Shown here one piece after another: positions 1 through 64,000 of a DNA stretch of 64,000 bases. The stretch is from Desulfatiglandales bacterium (GTDB lineage Bacteria > Desulfobacterota > DSM-4660 > Desulfatiglandales > Desulfatiglandaceae). Location of the stretch: NCBI GenBank assembly GCA_963662465.1, contig OY759599.1, positions 3,168,001 to 3,232,000 of the forward strand, given 5' to 3'. Numbering within the stretch: position 1 is the first letter of the stretch; every line of letters starts with the position of its first letter. Below the pieces are notes generated by a model. It saw nothing but the letters and a program-made list of their open reading frames with translations, was not told the DNA's origin and made no database searches. Made by a program: the position numbers and the translations under genes.

Positions 1-4
1 TCTC

Positions 5-1390
5 ATGGATTCGGAAGGCGCGCTGGTTTCCCTGCTGGATGAAGAAAACAGGGAGATGTTTTTCATCGGCGCGGCTTACGACGACAGCGCCACCCAGAAA
101 CGGGTCAAGGAGATCCGCTTTCCCATTGACAAGCTCATCGCGGGGCAGGTCATTAAAACCGGTAAACCCATGATTATCCATGATACCTTAACCTGTCCCA
201 CCATACACCGGGAACGAGACAAAATCATGGGATACCATACCAAGAGCCTGCTCCTGGTTCCCCTGAAAAGCAAGGATCGGATCATCGGCGTCCTGTGCGC
301 CATCAACAAGAAAAAGGGGGCCTTTGATCAGGCAAACATGGAACTGTTAAGCCTGGTAGCGACAACCGTTGAACTCTCCATTGAAAATGCCCGGTTTTCA
401 GAGGAAGTGAAAAAAGCCTATCGGGAGGTGTCAAGTCTGAACCGAGCAAAGGACAAGGTGATCAACCACCTGTCCCACGAGCTGAAAACCCCCATTTCGG
501 TACTTTCCGGATCACTGAACATCCTCGCCAGAAAGCTGGCCCGCCTTCCGGAAAAGAACTGGGAAAACACCCTGGCCCGGGGTGAAAGGAACCTGAATCG
601 AATTATAGAAATTCAAAATCAGGTGGAAGATATCATGCGGGAACGGCACTTCGAGTCCCATTATGTGCTGAGTCAAATGGTGGATCTGTGCGCCGACGAA
701 CTGGAAACCCTGATTGCCGAGGAAATCGGCGATGGCGATCTTATCAAAATCATTCGAAAACGCATTGATGATATCTTCGGGCTAAAGGAAATAACGCCTC
801 AGAAGCTGCTCCTGAACGAAGTCGTTCAACAACGTCTGGAGGCGCTTAAACCTTCGTTCTCCCATCGGAACATTCAGATCGTCGAACGCCTGGAACCGAC
901 GCTCCCCATTTTAATCCCACTGGAATCGCTTCGGAAAGTCATTGACGGCCTACTCAAAAACGCCGTGGAAAACACACCCGATGAAGGAAAAATAGAAATC
1001 ACGGTGACACAGACGGATAGCACCGTTGCGGCGGTGATACGGGACTACGGGGTCGGCATCATAGAAGACGCACAGAGAAGGATATTTGAAGGTTTTTTCG
1101 CCACCCAGGATACCCTGGACTACTCCTCCAAAAGGGCCTTTGATTTCAATGCCGGCGGAAAAGGCGCCGACCTGCTGCGCATGAAAATATTTGCTGAACG
1201 GTATGATTTCAAAATTAAAATGGAATCCACCCGGTGTCCGTTTATACCGGAAGAGACCGACCTGTGCCCCGGCGCCATCAGCGAGTGCCGGCACTGCAAC
1301 CGTCCGGAAGACTGCTTTGTTTCGGGGGGAACTACGTTTACGCTTCAGTTTTCACCCCTCACTCATCCCCCGGCAGCCATGTCCGAATAG
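5..1390 (+). CDS. GAF-domain sensor histidine kinase (5' part lies upstream of the window)
   Basis: GAF-like region, H-box LSHELKTP, N-box LLKNAVEN, G1 DYGVG, and a 5-Cys insert near the C-terminus. Paralog of 57752-60109. Confidence 0.9.
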   Translation: MDSEGALVSLLDEENREMFFIGAAYDDSATQKRVKEIRFPIDKLIAGQVIKTGKPMIIHDTLTCPTIHRERDKIMGYHTKSLLLVPLKSKDRIIGVLCAINKKKGAFDQANMELLSLVATTVELSIENARFSEEVKKAYREVSSLNRAKDKVINHLSHELKTPISVLSGSLNILARKLARLPEKNWENTLARGERNLNRIIEIQNQVEDIMRERHFESHYVLSQMVDLCADELETLIAEEIGDGDLIKIIRKRIDDIFGLKEITPQKLLLNEVVQQRLEALKPSFSHRNIQIVERLEPTLPILIPLESLRKVIDGLLKNAVENTPDEGKIEITVTQTDSTVAAVIRDYGVGIIEDAQRRIFEGFFATQDTLDYSSKRAFDFNAGGKGADLLRMKIFAERYDFKIKMESTRCPFIPEETDLCPGAISECRHCNRPEDCFVSGGTTFTLQFSPLTHPPAAMSE

Positions 1391-1634
1391 TGATGTCAAA
1401 CCCCATGGATTCAAGGCATCCAATCCACTGGTCAGCATCTTCCAACCGCCGGTAGGTTCCCGTCACGAGAAGGCATTGGTCGTTTTCATCCCATACCCAG
1501 CAATACTCCAGGAATCGAATGCCAAAGGCTTCGATTTCGGATCTCATATTTTCGCGGATTCGCTCCCTTTCATCAAAATCAAGATCCCGGTAAGACGCAC
1601 CGCGAATGCATACATAATACATAAGGTGAAACAT
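1359..1634 (-). CDS. hypothetical protein (~87-91 aa)
   Basis: ORF with upstream AAGGGAG and protein-like composition, convergent with the kinase; the true start may be 1622. Confidence 0.6.
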   Translation of the reverse strand: MFHLMYYVCIRGASYRDLDFDERERIRENMRSEIEAFGIRFLEYCWVWDENDQCLLVTGTYRRLEDADQWIGCLESMGFDITIRTWLPGDE

Positions 1635-1645
1635 CTCCCTTTTTA

Positions 1646-1670
1646 AGCTAACAGCTAACGGCTAACAGCT
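1646..1670. repeat. heptamer tandem repeat (RGCTAAC)n
   Basis: agctaac agctaac ggctaac agct; the reverse-complement unit recurs at 22780-22802. Confidence 0.7.
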
Positions 1671-1818
1671 GTATTTTCACAATAAATCAAGAAATGGCAT
1701 ATCTCCTTTTCTCCTGATCGGAACCATCAATTCCTGAAAAGCATTTAAAATTCATCCTGTACCATTAAAAATATCTTAAAACACAATGGTTTATATATTC
1801 AGAGGAAAACACGCATAG

Positions 1819-1834
1819 TGGCATACCTTTTGCT
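1819..1834 (+). promoter_or_regulatory. sigma54 (-24/-12) promoter
   Basis: TGGCAT-acctt-TTGCT matches TGGCAC-N5-TTGCW, ~145 bp upstream of the GT2 start. Confidence 0.7.
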
Positions 1835-1978
1835 TGCCCCCACGTGTGGCGTTGTGCTTCCATCGAGCTGATCTGTGCATGGCCGAGGAAAAAACAACCT
1901 GATGGTAAGAAAGCATTCATCCTCATGGATGAAAACAATCCAAATGACAAGATCTCAATTACAGAGGAAACGATAATA

Positions 1979-3478
1979 ATGACAACGATTGCTCACAAAC
2001 TAAAACTTACGCCCATTGCCCCAAAGGCGTGCGCCTTTGAGAATCTTCCGAAAAATCAAGATCCTCCCCTCCCTGACACAACCATGCCCGCCCCCATAAA
2101 CAAGCTTCGCATAAATGATTTACCGGCAAAGATTCTGATCCTCATTTGCATCCTGTTGATCATCAGCGCGGGGCTAATACAAAAAAGCTACCAACCCATT
2201 TTCCTTTCAACCCTTTGGGGGAAGCTTCTGTTCATGACCTTCCAGGCCACCCTGATCATGTTTGCGCTGACCCTGATCTGGCGCGTGGTGCTGGTCATGA
2301 GATATCGTCCGGCAACCCCATGTTCGGACGAAAACCTGCCCACCTGCGGCGTGATTGTCCCGGCCTATAACGAAGGACGACAGGTACTGGAAACCCTTCG
2401 GAGCATTGCACAAAGCAACTACCCAATGGAAAAACTAAAAATCGTGGTCATCGACGACGGCAGCAAAGACGATACCTGGCGCTGGATCAGGGCTGCGGTA
2501 CGGGAGATGCCCGACCGCATCACGCCCATCCGATTACCCCGGAACCAGGGGAAACGCGGCGCCCTTCATGCCGGCTTCAAACAATGTGCCGGCGATGTTT
2601 TCGTCACCATTGACAGCGACTCACAGGTTGAACCCGAGACCATCCGCTGCCTGGTAGCGCCCTTTACCCAGGACCCGAAGGTGGGCGCCGTCGCCGGAAA
2701 CGTAAGAATTCTCAACCGTAACGAGGGACTCATTCCGCGCATGCTGGATGTCAATTTCGCTTTTTCCTTCGATTTTATAAGGGTCAGCCAGAGCATGGTA
2801 AACACCGTCATGTGCAGTCCCGGCGCCCTGTCGGCCTATCGAAGCGACCTGGTAAAACAGGTATTGCCGGAATGGGTCAACCAGAAATTCCTGGGACGGG
2901 CAGCCAACATCGGCGAGGACCGCGCCATGACCAACATGATCCTGAAACTGGGCCATTACGTGCGTTTTCAAAGCAATGCCGTCGTCTACACCAAAGCGCC
3001 GACGGGGTATCGGGGCCTGTGCAAAATGTTTCTCCGCTGGGCAAGAAGCAATATTCGCGAAACCCTGGTAATGACCCGGTTCGTTTTCACCCGGTTTCGT
3101 AAAGGCCCCATGCTGGGAGCGCGCATCAACCTGCTGCTGAGCCTCATGACCCTGACCCTGGGCCAGGCCATGAAAATTATCCTGATGGGGCTCCTCATTT
3201 CCATGCCGGAGACGTTCGGCATGCGGATGCTTTTGGGCGCCGTAGTCACCGGCTGCCTGCCGGCCCTGTTTTTTATTTATCGCCACCGCAGCAGCGACGG
3301 CCTGTGGGCCTTTGCCTACAGCGTATTCTGGGTAACGGGTTTATGGTGGATCAGCCTTTACGCCGCAATCACACCCCAAAAGACCGGCTGGCTGACCCGG
3401 GATCTTTCACCCACCCGAGTTCAAATTCGTCCGTTGCCGGTTTCCCGCGGGACCCTGAAGAGCCGGGCATCATCCTGA
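1979..3478 (+). CDS. processive family 2 glycosyltransferase, hyaluronan synthase/NodC-like
   Basis: VPAYNE, DDGSKD, DSDS, GEDR and MFLRW (QxxRW variant) motifs with flanking TM helices; GAGGA RBS before ATG 1979. Confidence 0.85.
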   Translation: MTTIAHKLKLTPIAPKACAFENLPKNQDPPLPDTTMPAPINKLRINDLPAKILILICILLIISAGLIQKSYQPIFLSTLWGKLLFMTFQATLIMFALTLIWRVVLVMRYRPATPCSDENLPTCGVIVPAYNEGRQVLETLRSIAQSNYPMEKLKIVVIDDGSKDDTWRWIRAAVREMPDRITPIRLPRNQGKRGALHAGFKQCAGDVFVTIDSDSQVEPETIRCLVAPFTQDPKVGAVAGNVRILNRNEGLIPRMLDVNFAFSFDFIRVSQSMVNTVMCSPGALSAYRSDLVKQVLPEWVNQKFLGRAANIGEDRAMTNMILKLGHYVRFQSNAVVYTKAPTGYRGLCKMFLRWARSNIRETLVMTRFVFTRFRKGPMLGARINLLLSLMTLTLGQAMKIILMGLLISMPETFGMRMLLGAVVTGCLPALFFIYRHRSSDGLWAFAYSVFWVTGLWWISLYAAITPQKTGWLTRDLSPTRVQIRPLPVSRGTLKSRASS

Positions 3479-3498
3479 AAAGAGCAACATAAAAAAAT

Positions 3499-3543
3499 GG
3501 GTGATGGACGGAAGGGACAATCCCCCTATCGCCCATCGCCTTT
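3499..3543. terminator. possible bidirectional intrinsic terminator
   Basis: imperfect hairpin ggtgatgg...ccatcgcc with an A-run before and TTT after, between convergent genes. Confidence 0.35.
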
Positions 3544-3614
3544 CAGCTTCGAGCCAATGAAAGCCCCTCATTTTCCCCCACCTTCCCGCCATCCTACCGT
3601 AAACATAATATTTT

Positions 3615-4595
3615 TTATCCCTTGCAAATCAAATAGGCCAGATAGCCCATGTAACAGACCAGAAGAACAACACCGTCTTTCCGGGTCACGATATAGGATT
3701 TCCGCATCATGAACCAGGGCAGTGCGCTGATAAATATCATCACCAGGAAATCAACCACCAGGCCGCTGTGAAAAAATCCCCCCGGGATGGGGATGGGCCG
3801 GATCAGGGAGGCCGCCCCCACTACGCTGAGAATGTTAAACACATTGCTCCCCACCAGGTTGCCGATGCTGATATCCATCTCCTTTTTAACAGCCGCCACA
3901 ATAGAGGTCGCCAGCTCGGGTAGAGAGGTGCCAAAAGCCACAATGGTCAGACCAATGAATTTCTCGGAAACCCCCAGCACCGTCATGATCTTTACGGCGG
4001 AATCCACCACCAGCTGAGCCCCGAACATCACGCCGCATATGCCGGCCCCGATCAGCAAAAGTTGTCGGCCCCTTGACATCGCAACAGCCGCTTCTCCGAG
4101 GTCCGGTTGTGACATGACCGCCTCTTCATCCGCATTGCCCTCAACACCCCTTCTAGCCTGATAGTAGTTGAAAAACGTATACAGGATAATGCCACCCAAA
4201 AGAGAAGCCCCTTCCAGGCGGCCGATGGTGGAATTGAGAGACAGCAACAAGAGGTAAAGGGAAATACCGATCATGATGGGAATGTCCCGTTTCACCACCG
4301 AGGCGTGGCAGACAATGGGCTGAAAAATCGCCGAAACCCCCAGAACGAGAGCGATATTGCAGATGTTGCTCCCCACCACATTACCAATGGCAATCATGCT
4401 TTTGCCTTGAATGGAAGAAACCACACTCACCACCAGTTCGGGGGCGGACGTGCCAAAAGCCACCACCGTAAGCCCAATCACCAACGGCGTCACACCAAGA
4501 CTTCCGGCCAGGCTGGATGAACCCTTCACCAGCCATTTCGCCCCGTAATAGAGCATCCCGAAACCCAGGATGCAAAACAGCGTATTGAGTATCAT
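3615..4595 (-). CDS. calcium/sodium antiporter (CaCA, YrbG-like)
   Basis: two alpha repeats, GTSAPE...GNVVGSNICN and GTSLPE...GNLVGSNVFN; start at MILNT after GGAG. Confidence 0.92.
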   Translation of the reverse strand: MILNTLFCILGFGMLYYGAKWLVKGSSSLAGSLGVTPLVIGLTVVAFGTSAPELVVSVVSSIQGKSMIAIGNVVGSNICNIALVLGVSAIFQPIVCHASVVKRDIPIMIGISLYLLLLSLNSTIGRLEGASLLGGIILYTFFNYYQARRGVEGNADEEAVMSQPDLGEAAVAMSRGRQLLLIGAGICGVMFGAQLVVDSAVKIMTVLGVSEKFIGLTIVAFGTSLPELATSIVAAVKKEMDISIGNLVGSNVFNILSVVGAASLIRPIPIPGGFFHSGLVVDFLVMIFISALPWFMMRKSYIVTRKDGVVLLVCYMGYLAYLICKG

Positions 4596-4655
4596 ACTCT
4601 CTCCGTTTATTCTGATATTTCTTTCACGGAAACACGTTATAGGTGCATACCGGCA

Positions 4656-4681
4656 AATGTCAAGATTAGAATCTTGACATT
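4656..4681. promoter_or_regulatory. perfect palindrome containing back-to-back TTGACA -35 boxes of divergent promoters
   Basis: aatgtcaagatt-ag-aatcttgacatt; minus strand TTGACA-N16-TATAAC, plus strand TTGACA-N17-TAGTTT. Confidence 0.55.
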
Positions 4682-4858
4682 CGCTATGATTAAGAATAGT
4701 TTGGACTGATATTGCATGAACGAGAAACAGCGACAATCCTTATTAACACACACCCCTCCCCTTATTTGCCGAGGCCCTTAATCATTCTCATACATATAGA
4801 GATGGGAGGGATAAAATAATGCCCATCCAAAACCTGACATAGAAAAAGGACACGTTTC

Positions 4859-6574
4859 ATGACAAAACCCCTTGCAATATCCCGAACCCTTCCCTTCATG
4901 TGCCTCCTCTCTTTCGCCGTCGGCATTATCGCAGGCGTTGGCGCATGGGCTTTTCGCATGCTGATCGGACTCGTCCATAACATTCTCTTTCTGGGACAGT
5001 TCCAATGCACCTATGATGCCAATATTCATACACCATTGAGCCCATGGGGTCCATGGGTTATTCTGGCGCCGGTGATCGGCGCATTGATGGTGGCCTGGCT
5101 GGTGAAGACCTTCGCCCCGGAAGCCAAGGGGCACGGGGTTCCGGAAGTGATGGACGCCATCTACTATCATGATTCCAAAATCCGCCCGGTGGTGGGTCTG
5201 GTCAAGGCAGTGGCATCAGCCATCTGTATCGGCAGCGGCGGCTCGGTGGGCCGCGAGGGCCCCATCATCCAGATCGGGGCCTCTTTCGGATCGACCCTGG
5301 GACAAATGCTGCGCCTTCCCGCCCGGCAGATCGTAACCCTCATCGCGGCCGGCGCGGCCGGGGGCATTGCCGCCACATTCAATGCCCCCTTAGGCGGGCT
5401 CACCTTCGGAATTGAGCTGTTGCTGGTATCCATCAACGCCAGGAACATCCTGCCGGTGACAATTGCCACCGTAACCGCAACCTATATCGGTCAAGCCTTG
5501 CTGGGCGGTGAACCCTCCTTCTATTTCTCCGCACTCACCCAACTGGACTTTCAACTGATTTCGCCATGGCGACTCCTGTTTTTCGTCCCCTTCGGGATCA
5601 TCATGGGGCTCGTTGCAACCCTCTTTATTCGAGGGATCTATTGGGCTGAAGACCTTTTTGACGCCATGCCGGGCAACACCTATACGCGGCATCTGTCGGC
5701 CATGTTTGCCGTGGGCATCATGATCTGGCTCGTGATGCGCCACACTGGACACTACTACGTTCAAGGGGTCGGATACGCCGCCATCATGGATATCCTAAAG
5801 AGCATTCTGACGGACCCCTGGCTGCTAATCACCCTGTTCTGCCTGAAATTCATCGCCACCTGTCTGACACTGGGCTCCGGCGGCTCCGGCGGTGTTTTTT
5901 CTCCCTCGCTTTTCATGGGCGCCACCATGGGCGCCCTGGTGGGACATCTGATCGCATACCTCTTACCGAACATCGGCGTAAATCCCGTCGCCTTTGCCAT
6001 CGCGGGGATGGCCGCGGGGGTCGGCGCGTCAACCGGCGCCATCATCACCGGCGCCGTCATGATCCTGGAGATGACCCAGGACACCAACGTGGTCCTTCCC
6101 ATCATGATCACCTCTTCCTTTGCCTATGGCATCCGCAAATGGCTCTCTCCCGGAAGTATCTATACCCTGAAGCTTCTTCGCCGGGGCCATATCGTTCCGG
6201 AGGGCCTGCAGGCGGCCATGAGCGAATCCATGACGGCGGAAGATGCCATGGTCGGGGAATTCCCGACCCTTGACGCGGACGCGCCCGTCACGCCTTCGCA
6301 TCTACCCACCCTGGTCATAGACGGCAACGCCGTCATGGGCGTGGTTCCTCCCCATGCAGGGGGAGGCGCCGCTCGGTCATTGGCCATAAATCAATATATC
6401 ATGACCCCCCGGAAAAACCCCATCAACGATCTGCTCCGGGAAATGCACGCTACCGGATCAAGATTCGCGCTGGTTACGGGCGTCCCCGGAACCCCCACCC
6501 CCCATGAAATCGTTGGCATCGTTTCCGAACGGGAAGTTGCAACCTGCGCCATTCGGGAAGCACAATTGAAATAG
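4859..6574 (+). CDS. CLC-family chloride channel / Cl-/H+ antiporter
   Basis: GHGVPE, GREGP (gating Glu), FNAPL, GGVFSP; degenerate CBS-like tail. Confidence 0.92.
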   Translation: MTKPLAISRTLPFMCLLSFAVGIIAGVGAWAFRMLIGLVHNILFLGQFQCTYDANIHTPLSPWGPWVILAPVIGALMVAWLVKTFAPEAKGHGVPEVMDAIYYHDSKIRPVVGLVKAVASAICIGSGGSVGREGPIIQIGASFGSTLGQMLRLPARQIVTLIAAGAAGGIAATFNAPLGGLTFGIELLLVSINARNILPVTIATVTATYIGQALLGGEPSFYFSALTQLDFQLISPWRLLFFVPFGIIMGLVATLFIRGIYWAEDLFDAMPGNTYTRHLSAMFAVGIMIWLVMRHTGHYYVQGVGYAAIMDILKSILTDPWLLITLFCLKFIATCLTLGSGGSGGVFSPSLFMGATMGALVGHLIAYLLPNIGVNPVAFAIAGMAAGVGASTGAIITGAVMILEMTQDTNVVLPIMITSSFAYGIRKWLSPGSIYTLKLLRRGHIVPEGLQAAMSESMTAEDAMVGEFPTLDADAPVTPSHLPTLVIDGNAVMGVVPPHAGGGAARSLAINQYIMTPRKNPINDLLREMHATGSRFALVTGVPGTPTPHEIVGIVSEREVATCAIREAQLK

Positions 6575-6737
6575 AAAATACACTATTCTGATGCAAACCA
6601 ATTTCTGTTACATTCGTGCTTCAGGACTGCATAAGTGTTGACAGTGTTGATCCATTTCAATATATGTTCAAGCAGATAATGTCCGAACAGTTGGATTCGT
6701 TCCAAATGACTCTGAAATTTGATCAAGGAGGGCTTAC

Positions 6738-9275
6738 ATGACTGACGTAAAGAAAATCAGAACCGTCTGCAACATGTGTCAGACCGCATGTAGCGGCATC
6801 ATCGCACACGTAAAGGACGGCGCCGTCCTGAAACTCTCGGGAGATCCCGAATGCCCGCCGAGCTACGGGAAAATCTGCGTTAAAGGGCTGGCCGGGACTC
6901 TATCCCCCAGCAACCCCAACCGCATCCTGAAACCCATGCGCAGGACGAACCCGGAAAAGGGCCTGGGCGTGGACCCGAAATGGAAAGAAATCACATGGGA
7001 GGAAGCCTTTGACGAGATCGTTCCCCGCATGAAGCGGATCAGGCAGGAAAATTCCCTAAAGCTAATGCTGAGCAGCTTCGACTATCCCCAGTATTATCAC
7101 ATGATCCCCTGGTGCATCGCCTTTGGCGCCCAGTATTACGTGGGCGCAGCCACATTGTGCGGCATCTACCACAACTCCAGTTATCATTATTATCTCAGTT
7201 TCTTCCGTGATCCGGACTTTGAGCATACCAATTATCTGGTCCTCTGGGGAACCCAATCCGGTCACCTGGTGGACGCCCTTCCCGTCTCTTCGGCCAAGAA
7301 ACTGGCCGATGCCCGAGTGCGCGGCGCCAAGATCATCGTCATCGACCCCGTGGCCACGCCCGCGGCATCCCTTGCCGATGAATGGGTCCCGATCCGGCCC
7401 GGCACAGACGGCCTTCTGGCCCTCTGTTTTGCCAACCTGCTCCTGAATGAGTATGGCCTGTACGATCACCCATTCATGCAATCCAGAACCAACGGTCCCT
7501 ATCTGGTCCGGCCCGATGAATCGTACATGAGGGACAGCGCCACGAACAAACCCATGGTCTGGGATGAAACCAACCGGACGGCGGCGCCCTTTGACGGCAT
7601 TCCCTGGGAACATATGGCCATGGAAGGCACATTTGAGGTTGAGGGCGTTCTCTGCCAACCTTCCTTTCAGTTGCTCAAAAATCACCTGAAACAATACACC
7701 CCGGAGGAAACCGCCGCCGTCACCACCATACCGGCCGACGACATACGCCGCATCGCCCGTGAATTCGGGGAGGCGGCGCGCATCGGCAGCACCATTACAA
7801 TCCAGGGCGAAAACCTCCCTTACCGGCCGGCCGCCGTCTTGACCGGACGAGGTCCGAACGCCAACCGCCATGGGATGCACACCGCCTTCGCCACGGATAT
7901 GTTGAATGTTCTCGTGGGCAACCTCAACGTGCCCGGGGGCATACTGGGGATCGGCGCCAACTACAAGCACCGGTGGGGGCCCGGGGTGGACGAAGACGGC
8001 ATCGCCACTTCGCCCAACAGTACCTACTGGCATTTTTTCGGCGCCCTTGACAGCTACCCGGCGCGGCCCGCGGCCAAACCATTCATGCACAACCTGAACG
8101 GCCTGTTTCCCGTGGCCGCCTTTACCGACAACCTGTTCCCCCTGACCATGACGGACCCGGAACGTTTCGGAATCGATTACAATCTGGAATTCTTGATCAT
8201 CAGTCATGTCAATCCCCTCACAACTTACATCAACCCCACGGAAATGATCGAGCAGTTCAAAAAAATCGACTTCATTCTCGGTTTCGGCAGCAACTGGACC
8301 GAATCCCTCGAAATATGCGACCTTGTGCTGCCGGATGCCACCTGGCTCGAACGTTACGATCCCATCGCCAACCCCCCCTTCAAATTCGTTCAGACCGGAA
8401 TGGGAGACTGGCATTGGGCCTTCCGCCGACCGGTGGTGGACCCGCCCTCGCCGGATATCAAGCACTGGATGGAAATTTTACTCGAGATCACCGAGCGTGT
8501 GGGTTTCACGAAGGAGTACTATGAAGCCTTTAACGAACATAATTTGATTCGGGACCCCCATCGCCTCGATCCTGAAAAGAAAAATACGTTTATGGACATG
8601 TGCGACGCAGTGATGAAAGACCGGTATGGGGTGGACATCGACTGGTACGAAAAGAATCAGACGAACGTTTATATTCAAAAAAAGAGTGTGGACGAGGCCT
8701 ATCCCGGTCCCTTTGTGAAGGGTCGCTACCAGATCTACATGGAATACTGGAAACACGCGGGCGAAGATGTCCGACAGGTGGTGAAGGAACTGGGACTTGA
8801 AGACGTCTGGGACCTGGACGACTACCAACCCCTGCTCAACTGGCAGCCCAGCGCATCCTTGAAGGAAAGAGCCGACTACGATCTCTTCGCCGTGAATTAC
8901 AAAAGCTGCATGCACACCTTTTCCCACACCATGTTCAATCCGCTGACCCTCGAGATCGGGCACGTTTATCCCTGGATTTACGGGGTGGTGGTTCACACCG
9001 ACACCGCCAGGGCCAAGGGGATCCGGAATGGCGAGGAAATCTGGGTCGAGTCGGAATTCGGCTACCGGGTAAAGGGCAAGGCCGTTGTTACGGAGGGCAT
9101 CCATCCCGAATGTATCGGCACCACCGGAACAGGCGGCAGACTGACCTTCGGTGAAGCGGTGGGAAGAAGGGTCGGACCGCACTGGAACACACTGGTGGGC
9201 CAGGCGCTGGACCGGATCGACAAAATGTCCAGCTCAATCGACGCCTGTCTCAGGGTTAAGATATACAAGGTATAA
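6738..9275 (+). CDS. Mo/W-bis-PGD oxidoreductase catalytic subunit (DMSO reductase family, PadB/ArrA-like), no Tat signal
   Basis: N-terminal CxxCxxxC...CVKG Fe-S motif, PMRRTNPEKG..DPKW, IRPGTD, DLVLPDATWLE, C-terminal molybdopterin dinucleotide domain. Confidence 0.9.
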   Translation: MTDVKKIRTVCNMCQTACSGIIAHVKDGAVLKLSGDPECPPSYGKICVKGLAGTLSPSNPNRILKPMRRTNPEKGLGVDPKWKEITWEEAFDEIVPRMKRIRQENSLKLMLSSFDYPQYYHMIPWCIAFGAQYYVGAATLCGIYHNSSYHYYLSFFRDPDFEHTNYLVLWGTQSGHLVDALPVSSAKKLADARVRGAKIIVIDPVATPAASLADEWVPIRPGTDGLLALCFANLLLNEYGLYDHPFMQSRTNGPYLVRPDESYMRDSATNKPMVWDETNRTAAPFDGIPWEHMAMEGTFEVEGVLCQPSFQLLKNHLKQYTPEETAAVTTIPADDIRRIAREFGEAARIGSTITIQGENLPYRPAAVLTGRGPNANRHGMHTAFATDMLNVLVGNLNVPGGILGIGANYKHRWGPGVDEDGIATSPNSTYWHFFGALDSYPARPAAKPFMHNLNGLFPVAAFTDNLFPLTMTDPERFGIDYNLEFLIISHVNPLTTYINPTEMIEQFKKIDFILGFGSNWTESLEICDLVLPDATWLERYDPIANPPFKFVQTGMGDWHWAFRRPVVDPPSPDIKHWMEILLEITERVGFTKEYYEAFNEHNLIRDPHRLDPEKKNTFMDMCDAVMKDRYGVDIDWYEKNQTNVYIQKKSVDEAYPGPFVKGRYQIYMEYWKHAGEDVRQVVKELGLEDVWDLDDYQPLLNWQPSASLKERADYDLFAVNYKSCMHTFSHTMFNPLTLEIGHVYPWIYGVVVHTDTARAKGIRNGEEIWVESEFGYRVKGKAVVTEGIHPECIGTTGTGGRLTFGEAVGRRVGPHWNTLVGQALDRIDKMSSSIDACLRVKIYKV

Positions 9276-9288
9276 GAGGAGGTTAGCG

Positions 9289-9891
9289 ATGAAACGATGG
9301 GGAATGGTCATTGATTTGAAGCGTTGCATCGGGTGTAATTCATGCACGCTGGCGTGCAAGGTTGAAAACGGCACGCCGCCCGGGATTTTTTACCGGCGGG
9401 TCCTGGAAAAAACCACGGGGAAATATCCAAGCGTAAGACGCACATATCTGCCGGTTCAGTGCATGCACTGTGAAAACCCACCCTGCGTTAATGCCTGTCC
9501 TTCCGGCGTTTTTAAAAAACGTGAGGATGGCATCGTTCTCGTTGACAGCAGCAAGTGTTACGGCGCCAGGGCCTGCCGAATCGCCTGCCCGTACAATGCC
9601 ATTTCTTTCCTTGAGAAAATCGGGACCTATTACCCCGACGGCATCACCAAAACCGAAAGCATGTGGTATGAAAACCACCTGGAGGGCACCGCGGAAAAAT
9701 GCAACTTCTGCGCCGAACGGGTAGATCAGGGGCTATTGCCGGCCTGCGTCGAGGCTTGTCCTGCGGAGGTCATGAAATTCGGCGACCTGAATGACCCGCG
9801 CAGCGACGTATCGCAGTTGATCAAAGCTCGGGACGGGTTCCAGCTTCAACCCGAACTGGGCACAAACCCGTCCGTCTATTATGTGAAGTAA
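9289..9891 (+). CDS. 4Fe-4S electron-transfer subunit (DmsB/NrfC-like)
   Basis: CIGCNSCTLAC, CMHCENPPC, CYGARACRIAC, KCNFC...PACVEAC; GGAGG RBS. Confidence 0.93.
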   Translation: MKRWGMVIDLKRCIGCNSCTLACKVENGTPPGIFYRRVLEKTTGKYPSVRRTYLPVQCMHCENPPCVNACPSGVFKKREDGIVLVDSSKCYGARACRIACPYNAISFLEKIGTYYPDGITKTESMWYENHLEGTAEKCNFCAERVDQGLLPACVEACPAEVMKFGDLNDPRSDVSQLIKARDGFQLQPELGTNPSVYYVK

Positions 9892-9904
9892 AGGAGGGTT
9901 AGCC

Positions 9905-10816
9905 ATGAATCAATATTTAACAGGCGAGGAGAAACTTTCCATTTACACGGGAAATGTCCCTGATTCCTTTGAAATCACATTCATCAAGCAAAACGACTGG
10001 GCATCAAGGGAATTGACCGCCTTCTACCTGGGAGGCGTGGGGGCCGGGCTTTATGTCATATCCCAATTCCTCGGTTTTTCAGCCGGACTGCTCCTTGGGT
10101 TTTTTCTGGCGGCAATCTGCAAAAACATCGCCCACATGAAGTCCGCATCCCACCCGAAGCGCGCGTTCAGAGCGCTGTTGAGGCCCCAGGCCTCCTGGAT
10201 CAGCAGAGGGGCGCTGTTCGTCCTCTTGTTTACGGTTTTCGGGGCCTTGGATATCACTCAAAAACTGGGATGGATCCATTGGAGCGGTTTTCAGGCCGCG
10301 CTTTTTGCGACACTCGCCTTTGTATCCGCCGTGCTGGTCATGGTCTATTTGGGCTTTCTCATGGCCGGGGCCCGGGCAATCCCCTTGTGGCATTCACCCC
10401 TTACCCCGGCGATTTTTCTCTCCTACTCCATAACCCTCGGGGCGGGCGCCACAGCGCTCCTATACCCCCTGTTGGGAAACGGTCCCATGGGTCCACTCGC
10501 CCTGCTGCTCCTTTTGACGACCGCCATTACCCTTTTTCTCGTGGTCATCCAACTAATCGTTTTAAACGCCTCCGGAAAAGCAGCCATGCACACTGTCAGG
10601 TTGCTGACCCGAAAAACCCGGATGGGGTTTTTCATGGGGGGCGTCTTGATGGTCGGCCTGCTCCTTCCGATCCTTATGGCGGGGTGCATGGTCCTGTCGG
10701 GCAAGACGCCCGGAATAGCAATTTTCGCCGTAGGAATATTCGTGTTGGCCGGCGGTTTTTTCTACGAAAAGCTACTGTTGCAGGCCGGCGTATTCAGCCC
10801 ATTGCTGGAAACATGA
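9905..10816 (+). CDS. NrfD/PsrC/PadD-like membrane anchor subunit
   Basis: about 8 TM helices, FYLGGVGAG, SWISRG, IPLWH; third gene of the Mo-enzyme operon. Confidence 0.85.
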   Translation: MNQYLTGEEKLSIYTGNVPDSFEITFIKQNDWASRELTAFYLGGVGAGLYVISQFLGFSAGLLLGFFLAAICKNIAHMKSASHPKRAFRALLRPQASWISRGALFVLLFTVFGALDITQKLGWIHWSGFQAALFATLAFVSAVLVMVYLGFLMAGARAIPLWHSPLTPAIFLSYSITLGAGATALLYPLLGNGPMGPLALLLLLTTAITLFLVVIQLIVLNASGKAAMHTVRLLTRKTRMGFFMGGVLMVGLLLPILMAGCMVLSGKTPGIAIFAVGIFVLAGGFFYEKLLLQAGVFSPLLET

Positions 10817-10851
10817 TAAGCGTAAAACCCCATAAAAAGGAGTTAGATTCC

Positions 10852-12327
10852 ATGAAAAAAGTATTTTCAGCGTTTGTTTACGCGGCATGTCTTACGTCGC
10901 TTTTCCTCATTCTACCCTTCGGTTCCGGGGCAGCAGCAAGCGATATGCCCGACCCTGTGGCCAACCGGCTCGTTGACCTCAAAGCCTGCATAAAATACCT
11001 CGAATCCACCGGCAATCTTGTCCGGATCAAATCCGAGGTTGATCCGGAATATGAGCTGGCGGGGATCGCAAAGCAGTATGAAGGCAAGAAATGCGTCCTC
11101 TTTGAAAAGGTGAAGGGGAGCAAGTTCCCCGTCTTTATCGGGATGCTCTGGAATCGGGATATTGTTGGCAGCCTCTTCAATGTCCCTAAAGAGAATGTCC
11201 CCTTTTCCCTCGCTTCAGGCATCGGTCCATGGAAAGAAGATAAATCCGCACTGCCGGAAAAGATCCTTGAGAAAGGACCCGCCAACGAGGTGATCATGAA
11301 GGAAGCGGATCTCTACAAACTTCCCATCCCCATTCATGCCCTTAAAGACGGGGGAAGATACCTGGACAGCTCGGTGGTGATCGTCAAAGACCCTGAAACC
11401 GGAATTCCCAATATCAGCGTACACCGGATGATGGTGACCGGCAAAGACAGGCTTAGCTTCCTCATCGATCCGGGCCGTCACCTGGGCGCCTACCTGTCCA
11501 TTATGGAAAAACAGAACAAGCCGCTCCAGGTTACCATCAATAACGGCATCGGGCTTGCGCCGTGGCTCGTATCCGCCATTCCAAGACAGGGGGCCGGCAA
11601 ATACAGAATCGCCCATCACATCATCGGACGTCCCATCAATTTCATCAAAGCCCAAACAGTGGATGTGCCTGCTTACGCCGATGCTCAGTTTGTCATTGAA
11701 GCGGAGATTTTGCCCAATGTCAGGGAAGCGGAAGGGCCTTTTGCGGAAGTGACCGGCTACTATGCCGAACGCGACAAACGGTGGGTCATGAAGGTGAAGG
11801 CCATCACCCACCAGAAGAACCCCGTTTTCCAGAGCCTCCTTTCCGGACAAGAAGTCTGGAATGCCGTTGGATTTACAGCCGAAGCCAAAATATTTTCCAC
11901 CATCAAAAAGAAGTTTCCCCAGGTCAAGGCAGTGTACCTGAATCCCGGAGGATGTGGTTTTTACGGCGCCGTGGTTCAAATCGAAAAGGATCGGGAGGGA
12001 CTGGGAAAAGAGGTCATCGACGAAACCTTCAAAGCTTTCAGACCCCTTCAGCGGGTGGTGACGGTGGATACGGATGTAAACCTGTACGATCCCATTGACG
12101 TCAATTGGGCCATCGCCACACGCTGCAATGCGGACACGGATCTGGTAATCATGAAAGACCAGTGGGGCCACATTCTGAACCCCCTGGTGAAAAAAAACCC
12201 TGATGGAAAAGGTGGAACCGTGACCAAAGTGGGCATCGATGCCACGGCGCCCTACCCCAGGACAAGCAAGTTCGAACGGGTCAATTTTAAAGAGGTTGAT
12301 CTTCAAAAATATGACATCGAACAATGA
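10852..12327 (+). CDS. UbiD-family (prFMN-dependent) (de)carboxylase with an N-terminal signal-peptide-like extension
   Basis: DGGRY, NISVHR, EGPFAEVTGYY, VDTDVN, WAIATR, KVGIDAT; AAGGAG RBS before ATG 10852. Confidence 0.9.
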   Translation: MKKVFSAFVYAACLTSLFLILPFGSGAAASDMPDPVANRLVDLKACIKYLESTGNLVRIKSEVDPEYELAGIAKQYEGKKCVLFEKVKGSKFPVFIGMLWNRDIVGSLFNVPKENVPFSLASGIGPWKEDKSALPEKILEKGPANEVIMKEADLYKLPIPIHALKDGGRYLDSSVVIVKDPETGIPNISVHRMMVTGKDRLSFLIDPGRHLGAYLSIMEKQNKPLQVTINNGIGLAPWLVSAIPRQGAGKYRIAHHIIGRPINFIKAQTVDVPAYADAQFVIEAEILPNVREAEGPFAEVTGYYAERDKRWVMKVKAITHQKNPVFQSLLSGQEVWNAVGFTAEAKIFSTIKKKFPQVKAVYLNPGGCGFYGAVVQIEKDREGLGKEVIDETFKAFRPLQRVVTVDTDVNLYDPIDVNWAIATRCNADTDLVIMKDQWGHILNPLVKKNPDGKGGTVTKVGIDATAPYPRTSKFERVNFKEVDLQKYDIEQ

Positions 12328-12914
12328 TGGCCCTTATGCCAAAGGAATACCGAAGCTGGATTTCATTATGAACGGGGACACTGTTTGGACACGATTTAGA
12401 AGATTATAATGATGGACAGGATTGCTATTGCACGGTAAACCGCAAACAAAAAGGTCTCCCCATAAGGATAAGAAACTTGTCCGGGCGCTATCTTCTAATC
12501 CTGTTCATCGTCTTAAATCCTGTGAATCGTGTTCAAAACGGTTGGCATTTTCAGGTGTGGAAATGACGCCTCTCAACTCAACGTTCAGACTGTTTAAAAG
12601 GACTCGACAATGAGACTGCTTGGCCGGATGGAATTTATCCATCTTTCTCAACGATAGATTATAAGTACCCACCGATTATGCGTCAAACATTAATTGCTCA
12701 TTTTCCCTTTGGCGCTACTTCATTGTAACCTGGAAGAAGGATGCCATTTATAATCATAAGTGGCATTTTGTCACTCGCCATTATACCGGCGATTCTTTAC
12801 ATTGGCGGTATACTATTTTTTCTGTTATAATTTTCAGATCCGTGAAACCCATTGCCGGCAGATAGACGAATCCGGTCAGAGACCTTGAGACGCCTTTAGA
12901 GGAGACTAACGGAC

Positions 12915-13916
12915 ATGACCCATACACGATGGTTGCCACTGATTGTGATCCAGGTTCTAATTTTGGGTCTGTTCGCATGCACAAAATCCGATGAGGGGGA
13001 AAAAACAAAGGCATCCGTTAAGGTGGTTTACGGATCGGTTCCCGTCAGCATCGAGGCGCCTGCCCATATTGCTTATCACAACAAATACTTTGAAGAAGAA
13101 GGCCTGGATGTTGAGCTGAGAATCAATCCCGACGGCAAAACATCTCTGGAGCAGCTTTTTGAAGGCAGGGCCGATATCATAGCGGTGACCGGAACGCCCG
13201 TTGTTTATGCCGACTTCAATCGGAACGATTTCTACATTATCGGCGACATCAAACACTCGAATATCCATTTCTGCCTGGCCCGCAAAGACAAAGGCATCAA
13301 CACCATCGCGGATTTGAAAGGTAAGAAAATCGGGGTCATGAAGGGGACCTCCGCTGATTTTTTCATGGACCTGTTCTTTGCCTATAACCACATCACCCGG
13401 TCTGAAGTAAAGATTGTGGAAATGAACGCCCCCACCATGGTGAAAAGCATTGAGAACGGCCATATTGATGCCATGTTCTGCTGGCAACCCTGGGTTCTCA
13501 AGGCCAAAAAAGCGCTGGGTTCCAATGGGTTGATTTTGCCCAACGAACATATTCACATCGGATCATGGGTGATCATCGCCATGAAGCAATTTGCGGATCA
13601 GCACCCGGAAATCATGGAAAAATTTGTAAAGGCCATCGTCAAAGCGGAAACGTTCATAAAAAATAACCCGGAAAAATCCATTGAAATTCATGCAAAAGTC
13701 AGCGGCGTCAACCAAGACATCGCAGCGGCCCTTTTCGATAATATAGGGCAAGGCATATCTTTGGATCAAGGCCTGCTGGATATACTGGAAGACCAGGCCC
13801 GGTGGGCCATTCGATACGGATACACGGATCAGAAAAAGGTCCCCAATTATCTGGATCTAATTTATTTCAAAGCCCTTGAATGCGTAAAACCCGAAGCGGT
13901 TACCATCATCAAATGA
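12915..13916 (+). CDS. ABC-type substrate-binding lipoprotein (SsuA/NMT1/THI5-like)
   Basis: lipobox LFAC, YFEEEGLDVEL, DLKGKKIGV..GT, IDA..WQP. Confidence 0.85.
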   Translation: MTHTRWLPLIVIQVLILGLFACTKSDEGEKTKASVKVVYGSVPVSIEAPAHIAYHNKYFEEEGLDVELRINPDGKTSLEQLFEGRADIIAVTGTPVVYADFNRNDFYIIGDIKHSNIHFCLARKDKGINTIADLKGKKIGVMKGTSADFFMDLFFAYNHITRSEVKIVEMNAPTMVKSIENGHIDAMFCWQPWVLKAKKALGSNGLILPNEHIHIGSWVIIAMKQFADQHPEIMEKFVKAIVKAETFIKNNPEKSIEIHAKVSGVNQDIAAALFDNIGQGISLDQGLLDILEDQARWAIRYGYTDQKKVPNYLDLIYFKALECVKPEAVTIIK

Positions 13917-13917
13917 T

Positions 13918-15762
13918 ATGAAAGTGCGATCCAGAATATATCTCTCCTCCCTGCTGACGGTCGCTCTGATCAGCATCATGGTGGTTTTTCTCTTCATTTT
14001 CTCTTTGAAAATCAATAGAGAACTGGAAAGGGAAGCAGCCGTGGATGAAGTTGTCAAAGGCTTTATCCGACTGGTGCTGGTGGCCGACGATTTCATGGCC
14101 TATCCCTACGAAAGGAAAAGTCGGCAGTGGAACGCGCAGTATGAGAAAATGGCGGACCTGCTCCAGGCAGATGCTGAAGCGGGAACCTACGAGGAACTGA
14201 TATCCAGGTTTCACCTGTTGGGTAAACTCTTTGAAAAACTGCGGATGGAGATGGCCAAAAACCGGGAGAACGTGGTCATTGAAAGGGTCATGGGCCGCAT
14301 TCGATGGGTCTCCCATGATCTGATCAATCATGGATACCAGATTATCGCGGAGAAAAACCAGCGTGTCGCATCCCTGCAACGAAAGAGCAACATCATCCTG
14401 TTTTCCATTAGCATCCTGCTGGTCATCGTATCGGTTCTGACGTCTCTGATCATCATCAAAAGCATTGTTACCCCCTTGAAACGCCTGACAAAAGATGTCG
14501 ACCAAATACGAGAGGGAAATCTTACACTCATTCCGGAGGAAAAAGGGATCGAGAAAGCGGAAAATGAATTCGGAACCCTCTCACGCGCATTCTATGCCAT
14601 GGCGGCCCGACTGGCTCGAACCATTAATGATTTGCGTTCTTCCGAATCCGCCCTGCGGGAATCGGAACAGCTCTTAAACAATGCCATCGACAGCGCGCCC
14701 ATCGGCATGGTCCTCGTAAAGCCTGATGGATATTTCTTCCGCATCAACCGGGCTTTCCGTACCATTACCGGATACGAGGAAGATGAACTCTTGAAAAAGA
14801 CGTTTCAGGATATTACCCATCCGGAAGACCATGAGATCGGCGCCGAAGCCTTGCGAAAACTCCTGAACAGGGAAACTGAAAGCGCCGCATTACAAAAGCG
14901 GTATGTTCATAAAGATGGAAGAACCCTTCACATGCAGTTAAACACGACCCTGCTTAAGGATCCGGAAGGGAATCCCCTCTATATTTTTACCCAGGCCGTG
15001 GATGTAACGGAAAAAAAGCAGCAGGAAGAAGAGTTAAAACAGCACCGGGAGCACCTGAAAGAACTGGTGGAAGAAAGAACCAAGGCCCTGACCGCAGCCA
15101 ATACCGAACTGAAGGATTTCGCCTACATCGTCTCCCACGACCTCAAAGCCCCCCTTCGGGCCGTGAGCCAGTTGTCCTACTGGATCAGGGAAGATCACGG
15201 GGACAAACTGGGGGATGAAGGGAAAGAACAGATATCGCTCCTCATCAACCGGGTCAAACGGATGGATGGCCTCATCAACGGAATCCTTCAATATTCGCGG
15301 ATCGGGAGAACCCGAGAAAAAAAGGAAAAGATCGACCTCAACACCCTGGTCCACCAGGTCCTTGGCGCCATTTCTTCCCCTGAAGAGATTGATATCGCCA
15401 TTGAAAACAGTCTGCCCACCATCATAAGCGACCCCACGCAAATGGAACAGGTTTTTCAAAACCTGCTTTCCAATGCCATTAAATTCATGAACAGGCCCGA
15501 CGGAATCATTCGGGTTAGATGCGACGATGAGGAATCAAAATGGCAATTCAGCGTAAAAGACAATGGCCCCGGCATCGATCCAAAATACCATGACAGAATT
15601 TTTAAAATTTTTCAGACCCTTTCCTCCCGGGACGAACGGGAAAACACGGGCATCGGCTTAACCCTTGTCAAAAAGATCGTTGAATTGTATGGTGGGGAGG
15701 TGTGGGTGAAATCTGAAGTGGGCCAGGGAAGTACGTTCTTCTTCACCCTCCCGAAGGGTTAG
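13918..15762 (+). CDS. membrane sensor histidine kinase (HAMP-PAS-HisKA-HATPase)
   Basis: 2 TM, HAMP, PAS (DITHPED), SHDLKAPL, NLLSNAIKF, GIGL. Confidence 0.93.
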   Translation: MKVRSRIYLSSLLTVALISIMVVFLFIFSLKINRELEREAAVDEVVKGFIRLVLVADDFMAYPYERKSRQWNAQYEKMADLLQADAEAGTYEELISRFHLLGKLFEKLRMEMAKNRENVVIERVMGRIRWVSHDLINHGYQIIAEKNQRVASLQRKSNIILFSISILLVIVSVLTSLIIIKSIVTPLKRLTKDVDQIREGNLTLIPEEKGIEKAENEFGTLSRAFYAMAARLARTINDLRSSESALRESEQLLNNAIDSAPIGMVLVKPDGYFFRINRAFRTITGYEEDELLKKTFQDITHPEDHEIGAEALRKLLNRETESAALQKRYVHKDGRTLHMQLNTTLLKDPEGNPLYIFTQAVDVTEKKQQEEELKQHREHLKELVEERTKALTAANTELKDFAYIVSHDLKAPLRAVSQLSYWIREDHGDKLGDEGKEQISLLINRVKRMDGLINGILQYSRIGRTREKKEKIDLNTLVHQVLGAISSPEEIDIAIENSLPTIISDPTQMEQVFQNLLSNAIKFMNRPDGIIRVRCDDEESKWQFSVKDNGPGIDPKYHDRIFKIFQTLSSRDERENTGIGLTLVKKIVELYGGEVWVKSEVGQGSTFFFTLPKG

Positions 15763-15821
15763 TATTGTATTTCTCTGTGTTCTCCGTGCCTCCGTAGTGA
15801 TTTCAATAAGGAGTTAGGATT

Positions 15822-16235
15822 ATGCACAATTCCAAACCGATTCTCCTGGTGGAAGACGATCAGGTGGATGCCATGACCGTGAAACGAGCCCTCAAAGAGC
15901 TTCACGTAACCAACCCCGTGGATACGGTAATAAACGGGGAAGAAGCCCTTTCATTTCTGAGAGATCCTCAAAATGGAACACCCGGCATCATTCTTCTGGA
16001 CCTGAACATGCCGAAAATGAACGGCATTGAATTTCTCACCATCGCCAAGCAGGATGACGCCTTGAAACGAATCCCCGTGGTGGTCCTGACCACCTCCCGG
16101 GAAGATCAGGACAAGGTGGACAGCTTCAACCTGGGCGTTGCCGGGTACATGATCAAACCGGTGGATTACCAGCAGTTTGTGGAGGTGGTCAAGGCCATTG
16201 ATCTGTACTGGACCTTGAGCGAACTGCCTGACTAA
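15822..16235 (+). CDS. single-domain response regulator (Rcp1-like)
   Basis: LLVEDD, LLDLNMP, LTTS, KP. Confidence 0.93.
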   Translation: MHNSKPILLVEDDQVDAMTVKRALKELHVTNPVDTVINGEEALSFLRDPQNGTPGIILLDLNMPKMNGIEFLTIAKQDDALKRIPVVVLTTSREDQDKVDSFNLGVAGYMIKPVDYQQFVEVVKAIDLYWTLSELPD

Positions 16236-16304
16236 AGGCGGTTTCCCATACAGGCCAAACTTGATGTATTCGGATTCAAGCACCCAACACTGAGGGAGTG
16301 GCGG

Positions 16305-17918
16305 ATGGAAAGCAAAAATATCAGCATGCTGATCGTCGAAGACGACAAAATCGACCAAATGGCCTTTGAAAGGTTCGTTCAAAAAGAACAACTGCCCTAT
16401 GATTACATGGTGGCGGGTTCCATCGCCGCAGCCGAAGACCTTCTCAAATCCCATACCTTTGACATTGTGATCACCGACTATATGCTGGGAGACGGCACCG
16501 GGCTGGAAATTTTCGAAAAAATCCGGAATACCCCCATTATCGTGGTCACGGGGACGGGAAATGAGGAAGTGGCCGTAACGGCCATGAAACAAGGCGCCTA
16601 TGATTACCTGATCAAGGACCCTAACGGTTGCTATCTCACCACCCTGCCGGTCACAGTGGAAAAGGCGCTGAAGCATAAACAGGCCGAGGATGAACTGTCC
16701 CACTACCGGAAAGACCTGGAAAGCCTAGTAAAAAAGCGCACAGAGGAACTTGAAAGGGAAATCGAGGAACGAAAAAAAGCGGAAATCAGACTTCGGCAGG
16801 CCCAGAAAATGGAAGCCATCGGGACCCTTGCCGGGGGCATCGCCCACGACTTCAACAACATTCTTTCCCCCATTGTCGGGTTCACGGAACTGGCCCAGAT
16901 GAATCTTCCCATGGACCATGAGGTGCAGACCGACCTGGCCGAGATATTAAAGGCCGGCCATCGGGCCAGGGATCTGGTTCAACAGATCCTCACCTTCAGC
17001 CGCAAAACAGATTCGGAAATGAAACCCGTCCAGGTGAAACTGATCGTGGGGGAAGCGCTGAAACTGCTTCGAGCATCCATTCCATCCACCATTGAGATTC
17101 AGCAGGAAATTGAAAGCACGTCCCTGATCATGGGCGACCCCACCCAGATTCACCAGGTGCTCATGAATCTTGTCACCAATGCGGCCCACGCCATGGGGGA
17201 AACGGGCGGCCTCCTTTGGGTGGGTTTGAAAGATATGGAAATTGATGATGCTTTCGCCGCCGGGCACCCGGATTTAAAACCGGGGGCACACCTGAAACTG
17301 TCGGTGAGCGATACGGGTTGCGGTATGCCACTCGATGTTCAGCATCGGATATTCGATCCTTTTTTTACCACAAAACGAGAGGGGGAAGGCACCGGCATGG
17401 GACTGGCGGTGGTACACGGCATTGTAACCAGCCACAACGGAGCCATCACGGCCTACAGTGAACCGGGGAAAGGGTCCACCTTCCATCTCTTCCTCCCCAC
17501 CATCAAGCGGACCGAACAAGCCGTGGAAAACCTTCAGAAACCAATCCCCGGAGGCAAAGAACGGATTCTTTTCGTGGACGATGAATCCTCCATTGTCCAA
17601 ATGGGAAAACTGATGCTGGAATCCCTGGGTTACACGGTTTCAACCTGTTCAAACAGCCTGGACGCCCTTGGGCGCATCAGAGACGCCCCCGCCACCATTG
17701 ACCTGGTGATTACGGATATGACCATGCCCCACATGTCCGGAGACATGCTAGCCCGGGAAATCCTGAAAATCAGGCCCGATATGCCCATCATTCTCTGCAC
17801 CGGATTCAGTGCCAGGATCGATGAAAAAAAAGCCATTGAAATGGGCATTCGCGCCTTTGTCTCCAAACCCATACTGAGAGCGGATCTGGCCAGGACCGTT
17901 CGAAGCGTCCTGGATTAA
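16305..17918 (+). CDS. hybrid histidine kinase (REC-HisKA-HATPase-REC)
   Basis: N- and C-terminal receivers, AHDFNN, FDPFFTTK, GTGMGL. Confidence 0.93.
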   Translation: MESKNISMLIVEDDKIDQMAFERFVQKEQLPYDYMVAGSIAAAEDLLKSHTFDIVITDYMLGDGTGLEIFEKIRNTPIIVVTGTGNEEVAVTAMKQGAYDYLIKDPNGCYLTTLPVTVEKALKHKQAEDELSHYRKDLESLVKKRTEELEREIEERKKAEIRLRQAQKMEAIGTLAGGIAHDFNNILSPIVGFTELAQMNLPMDHEVQTDLAEILKAGHRARDLVQQILTFSRKTDSEMKPVQVKLIVGEALKLLRASIPSTIEIQQEIESTSLIMGDPTQIHQVLMNLVTNAAHAMGETGGLLWVGLKDMEIDDAFAAGHPDLKPGAHLKLSVSDTGCGMPLDVQHRIFDPFFTTKREGEGTGMGLAVVHGIVTSHNGAITAYSEPGKGSTFHLFLPTIKRTEQAVENLQKPIPGGKERILFVDDESSIVQMGKLMLESLGYTVSTCSNSLDALGRIRDAPATIDLVITDMTMPHMSGDMLAREILKIRPDMPIILCTGFSARIDEKKAIEMGIRAFVSKPILRADLARTVRSVLD

Positions 17919-17931
17919 TTAAAAGGGTAAA

Positions 17932-19365
17932 ATGTTAACCAACTCATCCAAGAACCTCTGTTTATTCCACATCCTGGACGGATTGCGCCAGGGACTCAGC
18001 AGCTTCTCCGGCCCCAGTCGGGTCGCCGTGATTTTTGCGGAAAAACCCGATGATCCCATTTCCGTTTACGACCCACAGGATCTTCTAAGGGGGCATGAGC
18101 CCATGTTCAAGGAAATCTACCTGGATACGGGAAAATGGCATGAAAATTCAGAAATAACGCGAGACATCAAACATTTAGGTCAGATTTTTCCGGAAAATAA
18201 CCTGGAAATGTCGGGGCTTATTTCCCGAGGGGCCAGAACACGATCCATATTTTACCAGATGTGGTTCACCGAGCATCATCCGGACATCTGCGCCATCGGC
18301 CCCACGGAAAGGTGGCTTGAACATGCGGCATTCCTGCTTTCCCTCGATTTCACCATTGAAGGCCCCTATTACTCGGCCACCTCCGGTTACCTGCTGCGGG
18401 AATACGCCACCCATGCCGTACGCGATTACATTCTGGATAAAATCTGCGACATGTTCGGATGGGACATCAAAATCTTTGTGCTGCCTATCCTGGATGCGAT
18501 TCTGGGTATCTCAAAAACCCGGGAAGAGGGGGCCTGGCCCAGAGGCAAACTGGTATTTATTTCCCCTGAGGATTTTTCCCAGGTGGATTTTCTGGTGCGG
18601 TTTCCCCCCAGTGAGCAACCGAAGCTTAAAAAGCATAAACATGTGCGAAAACTGCTTCAGGCCGTGGAACATTCCGACCGCAAACTGGTTTCCTTTGGGA
18701 ATCATGTGGTGGGCATCGCAGCAGGTGAAATGCCGAAACGCAGATCCACGGCATATTTTCAAGGGGATTTCGGATTTCTGAGGCTGTCGGGCGAGCCCAT
18801 TTGCAGCTTTTCAGATGGCAAGGTCTATTCTTCCACCCAGAGACCCAACCTGGTGAACCTGGAAGAGGCCCTTCTGGAATTTCCCATGGATACTGCCATC
18901 CGGCACGCCCTGTTCAGGATCGTCACCACCATCGTTTATGACGCGAGCAAGGAAAAACACGGCTGCACCCTGGTGATCGATCTCACCCCCGAAAAGGTAC
19001 CCCTTTCAGGACAGCAACTGGAACGCCCCATGGATCTTCAAAAAAAGTCCCTGTTGGACCTGGCAAAATCCCTGGCAAAACTGGACGGCGCCCTTCACCT
19101 GAGAGGGGATCTTCATCTCCATGGCTTTGCCTGTCTCTTGCATGGCGACACCGTACCTGGAGAAGACCGCGCCCGAGGCGCCCGTTTCAATTCAGCCCTT
19201 CGTTTCAGCACCGAGTACCGACAGGTCATTGTGGTGGTGGTTTCCTCAGACAAGCCGGTTTCAGTGATTCAGGAGGGAGTGGAACTGACGGCCCAATGCG
19301 AATGGGCGCCTTTTTCCAAAATGCTTAAACCCCCGCCGTCCCTGGCGGAATGGATCGGAACATAA
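17932..19365 (+). CDS. DisA_N/DAC (diadenylate cyclase-like) domain protein
   Basis: C-terminal HGCTLVI, LAKLDGAL, RGARFNSA, VVVSSD; large uncharacterised N-terminal region. Confidence 0.8.
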   Translation: MLTNSSKNLCLFHILDGLRQGLSSFSGPSRVAVIFAEKPDDPISVYDPQDLLRGHEPMFKEIYLDTGKWHENSEITRDIKHLGQIFPENNLEMSGLISRGARTRSIFYQMWFTEHHPDICAIGPTERWLEHAAFLLSLDFTIEGPYYSATSGYLLREYATHAVRDYILDKICDMFGWDIKIFVLPILDAILGISKTREEGAWPRGKLVFISPEDFSQVDFLVRFPPSEQPKLKKHKHVRKLLQAVEHSDRKLVSFGNHVVGIAAGEMPKRRSTAYFQGDFGFLRLSGEPICSFSDGKVYSSTQRPNLVNLEEALLEFPMDTAIRHALFRIVTTIVYDASKEKHGCTLVIDLTPEKVPLSGQQLERPMDLQKKSLLDLAKSLAKLDGALHLRGDLHLHGFACLLHGDTVPGEDRARGARFNSALRFSTEYRQVIVVVVSSDKPVSVIQEGVELTAQCEWAPFSKMLKPPPSLAEWIGT

Positions 19366-19379
19366 AGCGGCAAGCCGCA

Positions 19380-19408
19380 GTTTTAAGTTTTAGGTTTTAA
19401 GTTTTAAG
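19380..19408. repeat. heptamer tandem repeat (GTTTTAA)4
   Basis: gttttaa gttttag gttttaa gttttaa; reverse-complement array at ~60169-60205. Confidence 0.7.
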
Positions 19409-19426
19409 CATTTAATCTGTAAAACA

Positions 19427-19864
19427 CTAAAAAAGTCCGAAAGAACGCAAAGCGTCGCCCACTTCGGGGAACCGCGCTCCCAGCTTTTTCATTGCCGAGA
19501 GCATGGCATCAATCTTGTGCCGGTCTTCTTTCAATTCCCAACCCATCTCACTTCTTGCCCGTTTCATAAAGGTGCGACGATCCCAGAACACGAGAGCGCC
19601 GATAAATCCCATAACCCCCATAAACCCGCCCAGCATGGTAATCCAGAGATTATCGATACACTCATTCACCTTATCGATACGCTCGTTCACTTTATCAATA
19701 CGTTCGTTCACCTTTTCGATGGCATCAAGAATCAACTGGTCAGCGGATGTCAACACGATGTTTTTTACCGCTCCCGCCGGAATCGAGCCACACAAAACAT
19801 CACCCGCGCAAAACAGACACAATACCGCCAGTATGAAGGAAACCGGATATTTATGCCATGACAT
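19427..19864 (-). CDS. hypothetical membrane/coiled-coil protein
   Basis: signal-like N-terminus, three (K)VNERID heptads, one TM helix; GGAGAGG-like RBS. Confidence 0.65.
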   Translation of the reverse strand: MSWHKYPVSFILAVLCLFCAGDVLCGSIPAGAVKNIVLTSADQLILDAIEKVNERIDKVNERIDKVNECIDNLWITMLGGFMGVMGFIGALVFWDRRTFMKRARSEMGWELKEDRHKIDAMLSAMKKLGARFPEVGDALRSFGLF

Positions 19865-20116
19865 TTCAACACCCCCTCTCCTTCCTTCATCTTTTTGCAG
19901 TTTACAATATTCAACACCCTGAACCAATAATTGTTTTTATCAGATCTGGATTCAACGGCACACAAAACCAACGATCATAGAATTATAATCCACTCTGTTT
20001 TCAACCGTTTCTCACATTTATTCCTTTACATGGAAGTTTCATTCCCATATATTTTTTTACTTAAAAACAAACTTTCCGTTCTTTCTTGTTTTCACAACCC
20101 TACATTCGGGAAAAAA

Positions 20117-20632
20117 ATGAATACCAGAAACCATCTGTTCGTGGTGCTGAAAAGTCTTATGAATGTCAGACTAAAACCGGGGACGGGGAACATCATCCCA
20201 TCAAAGGTAACGCCGTTTGCCTTCCTGACTCTGATTTTTGCTATAATCCTCCTGCTATGGGGCCTTTTTTGTTCTCCGGCCACAGCGGTGAATCCGGAAA
20301 GCATCGCCGATGAGGAAACGGCGCCGGATATGGAAAATTTCGACAGGGCAGGCGAAAACGCCTGGCTGGTGGGTATGTTCAGCCGTTTCCTGGGCCTGAA
20401 CGGCTTCAGCGCCTTTGCCAACTATGCCGAAGGAACAACCCCCGATTCCGGGGTTCAGGCCTCACCCGACCAGCGGGAACTGGATTTCACAGCGGACTAT
20501 CGCGTATCCAAAAGGTTTCTGGAAAGCCTCTGGTTCCGCTTCAGGACGGCCTTTGTTCGAAAGGATGGCCCGCACAGCCTTGACGTGGATGAATACCAGT
20601 TGATCATGAATTTTGACATTCCGGTGTTGTAA
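20117..20632 (+). pseudogene. internally deleted OprD-like porin remnant
   Basis: hydrophobic leader joined directly to C-terminal barrel-like strands (FDRAGENAW, RELDFTADY, terminal IMNFDIPVL); far too short for a full barrel. Confidence 0.5.
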
Positions 20633-20764
20633 AACAGAGCGGCAATCCATCAAACAAGATCCCCTGAAGCGGAGGACGATACCATGGGAGACATGAGAAT
20701 CCCCTTGCTCTTTCGTCGGAAAAGGTGGAAATAATGTGCCACTGGAAATTTTTGGAGAAATCAA

Positions 20765-20953
20765 ATGCTAACGGAAGAATTGCTGTCGGAACTGTTTGAA
20801 ACGGAAGTGGATCGGCTGGGCCGTGCATCAGGCCTGTCCGAAGAAGAAAGAAAGCGGATCATTGGAGTTTATAGAGAGGCAATCCGGAACCCCTATATGG
20901 ATGAGCGTCTCATTTTTCCGGCACTCATTGGGAAGGAGACCCTCAACCCATGA
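20765..20953 (+). CDS. small hypothetical protein
   Basis: GGAG RBS; ATGA overlap with the next gene. Confidence 0.55.
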   Translation: MLTEELLSELFETEVDRLGRASGLSEEERKRIIGVYREAIRNPYMDERLIFPALIGKETLNP

Positions 20954-22773
20954 ACATCGAACAGGTCCACCTGACCAACATCGGTTGCTATCCGGAAAGA
21001 ACGTTCGATCTTGAAAACCTGACCGTCATCCATGGCGAAAACAGAACCGGAAAATCTACATTCGTTTATGCACTGTTCTTCGGCCTTTTCGGGGGACATA
21101 TCAATGAACAGCTGAAAATATCCGACCTGGCCAGAATCGGTGAACCCTATGGCATCACCCGGCTCGTGCTGAAAAAATCCGGTGAAAAATACCAGTTGAA
21201 ACGAACCACGGGGGGAACGCCGGATTTGCTCAAATGGTCCGCCGGCAAAGAAGATTGGGCGCCGATTGACGGATATGATCCCGGTGATTTGCGCCGGCTC
21301 GTGCCCATATCTCCCGAGATGGCGTCACTGACATCTTTTTTTCGGGAAGGAGAACTCATCTATTTTCTGCGGGACATCCCCAAATATAATAACACGCTTC
21401 TTCAAAACCTGGTGCAAATGGGCAATATCTTTGTCACCCAGTCCAGATTCAAAAAAGCCCTGCAAATGGCAAAAGAGGAAAAAAGCCGCTACCAGAAACA
21501 GCTTCCGGAGAAACTCGTCGGAGAAAAAAACATCGAGGATGCCGTCAAGACCGCCGATGCTCTGGGAAAACAGTTGGAAGAGATGGATCAAGAACTCCAG
21601 ACCCTCACCCTGATCAGCAGCCCGGAAACATTGGCCGCCCTGGAAAAACGATCAGCGGAAGCAAAGGCCGCCCTCGATGAAACCCTTCGTGAAACGGAGC
21701 GGAATCCAACCCCTGACACACTCAGACGCGAAATCAAGGAACTGAAGGAAGCACTGAAAAATATGGCGGACCAGGCCGCAAGGAAAGACGAACTGCAGCG
21801 CCTAATGGGAAAAAACACCAAGACACTGGAAGATATCGAAGATGACCTTCGAATGTTGGGCAAACACGAGGGGGATTCCAAATGCACATTGTGCGGAAAT
21901 CCCATTTCCCAAAGCCGATTTGATGCGTTGATGGGCGTAAAACAAGAAAGAAAAAAATCCATTGAACTGGATGTTGAAAAAACGACATCCGAACTGGCCG
22001 AGATCAACCGGATGATGGATTCCCGGAAAACACTGGAAAGGTCTCTTCTGAGCAAGGAAAGGGAATTGGAGGATCGGGAAATTCTGGAAAAGAAACGCAT
22101 TCGGCAGCAAGCGGAATTTGCGGAAACCGAGAAGACCCTTGCCGCATACCGAAACCAAAACCCCGGCATTAATAAGGAATCTGAGAATTATACCCGAAAG
22201 GAAGCCCTGGAAAAAAGCAGACGCGACATCCAGAAAAAGTTAATCGATGCCAGGGTGGCAGCCGAAAAACTCAAAGAAGATTATCAGCGTTTTGAAAAAA
22301 ACCGCAAACTCCTTCAAAAGGCCCAACGAGATGTTCTGGTCTGTGATACGGCCTTTAAGTCCCTGGATAATGCCGTTAAATCCCTCAACAGCTCGCTGCT
22401 TCAGCGGGTGCGGAAAAACCTGCTCAGGTGGTCGGATCATTTTGATTTTCTGAGTGAATTTGACATTAATATGAAGGCCAGCCAACTGACGCCCATTATT
22501 CAGGCCAAAGGCTATCAGTACAAATTAAATCAAATGAGCAAGAGTGAGCGAATATTTTTGTATCTGATGCTCAAGCTGGCCATTGGGGATGCGCTGTCTC
22601 ATCTGGGGGTCTTTATCCTGGATGACCCGGCGGATGGTCTCGACCGTAAGAGAAAAGCCCTGCTATCACGCCTCTTGACGGAAATTTCAGCAAAACGCCA
22701 ATTGATTGTCACCACCAATGATCCGGATTTTGCGGAAATGTTTGATCAAGGACGCCGAATTGATTTGCAGTGA
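20950..22773 (+). CDS. Rad50/SbcC-like SMC ATPase
   Basis: Walker A GENRTGKS, long coiled coil with central CTLC zinc hook, signature-like MSKSE, Walker B ILDDP. Confidence 0.85.
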   Translation: MNIEQVHLTNIGCYPERTFDLENLTVIHGENRTGKSTFVYALFFGLFGGHINEQLKISDLARIGEPYGITRLVLKKSGEKYQLKRTTGGTPDLLKWSAGKEDWAPIDGYDPGDLRRLVPISPEMASLTSFFREGELIYFLRDIPKYNNTLLQNLVQMGNIFVTQSRFKKALQMAKEEKSRYQKQLPEKLVGEKNIEDAVKTADALGKQLEEMDQELQTLTLISSPETLAALEKRSAEAKAALDETLRETERNPTPDTLRREIKELKEALKNMADQAARKDELQRLMGKNTKTLEDIEDDLRMLGKHEGDSKCTLCGNPISQSRFDALMGVKQERKKSIELDVEKTTSELAEINRMMDSRKTLERSLLSKERELEDREILEKKRIRQQAEFAETEKTLAAYRNQNPGINKESENYTRKEALEKSRRDIQKKLIDARVAAEKLKEDYQRFEKNRKLLQKAQRDVLVCDTAFKSLDNAVKSLNSSLLQRVRKNLLRWSDHFDFLSEFDINMKASQLTPIIQAKGYQYKLNQMSKSERIFLYLMLKLAIGDALSHLGVFILDDPADGLDRKRKALLSRLLTEISAKRQLIVTTNDPDFAEMFDQGRRIDLQ

Positions 22774-22791
22774 GAATGCAGCCGTTAGCTG

Positions 22792-24000
22792 TTAGCCGTT
22801 AGAGCCGTACAGGGAACAGGCAAGCAGGGTGATGGGATGGATGACGGTGTATGGGGTACTCATCTCGATCTGCCATTTACAGGTTTCACAATCCGTAACC
22901 ACCATATCCGGCTTTACAGCATCGATTTTTTCAAAGAGTTCCCGCCCCACATCCTGGGAAACCGCGTAGTGTTCGTCCTTGAACCCGTAAGTGCCGGCCA
23001 TGCCGCAACACTCGGAATGGAGAATCACGACCGCCAGCTTCGGAATCCGCCGGAGTAGATCGATGGTATACATGACGCCGCCCATGCGTTCCAGGTGACA
23101 CGGGGAGTGGTAGGCTACCTTCAGGTTGAGGGGCCGCATGGGAGGAACCGGGCCGTTCTCCAATGCTTCAACCAAAAACCGCGTAATATACCGGACCCGG
23201 TTTTCCAGACCCGAAGTGTCCATCCCGAGAAGGTTCGGGTATTCATGCTTGAGTGCCAGGGAACAGCTTGATGAGGCGGAGACGATTTTCCTGTCCGTGT
23301 TCCGAACCGCCTGGGATAAGCTGTGGATATTGAAGGCGGCATTTTTCCGGGCTTTCACCATATCACCGTTGGCAATTAGGGGCACACCGCAGCATTTTTC
23401 ACGAGTAATGGATACGCCGTACTTCATGGCGTTTAAAACCCGCACCACATCTTTTCCCAGGCCGTGGTCGTTATAGTTCACATAACACCCGTGGAAATAA
23501 ACCACTTCCCGCTCAAACCCTTTCTGATCCGCTGCCCGGGCCCGGAACCACCGGCGGAACGTCCCCCGCTCATATTTGGGAAAAATCCTTTGGGATGGGA
23601 TGCCCATCACCTGGTGCAGCAACCGTTTTACGGGCATGAGCGATGTGGCGACATTCACCATGGGGCCGGCCAAGGTGGCAACGCTTCCCATGAGATCGGT
23701 CCGACTAAGCAGGAAGTCCCGTGGAGACAATTTTTGCGGGTGATACCGCCACTTGGCGGTCTGGATGATATCCGCGATCTTCACATCCGAAGGACAGGCG
23801 ATTTCACAGCGTTTGCAGTTGTTGCAGTAGGAAAGGGATGCATCCAGGAGTTCCGGGTTCTTGATGCGCAGCCGCTCCGCGTCGGGACCCGACTGCTTGG
23901 GACCCGGATAGTGGGGGGTCGCACGGGCCACGGGGCAATAGGCGGTGCAGACGGTGCATTTGAGGCAGTGGTCAAAACTGATGTTTTCCAGATCAATCAT
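22792..24000 (-). CDS. glpC: anaerobic glycerol-3-phosphate dehydrogenase subunit C
   Basis: two ferredoxin motifs, YPGPKQSGP, two CCG domains. Confidence 0.95.
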   Translation of the reverse strand: MIDLENISFDHCLKCTVCTAYCPVARATPHYPGPKQSGPDAERLRIKNPELLDASLSYCNNCKRCEIACPSDVKIADIIQTAKWRYHPQKLSPRDFLLSRTDLMGSVATLAGPMVNVATSLMPVKRLLHQVMGIPSQRIFPKYERGTFRRWFRARAADQKGFEREVVYFHGCYVNYNDHGLGKDVVRVLNAMKYGVSITREKCCGVPLIANGDMVKARKNAAFNIHSLSQAVRNTDRKIVSASSSCSLALKHEYPNLLGMDTSGLENRVRYITRFLVEALENGPVPPMRPLNLKVAYHSPCHLERMGGVMYTIDLLRRIPKLAVVILHSECCGMAGTYGFKDEHYAVSQDVGRELFEKIDAVKPDMVVTDCETCKWQIEMSTPYTVIHPITLLACSLYGSNG

Positions 24001-25313
24001 GGGATTCTGTTTTCATCCCGGCCTATTTCCAAATGGGCAATGATCCGTTTCGCCGCCATGTACCCAGTGCTGACGGCCACACCGCCCCCGCTGGCCTCGC
24101 TGACGGGATTGTAATGGGATAGCACGGCCCCCGCGCAAAAAAGGTTTTTGATTTCCCTGCCCAAGGCGTCCCGGGGGTTCAGCTTTTCATTGGTCTTCAC
24201 GCCAAACCCGAGAAAGGGGTGGCTCTTTGACTCAAAAAACGACTGTGCATGCCATGAGGACCGTCCCCGGGTATATTCCAGGGAAAGGCCGAAGACCGGT
24301 TCCCGCATTTCCCGTGCGTCGCTCACAAGACCGCCGGAAAAAAAACTGCCCGTGGCTAACACGAAAAAGGGCGCCTTCTGTTGCCTGTCCCCCTGGTTGC
24401 GCGTTTGGATACTTTGAAGAACACCGTCGATGACTTCACCTCCGGTCACCCTGTCGCCCGCGATAAACACGCCCCCCAAAGCCGCGAAACGAGATTTCAG
24501 GGCATTGTCCAGCCGCATCCCCAGGATCGATGGCGGCAAGGTGGGGACTTCATAGAGAAGCCCCTTAACCCGCGCTTGCAGCGCTTCATAGACAGCATTG
24601 TAGTTGCGAATGCCCATGACGGCCGGCAGGCCGATGATGTCCGCATTCCCGGAAATGGTGTTGATCCGGTGAGCAATTTCGTCCAGGTCTGTTAAGGCAT
24701 CAAAGCACCGCGCCAGATCCATACTTCGAAAATCGTAAGGGTTTTGGCCCTCCCGAGCGATACCAGCCATATCCACGGCCCCGGTAAGGATCTCGCAGTC
24801 CTGAAATATGGGGTTCTTTTTGAGATTGGCCTCGGCCAGCCCCGGATAAAAATCCCTGAACCCCTCGAAGGTCAAGATGGCAATACGGGGTTTTTGTCCG
24901 TATTTTTTTTTCAGCTTTGGGTTGAAAACACTTTGCTGGGAGAAAAAGGTAGGCTTCAGGGTCCCCAAAGTTGTAACATGCTGATGATTTTTCCGACCGT
25001 TCGAATAGAGGGAAAGCGATTCTTTTGCCACTTCCTCTCGAAAAAAGGAAAGCGCCTCTTCCACCCCTTCCCGCCCGCATTTTGCATAGGGGTGCCGAGG
25101 ATGGTCGTGAAGAAATGGCGCCATGGCCTCAAAAGGTGCGCCAACAACTTCCCCTGCCCCATCCCGCCCGAGGACGTCGATGGACCCGGACGAAAAGTGA
25201 AGGGCACTCATGCCCGCTGAAAAGAGACTGCAACGAAGGCCCGCCCCGGCGCACTTGATCCCGCAAACCAGTCCCGCGATACCGCCCCCGATAATGATAC
25301 AGTCACAGCTCAC
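23997..25313 (-). CDS. glpB: anaerobic glycerol-3-phosphate dehydrogenase subunit B
   Basis: IIGGGIAG, SALHFSSGSID, PTLPPSILGMR, LATGSFFSGGL. Confidence 0.95.
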   Translation of the reverse strand: MSCDCIIIGGGIAGLVCGIKCAGAGLRCSLFSAGMSALHFSSGSIDVLGRDGAGEVVGAPFEAMAPFLHDHPRHPYAKCGREGVEEALSFFREEVAKESLSLYSNGRKNHQHVTTLGTLKPTFFSQQSVFNPKLKKKYGQKPRIAILTFEGFRDFYPGLAEANLKKNPIFQDCEILTGAVDMAGIAREGQNPYDFRSMDLARCFDALTDLDEIAHRINTISGNADIIGLPAVMGIRNYNAVYEALQARVKGLLYEVPTLPPSILGMRLDNALKSRFAALGGVFIAGDRVTGGEVIDGVLQSIQTRNQGDRQQKAPFFVLATGSFFSGGLVSDAREMREPVFGLSLEYTRGRSSWHAQSFFESKSHPFLGFGVKTNEKLNPRDALGREIKNLFCAGAVLSHYNPVSEASGGGVAVSTGYMAAKRIIAHLEIGRDENRIP

Positions 25314-26974
25314 GTTGCCGTCTCCTTGGCGGGCAGTGATTCCCCCGGCGGTATCCCGCTTCTCCGAAGATTTCCCAGCCCAAACAACCCTTCGTAGATC
25401 CAGTAGGTGAATTCAATCTCCCGCAGCCCGTCCCCCCAAAGTACCGGTTTGATCCCCTTGAAACGTTCCTCCAGAAAATCGCCCAGCATGGCCGTTGCCC
25501 CGGCCCCGTCGGCCTTGCCAAACCGCCTCATGAGCCCAGCGGCCCGGTAAGCACATAATTCCCCCTGGCAGGGACCCATGCCGAGCCGGGTCCGGCGGCG
25601 AAGGTCAATGAGATCCCGCACGTGAAGGTTTTTGAGGGCATAGGAAATCTCCCCCTCCGTAACCATTTCGCATTCACAGATGAGCCGGTAATTCCGTGGG
25701 TCTCGGTTCAATATTTGCCGCACCCGTTCACCGTGCCGGTAATGGGTGCTTCCCACCACCGAATTGGCGATGCCGGTAAAATATTTCACGGCCTTCTTTT
25801 CGGGGATTTCCCGTTCCGAACCGGGAAGCGGCGTGGTATGGGTAATACACTCTTTTTTCACGTGAAGTTTTGTGCAAACCAGATCCGTGACCATTTCGGC
25901 CATGAGTCGAGATGTCATGAGCTTGCCCCCCGCCACGGTAATCAACCCCAAGGCCCCGTCTCGCTCTTCGTGATCCACCACAACGATTTTTCGGGAAATA
26001 TTGCGGCCATCCGTTTCCTCGCTCAGGGCCACCAGGGGACGTACACCGCTATAGGCCCGCAGAATACGGGTTTTGGAGACGTTGGGAATAAGCTTTTCCC
26101 CTTCCGAAAGAAGAACATCAATCTCATCATCGTCCACCACCAGGTTCTCGATCTCCTCGTAGGGAATTTCCCGGGACGTGGTGCCGATAAGGGAAACCGT
26201 ATCTCCGGGCACGAAGATGTCCCCGTCCGAGGGCGGTCGGCAGCGGTTCACCACCACGTTGTTGATCCGGTAGTCAATAATGACCAATGATCCCTTGTCC
26301 GGAAACATGTTAAGCGTAATACCGGCGGTTTCGCAGACACGCCGACCCCATATTCCGGAAGCATTGACAACCATTTGGCCGTAAACCTCGAAGGTTTCGC
26401 CGTTTTTCCGGTCCATGCACAAAACCCCCACGATCCGATCCTGATCCCGGATCAGGCTTGCCGCCTCGGTGTGGGTGAAAACAAGAGCCCCCTTTTCCAC
26501 AGCGCCGAGAATCGTTGATGAGGCGAAGCGAAACGGGTCGATGGTGGCGTCCGGCACATGAATGGCCCGGGTAATCCCTGGATTGAGGTTGGGCTCCAGG
26601 CGAAGGGCTTCCGCTTTCCCCATTTCCCGGCACAAAATGCCCGCTTTTGCGCAACCCGCCAACAGGCGGTCGTAATAGTCCGGGTCATCCTGGGGCAGGG
26701 CAACAAAAAGACCGCCCGTATCTTCCACGCAATGACGGGCGATCCGTTTCAAAATCAGATTTTCCCCGATGCATTCCCTGGCGGATTCCAGATCCTTGAC
26801 GGCATAGCGAGCCCCGGAATGCAGCAACCCGTGGTTGCGTCCCGTGGTGCCGGAGGCAAGGTCATTTTTCTCGATGCAAACCGCCCGCAAACCGCGCAGG
26901 ACGGCATCTCGCAGAATGCCCGTACCCGCGGCGCCCCCGCCGATAACAATCACATCCGTTTCCAGCCACTTCAT
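25310..26974 (-). CDS. glpA: anaerobic glycerol-3-phosphate dehydrogenase subunit A
   Basis: GTTGRNHGLLHSGARY, CECE and RTRLGMGPCQGELC. Confidence 0.96.
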   Translation of the reverse strand: MKWLETDVIVIGGGAAGTGILRDAVLRGLRAVCIEKNDLASGTTGRNHGLLHSGARYAVKDLESARECIGENLILKRIARHCVEDTGGLFVALPQDDPDYYDRLLAGCAKAGILCREMGKAEALRLEPNLNPGITRAIHVPDATIDPFRFASSTILGAVEKGALVFTHTEAASLIRDQDRIVGVLCMDRKNGETFEVYGQMVVNASGIWGRRVCETAGITLNMFPDKGSLVIIDYRINNVVVNRCRPPSDGDIFVPGDTVSLIGTTSREIPYEEIENLVVDDDEIDVLLSEGEKLIPNVSKTRILRAYSGVRPLVALSEETDGRNISRKIVVVDHEERDGALGLITVAGGKLMTSRLMAEMVTDLVCTKLHVKKECITHTTPLPGSEREIPEKKAVKYFTGIANSVVGSTHYRHGERVRQILNRDPRNYRLICECEMVTEGEISYALKNLHVRDLIDLRRRTRLGMGPCQGELCAYRAAGLMRRFGKADGAGATAMLGDFLEERFKGIKPVLWGDGLREIEFTYWIYEGLFGLGNLRRSGIPPGESLPAKETAT

Positions 26975-27091
26975 TCCGGTTCTCCTCTTCGGGCTTGACA
27001 GATGACACAGTAAACGTGATAAGGGTTTTATAAAGAGACTTTTTCAGGAGATTACGATAGCGATATCCCTCTTAGGGGTCAAGGGGAAAGC

Positions 27092-29359
27092 ATGACAAAA
27101 GCATATCCTTCAAATTTCAGGTCCCTCCTGAACCGCTGGACCACCCCACCCACCCCTGCCGGTGATAATGTAATCGGATACTGGCAGGACAAATTGATGT
27201 TTACACTTCTTTTGGCAGCGCTGGTCTTCGCCTTTCCCGTATATATTCCAAGCGTTGTCCTTTCCATCAAGGAAGGACTCTTTAGCGTCGCCGTTGCGGA
27301 CACCATAATCTACGGCTGGGTGGGGGTACTCTTTTTTCGGAGGTCTATTCCCTTTACCGTTCGCGCCTCAAGCATTGTCCTCATAAGCTATGCCCTCGGC
27401 ATGGTTTTGCTCCTGACGGTGGGACCGTTTGGCGCCGGACCGGTTTGGATCTTCGCATTCCCCGTCGTCGCAGCGGTTTTCATGGGCGTTAGAACCGTCT
27501 TTCTGACCCTGGCCATCAATGGCGCCACCCTGATTGCGTTCGGAATCCTGATCGCTAATGGTATCATTGGGTGGGATTACCCCATCATTAATGCAGGTGA
27601 AAAATGGGTGGTCATCGCCCTGAACTTCATATTGCTGAACATCATTGTGGCCATTTCCGTTTCCTATATTTCAAGGGGGCTCCTGATTTCCCTGAAAGAG
27701 AAAAAAGGCATGCTGGGTACGCTGGAACAAAAGCATGACGAGCTGTTGAATTTTACCCGTCAACTTGAAGCGGAAGTGATGGAGCGGACGAAAGCCGTGG
27801 AGGCATTGCGGGAGAGCAAAGAGAAATTTTCCAGAGCCTTTCATACCAGCCCTTATGTATTAGCCATTACCCGTGCTGAAGACGGAAAACTGATCGAAAT
27901 AAACGACGCATTTACCCTTATCATGGGCTTCACCCGGGAAGAATCGTTTGGCAATTCCACCATAGGATTAAACCTGTGGGCCGACCCGGAAGATAGAGAA
28001 ACGGTGATCTCCGATCTAATGGCCGGCAGGCGCGTGGTAAGCAGGGAGTTCTTGTTTAAGCGGAAGGATGGCGGCATCATTACAGGTCTGCTCTCAGCTC
28101 AGATGATCCCCATCAATAACCAAACCTGTATCCTGTTCAGTATCAACGATATCACCGAGCGTAAGCAGGCTGAAGCGGAAAAAACCCAGTTGGAAAAACA
28201 ATTTTATCAAGCCCAGAAACTGGAGTCCATCGGTCGTCTCGCAGGCGGTGTAGCCCATGATCTGAACAACCTGCTAACCCCCATTCTCGGGTACAGTGAA
28301 ATGCTCCTTCTGAATGTCGACGAAAACGATGCGGATGAAGAACCGCTGAGAGAGATCGTAAATGCGAGCAAACGCGCCCGGGATCTCGTGCGACAACTGC
28401 TGGCTTTCAGCCGAAAACAGGCCCTCCAGTACAAAAACTTCGATATGAACCGTCTATTATGCGACTTTGAAAAACTGCTTCGACGCACTATCCGGGAAGA
28501 TGTGGCCATTCACATGAACCTGGCCGAATCCCTTCCTCTCATCAAAGGAGATGTGGGACAATTGGAACAGGTGGTCATGAACCTGGTCGTTAATGCTCAG
28601 GACGCCATGCCGGACGGGGGTCAATTAACACTGGAAACGGCCCGGGTCGAACTGGATGAAAGCTATTCAGCGGAACACAAAGGCGCAGCACCCGGGCCGT
28701 ATGTCATGTTGATCATCAGCGACACGGGGAGCGGAATGGATTCGGACACGCGAGAACATCTCTTCGAACCCTTTTTCACCACAAAGGAAAAAGACAGGGG
28801 AACCGGGTTGGGTCTGGCCACGGTGTATGGCATCGTGAAACAGCATGGCGGAAACATCTGGGTCTATAGCGAACCTGGTTTCGGAACGGTCTTTAAAATC
28901 TACCTGCCTGTCTCCACGGATTCCCCCAACTCCCATGAATCGGCTTCAAAAGCCCCATCAAAATCTGATTTGAACGGCTCAGAGACCATTTTGCTGGTGG
29001 AAGACGACCACCAGGTGAGAAAGCTTACGCTGGCCGTCCTGAAGCAACAGGGCTACAGAGTCCTGGCGGCGGAAAATGGAAAAGAAGGGCTTGCCATGCT
29101 GGATCAACACAACGGGCCGGTGCATCTGCTGTTGACGGACGTGATTATGCCCGAAATGAACGGCAAACGATTGTTTGAACGAATATCCCAAACCTATTCG
29201 GATGTCAGGGTACTTTACATGTCCGGCTATACAGACAACGTCATTGCCCACCACGGCGTCATCGATCCGGGCGTCCACTTCATCCAAAAACCATTCAACG
29301 TTAAAGACCTGGCCGCCAAAGTCCGGGAAGTCTTGGATCAAGAAGGAGAGAAACGTTAA
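27092..29359 (+). CDS. multi-TM PAS hybrid histidine kinase
   Basis: 5-6 TM helices, PAS, AHDLNN, FEPFFTTK, GTGLGL, C-terminal REC. Confidence 0.92.
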   Translation: MTKAYPSNFRSLLNRWTTPPTPAGDNVIGYWQDKLMFTLLLAALVFAFPVYIPSVVLSIKEGLFSVAVADTIIYGWVGVLFFRRSIPFTVRASSIVLISYALGMVLLLTVGPFGAGPVWIFAFPVVAAVFMGVRTVFLTLAINGATLIAFGILIANGIIGWDYPIINAGEKWVVIALNFILLNIIVAISVSYISRGLLISLKEKKGMLGTLEQKHDELLNFTRQLEAEVMERTKAVEALRESKEKFSRAFHTSPYVLAITRAEDGKLIEINDAFTLIMGFTREESFGNSTIGLNLWADPEDRETVISDLMAGRRVVSREFLFKRKDGGIITGLLSAQMIPINNQTCILFSINDITERKQAEAEKTQLEKQFYQAQKLESIGRLAGGVAHDLNNLLTPILGYSEMLLLNVDENDADEEPLREIVNASKRARDLVRQLLAFSRKQALQYKNFDMNRLLCDFEKLLRRTIREDVAIHMNLAESLPLIKGDVGQLEQVVMNLVVNAQDAMPDGGQLTLETARVELDESYSAEHKGAAPGPYVMLIISDTGSGMDSDTREHLFEPFFTTKEKDRGTGLGLATVYGIVKQHGGNIWVYSEPGFGTVFKIYLPVSTDSPNSHESASKAPSKSDLNGSETILLVEDDHQVRKLTLAVLKQQGYRVLAAENGKEGLAMLDQHNGPVHLLLTDVIMPEMNGKRLFERISQTYSDVRVLYMSGYTDNVIAHHGVIDPGVHFIQKPFNVKDLAAKVREVLDQEGEKR

Positions 29360-29447
29360 AGAAACAGATGATCATCAGATAAAGCATCCGCAATTAGATT
29401 GATAAAAAGCTCTTTTTCCAAACACAGGAGTTCGAACCGGCACGGAT

Positions 29448-30476
29448 ATGGCCACTCTCACTCATCATATGACCATAAAAAAAAGGCTTTTCCTGGTGCT
29501 GCTGGGAATTTTTTTTGTGGTCATGGCAGGAACCAATGGATATTATCTATTGTTCGGGAGACAATCAGGATTTATTGACTGCATGTACATGACCGTCATC
29601 TCCCTTACCGGCGTCGGATACGGCGAAGTGCTGCAGGTTACGGGCAATGTGCCGGCACAGATATTTACCATGATCCTGATTACCTTCGGCATGGGGATCA
29701 TTCTTTACGGTATCAGTGCCATGACGGCCCTGATTGTTGAAGGTGAACTCTCCGGAATTTTGAAAAGGCAGAGAATGCAAAAAGACATCAGCAAACTGAA
29801 AGATCATTACATCGTATGCGGCGGCGGCGAAACCGGGATACCCCTCATCGCTGAACTGGTCAGCAACATGGAATCCGTTGTACTGATTGAACAGGACACA
29901 AAGCAAATCGAACGTTTAGAATCCATCGGCGAAATAACCTACATCACCGGCGACGCTACGGAAGATGAGAATCTTGTTGCCGCCGGCATTAACAAAGCCG
30001 CGGGAGTCATCGTTTGTCTTCCATCGGACAAGGACTGCCTTTATATCACCATGACGGCAAGAATACTGAACAGAAATATGCGCATCATCAGTCGCATGAC
30101 CGACCGAAAACATGAAGCCAAACTGAGAATCGCCGGCGCTGACGGGGTGGTATCGCCCAACGCCATCGGCGCCCTTCGCATGGCATCCGAAATGATTCGG
30201 CCCACGGTGGTGGATTTCTTGGATAAGATGCTCAGAAGCAGCCAGGGCACCCTGCGGTTCAACGAGTTGATCCTGTCCGAGGACGGAGCCTTTTCGGGAA
30301 AAACCATTAGAGAATCGGGCATCAAGGACAGATTCGGTCTGCTGATCGTGGGCATCAGAGAAAAGCAGGGAGCCATTACCTTCAATCCACCCCCCTCACT
30401 GGCATTGGGAGCGGGAGTCACGTTGATTGTCATGGGGGAGGTCGCCAGTCTCAAGAAGGCCAAAAGCATCTGCTGA
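29448..30476 (+). CDS. potassium channel with RCK (TrkA-N/TrkA-C) domains
   Basis: 2 TM with VGYG filter, HYIVCGGG, GDAT, AGAD.VVSP. Confidence 0.92.
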   Translation: MATLTHHMTIKKRLFLVLLGIFFVVMAGTNGYYLLFGRQSGFIDCMYMTVISLTGVGYGEVLQVTGNVPAQIFTMILITFGMGIILYGISAMTALIVEGELSGILKRQRMQKDISKLKDHYIVCGGGETGIPLIAELVSNMESVVLIEQDTKQIERLESIGEITYITGDATEDENLVAAGINKAAGVIVCLPSDKDCLYITMTARILNRNMRIISRMTDRKHEAKLRIAGADGVVSPNAIGALRMASEMIRPTVVDFLDKMLRSSQGTLRFNELILSEDGAFSGKTIRESGIKDRFGLLIVGIREKQGAITFNPPPSLALGAGVTLIVMGEVASLKKAKSIC

Positions 30477-30493
30477 CAAACACGCTACCCGTT
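30354..30493 (+). repeat. left copy of the 140-bp direct repeat bounding the island (3' end of the K+ channel gene)
   Basis: aligns without gaps to 54795-54934; 14 mismatches by manual count. Confidence 0.92.
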
Positions 30494-31054
30494 TAGAATA
30501 TCCCGCACCATTGTATTCACCACTTCCCTTGCAGACTGCCCCATATCTGCTGGGACGGTGCATTCGGGGATAATGTAGTGCCCGATTATCTCCGTTTTGC
30601 AAAAACCGTTCTGACGGTCAAAAGCTACTTTGATAATATCGGCGTTTTCCTCAATGGGTCCTCCGCAGGTCACCAGAAGCGCTGTGCGTTTCCCCTCAAT
30701 AAAGGATTTATGCGCCGCCGTACCATATCCTTTCACCATGCAAACATGCCGGTCAATCAGCGCTTTTAATTGAGATGAAAAACTCCAGCAATAGAGCGGT
30801 GTGGCATATACAACGGCATCAGAGGCCATCATGCGCTCAAAAACCGCCGGGGCATCATCTTTTTGCACACACCCGAGTTCATCCGTTATCTCCCAGCATG
30901 TTCCACATCCCAGGCACCCTCGCACATCCAAATCAACCAAATTGATCCGGTCAACCTCATGCCCCTTGTTGATAAGGTCTTCTTCAAACCAACCCAGCGC
31001 CGTCTCCGTGTTGCCCCCTTTTCGAGGGCCTCCGAAAAGTGTGGTCACCTTCAT
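30485..31054 (-). CDS. flavodoxin-family / iron-sulfur flavoprotein
   Basis: GPRKGGNT, CLGCGTC...C, ATPLY, LKALIDR. Confidence 0.9.
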   Translation of the reverse strand: MKVTTLFGGPRKGGNTETALGWFEEDLINKGHEVDRINLVDLDVRGCLGCGTCWEITDELGCVQKDDAPAVFERMMASDAVVYATPLYCWSFSSQLKALIDRHVCMVKGYGTAAHKSFIEGKRTALLVTCGGPIEENADIIKVAFDRQNGFCKTEIIGHYIIPECTVPADMGQSAREVVNTMVRDILNG

Positions 31055-31072
31055 GATTGTTCTCCTTTCTCT

Positions 31073-31871
31073 TTATCCATCATTATCGAGCGGACTTCTA
31101 ATCTCTTTTGTCGGCATGCTTTTGATGACGTGCGTATAAATCATCGTTGTCCGAACATCGCTATACCCCAAGAGGTCTTGGATCGTTCGGATATCGTAGT
31201 TGGCCTGCAACAGATGGGTCGCAAAACTGTGGCTCTTCAATATCTTGGGAGAGTACTGCCGAACCATGATCTCATCACGGAGGCCATCAAAGGCGAATTT
31301 CCAGCTTGTGCCGATTTCAACCGGTTGATCCGATGTTTGCCGTTTATTGCAAACAGTTTTGTCAAAAAATCCGGAAGGTTTTCGATCCGCCTCTTGACAG
31401 GTAGTTTTTGATATCGTCTCCGGCGAATTTTTGGTCCCGAAACCCTGACAACCCGTCCGAGAGAGCGGGACGTCCACAGGCCCGGCTTGAACAGCATTTG
31501 AACGTTTCTCGGCGGGCACGACAAAAAACAGTTGTATCGTTATATGGAAAGATCTCGGCCTTTTTGACGGAAGTATTCTTTCGAATTGTCACATGTTCGG
31601 CAATCGAGGGCCTTTCTTTGACGATTTCGTAATACAAAGAAACGGCATCCAAAGCTTGTTCGATTTGATAATCTTTCTGTTTTTTCTGATGGCGTTTTTC
31701 AATAAAATGGCTGAGGTTTTCATGTTTTGAGACCGGATGATGATATTTTTGGCAAAAATCCCAGTAAAATCGAAGCCATTTTTTGTAATATGCCTGAAAT
31801 CGCTTTTGAACGGGTTTCCGATCCAGAAAATCCTGAAAACGCGCTATGATGTCTGGCGGAACTGGAATCAT
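31073..31871 (-). pseudogene. intI: integron integrase pseudogene (frameshift plus large internal deletion)
   Basis: N-terminal YKKWLRFYWDFC domain, then in another frame [14 protein letters not shown] fused directly to [35 protein letters not shown]...SPLD; divergent from an attC array. Confidence 0.85.
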
Positions 31872-32373
31872 GACATGTTCTCCTATTGGACGTTCAATAT
31901 TACAAATACGCATATTATACGGACTGCATACATCATACCATTTATCTTTGTCAATAATAATTTCATGCCGGCTTTCAACCGGCAAATCATAATGAACCTC
32001 AGAGAAAAAGCCGGACATTAACAATTCTCATTTTGGAATTACAACCTCCTCATCCTGGTTCACACGCTCTATGTTGGAACCCGCCTCTGGAAGATCTGTG
32101 TTCAAAATCATGAATATACCCAATTTAAACCAGTGTTTTTCAAGTTTTCCGCAGGACGCGGAGCATCCCAAAACTATTCCCACATTAGAACGTATAAATG
32201 AGAGCGAAAGCCAAGTCCCTAATGAGAATCGCTAATTAAATATTTCGCAGAAAATAAAAACATTGCCCTTGCATTTTTCCATCGAATAATTTACAGAATA
32301 TAGATTTCAGGGGGAGATTGGTTCGATTTTGTCGGATAACATGCGGAAACGGATATTTGATGACAAAAAAAAC

Positions 32374-32393
32374 CGTATAATCACTGGTTCGCG
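32374..32393 (+). other. putative attI site
   Basis: cgtataatcactg-GTTCGCG; the core GTTCGCG (32387-93) is the exact complement of the inverse core CGCGAAC of the first attC. Confidence 0.6.
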
Positions 32394-32465
32394 TGCGACG
32401 TTGACCCCAAACCCCACTGCTCGCAGCACCTTCATTGTCCCACGCCTGGTCCGGCAAGGTGGTGC

Positions 32466-32610
32466 ATGTGTGCATGTGGTTGATGGCGATACCATCGATG
32501 TTGAAAAAGACGGCAGGCAGGTCAGAGTCCGTCTTTACGGCATTGATACCCCTGAAAGCAAACAATGGTACGGTCAGAACGCTACGGCCTTCACATCGGC
32601 CCAGGTAATT
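32466..32610 (+). pseudogene. thermonuclease (SNase-like) fragment
   Basis: VVDGDTIDV...VRLYGIDTPESKQ.YG, truncated on both sides. Confidence 0.7.
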
Positions 32611-32713
32611 GACCGACGTCACAACCGGGTTTGTGAGGGGATGAAAGTTGCAATGAAGATTCTTTAACAACGTCTCTGCATTACTAAGGGCTATTTAGGA
32701 TTAGGGGCTTGGT

Positions 32714-33241
32714 ATGAGAAAAAAGGGAGGAAGAAAAGGCCATTGGCAACAAATACAGAGTGGCGAGTATCCCGAAACAAAAACTGATTATGGCGACTCA
32801 AGCGCTCTAAACTGGAGACCTGAGAATGATAAACCCCTCCCTGATGAGAAGGGACGAGCAGAGTCAACTTATTCTAAGCTAAAGAGAAAATCTTTATCCC
32901 AAAGGGTTGTTAAGAACAAACCTCTGCCACCACCTAAAAAACGGGATTTTTCTTCTCTGGAAAAGACCGAAAATAAAAACAAAAGGCGATACAACAGAAA
33001 AAAGACGTGGTCTACCAAAAGTTTATATTTCCAAAGCGCCCCTTCCACGGAGAAAGAAAAAAATGATTTTTATACAGATCGTGGACCACGGCGAGAGGCT
33101 TCTGCAATTAGCGTGTATAAGAGTACGGCCAAAACAAAAATATACCCGACATTTAAGGAAGCAAGCGAATACGCAAAAGAAAATCCCGGATTCAAATTAT
33201 CACGCACGAATAGCGGGTTATGGAAGGTGGTAGGCTACTAA
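32714..33241 (+). CDS. basic hypothetical cassette protein
   Basis: 175-aa ORF in cassette 1. Confidence 0.6.
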   Translation: MRKKGGRKGHWQQIQSGEYPETKTDYGDSSALNWRPENDKPLPDEKGRAESTYSKLKRKSLSQRVVKNKPLPPPKKRDFSSLEKTENKNKRRYNRKKTWSTKSLYFQSAPSTEKEKNDFYTDRGPRREASAISVYKSTAKTKIYPTFKEASEYAKENPGFKLSRTNSGLWKVVGY

Positions 33242-33503
33242 TTAGCGTGGGGAGTTGGGGTCGGATCACAAAAATACTTATGAATACAGCGGCTTGAGTC
33301 ATAAAGAATGGTGTTTTTGACTCCTAGAAGCGCATTTTGGCCCCCAAAAACATGCTTTTAAGGAATCATAGTATCGAAGCAGTCGGGCGTACACTTGTGG
33401 CGTACAGGAGATGACTGGCGCAGGCCACTCCCCTCTCCGGTTTATAACACGATTTTGGCGTGAAATGATGAGTCCGGTAACTACGCAAGCAACACATTGG
33501 AGT

Positions 33504-33589
33504 CGCGAACCAAGCGCTGCACCAGACGCCTGATACTTGGGTAGTTCCAGCGGGGGCCTGTGCAGGCGCTGGTGAGCTAAACGTTCGCA
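33504..33589 (+). repeat. attC site 1 (resident attC family)
   Basis: CGCGAAC-caagc-gctgcacc...ggtgagc-taaac-GTTCGCA. Confidence 0.9.
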
Positions 33590-33661
33590 AAAAATCGACC
33601 TTTTCCCAAAGATCTGGATTAGGGGATAGAGTGCTGTCAACTTGCGGAGGGGAACTGGAAG

Positions 33662-35812
33662 ATGAAAAAGTCACGTTTCGTATCCTATCTTGTTGTTATC
33701 CAACTCATTTTTTTCATTTCGGGCTGTAAATGGACTATTCTGAGTGTAAACGGGCCGAAATGCGCCAGTACTGGAGAAACTGTCACAATCTATGTTGAAG
33801 GGACGAGTGAGAGCGAAGAGAATTCACCTACCCAATACGGTTTGATCCTCCAGATACCTGATAGTTGGCTTGTTTTGTCGGCAACCGCTGAAGTTTCTGG
33901 GGGTTCTTATAATCTGACGGAAAATGCGGAATATGCATCGCTCTATACTGCTGAATCCGGACAAAAGGTCTGGGTGGGAACTGCGACACAAACTTCCAAT
34001 GTTACTACAAACGGAATCGCAACGGTCGTGCTTATGATTGGTGATACTAGTGGACAGGTGAAAGTCGCTGCTGGCTCTTATCGAAACGGGGCTTGGACAA
34101 CCGATGACCCTGCCGGTCAATTTGATTTTGCAAATATAACTGAACAAAAATATATTCATTCAATTTCGACCGCCGACACCTGTATTCCGGCTTCACCTCC
34201 AACGCCAACATCAGTTAACCCTGCTTCAGGTTTCACCGACGCTGTTACGGAAATAACTGTTTATGGTTCCAACTTCCTCAAGGGCGGCGTCGCTGGGGTT
34301 ACGATCGGTGGCAATTGGATTTCATATACTAGTATTGCTTACGCTGCGGATGGGAGCTGGCTCCGTTTCAACGCCCCTGAACATTCAGCAGGAACTGTTG
34401 ATATCACGGTCCGTAATCCTGACAGTCAGGAAGGAACACTGGCAGACGGCTATACCTATATAGTTGACCCTTCTGCTCCCACCATAACTTCTATAGACCC
34501 GGTGTCAGGCCCAAGTGACGGTGGGACAACAGTTACGATCAAGGGTTCAAATTTTGACAATAATATCTATGTCTCAGTTTGCTCTTTTTCCGGGGTTGAT
34601 GTTTCCGATGATGGCACTTCCCTTACTTGCGTAACGGGTTCACACCCGGCCGGTGTCGTGGACGTTATGGTTCAGAACCCCGATTATCAAAGCGCTACAC
34701 TTGAAGACGCTTTCACTTATTATAATGTCTCACCTGCTCCCACCATAACTTCTATAGACCCGGTGTCAGGCCCAAGTGACGGTGGGACAACAGTTACGAT
34801 CAAGGGTTCAAATTTTGACAATAATATCTATGTCTCAGTTTGCTCTTTTTCCGGGGTTGATGTTTCCGATGATGGCACTTCCCTTACTTGCGTGACGGGT
34901 TCACACCCGGCCGGTGTCGTGGACGTTATGGTTCAGAACCCCGATTATCAAAGCGCTATACTTGGAGACGCTTTCACTTATTATAATGTCTCACCTGCTC
35001 CCACCATAACTTCTATAGACCCGGTGTCAGGCCCAAGTGACGGTGGGACAACAGTTACGATCAAGGGTTCAAATTTTGACAATAATATCTATGTCTCAGT
35101 TTGCTCTTTTTCCGGGGTTGATGTTTCCGATGATGGCACTTCCCTTACTTGCGTGACGGGTTCACACCCGGCCGGTGTCGTGGACGTTATGGTTCAGAAC
35201 CCCGATTATCAAAGCGCTATACTTGGAGACGCTTTCACTTATTATAATGTCTCACCTGCTCCCACCATAACTTCTATAGACCCGGTGTCAGGCCCAAGTG
35301 ACGGTGGGACAACAGTTACGATCAAGGGTTCAAATTTTGACAATAATATCTATGTCTCAGTTTGCTCTTTTTCCGGGGTTGATGTTTCCGATGATGGCAC
35401 TTCCCTTACTTGCGTGACGGGTTCACACCCGGCCGGTGTCGTGGACGTTATGGTTCAGAACCCCGATTATCAAAGCGCTACACTTGGAGACGCTTTCACT
35501 TATTATAACACTCCTTCGGTAATCTATATAAATGCTGAAGACTCTACCTGTTCAGGTAACAGCCCATGCTTCACTTCAATACAAGAGGGCATAGAAGCCG
35601 CAAAAAGTGAGACCCTCATTAAGGTGACTGCAGGCTATTATAATGAATCGCCATATCTCAATGAGACCAAAGTTTTGACTATCCAAGGTGGTTGGAATAC
35701 ATCTTATGTAATCCAGACTCCCGGTTCGACCGTGATCAGGATACCGAGCCAAACGTCTATTAAAGCGAACAAAGGGTCTCTCAAATTTGAAAACTTGAGC
35801 ATGAGGCCCTAA
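33662..35812 (+). CDS. IPT/TIG-repeat surface lipoprotein (cassette)
   Basis: lipobox ISGC; five IPT domains (P.ITSIDP.SG...GGT.VTI.GSNF). Confidence 0.85.
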   Translation: MKKSRFVSYLVVIQLIFFISGCKWTILSVNGPKCASTGETVTIYVEGTSESEENSPTQYGLILQIPDSWLVLSATAEVSGGSYNLTENAEYASLYTAESGQKVWVGTATQTSNVTTNGIATVVLMIGDTSGQVKVAAGSYRNGAWTTDDPAGQFDFANITEQKYIHSISTADTCIPASPPTPTSVNPASGFTDAVTEITVYGSNFLKGGVAGVTIGGNWISYTSIAYAADGSWLRFNAPEHSAGTVDITVRNPDSQEGTLADGYTYIVDPSAPTITSIDPVSGPSDGGTTVTIKGSNFDNNIYVSVCSFSGVDVSDDGTSLTCVTGSHPAGVVDVMVQNPDYQSATLEDAFTYYNVSPAPTITSIDPVSGPSDGGTTVTIKGSNFDNNIYVSVCSFSGVDVSDDGTSLTCVTGSHPAGVVDVMVQNPDYQSAILGDAFTYYNVSPAPTITSIDPVSGPSDGGTTVTIKGSNFDNNIYVSVCSFSGVDVSDDGTSLTCVTGSHPAGVVDVMVQNPDYQSAILGDAFTYYNVSPAPTITSIDPVSGPSDGGTTVTIKGSNFDNNIYVSVCSFSGVDVSDDGTSLTCVTGSHPAGVVDVMVQNPDYQSATLGDAFTYYNTPSVIYINAEDSTCSGNSPCFTSIQEGIEAAKSETLIKVTAGYYNESPYLNETKVLTIQGGWNTSYVIQTPGSTVIRIPSQTSIKANKGSLKFENLSMRP
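34473..35508 (+). repeat. 4 x 261-bp near-identical intragenic tandem repeat
   Basis: units start at 34473, 34734, 34995 and 35256 (87 aa each). Confidence 0.95.
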
Positions 35813-35865
35813 TATGGATTTATGCGCAATTCTTAAATGATGTGTTTCTATCAAAATCTCAGAAT

Positions 35866-35952
35866 CGCGAACCAAACGCTTCACCGGACCCCTGGACGCG
35901 GCGGGGTAAATGGGACGTCCGGTGCAGGGGGCCGGTGAGCTTGTCGTTGGAC
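35866..35952 (+). repeat. attC site 2
   Basis: CGCGAAC-caaac-gcttcacc...ggtgagc-ttgtc-GTTGGAC. Confidence 0.9.
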
Positions 35953-36009
35953 AGACCCGCTGGACAGCGGGGGATACCTAAACAAAACAATTGTTTAAGT
36001 CAAATATCC

Positions 36010-37185
36010 ATGGGTGTGACCATTCAGTCAATTTTTCTTATGGGGTACGCTCTGTATGACCAGGCGCACCTTTTACCGGCGCATATTCGTGAGGCGGCCC
36101 ACTGTATCATGAGCTGCCGCACCGCCGCGCTGGGTGGGCATGTACAGGCCTGCCCGGATGGGCATTTTCAGCGGGTGTGGTATAATTCATGTAAACACCG
36201 CATGTGTCCTCTTTGCGCCTTTACCCAGGTGCAACGCTGGCTTTTGCAGCAAAAGTCCAGGCTGCTGAATACCCCTCATTTTCACGTGGTCTTCACCATT
36301 AGTGATGAACTGCATGATTTGTGGCGGTTGAACGTCAGACTCATGGGCAATATTCTGTTTAAGAGCGCCACCGAGACGCTTACGGAACTTCTTGGGGATC
36401 CGAAATACTTGGGCGCCAAAGTGGGGATCATTGCCTCTCTGCATACATGGACCCGCAAACTGGCGCTTCACCCGCACTTACACTGTCTGGTGACCGCCGG
36501 GGGACTGTCCCGGGGGCAATGGGTGGCTTCATCAAAAAAGTTCCTGCTGCCTTTCGGCATCGTCAGAGCCGTTTTCAGAGGCAAGTATCTTTATTACCTG
36601 AAAACGGCTCTTTCCCGCCGGGAACTGCTACTGCCCGAAGGCATGGGCCCCCAGCAGGCCCTGAACCTTATAAACAAGCTTGGCCGACGCAAAAAATGGA
36701 ATGTCAAGCTCAAGGAGACCTACTCCTATGGAGAAGGCGTACTGACGTACCTGGCGCGCTACCTTAGAGGCGGGCCCATATCAAACAAACGCATAGACCG
36801 CATCGAGGACGGAAAGGTGTTTTTCAACCATGGCCGAAAGAAACGCCGACTTACGTCACTGCCCATTCAAACCTTTATCGGGCTCTATCTTCAGCACGTA
36901 CCGCCGCCGCATACCATTATGGTCCGTTCATACGGACTTTATCACCACAGCGCGAAAGACGAACTCATGACGTGCCGGGAAACCCTTGGGCAGCCGCCGG
37001 TACAAATCCCGGAATTCCAGGATTGGCAGACGCTCTGGCAGGATCGAAGCGACGAGCACCCGGATCGCTGTCCGGTTTGCGGAAAACAACTGATCACTTT
37101 GGAAAAACTGCCGCCTGTAGCACAATCGGAAATGCCTTTAACCCAGAACGAAGACTCAGGGGAAATCTATGATCTTGCGGCATAA
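36010..37185 (+). CDS. IS91-family (Y2 HUH) transposase
   Basis: CRTAALGG...C..H....NSCKHRMCPLC zinc domain, HVVFT, LHTW...HPHLH, YLARY, VRSYG, C-terminal CPVCG. Confidence 0.92.
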   Translation: MGVTIQSIFLMGYALYDQAHLLPAHIREAAHCIMSCRTAALGGHVQACPDGHFQRVWYNSCKHRMCPLCAFTQVQRWLLQQKSRLLNTPHFHVVFTISDELHDLWRLNVRLMGNILFKSATETLTELLGDPKYLGAKVGIIASLHTWTRKLALHPHLHCLVTAGGLSRGQWVASSKKFLLPFGIVRAVFRGKYLYYLKTALSRRELLLPEGMGPQQALNLINKLGRRKKWNVKLKETYSYGEGVLTYLARYLRGGPISNKRIDRIEDGKVFFNHGRKKRRLTSLPIQTFIGLYLQHVPPPHTIMVRSYGLYHHSAKDELMTCRETLGQPPVQIPEFQDWQTLWQDRSDEHPDRCPVCGKQLITLEKLPPVAQSEMPLTQNEDSGEIYDLAA

Positions 37186-37441
37186 ACAAATCCTTGGTCA
37201 GTCGATGTTTTTCCGGGTGGACAGGTCTATATACCGATGCTGCAAACCCGCATCACGAAACGATTTTGAGCCATTGAACAGGATGAAGCGCTCTAAAAAA
37301 GGAATTCTTTTTATTTTAATGGCGAAAACGATTGACCCCAAACGGATCTGGGCCGCTTTTACGGGCCGCAAACCCTGTACAATCTCCATAGGCCAGGCTA
37401 TCGTGCATATGGCTACCTGAGGGGGAATTACCCGCGGGTCT

Positions 37442-37570
37442 GTCCAACCAGGCGTTGAACCGGCAAACTGGTCTTTAGAGGTAAATTGAACTGATTCCTT
37501 CATATAATCTCAGTACCCGGGTTTCGATTCTGTGCGCGCAACCCGTTTGCCGGTTAACTAAACGTTGGCG
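37442..37570 (+). repeat. attC site 3
   Basis: GTCCAAC-caggc-gttgaaccggcaaac...gtttgccggttaac-taaac-GTTGGCG. Confidence 0.88.
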
Positions 37571-38490
37571 TGCCAATATCGGCAAATGCCTTTGAATACA
37601 TATTTTTTACTTCTGGGGTTACAGTGACAAACGAATCAAAGAGAATTACGAATTTTCGAATGTGGATAACCAAAGTAGTGCCAAGGTTTCCAAACAACAA
37701 ATCGACTTTGGCTTTATTCAAAGAAAAACACTTGATTGACATGCTCATAATTTATTTGAACTGGCGTGTCCGCTTCGTCGCTCCTCGCCAAAGAACAGTT
37801 CTTATTGAAAAATCTGCTATTAATGCCCCCAGATGGATTACACTCTCAGCAAGAATTGACGCCTTTTTAGAAAAAGTCCAAAATGGCGATGACTTGACAC
37901 CTTATCTTTCTAGAAAAGCCATTTCTAAAGGTTTTTTTCCGATAGCAGAAAAACCTGATTCTGACACAGACCATTGGGCCGACAAAGACTTTTTGTTAAA
38001 CGTCATGGGCCTCCATCATTTCCACCTGGTCCCTTGTGGTGGGCCTCATGGGCGTGACGCCCACAATGATGTACTCTTTGCCTTTGTTTCACGAGAAAAG
38101 TTTGAGGTAATTGGGATTTTTAATCACAATGTTTTTAAAAGCAGCGACTCCGGTTCTATGGCCGCAGAACGTTCACAGCTTTGGACTATTTACGAAAAGC
38201 GTGAACAAAGAGGTGCTTTTCCAGGGCAACTATTTTTGGGTGGCATGGGAGGGCTTGGTATAACGACGTCCGGACATTCAGTATCTCTTGTTCGTGCTGC
38301 TCAAAGATATTATCAACGAATCCGCGATGTAGAACAACAATTAGACGATCAATCATTTATAAATGAAATGTATTTATCTTCTTTGATTCCTGCCAAACCG
38401 AAACTCCGGTGGAGGCTAAATTTTCTGGATTTAGGAGTGCTTGACGAATCAACTAATACATTCTTCATATATGAGAAGGGACCAAACTAA
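37570..38490 (+). CDS. hypothetical cassette protein with D.LLN..GLHHFHL motif
   Basis: 306-aa low-GC ORF directly after attC3; start uncertain. Confidence 0.75.
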   Translation: MPISANAFEYIFFTSGVTVTNESKRITNFRMWITKVVPRFPNNKSTLALFKEKHLIDMLIIYLNWRVRFVAPRQRTVLIEKSAINAPRWITLSARIDAFLEKVQNGDDLTPYLSRKAISKGFFPIAEKPDSDTDHWADKDFLLNVMGLHHFHLVPCGGPHGRDAHNDVLFAFVSREKFEVIGIFNHNVFKSSDSGSMAAERSQLWTIYEKREQRGAFPGQLFLGGMGGLGITTSGHSVSLVRAAQRYYQRIRDVEQQLDDQSFINEMYLSSLIPAKPKLRWRLNFLDLGVLDESTNTFFIYEKGPN

Positions 38491-38598
38491 ATATCTCCAT
38501 GAGTTATGGCACTACCATTGCGATATATGCATGAATATTTGTAATAATAAAATGTAAAAAATCGACCAAGCACTTTAAAAAAACATCAAGGTACAATT

Positions 38599-39747
38599 AT
38601 GCAATATAGCGAATTCATTCCAAAATTTAGTGAATATAAATCTTTATTGGAAGAGTTAGATGGGATGCAAGTAACGTTAGTTAAGTTACTCGCCCTAGAT
38701 GTTCAGAAAATAGAAAGCAATTTTAATCATCAACAACCCACCAAAAATAAACTATTGGAGAAATACAATTTTCGTGAAAATAGAGCAGATGCTTTTATGA
38801 AAATATACAACTCATCTAATGTTTTTATCACAACCAAATATTTACAATTTGCTGATCGATACGGGCTCCTCGAATCCGTACCTGAACCAACTAATAAGCT
38901 GCTTCATCGATATAAGCTTACAAAAAGGGGGCAATCTTTTACAAACGAAGACTTAATTGTATTTGCTGAAATAGATTTATCTGAAATGCTGCTATTGATG
39001 CTAGATGATATTAAAGAGTCTGAAGAATCTGATGGTTTCAATTTTGATAAATTATACCCACTATTTGACAGCCGTGTTTCTCTTGAATTTGAAGAATCAA
39101 GAGTATCTAATTTGCTTGATCGAGGGTTGATTTCAAAACGATTTGATAATCAAGAGGAAGTTAATTGGTACAGGATATCAAAAAAAGGGAAGAAATATTT
39201 AAAAATGTTTCAAGGATTGTCCGACGGCAAGGACTTGCTGGAAAAAGTTTTTTTGGCAAGGAATGGTATAGAAAAACTGAAGTTGTTTAAGTACCTCTCA
39301 TCGATGGAAGCATACAAATTTGAATATTTCATAAGTAGAATTCTAAAAGAAATGGGATATCAAGATATTACAGTTACAGATAGGGGAGGTGATGGAGGAA
39401 TTGATATAAAGGCCAAGATAAAAGCTGGTACATCAACAATTAATGAGATAATTCAAGTAAAAAGGTGGAATAGTAATATCCAGCGTCCTACAGTCGATCA
39501 ACTGAGAGGGGTACTTTCAGTATCAGAGGCAACTAGGGGGAGCATTTTCACTATAAGTGACTTTAGCAGAGGTTGTTACGAAAGCGTAAGAAATGATAAC
39601 TCAATAAGTCTTATAAATGGAGAACAATTGCTAGGTCTCGTATTTAAATATGGTATTGGTGTAAGATCTAAGAGTTATAATGTATATCGATTTATGCCTA
39701 GTCATATCGATGAGCAGTTGAAAGACATAAAAATACCCAAAAATTAG
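38599..39747 (+). CDS. mrr: Mrr-family (type IV) restriction endonuclease
   Basis: YKFEYFISRILKEMGY, GDGGID, IQVKRW, ISLINGEQL; wHTH-like N-terminus. Confidence 0.88.
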   Translation: MQYSEFIPKFSEYKSLLEELDGMQVTLVKLLALDVQKIESNFNHQQPTKNKLLEKYNFRENRADAFMKIYNSSNVFITTKYLQFADRYGLLESVPEPTNKLLHRYKLTKRGQSFTNEDLIVFAEIDLSEMLLLMLDDIKESEESDGFNFDKLYPLFDSRVSLEFEESRVSNLLDRGLISKRFDNQEEVNWYRISKKGKKYLKMFQGLSDGKDLLEKVFLARNGIEKLKLFKYLSSMEAYKFEYFISRILKEMGYQDITVTDRGGDGGIDIKAKIKAGTSTINEIIQVKRWNSNIQRPTVDQLRGVLSVSEATRGSIFTISDFSRGCYESVRNDNSISLINGEQLLGLVFKYGIGVRSKSYNVYRFMPSHIDEQLKDIKIPKN

Positions 39748-39888
39748 GATAAGAAAAAGATTTTGGGGTTACACTTCTCAAAATCCTCGCCAGCAAAAGG
39801 ACACTACGAGGGATTACCCCAAAAAATTTATCTTAGACACTATATCAAAGCTCCGCCGCTGACATCGATATGACGTAATGGAAATAGT

Positions 39889-40188
39889 ATGCAGGAACCT
39901 TTAGTTTTGGTGACAAGACTTGATGAATTAACTTTATTGGCTGATACAGAAGATTCTCTAGCGCGGGCTTCAATATATTCAGCAGTGAAAACAATTCAAG
40001 CTGAATTTAAGAAGTCTAAAATTTGCAAATTTAATAAGATTATTGAAATATTAGATAATTACTGCTTTTATATCTGTGCATCCATAGGGTACGAATTGAT
40101 TGTCAAAAAGACGAAACATGAGTGTTTGACTATCGCCAAAGCAAAACTTGAAGAACTACGATGTCAGATCAATCAAACTTTCTACTAG
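39889..40188 (+). CDS. hypothetical protein
   Basis: 99-aa low-GC ORF in the same cassette. Confidence 0.55.
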   Translation: MQEPLVLVTRLDELTLLADTEDSLARASIYSAVKTIQAEFKKSKICKFNKIIEILDNYCFYICASIGYELIVKKTKHECLTIAKAKLEELRCQINQTFY

Positions 40189-40335
40189 CGGCCATGGCAG
40201 GGGATTTGCTACAAAGAAACATGAAAGAGCTTTTTGGTCAGACCAATCATAAGGCAAGGAAGTAGGGTGTTATTTATGAGGCAAGGTGGTCGCTATTTAC
40301 CATGAAATTCCGTGCAATTAAAAAGATCTTGATGC

Positions 40336-40421
40336 GGCCAACCAAGCGCTGCACCAGACGCCTGAAAGTTCTGCGTCCCGGCGGGGGCCCGGAGGAGGCG
40401 CTGGTGAGCTTATCGTTGAAC
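40336..40421 (+). repeat. attC site 4 (resident family)
   Basis: GGCCAAC-caagc-gctgcacc...ggtgagc-ttatc-GTTGAAC. Confidence 0.9.
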
Positions 40422-40570
40422 GAAGCTTCGCAAACGGCCAATTTGGTAAAAAGTTTCGTACTAACAAACCAGTTAAGTTGTTGCGGTTATTAGTATTATG
40501 TTGCTAAATCCAAAAAAAACAGCGGAGAGCAATCTCTAATAGCAAGTAGTGTGCCAAAACGACAAACCAT

Positions 40571-40699
40571 GTTCAACCAATGGTTCAAGTCTGATATTTT
40601 TCGTCCCAAAAATTGCATTTGAAATTTTATCGCCATTTTTCACGTTGGGAGGGCGGCAATTTTTGGGCCGAAAAATTACAGCTTAACTCAATGTTGTGG
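40571..40699 (+). repeat. attC site 5
   Basis: GTTCAAC-caatg-gttcaagtctg...cagcttaac-tcaat-GTTGTGG with a long internal inverted repeat. Confidence 0.85.
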
Positions 40700-40741
40700 A
40701 GCGATGAATAATTCCGTTTTGAAAAAAGAGGGAAATAGAAT

Positions 40742-43159
40742 ATGAGCATTCCACTATCTAGTATGGTTAATCGGATTGAGCCTCATAACACAGTTTTGTT
40801 CTTTGGAGCTGGTTCATCCATACCATCAGGTGCCCCAAGCGTGGATAATATAATTTCCCATATTTCTAATGAGTTCCAAATTGAGTCTAACAATTATTCT
40901 CTTAGCGAGATAGCAAGTCTTGCTGAGGAAAAGAGTGGGCGAAAAAGCCTAATCAATTGCCTCAGATCGCTTTTTAAGCTCCCTAGTGTGACAGGGAGTC
41001 TATTAAATTTACCATTGTATAATTGGAAAAATATATATACCACAAATTACGATCAACTTGTCGAACAATCTTATTCAAGAAAAAATACTCCTCTTACGGT
41101 TTATTCATCTAATTTTGACTTTACTGTGCAGTCAGTGCCAGAAGCAACGAAGCTATTTAAGCTTCATGGCACAATTGAGAAAGATGTTAGTGATGGCCAT
41201 AATAGCAGAATTATTATAAGTGAGTCTGATTATGACAATACTATTGATTACAGAGAGGCATTATTTGATGCTTTTAAAAATGATTTATCAGGTGCCAACT
41301 TAATAATTATCGGGTACTCACTTTCAGACCCACATATCAAAGATATCGTCAATAGATCTATTGATATAAATAATAAAATACAGAATCCATTTGCTATAAA
41401 CTTATTACTTTATACTGGAGATGAAAATCGTGCGATATTGTATGAAAAAAGAGGCATAAAAGTATCCTTTGGCGGACTTGATGACTTCTTTATTGAGTTG
41501 GCCAGAAAGTGTGACCCAATTGAAATTATTTATTCTTTTGCTGATAATCCATTAGATTTGGCTCCTGCTCTAAATGCAATCACGATAGATGTGGGCCACG
41601 AGGTTAAGTGCGCTCAAAAAAATGTAAGTGCGATGTATCAGGGGTGGCCAGCAAGTTATCCAGATATTCAAGCTCAAATTACATTCGAAAGAACATTATT
41701 AAAAGAAGTTGAAGCAGCACTTGAAAATGAAAAGCTTTGCACGACAATTTTAGGTGCAAGTGGTATAGGAAAAACAACTTTAGCTCGCCAGATTATTTTA
41801 GGTTTTCACAAAAAAAACTATTTTTGCTGGGAACACAAAAATGACCATACTTTGCAATATCAAATGTGGAGAAATGTCGCACGTGAAATGCAGTCAAAAG
41901 GTAAAAATGGAATTTTATTCATTGATGACGCTCACTCTCATCTATTTGAACTGAATAACTTAATAGATTTATTAATTTCTGACGGTTCTACAAGTTTAAA
42001 ACTTTTATTCACATCCGCCAGAAATCAATGGTATCCCCGTATTAAAACACCAAATATTTTTAAAAATGGTCAACAATTTATATTAAAAAAACTAGATGAA
42101 TCTGAAGTTGAAAATTTGCTAAACTTAGTTGAGACTTCTCCAGACATACGCCCATTGGTAGAAAACAGTTTCATCGGATTCTCACGAATCGAACGAAAAA
42201 GAAGGCTAACAGCTAAATGTGAATCCGACACTTTTGTGTGCTTAAAAAACATATTTGCTTCTGAAAAATTTGATGACATCGTACTGCGTGAATATGCGGA
42301 GTTGGAAACAAAATATAGGGATATTTATAGAATTGTTTCAGCAATGGAAAGTGCCGGAATTAGAGTTCACAGACAGCTTATCATTCGACTGTTAGGGGTG
42401 CCTGCTGCTGAGGTCCAAGCATCACTTACAAATTTGGTTGATATTATACATGAGTATACAGTGAGTGAAAGAGAAGGGATATATGGGTGGAAAGGTAGAC
42501 ATCCAGTTATTACTGACATTATAACTAAATACAAAATGGCAGATGAAAATGAATTTTATAAACTCATAGAGACTGTTATCGAGAATATCATACCAACTTA
42601 TGATATTGAAATAAGGACAATAAGGCAGCTATGTGGCTTCCATACTGGAATTGGTAGGTTTCCAGATAAACAAAGAAGAAATAAACTCTTTAGAAAATTG
42701 ATTTCCATAGCACCCGGTGAGAGGATCCCTCGTCATAGGTTGATCCGAAATTTAATTGAACTAAATGAATTTGATAAGGCCGAAACAGAAATCAGACTAT
42801 TTGCAAATGATTTTAAAATAGATGGCCCTGTTAGACGCTATAAAATAATACTTATGCTTGCACGAGCTCAAAATGCACCAGGTATACTCAAAGAAGATAG
42901 GATAGCAATATTGGATGAGGCGAGGGATAAAACTTTAATCGCAATTGAACTTCACCCTGATAACAAAAATATTATTAGAACATATTGTGACGTTGGCTTT
43001 GAATACTTTAAAATGACAGGGAATTTCGAATATTTTGATGAAGCTATGAAGTATTTAAGAGAAGCTGAAGAACGAATAGGTGATCCTGAAATCACGAGCT
43101 TGTTAATTATGTATGAAAGAAAATTAGCAGGCATTGAGTTCTATGAAGATAGTGAATAA
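40742..43159 (+). CDS. SIR2-like NADase - STAND NTPase - helical/TPR-like protein (Avs/NLR-like defence candidate)
   Basis: VLFFGAGSS, IYTTNYD, KLHG, IGYSLSD; Walker A GASGIGKTT, Walker B LFIDDAH; helical-repeat C-terminus. Confidence 0.85.
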   Translation: MSIPLSSMVNRIEPHNTVLFFGAGSSIPSGAPSVDNIISHISNEFQIESNNYSLSEIASLAEEKSGRKSLINCLRSLFKLPSVTGSLLNLPLYNWKNIYTTNYDQLVEQSYSRKNTPLTVYSSNFDFTVQSVPEATKLFKLHGTIEKDVSDGHNSRIIISESDYDNTIDYREALFDAFKNDLSGANLIIIGYSLSDPHIKDIVNRSIDINNKIQNPFAINLLLYTGDENRAILYEKRGIKVSFGGLDDFFIELARKCDPIEIIYSFADNPLDLAPALNAITIDVGHEVKCAQKNVSAMYQGWPASYPDIQAQITFERTLLKEVEAALENEKLCTTILGASGIGKTTLARQIILGFHKKNYFCWEHKNDHTLQYQMWRNVAREMQSKGKNGILFIDDAHSHLFELNNLIDLLISDGSTSLKLLFTSARNQWYPRIKTPNIFKNGQQFILKKLDESEVENLLNLVETSPDIRPLVENSFIGFSRIERKRRLTAKCESDTFVCLKNIFASEKFDDIVLREYAELETKYRDIYRIVSAMESAGIRVHRQLIIRLLGVPAAEVQASLTNLVDIIHEYTVSEREGIYGWKGRHPVITDIITKYKMADENEFYKLIETVIENIIPTYDIEIRTIRQLCGFHTGIGRFPDKQRRNKLFRKLISIAPGERIPRHRLIRNLIELNEFDKAETEIRLFANDFKIDGPVRRYKIILMLARAQNAPGILKEDRIAILDEARDKTLIAIELHPDNKNIIRTYCDVGFEYFKMTGNFEYFDEAMKYLREAEERIGDPEITSLLIMYERKLAGIEFYEDSE

Positions 43160-43196
43160 AAGGCAATAACAAAATGTCGTAGTTTTAAAGTAAATA

Positions 43197-43254
43197 AATA
43201 AGCTGATCACTGGTGCGGACGCAAAGGGCGGCGCGGCACAGTTTGTTGTTGTGT
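43197..43254 (+). repeat. degenerate attC site 6
   Basis: L'' actggtgc / L' gcacagt and core GTTGTGT intact; inverse core decayed to aataAGC. Confidence 0.65.
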
Positions 43255-43306
43255 GTGCAGGGGAATGGACTCCAAATCCAACAAAATCTGATTGGGGATA
43301 AAATAA

Positions 43307-46300
43307 ATGTCGCTCTTTCAAAAATCGGTAATCAAGAAATATCTGGCCAACATTCCCCAAGAGGAAATTGCAGCTTCTTACGGAACATTCAAAGAAAAAT
43401 ACTCACCTGCTAAAATTGACGAGATAAAACGAATAAAAGAGGAAGAGTATCAAGATGGTTTCCTTAGAGATATTTTTGTCAGCGTCCTCGGCTACACTCT
43501 TAAGCCTGATGATGGCTATGATCTATCTCGTGAATTCAAAAACCAATCTGACAGCAAGAAGGCTGATGGAGCTATTTTAAAAAATGGGAAAGCCATTGCT
43601 GTAATAGAGCTGAAATCGAACAAAACAAAAAGCTTAAAAAGTATTACAGAACAAGCATTCAACTACAAAAACAATCAGCCTGAATGTAAATACGTTGTCA
43701 CGTCAAATTTCCGGAAATTACGGTTTTATATAGATTATGCTGGTGAATATGAAGAATTCAACTTGTTCAATATAGGAATAGAAGATTTTCAGTTGTTGTA
43801 TTTGATTTTGAACAAAAACAATCTTCTTGCCGATATCCCGATCAAACTCAAAAAAGAAAGCATTTACCATGAACAAGACGTATCAAACCGACTTTACAAA
43901 GAATATTCTGTTTTCAAAAAGGACCTTTTCCAGAATCTAACAAATAATAACCCCGAAAACGACAAGCTCACCCTATTTAAAAAATCACAAAAATTGATTG
44001 ACCGTTTTTTATTTATCTTTTTCGCAGAAGATAGAGGCTTACTTCCGCCTAATTCCATTGACCGTATTATCGAAAGATTTAACATTTTGAAAGACGAAGA
44101 TTCTTACAAGCCACTTTATGATATCTATAAACAATATTTTGGTTACATGAATATTGGACGTAAGGGGAAAATGCCAAATGATGATATCCCGGAATACAAT
44201 GGGGGTTTATTTGCTCCTGATGTAGTATTGGATGCTCTTATAATTGACGATTCTGTTTTGATTAACGACTTACAAAAATTTTCTGCTTATGATTTTAATA
44301 CAGAAGTTGACGTTAATGTACTTGGTCACATATTCGAACACTCCCTATCTGAAATTGAAGAAATTACGTCAAAGTTAGAAGGAAAAACAACCAACAAGAA
44401 TAGGAGTAAACGCAAAAAGGATGGCGTTTTTTATACTCCCAGTTACATTACACAGTACATTGTTGAAAATACGGTGGGGACACTTTGTGAAGAAAAACGC
44501 AAAGCGCTTGATCTTCTTGAGATTGAAATTCATGAAAGTCATCATAATAAATCTGGAAAATTATCAGCAAAGGGAAAGGACCTACAACAGAAACTTGAAA
44601 ACTATAAACAATGGTTGTTGTCATTAAGAATTCTTGACCCGGCTTGCGGTAGCGGCGCGTTTCTGAATCAGGCACTTAGTTTTCTTATAGATGAACATAA
44701 ACTGATTACAGAGTTTCAAACTGACTTGCAAAAAGGGCAAATTTCTCTTTTTAATATTGAGAACCACATTTTGGAAAACAACTTATACGGAGTTGATATT
44801 AATGAAGAAAGCGTTGAGATTACCAAGCTTTCACTTTGGTTACGTACAGCAAACAGAAAACGAAAACTTTCAAACTTGAGCAGCAATATTAGATGCGGAA
44901 ATTCATTGATAGATGATCCTAAAATTGCCGGAAAGAATGCTTTTAAATGGGATGGTGATTTTCCTGATATTATGAAAGAAGGGGGGTTTGATGTTATTAT
45001 TGGAAATCCCCCATATGTTCGCCAGGAATTGTTGGCACCTTATAAAACATACTTTGAAAAAAATTATCAATGCTATTCAGGAACAGCCGATCTCTTTTCA
45101 TATTTCTATGAAAAATCTTTGGTTCTGCTAAAAGAGTCAGGATATTTTGGTTTTATTTCAAATACATTTGCAAAAACAACTGGAGCAGCTGCAAAACTTC
45201 GTCATTTCTTAAAAAATAACAGCAGATTTATTTCTATTGCAGATTTTTCAGGTCAGAAAATATTTGAAGGAATTACCACCTATCCGATCATTCCGATATT
45301 AAAAAAAGAAAAATCATTTGGCAGATTCAATTACCTAAAAGTAAAAGAAAAAGATTTGCTGACGCTTAGTTATGCTATAGTACAAAATTCAATAGTTGTT
45401 GAGCAGTCTTTGTTAAAGGACGAATCTTGGAGTTTTGAATCTCAAACAAAACAAAACTTAAAAGAGAAAATTAAGGCAAATAAAACAGTCCGAGAAATTT
45501 TCGGAAAGAGCTATTACGGTATAAAAACCGGCTTAAATGTAGCATTTATTATTTCAGGTGATAAACGGAATGAAATAATTGCAAAGAATCCAAAAGAATC
45601 TGACATTATTAAACCGTTTATTGAAGGTAAGGACTTGAATAAGTGGACATGCCATGATGTTGGTAAATGGCTTATACTGTTTCCAAAAGGTTGGACTTCA
45701 ACTATTTCTGGTTGCAAAAATGAGCAAGAAGCATGGAAATATATTGAAAATGAATTTCCTGGGGTTGCAGGACATTTGTTAGATTATAAAGAAAAAGCAG
45801 TTCGACGGTATGACAAAGGAGAATTTTGGTGGGAACTGAGAGCTTGTAATTACTATGATTACTTTAATTCGAAAAAAATTACTTGGCCTAATTTACAATT
45901 TTCCAACAAATTTTCCTATGATGATAATGGATTTTACATCAATGCCCCATCTGTGATTCTTCCGACAGGCAGCAAAGTTTTACTCTGCATTATTAATTCA
46001 AAACTGGCATGGTTCTTTTTTAAAGATGTATGTGTAATGAGAAGCGGAGGATATGTTGAAGTAAAACCCCAATATTTTGAACAATTCCCTGTACACCTTC
46101 CTATTGATGAAAAGCCATTAAATGAAAAAGCAGACATCATACTCATGAAAAGTAAAGAACTTTATGAACTGAAAACTGATTTCCTCAATTTTTTTAAAAG
46201 CGAATTAGAGCCTGAAAAAATTACCAACAAACTGGAAAATTGGTATGAGCTTGATTGGGATCCGTTTAAGAAAGAAATGATAAAATGCAAAGTCAAAGAG

Positions 46301-46471
46301 TTAAGTCTGAAAGAACGCAAAGAATGGCAAGACTATTTTATCGAGCATAAGGAAAAAGCTAATAAACTTAAATCAATAATTACTGCTACCGACAAACAAA
46401 TAGACCAACTGGTTTACAAACTATACAACCTGAACGACGACGAAATCAAAATCGTAAATGGAGAAACATGA
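43307..46471 (+). CDS. type IIG restriction-modification fusion (Eco57I/TaqI-like N6-adenine MTase plus REase)
   Basis: KADG...IELK nuclease motif, YNGGLF, GVFYTP, ILDPACGSGAFL, IGNPPY, TaqI-C-like region. Confidence 0.92.
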   Translation: MSLFQKSVIKKYLANIPQEEIAASYGTFKEKYSPAKIDEIKRIKEEEYQDGFLRDIFVSVLGYTLKPDDGYDLSREFKNQSDSKKADGAILKNGKAIAVIELKSNKTKSLKSITEQAFNYKNNQPECKYVVTSNFRKLRFYIDYAGEYEEFNLFNIGIEDFQLLYLILNKNNLLADIPIKLKKESIYHEQDVSNRLYKEYSVFKKDLFQNLTNNNPENDKLTLFKKSQKLIDRFLFIFFAEDRGLLPPNSIDRIIERFNILKDEDSYKPLYDIYKQYFGYMNIGRKGKMPNDDIPEYNGGLFAPDVVLDALIIDDSVLINDLQKFSAYDFNTEVDVNVLGHIFEHSLSEIEEITSKLEGKTTNKNRSKRKKDGVFYTPSYITQYIVENTVGTLCEEKRKALDLLEIEIHESHHNKSGKLSAKGKDLQQKLENYKQWLLSLRILDPACGSGAFLNQALSFLIDEHKLITEFQTDLQKGQISLFNIENHILENNLYGVDINEESVEITKLSLWLRTANRKRKLSNLSSNIRCGNSLIDDPKIAGKNAFKWDGDFPDIMKEGGFDVIIGNPPYVRQELLAPYKTYFEKNYQCYSGTADLFSYFYEKSLVLLKESGYFGFISNTFAKTTGAAAKLRHFLKNNSRFISIADFSGQKIFEGITTYPIIPILKKEKSFGRFNYLKVKEKDLLTLSYAIVQNSIVVEQSLLKDESWSFESQTKQNLKEKIKANKTVREIFGKSYYGIKTGLNVAFIISGDKRNEIIAKNPKESDIIKPFIEGKDLNKWTCHDVGKWLILFPKGWTSTISGCKNEQEAWKYIENEFPGVAGHLLDYKEKAVRRYDKGEFWWELRACNYYDYFNSKKITWPNLQFSNKFSYDDNGFYINAPSVILPTGSKVLLCIINSKLAWFFFKDVCVMRSGGYVEVKPQYFEQFPVHLPIDEKPLNEKADIILMKSKELYELKTDFLNFFKSELEPEKITNKLENWYELDWDPFKKEMIKCKVKELSLKERKEWQDYFIEHKEKANKLKSIITATDKQIDQLVYKLYNLNDDEIKIVNGET

Positions 46472-46474
46472 GTC

Positions 46475-46556
46475 ACACAACCAAACGCTCCACCAGACGC
46501 CTGAAAGTCTTGCGGTCCCAGCGGGGGCCGGTGGAGGCGCTGGTGAGCTTGTCGTT
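46475..46556 (+). repeat. attC site 7 (core site interrupted by a group II intron)
   Basis: ACACAAC-caaac-gctccacc...ggtgagc-ttgtc-GTT, followed by intron sequence. Confidence 0.88.
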
Positions 46557-47201
46557 GTCGCGCCGAGGAAAGCTCGGCGTATCTTGCAAGGTGAAAGTCC
46601 CTGTCGGGAGGAAATTCAGTAATGGCTTTCTGTAAGGGTTAGCCACCCACCCGTATCGAGCCTTGGACCCATGGCGGAGTTGTTCAGTCTGTCAGGTGTA
46701 GGACACCGGCATTCATACGCCGGTTGGAAACGAGCCGCGCTCAGTGAGGCGGGGCATAAGTCGGAGGACTCACCCCGCCGAACGGCTTGAACAGCGAACA
46801 AGATGGGTTAAGCGTAGGCAGAGTATCCTGTAGGCCGCAGGGGTGATCGCGCACCCTGAAGAGCTGGTACAGCTTCGAAATAGCAATTGCGGACGCCGAG
46901 GGTTTCAACGTTCACCGAAGGCAACACAGAAGCATCCGTTATGGCGAGGATGTGGAGGTCCGCCGGAGTCCTCAGGCCGTGGCATGCAGGAAGAGATACG
47001 CCGTAGAACTCGGGAAGCCCCAAAGGCTCCAGGAAGTTTATTTCACACTGACGGTAAGGTAAAGGAACAGTGGTTCACTACACAACCGAAATGCTGAAAG
47101 GAACAACCGGGTGGGAGGTAAATCGGACATCCGATGGCCCTCTATACGCCGACGGGGTGTCTTATCAGGCATACTACTCAGCGGTGGGGAAAGCCCACTA
47201 C

Positions 47202-48899
47202 ATGGGGAAGGACCTGACGGAAGTACGCAGCCTGCAAAGGAAACTCGTACCGGACAATGTAGGGCTGGAACAATATGAGCCAACCTCACTGCAGGGAATA
47301 GCCATTAAGGCAGAAGTTGATGGAAAACACCGTTTTCAAGACCTTTACCGGTGTCTGAATGCCGGATTCCTCCATGCTTGCTGGAAAGACCTGAATAAGG
47401 ACGCAGGCAGTGGTGTGGACAAAGTGACGGCCGAGGCCTACGAAGAAAATCTGGGGGCCAACATCGCGTCACTGGCGGAGCGATTGAAAACCAAACGTTA
47501 CCGTGCCAAATTGGTACGCAGAAGTTACATCCCCAAAGAAAACGGTAAACAACGCCCCTTGGGCATTCCGGCCCTTGAAGACCGGTTGGTTCAACTGGCA
47601 TGCGCCAAACTCCTGACAGCCATATATGAAGCCGACTTTCTGGATATCAGCTATGGTTACAGGCCCAACCGAAGCGCAAAGGATGCAGTCAATGACTTGC
47701 GCTTTGAACTTCAGTTTGGGACATATGGTTACGTCGTCGAGGCCGACATCAAAGGCTTTTTCGATCATATGGACCATGACTGGCTCTTGCGAATGCTCAA
47801 GGAAAGAATTGATGATGCGCCGTTTTTAAACCTGATCCAAAAATGGCTCAAAGCCGGCATTCTGGACACGGACGGTAAGATTATCCATCCGGAAAGCGGC
47901 ACTCCCCAAGGCGGGTTATGCAAAGCTTTGCATAAGCCTCCTTATGCCAAGTTGCCGATTATGCAAAGTAAACCGCTAAAGCTACCAGATTTCCAACACC
48001 TTCACTGAGTTTACTTTGCATAATATCACGGGTATCTCAAACTTGAAATCCAATTAAACGATGCAGCATCCTTGGTTTATTTTGGATAAAATGATCTGGT
48101 TTTTTTCCGACAAATGATTTTGTGAGCTTTTCGCTCAGTCATCATTAGCAAAGATTATGCTAAGTAAATCAAAAAGAAACCCTTGAATTCCAATGCGTTT
48201 TATGGCTTACTTTGCATAATTACTTTCTTTGCATAAGGGGGTATCGTATCGCCGGTTTTGGCAAATGTTTACCTGCATTTTGCCCTAGACTTATGGTTTG
48301 AAAAGATGGTGAAGCCCCACTGTAAAGGGGCCGCCATGATCATCCGGTACGCAGACGATTTTGTCTGCGCTTTTCAGTACAAGGTAGAGGCGAAAGGGTT
48401 TTTCGACGTACTGCCTGTAAGGCTGGAGAAGTTCGGTCTCAGTGTAGCGCCTGAGAAAACCGCCATGATGCGGTTCAGCCGCTTTGATCCGACCATGCGC
48501 AGGCGAATTGTCTTTTTGGGTTTTGAGACCTACTGGACCTATGACAAACAGGGAAAGGTGAGAGTCATGCAGCGCACCGCTCGCAAAAAGTTACAAGGTG
48601 CATGCAGGCGCATCAAGGAATGGGTGAAGGAAAACCGTCATTTGAAGGGGATCGCGTACATAAAGGCGCTCAACCGCAAACTGCGCGGACATTACAATTA
48701 TTACAGCGTGGTGGGAAACGCCAATTCGTTATGGCGTTTTTACCGATGGGCGGTAGATTGTTCGTTTAAGTGGCTGAACCGAAGAGGGGGAAAGCGTAAA
48801 AGCTTCACTTGGAAGGTGTTCCACCGGGCCTTAGATCGCCTGGGGATTGTTAAACCGAAGCTGCCGACGGCCCCACAGCCACGGAAAGTGTTTTGCTGA
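47202..48899 (+). pseudogene. ltrA: group II intron reverse transcriptase/maturase, interrupted at PQGG
   Basis: GVDK, IPKENGKQRPLGIP, SYGYRP, ADIKGFFD, GTPQGG | IVSPVLANVYLH, RYADD, FLGF, LRGHYNYY; both halves are in the same frame. Confidence 0.9.
47916..48236. mobile_element. 321-bp non-coding insertion with RIT-like/tyrosine-recombinase binding-site architecture
   Basis: termini ttatgcaaag / ctttgcataa, eight copies of the motif, flanked by 6-bp ggcggg and gggggt. Confidence 0.8.
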
Positions 48900-49029
48900 T
48901 GCGGATGCTTTGCGCGAAAGCGAGTACAACCGAGGAACCGGATGCGGGAAAACCGCACGTCCGGGTCTGCGCGGGGGCGCTGGGTAACCGGCGTTCCTAC
49001 CGTGAGAGCGTGCATTTCACATAGAGCTA

Positions 49030-49226
49030 ATGTCGGAAACAATAAGAACACATAAAGCTATTCCCGAGAATGAAGGATACATTTATATCGTAGCAAATCG
49101 ATATATCCCCCTATCTTGTGAAAATCGGAAAAACAAAAAAGCCTGATGCAAGAATAGACGAATTATCTAATCATGAAGGTGTCCCAGGTAGGTTTCGATA
49201 CATTTTTTGTGAAAAAGTTTTTAACT
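49030..49226 (+). pseudogene. T5orf172/GIY-YIG domain gene fragment
   Basis: GYIYIVANR..P(frameshift)YLVKIGKT....RIDELS..GVP..F, truncated by the IS remnant. Confidence 0.7.
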
Positions 49227-49227
49227 G

Positions 49228-49646
49228 ACCCGGCTTTGCTTTCCAGCTCTAAACTGATTTCACCGGAAGCCATTGGTGGCAATTCAATAAAAGCCGCCCG
49301 ATTGGGCTCTTCTGAAGACATCATGCGGTGGGCTTCTACACGATCCTTGAGGGCAGTGTAGTTCAGATGCAAATCCTTTGATATTTGGTAGACAGCATAG
49401 GACTCACTAAGGGATATGGCAACATCCCATAATTCTTCAGGGATGGGACCGCGCTTTTTCCGGGTTTTACGCCAATCAACAAACTGGCTTTGAGCTTTTT
49501 CGAGGCTGAGCTTCAGATTTGCTTTTTTATTGGTCATGGGCTATCCTTCTGAACGATTTTGGATAACCCATTCTACCACGATTTTCGGAGCAATTCATGC
49601 ATGCTTGCCGAAAGGACACAAAACAACTGACACGGTTCAGTGCAAC
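49228..49646 (-). mobile_element. IS66-family remnant (TnpA-like ORF plus one end)
   Basis: ORF from 49537: QFVDWRKTR...IPEELW..A......ISKDLHLNY..LK....FIEL; end gttgcactgaaccg. Confidence 0.6.
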
Positions 49647-49790
49647 TCTCGACCACTTGCAACCTGTTTCGAAGGTGGGGATAACTCGTTTGACAACTTA
49701 GCGACTGCTTGTCTACACTGTAATTCGCAAAGAGGACGTCGGCCGGTAATGGAAATTATAACTGAAAAAAGCTCCCAACAAACGCATTAA
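49647..49790 (+). pseudogene. HNH endonuclease C-terminal fragment
   Basis: LDHLQPVSK(frameshift)GDNSFDNLATACLHCNSQRG. Confidence 0.7.
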
Positions 49791-49910
49791 CTCTGAAACC
49801 CAAAGCGGGGTGTTTTCAGTAACATCACCGATTGGAAAATTTTCAATAATCACGAAGCATTCAAAGATCAGATCATTCAAACACATGGTCGCAAACGAAG
49901 CTTTTGGGCG
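49773..49910 (+). repeat. truncated attC site 8 (left half only)
   Basis: TCCCAAC-aaacg-cattaactctg...; L' and core site are missing. Confidence 0.55.
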
Positions 49911-49927
49911 AAATATGAGGTCAAAAA

Positions 49928-50518
49928 ATGAACCAGCGATTTTATCTGCTGAAAATACGACTACTTGATATCGAGCCTGCAATCTGGCGTCGTTTTGTGG
50001 TGCCCGCCAGCATTACATTGGACCGTATGCACGATGTCATCCAGATTGTCATGGGCTGGAACGACAGCCATCTGCACGAATTCACGATTGGAAAAAAACG
50101 CTATACCGAATATCCAGAATCCAAAGAAGACGGACTGGTATGCGGCAGATACCGGATCGGGGATCTGATCAAACAGAAAGGCCGCACCTTTCATTATCTG
50201 TATGACTTTGGTGACAGCTGGGAGCACGAACTTGTTCTTGAAGAAAGTCGCTATTTCAATCCGGAATTGAGAACTGAACTGGCCTGTCTTGAAGGCGAAC
50301 GTGCCTGTCCGCCAGAAGATGTAGGTGGTGCGCCCGGTTATTATGAATTCTGCAAAGCACTGAAGGACCCGAGTCATGAAGAGCATGAAAGCTATATGGA
50401 ATGGTCCGGTGGTGACTACGACAGTGCAGGTTTTGATGCCGATGCCGTTTACTGGGAGCTGATAAAATACCTCCGCTGGTCCCGAGACAGATATCAAAAC
50501 TGGGAAGTAACAGAATGA
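49928..50518 (+). CDS. plasmid pRiA4b ORF-3 family protein
   Basis: IWRR..VP..ITL..MH..IQ..MGW.DSHLHEF, YDFGDSWEH, CPPEDVGG. Confidence 0.9.
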   Translation: MNQRFYLLKIRLLDIEPAIWRRFVVPASITLDRMHDVIQIVMGWNDSHLHEFTIGKKRYTEYPESKEDGLVCGRYRIGDLIKQKGRTFHYLYDFGDSWEHELVLEESRYFNPELRTELACLEGERACPPEDVGGAPGYYEFCKALKDPSHEEHESYMEWSGGDYDSAGFDADAVYWELIKYLRWSRDRYQNWEVTE

Positions 50519-51582
50519 AAAAGGGTAAAGACAAAAGAATACAGAAGCCCGGAAAAAAAGAGACATCCATTGTCCGGTCCTCGGCTGCTGAGTACCTGAC
50601 ATTTGTCGCGGCATGCGGTAAAGGAGGCGTTGAGGCAGTTTATGCAGATGAAAATATCTGGCTGACCCAAAAAATGATGGGCGTTCTCTACGATGTCGAG
50701 ACGCATACCATTAACTATCACTTGAAAAAGGTGTTTACTGATAGTGAGTTGGAAGAGGATTCAGTTATTCGAAATTTTCGAATAACTGCCGCAGATGGTA
50801 AAAATTACAATACTAAACATTACAATCTTTCGGCTATCATCGCTGTAGGCTACAAGGTCAACTCAGAACGTGCCGTGCAGTTCCGTAAATGGGCGACAAC
50901 GATTATTCAGGAGTTCACCATCAAAGGCTACACAATGGATGATGAGCGTCTAAAGAATAACGGTTCTGTCCTTGGCAAACAATATTTTGAAGAGCAATTG
51001 CAACGTATCCGGGAAATTCGTCTGAGTGAGCGTAAGTTCTATCAGAAAATTACCGATATCTATGCCTCGTCCATTGATTATGATATATCGGCTCAAGCCA
51101 CGAAGCGTTTTTTTGCGACGGTACAAAACAAGCTGCATTGGGCAATCCATGGCCAGACGGCTGCGGAAATGATCGTAGACCGTGCGGACCACAAAAAAGA
51201 TAATATGGGGCTGACCACCTGGAAAGACGCTCCAAAAGGTAAAATTCAAAAGTTCGATGTCAGTGTGGCCAAAAACTATTTGACCGAAAATGAAATGGCG
51301 CAATTGCAGCGGTTGGTCTCTGCCTATCTGGACGTTGCGGAAGATATGGCGCTACGGCAGATCCCGATGACGATGCAAGATTGGGAAAAACGCCTCAACC
51401 GGTTCATCGAAGCGACAGACCGGAAAATTCTGCAGGACGCAGGAAAAGTCACAGCAGAAATTGCCAAGGCCCATGCCGAAAGTGAATTTGAAAGATACCG
51501 CATCATTCAGGATCGCCTCTTTGAAAGTGACTTCGACCGGATGATCAAGCAGTTGGAACAGAAAAATGAGGATAAAGAATAG
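50515..51582 (+). CDS. rhuM: RhuM family protein
   Basis: IWLTQK.M, YNL.AIIAVGYKVNS.RA.QFR.WA, IREIRLSERKFYQK, VQNKLHWA.HG.TAAE. Confidence 0.9.
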   Translation: MKKGKDKRIQKPGKKETSIVRSSAAEYLTFVAACGKGGVEAVYADENIWLTQKMMGVLYDVETHTINYHLKKVFTDSELEEDSVIRNFRITAADGKNYNTKHYNLSAIIAVGYKVNSERAVQFRKWATTIIQEFTIKGYTMDDERLKNNGSVLGKQYFEEQLQRIREIRLSERKFYQKITDIYASSIDYDISAQATKRFFATVQNKLHWAIHGQTAAEMIVDRADHKKDNMGLTTWKDAPKGKIQKFDVSVAKNYLTENEMAQLQRLVSAYLDVAEDMALRQIPMTMQDWEKRLNRFIEATDRKILQDAGKVTAEIAKAHAESEFERYRIIQDRLFESDFDRMIKQLEQKNEDKE

Positions 51583-51621
51583 AGACTTTCAGGTATGAAA
51601 TCGGGGGACATCCATACTTAA

Positions 51622-51671
51622 TTCCAACCAACCAAATGAACCGGTCGAGCCGGTTATTTGAGGTGTTATGC
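51622..51671 (+). repeat. minimal attC site 9 (50 bp)
   Basis: TTCCAAC-caacc-aaatgaac-cggtcgagccg-gttattt-gaggt-GTTATGC. Confidence 0.75.
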
Positions 51672-51702
51672 GTGATCTCAACAAAAGGGAGGCTGACATA
51701 AA

Positions 51703-52680
51703 ATGGAATACTTGATCTTTTTTGTTTTGTTATTATTAATTTTTGGCTGGCTGTTCAAGTCTAAAGGCAAAACCAAGACAAAAAGGGCTACCGTAAGGGA
51801 TAATTCTAAATCACCGCTTATCAACATTTCCCAAAAAAGAGAAGATGATAACGGGCTTACCGTATTCTTAACAGTTGATGTGTTTTATGAACTAAGATGT
51901 CAATTTCTCCGAAATGGATCACCTTGGGTTGATGTTTACGACACCAAAGATGGCTTTAGTCATTCCTACAATGTGAAAACCTCCCGTTGGAAAGATGGTG
52001 ATAATCCGGTTATTCCAGAATACCAACGACAGCTCACAACATTCATTAAAGAAGAGTGGCAAACAGCATGGGAGACTTTCGGAAAACCTGAATTTGATAC
52101 TGGGGAAAAAAAGCCAGCCCCTCCTCCTTCACACGTTGACTTTTCAAAAACGCCAATAACACTTGATTTTATGACTGAAAACCTTGCGAGTTTTACAAAA
52201 GAATATGACGCAGAAGGTTCGTCAGGTTCAAAATACAAAATCATATTGAAAGATTTACAATGCACCTGTCCTGACTTTACAAAGAGAAGGTCACATTACC
52301 CACCGACTGATATAAGAAGAGCTTGTAAACACATAGCTCGGCTAATAATGGACCTCAAAATAAACACAAAAATATCAGAAAACAGCATGACACAAGCGTT
52401 TATTAGAGTGGCTGCTGATAGCGGAAAGGTCGTGTATCTATTTGATAATTTTTATGAAATCAAGATTAGTGATGAAGTCAAAGGGCCAAACCCATTTTAC
52501 ATTTTGCTGCCAGCAGAAGAAAAAATCTGGGCAGAGGTGTTATTCTTTGGCAAGAGAAGCTATGAGAATCATGGATATCATCTCAAGGAAAAAAGATGGG
52601 GTAAACATAATAATCCTTTTCCACCAGGGTCGCGGCAAAAGGTCAATTGGGTCATGAGCAAAATAGCTGAGGAAGTATAA
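51703..52680 (+). CDS. membrane-anchored SWIM zinc-finger protein (cassette)
   Basis: N-terminal TM helix; CTCPDF...ACKH; GGGAGG RBS. Confidence 0.75.
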   Translation: MEYLIFFVLLLLIFGWLFKSKGKTKTKRATVRDNSKSPLINISQKREDDNGLTVFLTVDVFYELRCQFLRNGSPWVDVYDTKDGFSHSYNVKTSRWKDGDNPVIPEYQRQLTTFIKEEWQTAWETFGKPEFDTGEKKPAPPPSHVDFSKTPITLDFMTENLASFTKEYDAEGSSGSKYKIILKDLQCTCPDFTKRRSHYPPTDIRRACKHIARLIMDLKINTKISENSMTQAFIRVAADSGKVVYLFDNFYEIKISDEVKGPNPFYILLPAEEKIWAEVLFFGKRSYENHGYHLKEKRWGKHNNPFPPGSRQKVNWVMSKIAEEV

Positions 52681-52683
52681 CAT

Positions 52684-53161
52684 ATAGGGATAGGGAGGAG
52701 CCTCACAGCTCCCCCCTCCCACACCAATAGGCCGGGCTCGTCAGGGCTATGACTCGAAATGTTCCTGACGCCAGGGTTTTGTTTTACCGGTTTTCCCTTA
52801 TATTCCGGTAGATTTCAGTTGCAGTTCCCTACGAGGCGCAATGGGCCTCCCGGGGTAAACACGTGTCTTTCCGCACACGAGCGCCGACCACGTGCCTGGC
52901 CTGTAGTAGTTAGAGGACTTTGTTCTGTGTTGCGAACTCGTCCCACCAGACCCGCCTCACTCGATTTCTGTTCGTCGCCCCGTGCGTTTACGGTGCCCTG
53001 CCGCAGCAAGGCCACTGCCTCTCCAGGCCCGTTACCGGGTACCCGGTTGTGATACCGCTACACCCTTCGCCACTACCTGGCTGGGTCTGGGACTTGCGTA
53101 AAATATCGGAAGCATGGTACATTACGCGCACCCTTAAGAACATGTGCCGTGCCCGGCACAC
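52684..53161 (-). mobile_element. ORF-less, internally deleted group IIC-attC intron
   Basis: bottom strand starts GTGTGCCGGGCACGG and ends ggtgtgggagg...ccctatccctAT; removing it restores the inverse core ACATAAC. Confidence 0.8.
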
Positions 53162-53243
53162 AACCAAGCGCTGCACCAGACGCCTGATACTTGGGCAGTT
53201 CCAGCGGAAGCCGGAGAAGGCGCTGGTGAGCTTGTCGTTGGCC
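53162..53243 (+). repeat. attC site 10 (resident family; inverse core split by the intron)
   Basis: AAC-caagc-gctgcacc...ggtgagc-ttgtc-GTTGGCC. Confidence 0.9.
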
Positions 53244-53481
53244 GTGCGCCTTTATGAGGAACTATCCAAAGGGAAAGGGAAATGTTTCGTGCGTATTTAA
53301 CGGTAACGGAAACCACGATTAAGGAAGATGCTTTCTCTAAAAGAGCTTTACAAAATTTGTTTAAACTTATTGACTTATGCAACTGTGAGAAATTGAAACC
53401 GAGTTCGCACAAAATGAAGCGTGATCTATGCAGGAAAACGATGTCCCCTTTCCTCCATAAACGTACAAAAACAATTTACAG

Positions 53482-53718
53482 ATGACTTTTGAAATCATTG
53501 AAGAAATCACGGATATAGAACCCATTGCTGTTGGTAATTCCATACGGGACATCCACCGACTTAGCAAACAATATGGTCGTGGAAGATGGAGAAAACTCAA
53601 AGGAAAGACTACAGTGAAATTCTCAAATGGAGATATTTGTAAAGCTGAAATACATTGGTATGAGGCGCACGGAATTGGTAAGAAGAAGATGAAAGTTAAA
53701 TATATCATTGAGAGATAA
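53482..53718 (+). CDS. small basic protein, putative toxin
   Basis: IRDI.RL...YG.G.WRK.KG...AEIHWYEAHGIGK motif. Confidence 0.75.
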   Translation: MTFEIIEEITDIEPIAVGNSIRDIHRLSKQYGRGRWRKLKGKTTVKFSNGDICKAEIHWYEAHGIGKKKMKVKYIIER

Positions 53719-53723
53719 AACAT

Positions 53724-53939
53724 ATGAATAATTCATTCTATTTATGCATATCTAATAAAAATTGCCCAGATTTAGAGGTAAAGAAGGTTTATTACGGAAT
53801 AGGCGATCCTGTTGCAAGTAAATATGGGCAAATAAGAATCATAGATGAATCTGGAGAAGATTACTTATATCCACAAGAATATTTTGTGGTAGTTCAGCTT
53901 CCCAAAGAAGCAGAAAGAGCCTTTGAATTAGTTGCATAG
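53724..53939 (+). CDS. small acidic protein, putative antitoxin/immunity protein
   Basis: RIIDESGEDYLYP motif; 5 bp after the previous gene. Confidence 0.75.
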   Translation: MNNSFYLCISNKNCPDLEVKKVYYGIGDPVASKYGQIRIIDESGEDYLYPQEYFVVVQLPKEAERAFELVA

Positions 53940-54098
53940 CAAAGCGATGCCCTATTTTTTCTGTAACTCTACGTGATTCATATTGTTTCCGTGCGGTTGA
54001 TTTCATGGTCCGCCACACGCCTGATAGTTTCGTTGCTCTGGCAAGTTTTCGCGTGTGAGCGTAAGTAACTGGAGCTACGAATAAGGAAGAATATCATT

Positions 54099-54744
54099 TT
54101 GACCGAACCGGAGTTGCGACAACTCGTAGCCGAGTTACCCAATCGTCCCTTAATGGTTGGCAGGGATGGACTGCGACTCTCACTCGCAGGTGTACAGGAC
54201 AAATTGCCTGTTATCGTTCATCACAACAGAATATGTCTCCCCCTTGTCGGTACTCCCAGCACCCACATACTGAAACCAGAGCCAGATCGTTTTCCGGGAC
54301 TGGTCCACTGTACCAGCTCTTGATATTCCCAGCTTTATCAACGGCCTGATTTTCAATGTGTTGATCGGCAACGCAGATGCTCACGGCAAGAACTACTCGT
54401 TATTGTATTCTGGTGGCGAACGACGGCTATCTCCCTATTATGATCTTGTCTCCACTCTTACTTGGCCTGGCCTCTCTAAGAATCTCGCGATGAAAATTGG
54501 TGGCTGCAAATCAGTCAACGCATTCACGATTGGTGACTGGAAGAAGATGTCAAAGAAGGCTGGTCTTGGTTGGCCGATGATACGGCAACGAATGGCAAAA
54601 AGCTGCCACAGTGTTTTGAACAAGCTGGGCGAGGTCCAGACACAGACCAGAGAATACAGCAATTCCATGGTCACACTACTTCATGAAACCATAGGAGGTC
54701 GCGTGGTCAGAATGCTTGAAGCACTTTCCAAGCAAGATGACTAG
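54099..54744 (+). pseudogene. hipA: HipA-family kinase toxin remnant
   Basis: LSLAGVQDK and THILKP, then GNADAHGKNYS and LSPYYDLV in a different frame; N-terminus and middle are missing. Confidence 0.8.
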
Positions 54745-54794
54745 CGCGAGGGTTTGTCGAGGGTTTGTTTCGGACCAAGGCAGCAAGTTGAAAT

Positions 54795-54925
54795 ATTAGA
54801 GAAAAGCAGGGAACCATTACCTTTAACCCGCCCCCCTCACTGGCATTGGGAGCAGGGGTCACGTTGATTGTCATGGGGGATGTCGCCAGTCTCAAAAAAG
54901 CCAAAAGGATCTGCTGACAAACGCC

Positions 54926-54934
<9 letters not shown>
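54795..54934 (+). repeat. right copy of the 140-bp direct repeat (orphan K+ channel 3' end)
   Basis: encodes IREKQGTITFNPPPSLALGAGVTLIVMGDVASLKKAKRIC*. Confidence 0.92.
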
Positions 54935-57372
<2,438 letters not shown>

Positions 57373-57400
57373 TCTGAACCTCCCTCAGAATTGCTAGATG

Positions 57401-57751
57401 TTACGAAATATCTTGAATGGATGCGGCAAAAGCCCATCGTCCATTTTCCTTTGAAGCGGAAATAAAGTGTCTGGCGGGCCTCTCCCGGCCATCCATGGAT
57501 ACAATATTGAGGTCCAGGGATTGTTCGAGGATCGTTGCCTTCCCCGTTGTCAAAAAGCGGGAAAATCCCATATTGTGAGCATCTCGAAGACGCTCGGGAA
57601 TAATGGTCGTCAACATGCTGCCCCTGAGCTTTTTTCCGGTCCACCCATATGCATCTTCAAAGGCGGCATTAATATCCTGAATAACGCCATCCTCATCAAC
57701 CATTACCACCGGTATTTTTTGATTCAACATGATCTCATGGAATTTAGACAT
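57401..57751 (-). CDS. stand-alone PAS domain protein
   Basis: VDEDG.I..IN.AFE..YGW....L.G..LT.IIP. Confidence 0.8.
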   Translation of the reverse strand: MSKFHEIMLNQKIPVVMVDEDGVIQDINAAFEDAYGWTGKKLRGSMLTTIIPERLRDAHNMGFSRFLTTGKATILEQSLDLNIVSMDGRERPARHFISASKENGRWAFAASIQDIS

Positions 57752-60109
57752 TTAAAAATCCTTTCGAATAGATGATGCCGCATCTTCATATCGTGAGGTG
57801 TTCACCGGGAAAAAAACCGTGAAGGACGTGCCGCCGGAATTGATGCAGTCTTCCTTGGCTTGACACGCTTCGCATCGGCTGATGTTTCCCGGACATAACG
57901 TCCCTGGCTGTTCCAGAAAACGACATCGGGTACTGGTCATGCTCAACTGAAAACCGTAACGCTCGCCAAAAACCTTCATTCGCAGAAGATCCGCGCCCTT
58001 GCCGCCGGCGTTAAAATCAAAGGGATGTTTTGAAGAATAATCCATGGTCTCCTGGGTGGAAAAGAATCCCTCAAATATTCGCTTGCGATTCTCGGGAACT
58101 ATGCCGACCCCAAAATCCTGCACGATCAGCAAAACACCATTTTCTTGGTGCTCCACAAATAGGTCCACCCGGCCCCCGTCAGGGGTATTTTCGATGGCAT
58201 TTTTAATTAACCCGTCAATCACTTTCCCCATAACGTCCCGCGGCATGCAAATGAGAACATCTTTTTTCAGATGTTCAACGATTTCGACACTGCGATGGGA
58301 AAAATGCGGCGCTAATGCAGCCACTCTTTCCGCCACATAATGATTGAGCAAAAATTCTTCAATTTTGCTTTCCCTGGGTCCGAACTCCTTCTCAAGCCTG
58401 GCGCGCAACCATGTTACAATCTCTCCTTCACCCACCTTTTCCGCTACCAGGGATTCCAATTCATCCATGCATTGATCCACCATAAAAGAAAGTACGGGAT
58501 AAGACCTGTACTCCCGGCCTCTCATGATGTCCTCCACCTGATACTGGATTTCCAGGATTCGATCCACGTTCCGCCTAGCCCTTTGAAACGTAGTCGACCA
58601 CTCTTCCTCGGGAAGGGTTTCCAGCTTTTTGGCCAGGATAATCAAGGATCCCAACAGGATAGATGCGGGTGTTTTCAGTTCATGGGACAGGTGATTGATA
58701 ATCTTGTCCTTGGCACGGTTCAAGCTGGCCACTTCCTGGTACGCATCGGTCAATTCTTTCGAAAATCGGGCATTTTCGATGGACAACGCCACGGTTCCGG
58801 CAATCATGGTCAAGAGTTTCCGGTCTTTATCATCAAAAGTTTCAGTCTTTTTATTGGTCGCCATCAGGACCCCGATGATTCTCCCGCCCGCCTCAAGCGG
58901 AACAATCACCAGGCTGTGAGTCCGGGAACCGATGGCATCATCCAAACCATGATAAAAGTCCGGATCTTTCGCGGTATCCGTGATAACAGACGCCTCTCCG
59001 GTTCGCCAAACACGAGCGAGAACCCCTTTGTTCACCGGATGACGAACCGTCTTGATCCGGCGCTGGGCCGAAGAATCATCATAAGCGGCCCCCAGAAAAA
59101 AAACATACTTCAGATCCTCATGGAAAAGACCCACAACCGCCCCTTCCGTATTGAGAAGCCGTTTCACTTCGCAGGCAATGTAATCCAGCAACTCTTCCAG
59201 TACAGGGTATCTGGGCAACGCACGGCTGATCTGAAACAGGGTTTCATTGATGCGCTCCATTCGCCGTTCTTCCGTAACGTCCCGCAGAATAAAGAGTTCT
59301 CCCGGGTTATCAGCGGTGTTTTGCGAAGAAAGCTGCCCTCGAATGATCACGTCCAGAATACGACCATCCTTGGTCATTCGTTTGGTTTCAATGGTCGCAT
59401 TCGCATCTTCCTGAAAGCGTTTGAAGCTTTCCCCGGCTTCTTTCTCATTTCCGGGCGGAAAATAGGGGATTTTTCGACCGATCAGTTCCTCCAGGGTCCA
59501 GCCAAACACCTGGGTAAAGGCGGGGTTGATATAGGTTACATTTCCGGAAGACGAAAATACGACCATGGGATAAGGAACAAAATCGAAGAGGTTCCGGGTT
59601 CTCCGCCTGGCTTTTCTCTTGGCTTCGAATTCACGTTCGTAACGAACCCGTGCTTCCTTGAGAGCGCTGATGGTCTTGAATTTTTCGGTAACATCTCTGG
59701 CAATGCCTCGAAACCCCAGTTTTTTTCCTTCATGATTCTTGACCAGGTACGCGGAAAGTTCAATAACCCTGCGGTTCCCCCCCTCATCCCGGGTTTCCCA
59801 TATGAGATTGGAAAAACCCCGATGACTGACCCAGACCTTGTTGAATGCCGCCTGGAACTTCCTTGAATGCCTGGCATCCATAAATTTCCCCAGGTTTTCA
59901 TTAAGGATTTCTTCCCTTGGATAACCCAGCACATTGCAAAGGGAGTTGCTGAAATCGGTAAAATTGCCATGGTTATCCATTTCATAAACACAATCGCCCG
60001 AATCGTCAATCAAGTCCTTCAAATACCCGTCAGAGGTGTTTTCCGCCCGGCAAACCGCAAGCGAGCTCTCCTGTTCCGCAATCTCTTCCTTCTTAACGTC
60101 CCCTTCCAT
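57752..60109 (-). CDS. PAS-PAS-GAF histidine kinase
   Basis: two PAS, GAF, LSHELKTP, 5-Cys insert; paralog of 5-1390. Confidence 0.92.
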   Translation of the reverse strand: MEGDVKKEEIAEQESSLAVCRAENTSDGYLKDLIDDSGDCVYEMDNHGNFTDFSNSLCNVLGYPREEILNENLGKFMDARHSRKFQAAFNKVWVSHRGFSNLIWETRDEGGNRRVIELSAYLVKNHEGKKLGFRGIARDVTEKFKTISALKEARVRYEREFEAKRKARRRTRNLFDFVPYPMVVFSSSGNVTYINPAFTQVFGWTLEELIGRKIPYFPPGNEKEAGESFKRFQEDANATIETKRMTKDGRILDVIIRGQLSSQNTADNPGELFILRDVTEERRMERINETLFQISRALPRYPVLEELLDYIACEVKRLLNTEGAVVGLFHEDLKYVFFLGAAYDDSSAQRRIKTVRHPVNKGVLARVWRTGEASVITDTAKDPDFYHGLDDAIGSRTHSLVIVPLEAGGRIIGVLMATNKKTETFDDKDRKLLTMIAGTVALSIENARFSKELTDAYQEVASLNRAKDKIINHLSHELKTPASILLGSLIILAKKLETLPEEEWSTTFQRARRNVDRILEIQYQVEDIMRGREYRSYPVLSFMVDQCMDELESLVAEKVGEGEIVTWLRARLEKEFGPRESKIEEFLLNHYVAERVAALAPHFSHRSVEIVEHLKKDVLICMPRDVMGKVIDGLIKNAIENTPDGGRVDLFVEHQENGVLLIVQDFGVGIVPENRKRIFEGFFSTQETMDYSSKHPFDFNAGGKGADLLRMKVFGERYGFQLSMTSTRCRFLEQPGTLCPGNISRCEACQAKEDCINSGGTSFTVFFPVNTSRYEDAASSIRKDF

Positions 60110-60168
60110 CCCGGGACCTCCTGTTGCAATTTCGAATTTCTGATAACTGAGATTATTCCTTGTTTTTA

Positions 60169-60205
60169 ACTTAAAACTTAAAACTTAAAACTTAAATCTT
60201 AAAAC
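60169..60205. repeat. heptamer tandem repeat (CTTAAAA)5
   Basis: cttaaaa cttaaaa cttaaaa cttaaat cttaaaa. Confidence 0.7.
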
Positions 60206-60206
60206 C

Positions 60207-60235
60207 GTGTCTGAACGGGGCTTTCGTTCAGGCAC
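60207..60235 (-). terminator. hairpin after tonB
   Basis: gtgtctgaacg/cgttcaggcac stem followed by T-rich sequence on the minus strand. Confidence 0.5.
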
Positions 60236-61041
60236 TAACGACCCTTTAACTCAAACTTCACAGGGACCTTAACCCACATCGTTACACGCTTTCCATCAAT
60301 ATTTCCCGGTTCAAACCGCCATTTGCCAACCGCCTTCACCGCCGAACGATCCAGAACATCATATCCGCTTGACGTCAATACCAGCAAATCATCCACCCGT
60401 CCCTCGCGGCTGACCAAAACCTTCAGCAGCACAATGCCTTGATAGCCTCTCTTTCGAGCGACCCGGGGATACCCGGGGATAGGGTTTTCGGCGTAGGCCG
60501 GAGAAGCCATGACCACCTTTGACGCGGAAGGGGCTGCATTTTCCAGTCCCGCCAAACCGCCCTTCGGCTGAAAATCATGGTGTTGTTCCGACGTCAACCC
60601 TTTATTGAACGTAGACGTCTCATTTGAGGCAACATCTTTCTGTTTTGGTTGCGGTGGTTTCGAGTTTAGGTTGACCGATTTTTTCTTGGGATTTACCGGA
60701 TTTTTCGATGGCAACCTGACTGTTTTCTTTTTTTTCTTCAGCAGAATCTTCTTTGATGGCGCCGGAATCTGCTTTTCCTTTGGTCGTGGCGCCGGTTTGG
60801 GAATCACTTTTTCAGCTTTCGGTGCGCATTCCTCCGGTGGCATTGTTTTTTCAGACTTTTTTTCCCGAACCACCGCCACAGCCTTTGTCTTTCCAACCCT
60901 GGGTTCGGTTGCAACCAGGGTGAAGGCAAGGGAGCGAGAACGCGGTTTAACAACCTTTTGATTAAAAAACCGGCCCCCAAACCCGAAAAGAAATCCGTGT
61001 ATCAACAGGGCCAGAATTGCCGCCCACAAAAACCGTTTCAC
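60235..61041 (-). CDS. tonB: energy transducer TonB
   Basis: N-terminal TM, Pro/Lys-rich linker, YP..AR..G.QG.V, SSG..LD..A..AV..WRF.P. Confidence 0.92.
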   Translation of the reverse strand: MKRFLWAAILALLIHGFLFGFGGRFFNQKVVKPRSRSLAFTLVATEPRVGKTKAVAVVREKKSEKTMPPEECAPKAEKVIPKPAPRPKEKQIPAPSKKILLKKKKKTVRLPSKNPVNPKKKSVNLNSKPPQPKQKDVASNETSTFNKGLTSEQHHDFQPKGGLAGLENAAPSASKVVMASPAYAENPIPGYPRVARKRGYQGIVLLKVLVSREGRVDDLLVLTSSGYDVLDRSAVKAVGKWRFEPGNIDGKRVTMWVKVPVKFELKGR

Positions 61042-61448
61042 CTTTTTTTGACGCCCTCCGCCTCCAGGCTGATCTGACTGATGCCGGCGGTTTTAATCTG
61101 GTCCAGCACGCGAAATAACGCCTGGTAAGACAGATTTCGGTCGGCGAACAGAAGAACCCTGGGCTCCCTGCCCTTTTCGGTTTCTTTAACCAGAACCCCG
61201 GCAAGATCCTCGATAAGAATCGGCGCCTTGTTCAGGAAAATTGCGCCGTCGCTCTTTACCGTTACAGACAAAATAACCTGTTTGTCCATCTCCGCCGTGG
61301 ATGACGTGGGGAGCGCCACCGGCAGCGCCTTATGCACCGCCATGGAGAGCATGGCGTAGATAAAAAAAACAAGCAACAAAAATACGATATCAATCAGCGG
61401 GAGCATTTCAATGCGGGGTTTCCGGACATTTTTCAAATCAATCTTCAT
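61038..61448 (-). CDS. exbD: biopolymer transporter ExbD
   Basis: PLIDIVFLLLVFF, LP, AD. Confidence 0.92.
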   Translation of the reverse strand: MKIDLKNVRKPRIEMLPLIDIVFLLLVFFIYAMLSMAVHKALPVALPTSSTAEMDKQVILSVTVKSDGAIFLNKAPILIEDLAGVLVKETEKGREPRVLLFADRNLSYQALFRVLDQIKTAGISQISLEAEGVKKR

Positions 61449-62077
61449 GGCTTCTCCGCCCCTTTTATATTGGCGGCGCTCGAAATTTTTTCAAAGACGA
61501 TCTCAAGACTGGTGGCATATTTCTCAATGGCCAGAACGGCGTTTTCCACTCGCGCATTGAAATAATTATACGGAAAAACGGACAGAATGGCGATCCCAAG
61601 ACCAGCCGCCGTGGTGATGAGCGCTTGTGCGATCCCTCCGGTAACAGCCTGTGGATTTGCGATGCCGCTGGCGCCTAATAACTCAAAGGAACTGATGATG
61701 CCGAGAACCGTTCCGAAAATCCCCAGAAGCGGCGCCACGGTAATCATGGTGTCCAATATGGACATGTGCCGACGCATCCGCTTTACTTCATCGGCAGCCG
61801 CCGATTCCATTGCTTTGAGCATGGAAAAATCACGGTGAAGTATTCCCGACACCAGTATCCGGATCACATAGTCCTTTGATCCCTGGACCTTTTTCCTCAC
61901 GCCCTCCCAATCACCCATCCTGCATAACTCCAGCACCTCATCCACAAGGGGCCTGTTCCGCCGAATATCTTCCCGGGCCCAGAATATAAACCGATCAACA
62001 ATCACCGTAACCGCCAAAATGGAACAGAACAGAAGCGGATACATAACCGGTCCGCCTTTCATGAAAAAACTTATCAT
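61445..62077 (-). CDS. exbB: MotA/TolQ/ExbB proton channel protein
   Basis: APLLGIFGTV.GII, GIAQALITTAAGL. Confidence 0.9.
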   Translation of the reverse strand: MISFFMKGGPVMYPLLFCSILAVTVIVDRFIFWAREDIRRNRPLVDEVLELCRMGDWEGVRKKVQGSKDYVIRILVSGILHRDFSMLKAMESAAADEVKRMRRHMSILDTMITVAPLLGIFGTVLGIISSFELLGASGIANPQAVTGGIAQALITTAAGLGIAILSVFPYNYFNARVENAVLAIEKYATSLEIVFEKISSAANIKGAEKP

Positions 62078-62269
62078 ATTGAGTACCCTCTGTTAGGAAA
62101 CAATAGGTCAGAATTGAATCCATACCATATAATCAGCAAAAAATTGAGATTTTTCTTTACACCTTGAGATACCGGCCTCAAAATGCTAGAAAAAGAAAAA
62201 AGGCTTCATGGATTTTCCATTTCCTTTTGTACATCATCATAATCGATCATAAAGTCAGGGATTTGCCCG

Positions 62270-63271
62270 ATGTTGATAGAACAAGCCAAAGAAGTACTCC
62301 AAATTGAAGCACAGAGCATACTGGGGCTCATGGAACAGATCGGACCTGCATTTGAAGAAGCCGTTTCGCTCATTCTCAAGGCCAAGGGAAGGGTGATCCT
62401 TACGGGCATGGGAAAATCGGGTCTTGTGGCCAGAAAAATTTCGGCAACCCTCAACAGCACCGGCACCACCTCTTTCTTTCTTCATCCGGCGGAAGCCATC
62501 CACGGGGATCTTGGCATGGCCACGCCGGACGACGTACTCCTGGCCATCTCCAACAGCGGGCATACGGCCGAAATCAATAAAATTTTACCCATACTAAAGG
62601 AAATGGACGTTAAAATAATTTCTTTTACGGGCGGGCTGGATTCGCCCATGGCCCATCACAGCGACGTGGTCATCGATGTGGGCGTGGAAAGAGAAGCCTG
62701 TCCCTTGGGCCTGGCGCCCACAGCAAGCACAACGGCAGCCCTTGCCATGGGCGATGCGCTGGCAGTGGTGCTGCTGAAAAGCCGTCACTTCAGCAAAAAA
62801 GATTTCAGGCGGTTCCATCCCGGGGGGAGTCTAGGGGAAAGGATGACGTTCAAAGTCAAGGATGTCATGGTCACCGACGACCATGTGCCCATGGTAATCT
62901 TAGGCACGGGCATTCCTCAGGCACTCATTGAAATCAACAACAAAAAAATGGGCGCCGCCCTGGTTGTAGACCGGGATCAAAGGCTTATGGGCATCATCAG
63001 CGACGGGGACTTGCGAAGAGCGCTGACCCGGGGGGATGACATTTACCGAAAAAAGGTTGAGGATATCATGAGTGCCACACCCAAAACAATCGGTGAAAGC
63101 GAAACCTCGGCGGAAGCACTCGCATTGATGGAACTACACTCCATCACCCACCTCATTATTGTGGACGATCATCAAAAGGTCAAAGGGATGGTTCATCTTC
63201 ATGACCTGTTAGGAAGGGAGGGATTCAAAGTCAATGGAAAATTGCAGAGCGCCAAGGGGGCTCATCGTTGA
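62270..63271 (+). CDS. kdsD: arabinose-5-phosphate isomerase (KpsF/GutQ family)
   Basis: GMGKSG, HPAEAIHGDLG, EACPLGLAPTAST, FHPGGSLG, CBS pair. Confidence 0.95.
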   Translation: MLIEQAKEVLQIEAQSILGLMEQIGPAFEEAVSLILKAKGRVILTGMGKSGLVARKISATLNSTGTTSFFLHPAEAIHGDLGMATPDDVLLAISNSGHTAEINKILPILKEMDVKIISFTGGLDSPMAHHSDVVIDVGVEREACPLGLAPTASTTAALAMGDALAVVLLKSRHFSKKDFRRFHPGGSLGERMTFKVKDVMVTDDHVPMVILGTGIPQALIEINNKKMGAALVVDRDQRLMGIISDGDLRRALTRGDDIYRKKVEDIMSATPKTIGESETSAEALALMELHSITHLIIVDDHQKVKGMVHLHDLLGREGFKVNGKLQSAKGAHR

Positions 63272-64000
63272 TCTCATAACCCCCCTTAAAAACGATGGCG
63301 CCATTGACGAGACAGGGCTGGAAAGGCTGATCGAGCGTGTGGCGCCGCATGCACAGGCCATACTTCTGGCTGGCCCCCGGCATGGTGAAGGCGAGGGCCT
63401 GGGAACGGACCTTCGGCATGAATTACTGATGAAAGCCATGGCTGCCATGGCCGACCGTCCCATATCACTGTTCATGTGGATCACCGGGAATACGGAAACG
63501 GAAACCAGGGAAAACATCCTGGCGTTGCAGAAAAGATTAGGGAACCATCGCCCAAAGGACGGCCTTTTCTGGGTGGATACGCCCCTGGCCTATCACAGCA
63601 ATCGCGGACTGCCCGATTTTTATCGCGAGCTGGAGACCATGGTAAAATATCCGCTGGTTCTCCACAACGACCCGGACTGTATTCACCCCTCCAGGCCTTT
63701 CAAGCGGCGCAATATCAGAACGGCGGTTTTAAAAGAACTGGTCCGGATTGAAGGGATCGTGGGCCTTATCTTTTCAGGGTCACTGGAAAGAGCCCATCAT
63801 TACCAGAAGGCCTGTCGGAAAAGGCCGCATTTCAGGCTCTACGATGGCGATGAAACCCGTTTTCTGGGGCACCCCAGCATGGGCGGCGTAACTTCCGTAG
63901 GTGCGAATCTGGCGCCCGGCGCCTGGGGGAAAATCACCCGGTCATCGCTTCAGCTGCATGCCCACCGGGAGAATTACCCCGACCGACTTCAGCAAATATG
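63234..64000 (+). CDS. dihydrodipicolinate synthase-family protein with degenerate active site (runs off the window)
   Basis: my translation: MENCRAPRGLIVDLITPLKNDGAIDETGL...HGEG...PLVLHNDP...GIVGLIFSG...YDGDE; absent from the ORF track because it has no stop in the window. Confidence 0.75.
   Translation, partial: MENCRAPRGLIVDLITPLKNDGAIDETGLERLIERVAPHAQAILLAGPRHGEGEGLGTDLRHELLMKAMAAMADRPISLFMWITGNTETETRENILALQKRLGNHRPKDGLFWVDTPLAYHSNRGLPDFYRELETMVKYPLVLHNDPDCIHPSRPFKRRNIRTAVLKELVRIEGIVGLIFSGSLERAHHYQKACRKRPHFRLYDGDETRFLGHPSMGGVTSVGANLAPGAWGKITRSSLQLHAHRENYPDRLQQI

Follow-up and report, generated by a model that had tools for sequence, protein, structure and literature searches.

The locus raised the question of what kind of DNA had entered a group II intron reverse transcriptase (RT)/maturase gene, and by what route. 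The window, a stretch of 64,000 nucleotides (64 kb) from a Desulfatiglandales bacterium, contains an otherwise open RT/maturase gene split at PQ-GG|GG-IVSP by a 321-bp insert (47916–48236), just as the initial annotation had described it: an insertion into GTPQ-GG-IVSP, between ggcggg and gggggt. On the left, the RT frame reads ...GTPQ GG, with ggcggg at 47910–47915 as the Gly-Gly codons; on the right, it resumes from 48237 as gggggt atc gta tcg ccg (GG IVSP), and compared with an unfilled site the gene has gained 327 bp net, the 321 bp and one hexamer. The N-terminal half of the protein was recognised by the NCBIfam model TIGR04416 (group II intron RT/maturase, E 1.4e-64), and its 218.5 bits fell below the 300-bit whole-protein cut-off because only half a protein was present. 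Its frame stays open as far as the insert, which it enters as QGGLCKALHKPPYAK..., and meets a stop at 48006–48008, 31 codons in. The RT/maturase is cut in two, and therefore this intron copy can no longer make its own protein; the genome has at least 32 intron RT genes. The insert is one genetic parasite disabling another.

Autonomous recombinase-in-trio (RIT) elements are mobile DNAs with three tyrosine recombinase genes, ritA, ritB, and ritC. Comparison of the insert with its relatives suggested, with a probability of roughly 0.85, that it is a non-autonomous, internally deleted copy of such an element (mini-RIT). The features of the locus are collected in Table 1.

Table 1. Features of the insert and its host intron, in window coordinates.
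Feature	Position	Strand	Remark
Group II intron RNA D1-D4, 5' part of host intron	46620..46978	+	Rfam RF02005 group-II-D1D4-6, 96.8 bits, E 2.7e-27
RT N-terminal half, ends ...GTPQGG	47070..47915	+	Pfam RVT_1 profile positions 1-123 of 205
Left hexamer T_left GGCGGG (Gly-Gly codons)	47910..47915	+	probably donor-derived, not native
PAL: perfect 20-bp palindrome TTATGCAAAG/CTTTGCATAA, two back-to-back putative recombinase-binding arms	47916..47935	.	
Internal hexamer T' GCCTCC (reverse complement GGAGGC, Gly-Gly pair)	47936..47941	+	
Mini-RIT body, 295 bp, 10-bp terminal inverted repeats	47942..48236	.	
Body arms, three per end	47942+, 47959+, 48014- / 48155+, 48210-, 48227-		
ritC-distal-end homology	47937..48074	+	83% match to autonomous RIT elements
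ritA-proximal-end homology (just upstream of ritA start codon)	48113..48236	-	86% match
Right hexamer T_right GGGGGT, target's own Gly-Gly codons	48237..48242	+	empty allele
RT C-terminal half and maturase domain, open to stop codon	48237..48899	+	Pfam RVT_1 122-204 and GIIM

The insert and its flanks follow the layout B-T-PAL-T'-body-T-B', where B and B' are the target flanks and T is a 6-bp Gly-Gly hexamer, GGNGGN. All eight places at which a repeated arm motif had been noted hold the 10-mer TTATGCAAAG (47916+, 47926-, 47942+, 47959+, 48014-, 48155+, 48210-, 48227-), six of them exactly and two with one mismatch (47942, TTATGCCAAG; 48155, TTATGCTAAG). The architecture proposed on that basis was likewise present throughout: the perfect 20-bp palindrome (47916–47935), an arm-6-arm site at 47926–47951 (CTTTGCATAA-N6-TTATGCCAAG) in the sequence form of a tyrosine-recombinase core site, paired arm sites with a 17-bp step (7-bp gap) at both ends, and one inverted arm site about 55 bp further inward at each end. 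With at most one mismatch allowed, the 64-kb window has 11 matches to the 10-mer, 8 of them within the insert, where shuffled sequences lead one to expect 5.47 window-wide. Across the one-contig genome, 47 of the 61 exact 10-mers fall in the eight copies of the element, and the remaining 14 are singletons, the chance expectation being about 16 (both strands). No recombinase-like ORF was found in the ORF table for 47916–48236, and the trio ritA-ritB-ritC of autonomous RITs is absent from the insert. A consensus scan of 47800–48350 for promoters and terminators gave 0 and 0; an outward promoter is not indicated. Folded as DNA, 47900–47975 forms a hairpin of -13.5 kcal/mol (z -2.9), which two T/T' mismatches weaken; by itself, the hairpin is no evidence for a single-stranded form.

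In other genomes, a search detected at least 117 loci whose junctions contain the identical 20-mer PAL. Among the matches listed, PAL stood on the RT-upstream side, directly after a CCNCARGGN-type 12-mer, in 39 PQGG-type junctions, and two further PALs directly preceded GGNGGN (the second PAL of locus L028, and that of L110), both body-less. Also among the matches listed, the hexamers flanking PAL were perfectly complementary in 49 of 117 instances and had at most one mismatch in 73 of 117; extension of the palindrome past PAL was absent in 42 of 117, and exactly 6 bp was the commonest length among the extended instances (32 of 117). The internal non-coding hexamer has the form GGNGGN in 7/7 junctions of this genome and in 35/44 foreign junctions. 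As read from the junctions, the sequence of T' is usually that of a T on the opposite strand.

Some of these loci carry the genes that the insert lacks. Among 80 PAL loci retrieved together with 3 kb of sequence on either side, 28 had three consecutive ORFs of one homology cluster, and 12/12 ORFs tested matched Pfam Phage_integrase. Two loci, L163 (genome G061) and L164 (G062), each hold a complete PQGG-site element, about 3.5 kb long, with junctions as in the window insert. In the full-length relatives L163, L164, L019, L045, and L058, ritA, ritB, and ritC lie between the ends as three adjacent, overlapping genes on the same strand, encoding a long RitA (414–423 aa), a RitB without a recognisable SAM-like domain, and an Xer-like RitC. 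The identity of RitA to that of L163 was 55–73% in PQGG-site elements and 26–39% in other lineages. On the left, positions 22–159 of the insert are 83% identical to G061:C22:254835-254969, and positions 1–158 are 83% identical to G062:C1:2289981-2290137. On the right, positions 198–321 match L077 (G061) at 2871–2994 with 86% and G062 with 80% identity, and the L077 match stops beside the ritA ATG (L077 2869). Of the ritC-distal end, about 135 bp remain in the mini-RIT, and of the ritA-proximal end, about 125 bp; both stretches have three copies of the arm, and all coding sequence is lost. The direction of ritA in the insert would have been leftward (minus strand).

The ends of the insert are homologous to those of 3.5-kb ritABC elements at the same site; therefore, a deletion-derived mini-RIT is the probable identity. 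As far as the alignments tell, the insert agrees with its autonomous relatives in both termini, in site, and in junction layout. The autonomous L163 and L164 and the mini-elements L165–L167 and L134 all read CCNCAR-GGNGGN-PAL-T'-body-GGNGGN-xxSP, and the RVT_1 profile breaks at positions 121–125 in 28 RT-flank loci. Going by these junctions, nearly every copy of the PQGG-type RIT lineage has entered a group II intron RT gene, at its PQGG codon pair. The proposal of the initial annotation, a non-autonomous mini-RIT aimed at PQGG, was thus borne out by the homologous ends and the autonomous relatives at the same site. The same ends, which it had suggested looking for, were found at PQGG in other RT genes of this genome and of other phyla, and some PQGG copies enclose three tyrosine recombinase genes.

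Comparison of the hexamers showed how the two sides of the insert relate to their target. The window copy has GGCGGG on the left, GGAGGC inside (the reverse complement of T'), and GGGGGT on the right. A near-identical empty allele of the window RT, on a metagenome contig of run X3, skips 327 bp (joint 47907->48235) and reads CCCCAA GGGGGT ATC; its upstream 230 nt contain a single mismatch and its downstream 73 nt contain three. The native hexamer of the window RT, given by this allele and by T_right, is GGGGGT, and GGCGGG is the hexamer at the sites of another RT family in this genome. Copy 3338476 has GGCGGC on the left and its native GGCGGG on the right; copy 4989421 has GGCGGG on the left and GGCGGC on the right. 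In G062, sites of RT family X (L164, L166, L167) have GGAGGT on the right, where L165, the site in family Y, has GGAGGC; on the left, the X sites L164 and L167 have GGAGGC and the Y site L165 has GGAGGT. The right hexamer is native and the left one matches that of another RT family's site in 6/6 informative copies, which are maybe not all independent. Therefore, on the hexamer comparison, the flanking pair is not a target-site duplication.

This result bears on the possibility of an ordinary MITE derived from an insertion sequence with a DDE transposase, its terminal inverted repeats being 10 bp and its target-site duplication 6 bp long. The insert is indeed short, gene-less, and multi-copy, and has perfect 10-bp terminal inverted repeats and two similar flanking hexamers. 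However, the hexamers differ in the donor/native pattern in all six informative copies, and the left junction also contains PAL and one more hexamer in inverted orientation. Between their termini, the full-length relatives whose ends are homologous code for nothing but three tyrosine recombinases, and site choice is strict (0/198 non-RT look-alike 12-mers occupied), so that such an origin is extremely improbable. Neither random sites nor a DDE-type duplication, the outcomes that the initial annotation had named as speaking against a mini-RIT, was seen; the site is fixed, and the hexamers are unlike a duplication. A mini-RIT resembles bacterial MITEs in being short, gene-less, and multi-copy, with terminal inverted repeats, and in presumably being moved in trans by a full-length relative. 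It differs from them in having a tyrosine-recombinase element as its parent instead of a DDE transposon, in the lack of a true target duplication, and in the location of nearly every copy at one codon pair of one gene family.

The Tn554/SE-like transposons offer a parallel in this respect. As described in the available text of PMC10214605, they too have several tyrosine recombinases and insert site-specifically without a true target duplication. They carry a 6-bp donor flank to the new site, a pattern that the 6/6 informative static copies fit. Unlike RITs, they encode TnpA/B/C or IntA/Tfp/IntB/Srap and are long and cargo-bearing, and that text describes neither a 20-bp back-to-back arm palindrome nor an internal inverted hexamer for them (PMC10214605).

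Within this genome, eight copies of the element were found, seven full-length and one truncated, all at PQGG codons and in at least three RT families; 7 of the 32 RT sites examined are filled. The 12-mer pattern CCNCARGGNGGN has 216 matches, 18 in RT context and 198 outside it, and is occupied in 6/18 and 0/198 of these, respectively; the seventh occupied site reads AGCGGG, outside the pattern. Judged by this occupancy, site specificity extends past the 12-mer. Five empty sites, CCGCAA GGCGGG ATT, lie in paralogous introns. The window body is identical over 295/295 positions to the body at genome position 4989421, located in a different RT family; this suggests recent movement and gives indirect support to mobilisation in trans by a cognate RitABC. 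A BLAST search with the 321 bp against 60 related genomes, many of these close-kin genomes being incomplete, gave hits in 0/60.

Alternatively, RIT transposition may have played no part here, and one ancient insertion may have been multiplied passively along with its intron, whether through gene conversion, duplication, or retrohoming in trans. In the IISP family, the flanks of four filled introns are 98–99% identical and differ from those of the five empty ones, and copies 3346612 and 3350296, with identical bodies, are only 3.7 kb apart. Since filled introns of one family share 99% identical flanks, some copies may have spread passively. However, bodies that are 98–100% identical occur in three RT families sharing only about 37% protein identity (the filled families compared with the window RT), introns with 99% identical flanks carry three body subfamilies (80–85% identical) in both orientations, and left hexamers are swapped between RT families. 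As an account of all copies, passive spread is therefore very unlikely; it is likely true for a few copies and is not the whole story.

The mini-RIT body also occurs in either orientation with respect to its site. The 293-bp body of copy 292786 is the 100% reverse complement of those of 3346612 and 3350296, at the same site in the same RT family. Among the loci tabulated (L034, L057, and L071 left out), PAL adjoins the ritA end in 14 and the ritC end in 20.

The two orientations, together with the X3 empty allele, could point to a reversible on/off switch of the intron RT, built in and kept for that purpose, in which a host or RIT recombinase excises or inverts the insert precisely. By sequence logic, recombination between the flanking hexamers restores in-frame Gly-Gly codons whichever hexamer remains. 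However, the X3 allele may simply be the ancestral state, and inversion would have no switching effect, since the upstream RT frame meets a stop inside the insert and neither body orientation leaves the RT intact. Elsewhere, relics that have lost the body retain T-PAL as an out-of-frame scar of 26 bp (L110 and L018), and L028 has a scar of 52 bp; sister lineages in other genomes interrupt IS66, IS91, IS21 istB, Mu transposase, and integrase genes, which fits a parasite better than a regulator. The cognate recombinase was not found in the genome either. The initial annotation had raised an excisable switch, and this idea, which gained no support from the missing trio and the frameshifting relics, appears scarcely tenable. 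In Logan contigs of public runs, the inverted or excised joint of the window copy was not seen; rare forms are invisible in contigs, and this survey weighs nothing against excision. The 327-bp skip in runs X1, X2, and X4 comes from a contig about 9% diverged, that is, from an intact paralog.

The absence of the cognate trio also concerns the present state of the mini-RITs. The one-contig genome was searched for the exact 10-mer, for clusters of near matches (at most 2 mismatches), for TTATG...CATAA palindromes, and with Rit proteins by tblastn, and an autonomous RIT with TTATGCAAAG arms was not found by these means. With no cognate ritABC in the genome, its mini-RITs are probably stranded now.

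How a mini-RIT may have moved while a trio was available can be outlined from its junctions. Rit recombinases supplied in trans would bind the 10-bp arms, and strand exchange would take place at or within the 6-bp hexamer, as in other tyrosine-recombinase core sites. Copies whose bodies are identical have swapped hexamers. The excised form would carry the donor's right hexamer together with PAL-T', and its junction would consist of two mirror-image core sites, arm-T-arm and arm-T'-arm, which together make a palindrome about 52 bp long. Since either core could serve for integration, the body could end up in either orientation, and the constant side of the donor hexamer would reflect a strand-biased exchange finished by replication. 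The junction might also fold into one complete recombination site. Movement through such a folded or mirror-image double core site, with exchange of one strand and completion by replication, is a tentative and rather doubtful model, drawn by analogy. On the route outlined from the junctions, the T' of the window copy can be accounted for only if an exchange took place that has left no other sign: none of the RT hexamers of this genome matches GCCTCC, which also differs from the CCCGCC of copy 4989421 despite the 100% identical 295-bp bodies. Four loci with the structure B-T-PAL-T'-reverse(B) (L041, L044, L064, L119) were considered as evidence of hairpin intermediates and set aside, since fold-back at palindromes is a possible artefact of metagenome assembly.

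The integron attC site and the CTX-phage attP(+) site, which is used by Xer recombinases, are folded single-strand recombination sites. The RIT case may resemble them in its simple Xer-like tyrosine recombinases and in a palindrome that, when folded, would form a complete arm-spacer-arm site, and a one-strand exchange of this type, completed by replication, would account for the fact that the donor hexamer keeps to one side. Unlike attC and attP(+), RITs bring their own three recombinases, and to our knowledge no single-stranded RIT form has been shown to date. If the folded-site reading is true, PAL would invariably be found to one and the same side of the target, with the body in either orientation, and T', T_left, and T_right would form a short travel log of earlier and present targets. 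The three paralogous recombinases would then share the arms of PAL, of the element ends, and of the target, and the choice of target, conserved codons in genes of other mobile elements, would be a heritable property of the trio that could be retargeted.

RIT denotes a recombinase in trio, ritA-ritB-ritC, in the available text of Van Houdt et al. (2012; PMC3414803), and the present elements share with RITs the inverted-repeat ends and the occurrence of several copies per genome. Like RIT elements, the full-length relatives at this site have three tyrosine recombinase genes side by side; in contrast, the window insert is gene-less and 321 bp long, against about 3.5 kb. Insertion of RITs into a gene of another mobile element, IS66 tnpA, and into radC is reported in the accessible part of Janssen et al. 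(2010; PMC2864759). Imperfect palindromic repeats of 47 and 51 bp at RIT ends, with suspected hairpin intermediates, appear in the text at hand of PMC5737581, and Table 1 of PMC10214605, from 2023, gives the target specificity and mode of movement of RITs as not tested. The available portions of these four RIT sources (PMC3414803, PMC2864759, PMC5737581, PMC10214605) contain no description of a miniature RIT, of homing to PQGG, or of the T-PAL-T' junction. A literature search on miniature RITs or RT targeting returned nothing relevant; Ricker 2013, Van Houdt 2009, and supplements may hold a prior description.

RIT elements are common in bacteria, and the PQGG loci supply rules for their movement that can be tested at the sequence level: a fixed insertion point in the Gly-Gly codons of PQGG, a 10-bp putative binding arm, a 6-bp putative crossover hexamer, an extra 20-bp arm pair on one side only, a body in either orientation, and a donor hexamer that is probably carried along. 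Having all the sites and no genes in 321 bp, the insert is ideally suited as a substrate for assays of excision and integration with ritABC in trans. One mobile element family appears here as specialised in knocking out another, and RIT insertions may restrain how far introns and insertion sequences spread in such genomes.

The genome also holds RITs of other lineages. The families recovered by the search for the cognate element have other arms, of the TTATGCCGC and AAATCCAAAC types, and their trios are only about 24–40% identical to the query trios, some of which were of the PQGG type. The recombinase trio at 3491454 has no visible PAL. Two other RIT families of this genome, with different arms, show the identical layout.

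The RT frame proceeded from GTPQ-GG (ggcggg) through the 321-bp insert (47916-48236) to GG-IVSP (gggggt atc gta tcg ccg), and the upstream frame entered the insert as QGGLCKALHKPPYAK... and met a stop codon at 48006-48008. The interruption described in the initial annotation was thus recovered both in the sequence and in the ORFs, and both RT half-ORFs also matched the NCBIfam group II RT/maturase model. The surroundings of the intron look like a mobile or defence island (see table).

Positions of the host intron and its neighbours (window coordinates), of other recombinase-in-trio (RIT) families (genome coordinates) and of sister lineages with other targets
Feature	Location	Remarks
Group II intron domains D1-D4	46620-46978	Rfam
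RT N-terminal half ORF	47070-47915	RVT_1 profile positions 1-123
RT C-terminal half ORF	48237-48899	RVT_1 positions 122-204 and maturase domain GIIM
Eco57I/MmeI-type restriction-modification enzyme, 1054 aa	43307-46471	Ends 150 bp ahead of the intron
PRiA4_ORF3-like protein	49928-50518	Intron neighbour
RhuM-family protein	50515-51582	Intron neighbour
Second RIT family	G000:C1:1582304-1585610, 2491275-2494580, 7140208-7143552	ritABC intact
Second RIT family	G000:C1:4393497-4401535	Interrupted copy
Third RIT family	G000:C1:281930-285430	
Third RIT family	G000:C1:7046328-7051182	Interrupted copy
Lineages cutting other genes	L047, L081, L126; L054, L079, L083, L128; L052; L086; L111; L106	
Genes cut by sister lineages		IS66 transposase; IS91 Y2 transposase (Y2_Tnp, profile position 174); IS21 IstB (position 104); Mu transposase C-terminal domain; phage-type integrase (position 133); N6/N4 DNA methylase

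The 10-bp arm TTATGCAAAG was present at all eight positions claimed for it, six times exactly and twice with one mismatch, and the 64-kb window has 11 matches at this tolerance (no more than one mismatch), 8 of them at these sites, against 5.47 expected in all from shuffled sequences. The repeat structure of the insert was likewise complete, with the perfect 20-bp palindrome made of two arms set back to back (PAL), the arm-6-arm site, the site pairs at a 17-bp step and the inverted sites farther in. BLAST of the closed 8.16-Mb genome revealed seven full-length copies and one truncated copy, which together held 47 of the 61 exact 10-mers; the remaining 14 were singletons, near chance level. All copies shared the order B - T - PAL - T' - body - T - B', with B and B' for the target flanks, T for the Gly-Gly hexamer and T' for an internal hexamer, usually the reverse complement of a T. 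The body begins and finishes with an arm; at each end, a pair of direct arms (17-bp step) is followed about 55 bp inward by a single inverted arm. In a contig of a related sample (run X4), a variant had 44 bp of the middle (window 48056-48101) replaced by 7 bp.

A scan with the PAL 20-mer, using one genome per species, detected it in at least 117 loci of many phyla. Among these instances, the flanking hexamers were perfectly complementary in 49/117 and had at most one mismatch in 73/117; the perfect palindrome did not extend beyond PAL in 42/117, and 6 bp was the commonest extension where there was any (32/117). Of 80 loci retrieved together with 3 kb of flank, 28 had three consecutive ORFs of one homology cluster next to PAL, and all 12 ORFs tested gave a match to the catalytic domain of phage integrases in Pfam. 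A long first ORF (411–423 aa), a second with no recognisable SAM-like domain and an Xer-like third make up the three-gene RIT arrangement (ritA, ritB, ritC) known from Van Houdt et al. (PMC3414803). In two other genomes, PQGG sites were occupied by complete elements of about 3.5 kb whose junctions are like those of the insert (L163 in G061 and L164 in G062), so that autonomous versions enclosing tyrosine recombinase genes, anticipated by the initial annotation, do exist. Insert positions 22–159 were 83% identical to the ritC-distal end of these elements, and positions 198–321 were 86% and 80% identical to the ritA-proximal end, the match ending beside the ritA start codon. Since both ends match those of ritABC elements, the proposed non-autonomous mini-RIT is well supported: the insert is an internal-deletion derivative that kept both ends and lost the interior. 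Minis of about 320 bp also occurred at PQGG in G061 and G062 (L134, L165-L167).

The target named in the initial annotation, the PQGG codons of intron RTs, was confirmed by the same ends in other RT genes of this genome and of G061 and G062. All eight copies in the genome split group II RT genes, always at the same pair of glycine codons, and 7 of the 32 RT sites where the alignment reaches the position were filled; the filled genes span at least three RT families with only about 37% protein identity, and five paralogous introns retained the empty site CCGCAA GGCGGG ATT. The genome contained 216 matches to CCNCARGGNGGN; six of the 18 in an RT context were occupied (the seventh occupied RT site reads AGCGGG) and none of the 198 outside it, and the element therefore recognises more than the 12-mer. 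RitA proteins of PQGG-site elements from Gammaproteobacteria, Clostridia, Chlamydiota and Desulfobacterota (taxa as given in record titles) were 55–73% identical to RitA of L163, whereas those of other-target elements reached 26–39%; target choice thus appears to run in a recombinase lineage. The truncated copy (L006, G000:C1:2365498-2365664) holds only element positions 22–187 and adjoins RT sequence ending near residue 235, the deletion having taken the PQGG region, PAL and one end.

Comparison of the two outer hexamers set native sequence apart from probable donor sequence. A contig of public metagenome run X3 carried this RT without the 327 bp (1 mismatch in 230 nt upstream, 3 in 73 nt downstream) and read CCCCAA GGGGGT ATC; thus, the native hexamer is GGGGGT, the right hexamer of the window copy, whose left hexamer, GGCGGG, is that at sites of another RT family in the genome. 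The copy at 3338476 has GGCGGC on the left and native GGCGGG on the right, and that at 4989421 has GGCGGG and GGCGGC, respectively. In G062, three family-X RT sites had GGAGGT on the right, against GGAGGC in the family-Y site; on the left, two family-X sites had GGAGGC and the family-Y site GGAGGT. In all six informative copies, the right hexamer was native and the left one matched another site, a pattern like the carry-over of 6 bp that has been reported for Tn554 and SEs (PMC10214605). This unequal pattern ruled out a target duplication as the origin of the flanking hexamers; with insertions in the genome confined to RT PQGG sites, DDE-type duplications at random sites were not what was found. 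The non-coding T' reads as a Gly-Gly pair GGNGGN in 7/7 own and 35/44 foreign junctions, with many wobble variants, consistent with T' being copied from an earlier target. Although the window body and that at 4989421 were identical (295/295), their T' hexamers differed at two of six positions, so that exchange, and not slow mutation, accounts for hexamer change. In contigs of run X2 with loose ends at window 47941-47943, PAL-GCCTCC led into the upstream flank of a different RT of the G062 family-X type; the genome has no such site, so another strain or site must be represented in the run, with a left hexamer (GGAGGC) that is the reverse complement of the odd T' of the window copy.

Some copies may have multiplied passively together with their intron, given that four filled IISP-family introns have 98–99% identical flanks and two of them lie 3.7 kb apart. 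However, near-identical intron flanks carry bodies of three subfamilies (80–85% identical), and bodies 98–100% identical sit in unrelated RT families; therefore, passive spread cannot be the whole story. At PQGG-type junctions among the PAL instances listed, PAL lay on the RT-upstream side in 39, and the sole two downstream PALs (L028, L110) had no body. The 293-bp body at 292786 was the exact reverse complement of those at 3346612 and 3350296, in the same site and RT family. Among the listed PAL loci with rit genes, PAL adjoined the ritA end in 14 and the ritC end in 20, a count that leaves out three loci whose only match is more than 300 bp off. Thus, the body lies either way and PAL keeps its side.

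Behind the observed site, layout, homology to ritABC elements, unequal hexamers and two orientations there most likely lies a mechanism driven by Rit recombinases. The 10-bp arms would be their binding sites and the hexamer the place of strand exchange; the excised element would take along the donor's right hexamer with PAL-T', its junction forming two mirror-image core sites, and integration via either core would yield either body orientation. That the donor hexamer keeps to one side suggests exchange of a single strand pair, with replication completing the event. A folded single-strand recombination site is possible; the predicted DNA fold of the window copy's left junction was only modestly stable.

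The insert was also proposed to be an excisable switch of the intron RT or a parasite of a parasite. Hexamer-to-hexamer recombination would indeed restore an in-frame RT, but nothing shows this happening, including in the assembled contigs covered by the allele check of public runs. The genome has no RIT with TTATGCAAAG arms apart from the gene-less copies, and its other recombinase trios are only distantly related to those used as queries. Body-less relics elsewhere retain either T-PAL (26 bp), as in L018 and, within an RT, in L110, or a double PAL, as in L028 and L104; L018 reads tggccg-PAL-tggccg and L110 reads TGCGGG-PAL-GGAGGA inside an RT PQGG site. They look like footprints of body loss and may be preferred docking sites; such scars would leave the gene out of frame. 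Moreover, RIT lineages with the identical PAL and other end arms cut IS66, IS91, IS21 istB, Mu transposase, integrase and methylase genes at fixed profile positions, and published RITs interrupt IS66 tnpA and radC (PMC2864759). The parasite of parasites, whose sister lineages hit other mobile-element genes, therefore fits better than the switch. In L041, L044, L064 and L119, the target flank recurred in reverse beyond T-PAL-T', giving long palindromes; these are either genuine inverted duplications that arose at the palindrome or an artefact of the metagenome assembly folding back on itself.

RIT elements as a class are already known, and imperfect palindromes at their ends have been noted (PMC5737581); their target specificity and movement were listed as not tested in 2023 in the Table 1 text of PMC10214605. 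Ricker 2013, Van Houdt 2009 and supplements aside, the literature searches turned up neither miniature RITs nor any homing to the PQGG codons of RTs. The main value of the mini-RIT is that it makes RIT mechanics testable. Two further RIT families of the genome, with different arms, share the T-PAL-T'-body-T layout. The second (arms TTATGCCGC.., palindrome TTATGCCGC(TC/GA)GCGGCATAA, T = CATCTG) occupies the same point of a repeated gene in both orientations, and one copy has TATCTG on the left, T' CAGATA and CATCTG on the right; therefore, the donor-hexamer pattern is present there too. The third has arms AAATCCAAAC, palindrome AAATCCAAACGTTTGGATTT and T = CGCAGC. Other RIT lineages (L025, L021, L065, L098, L114) cut RT genes near the same RVT_1 position (121–137), with different hexamers (ACAAGG, TATAGG) and PAL downstream; past the junction, IGNYTSQMFAN follows in the RTs of L065 and L098.
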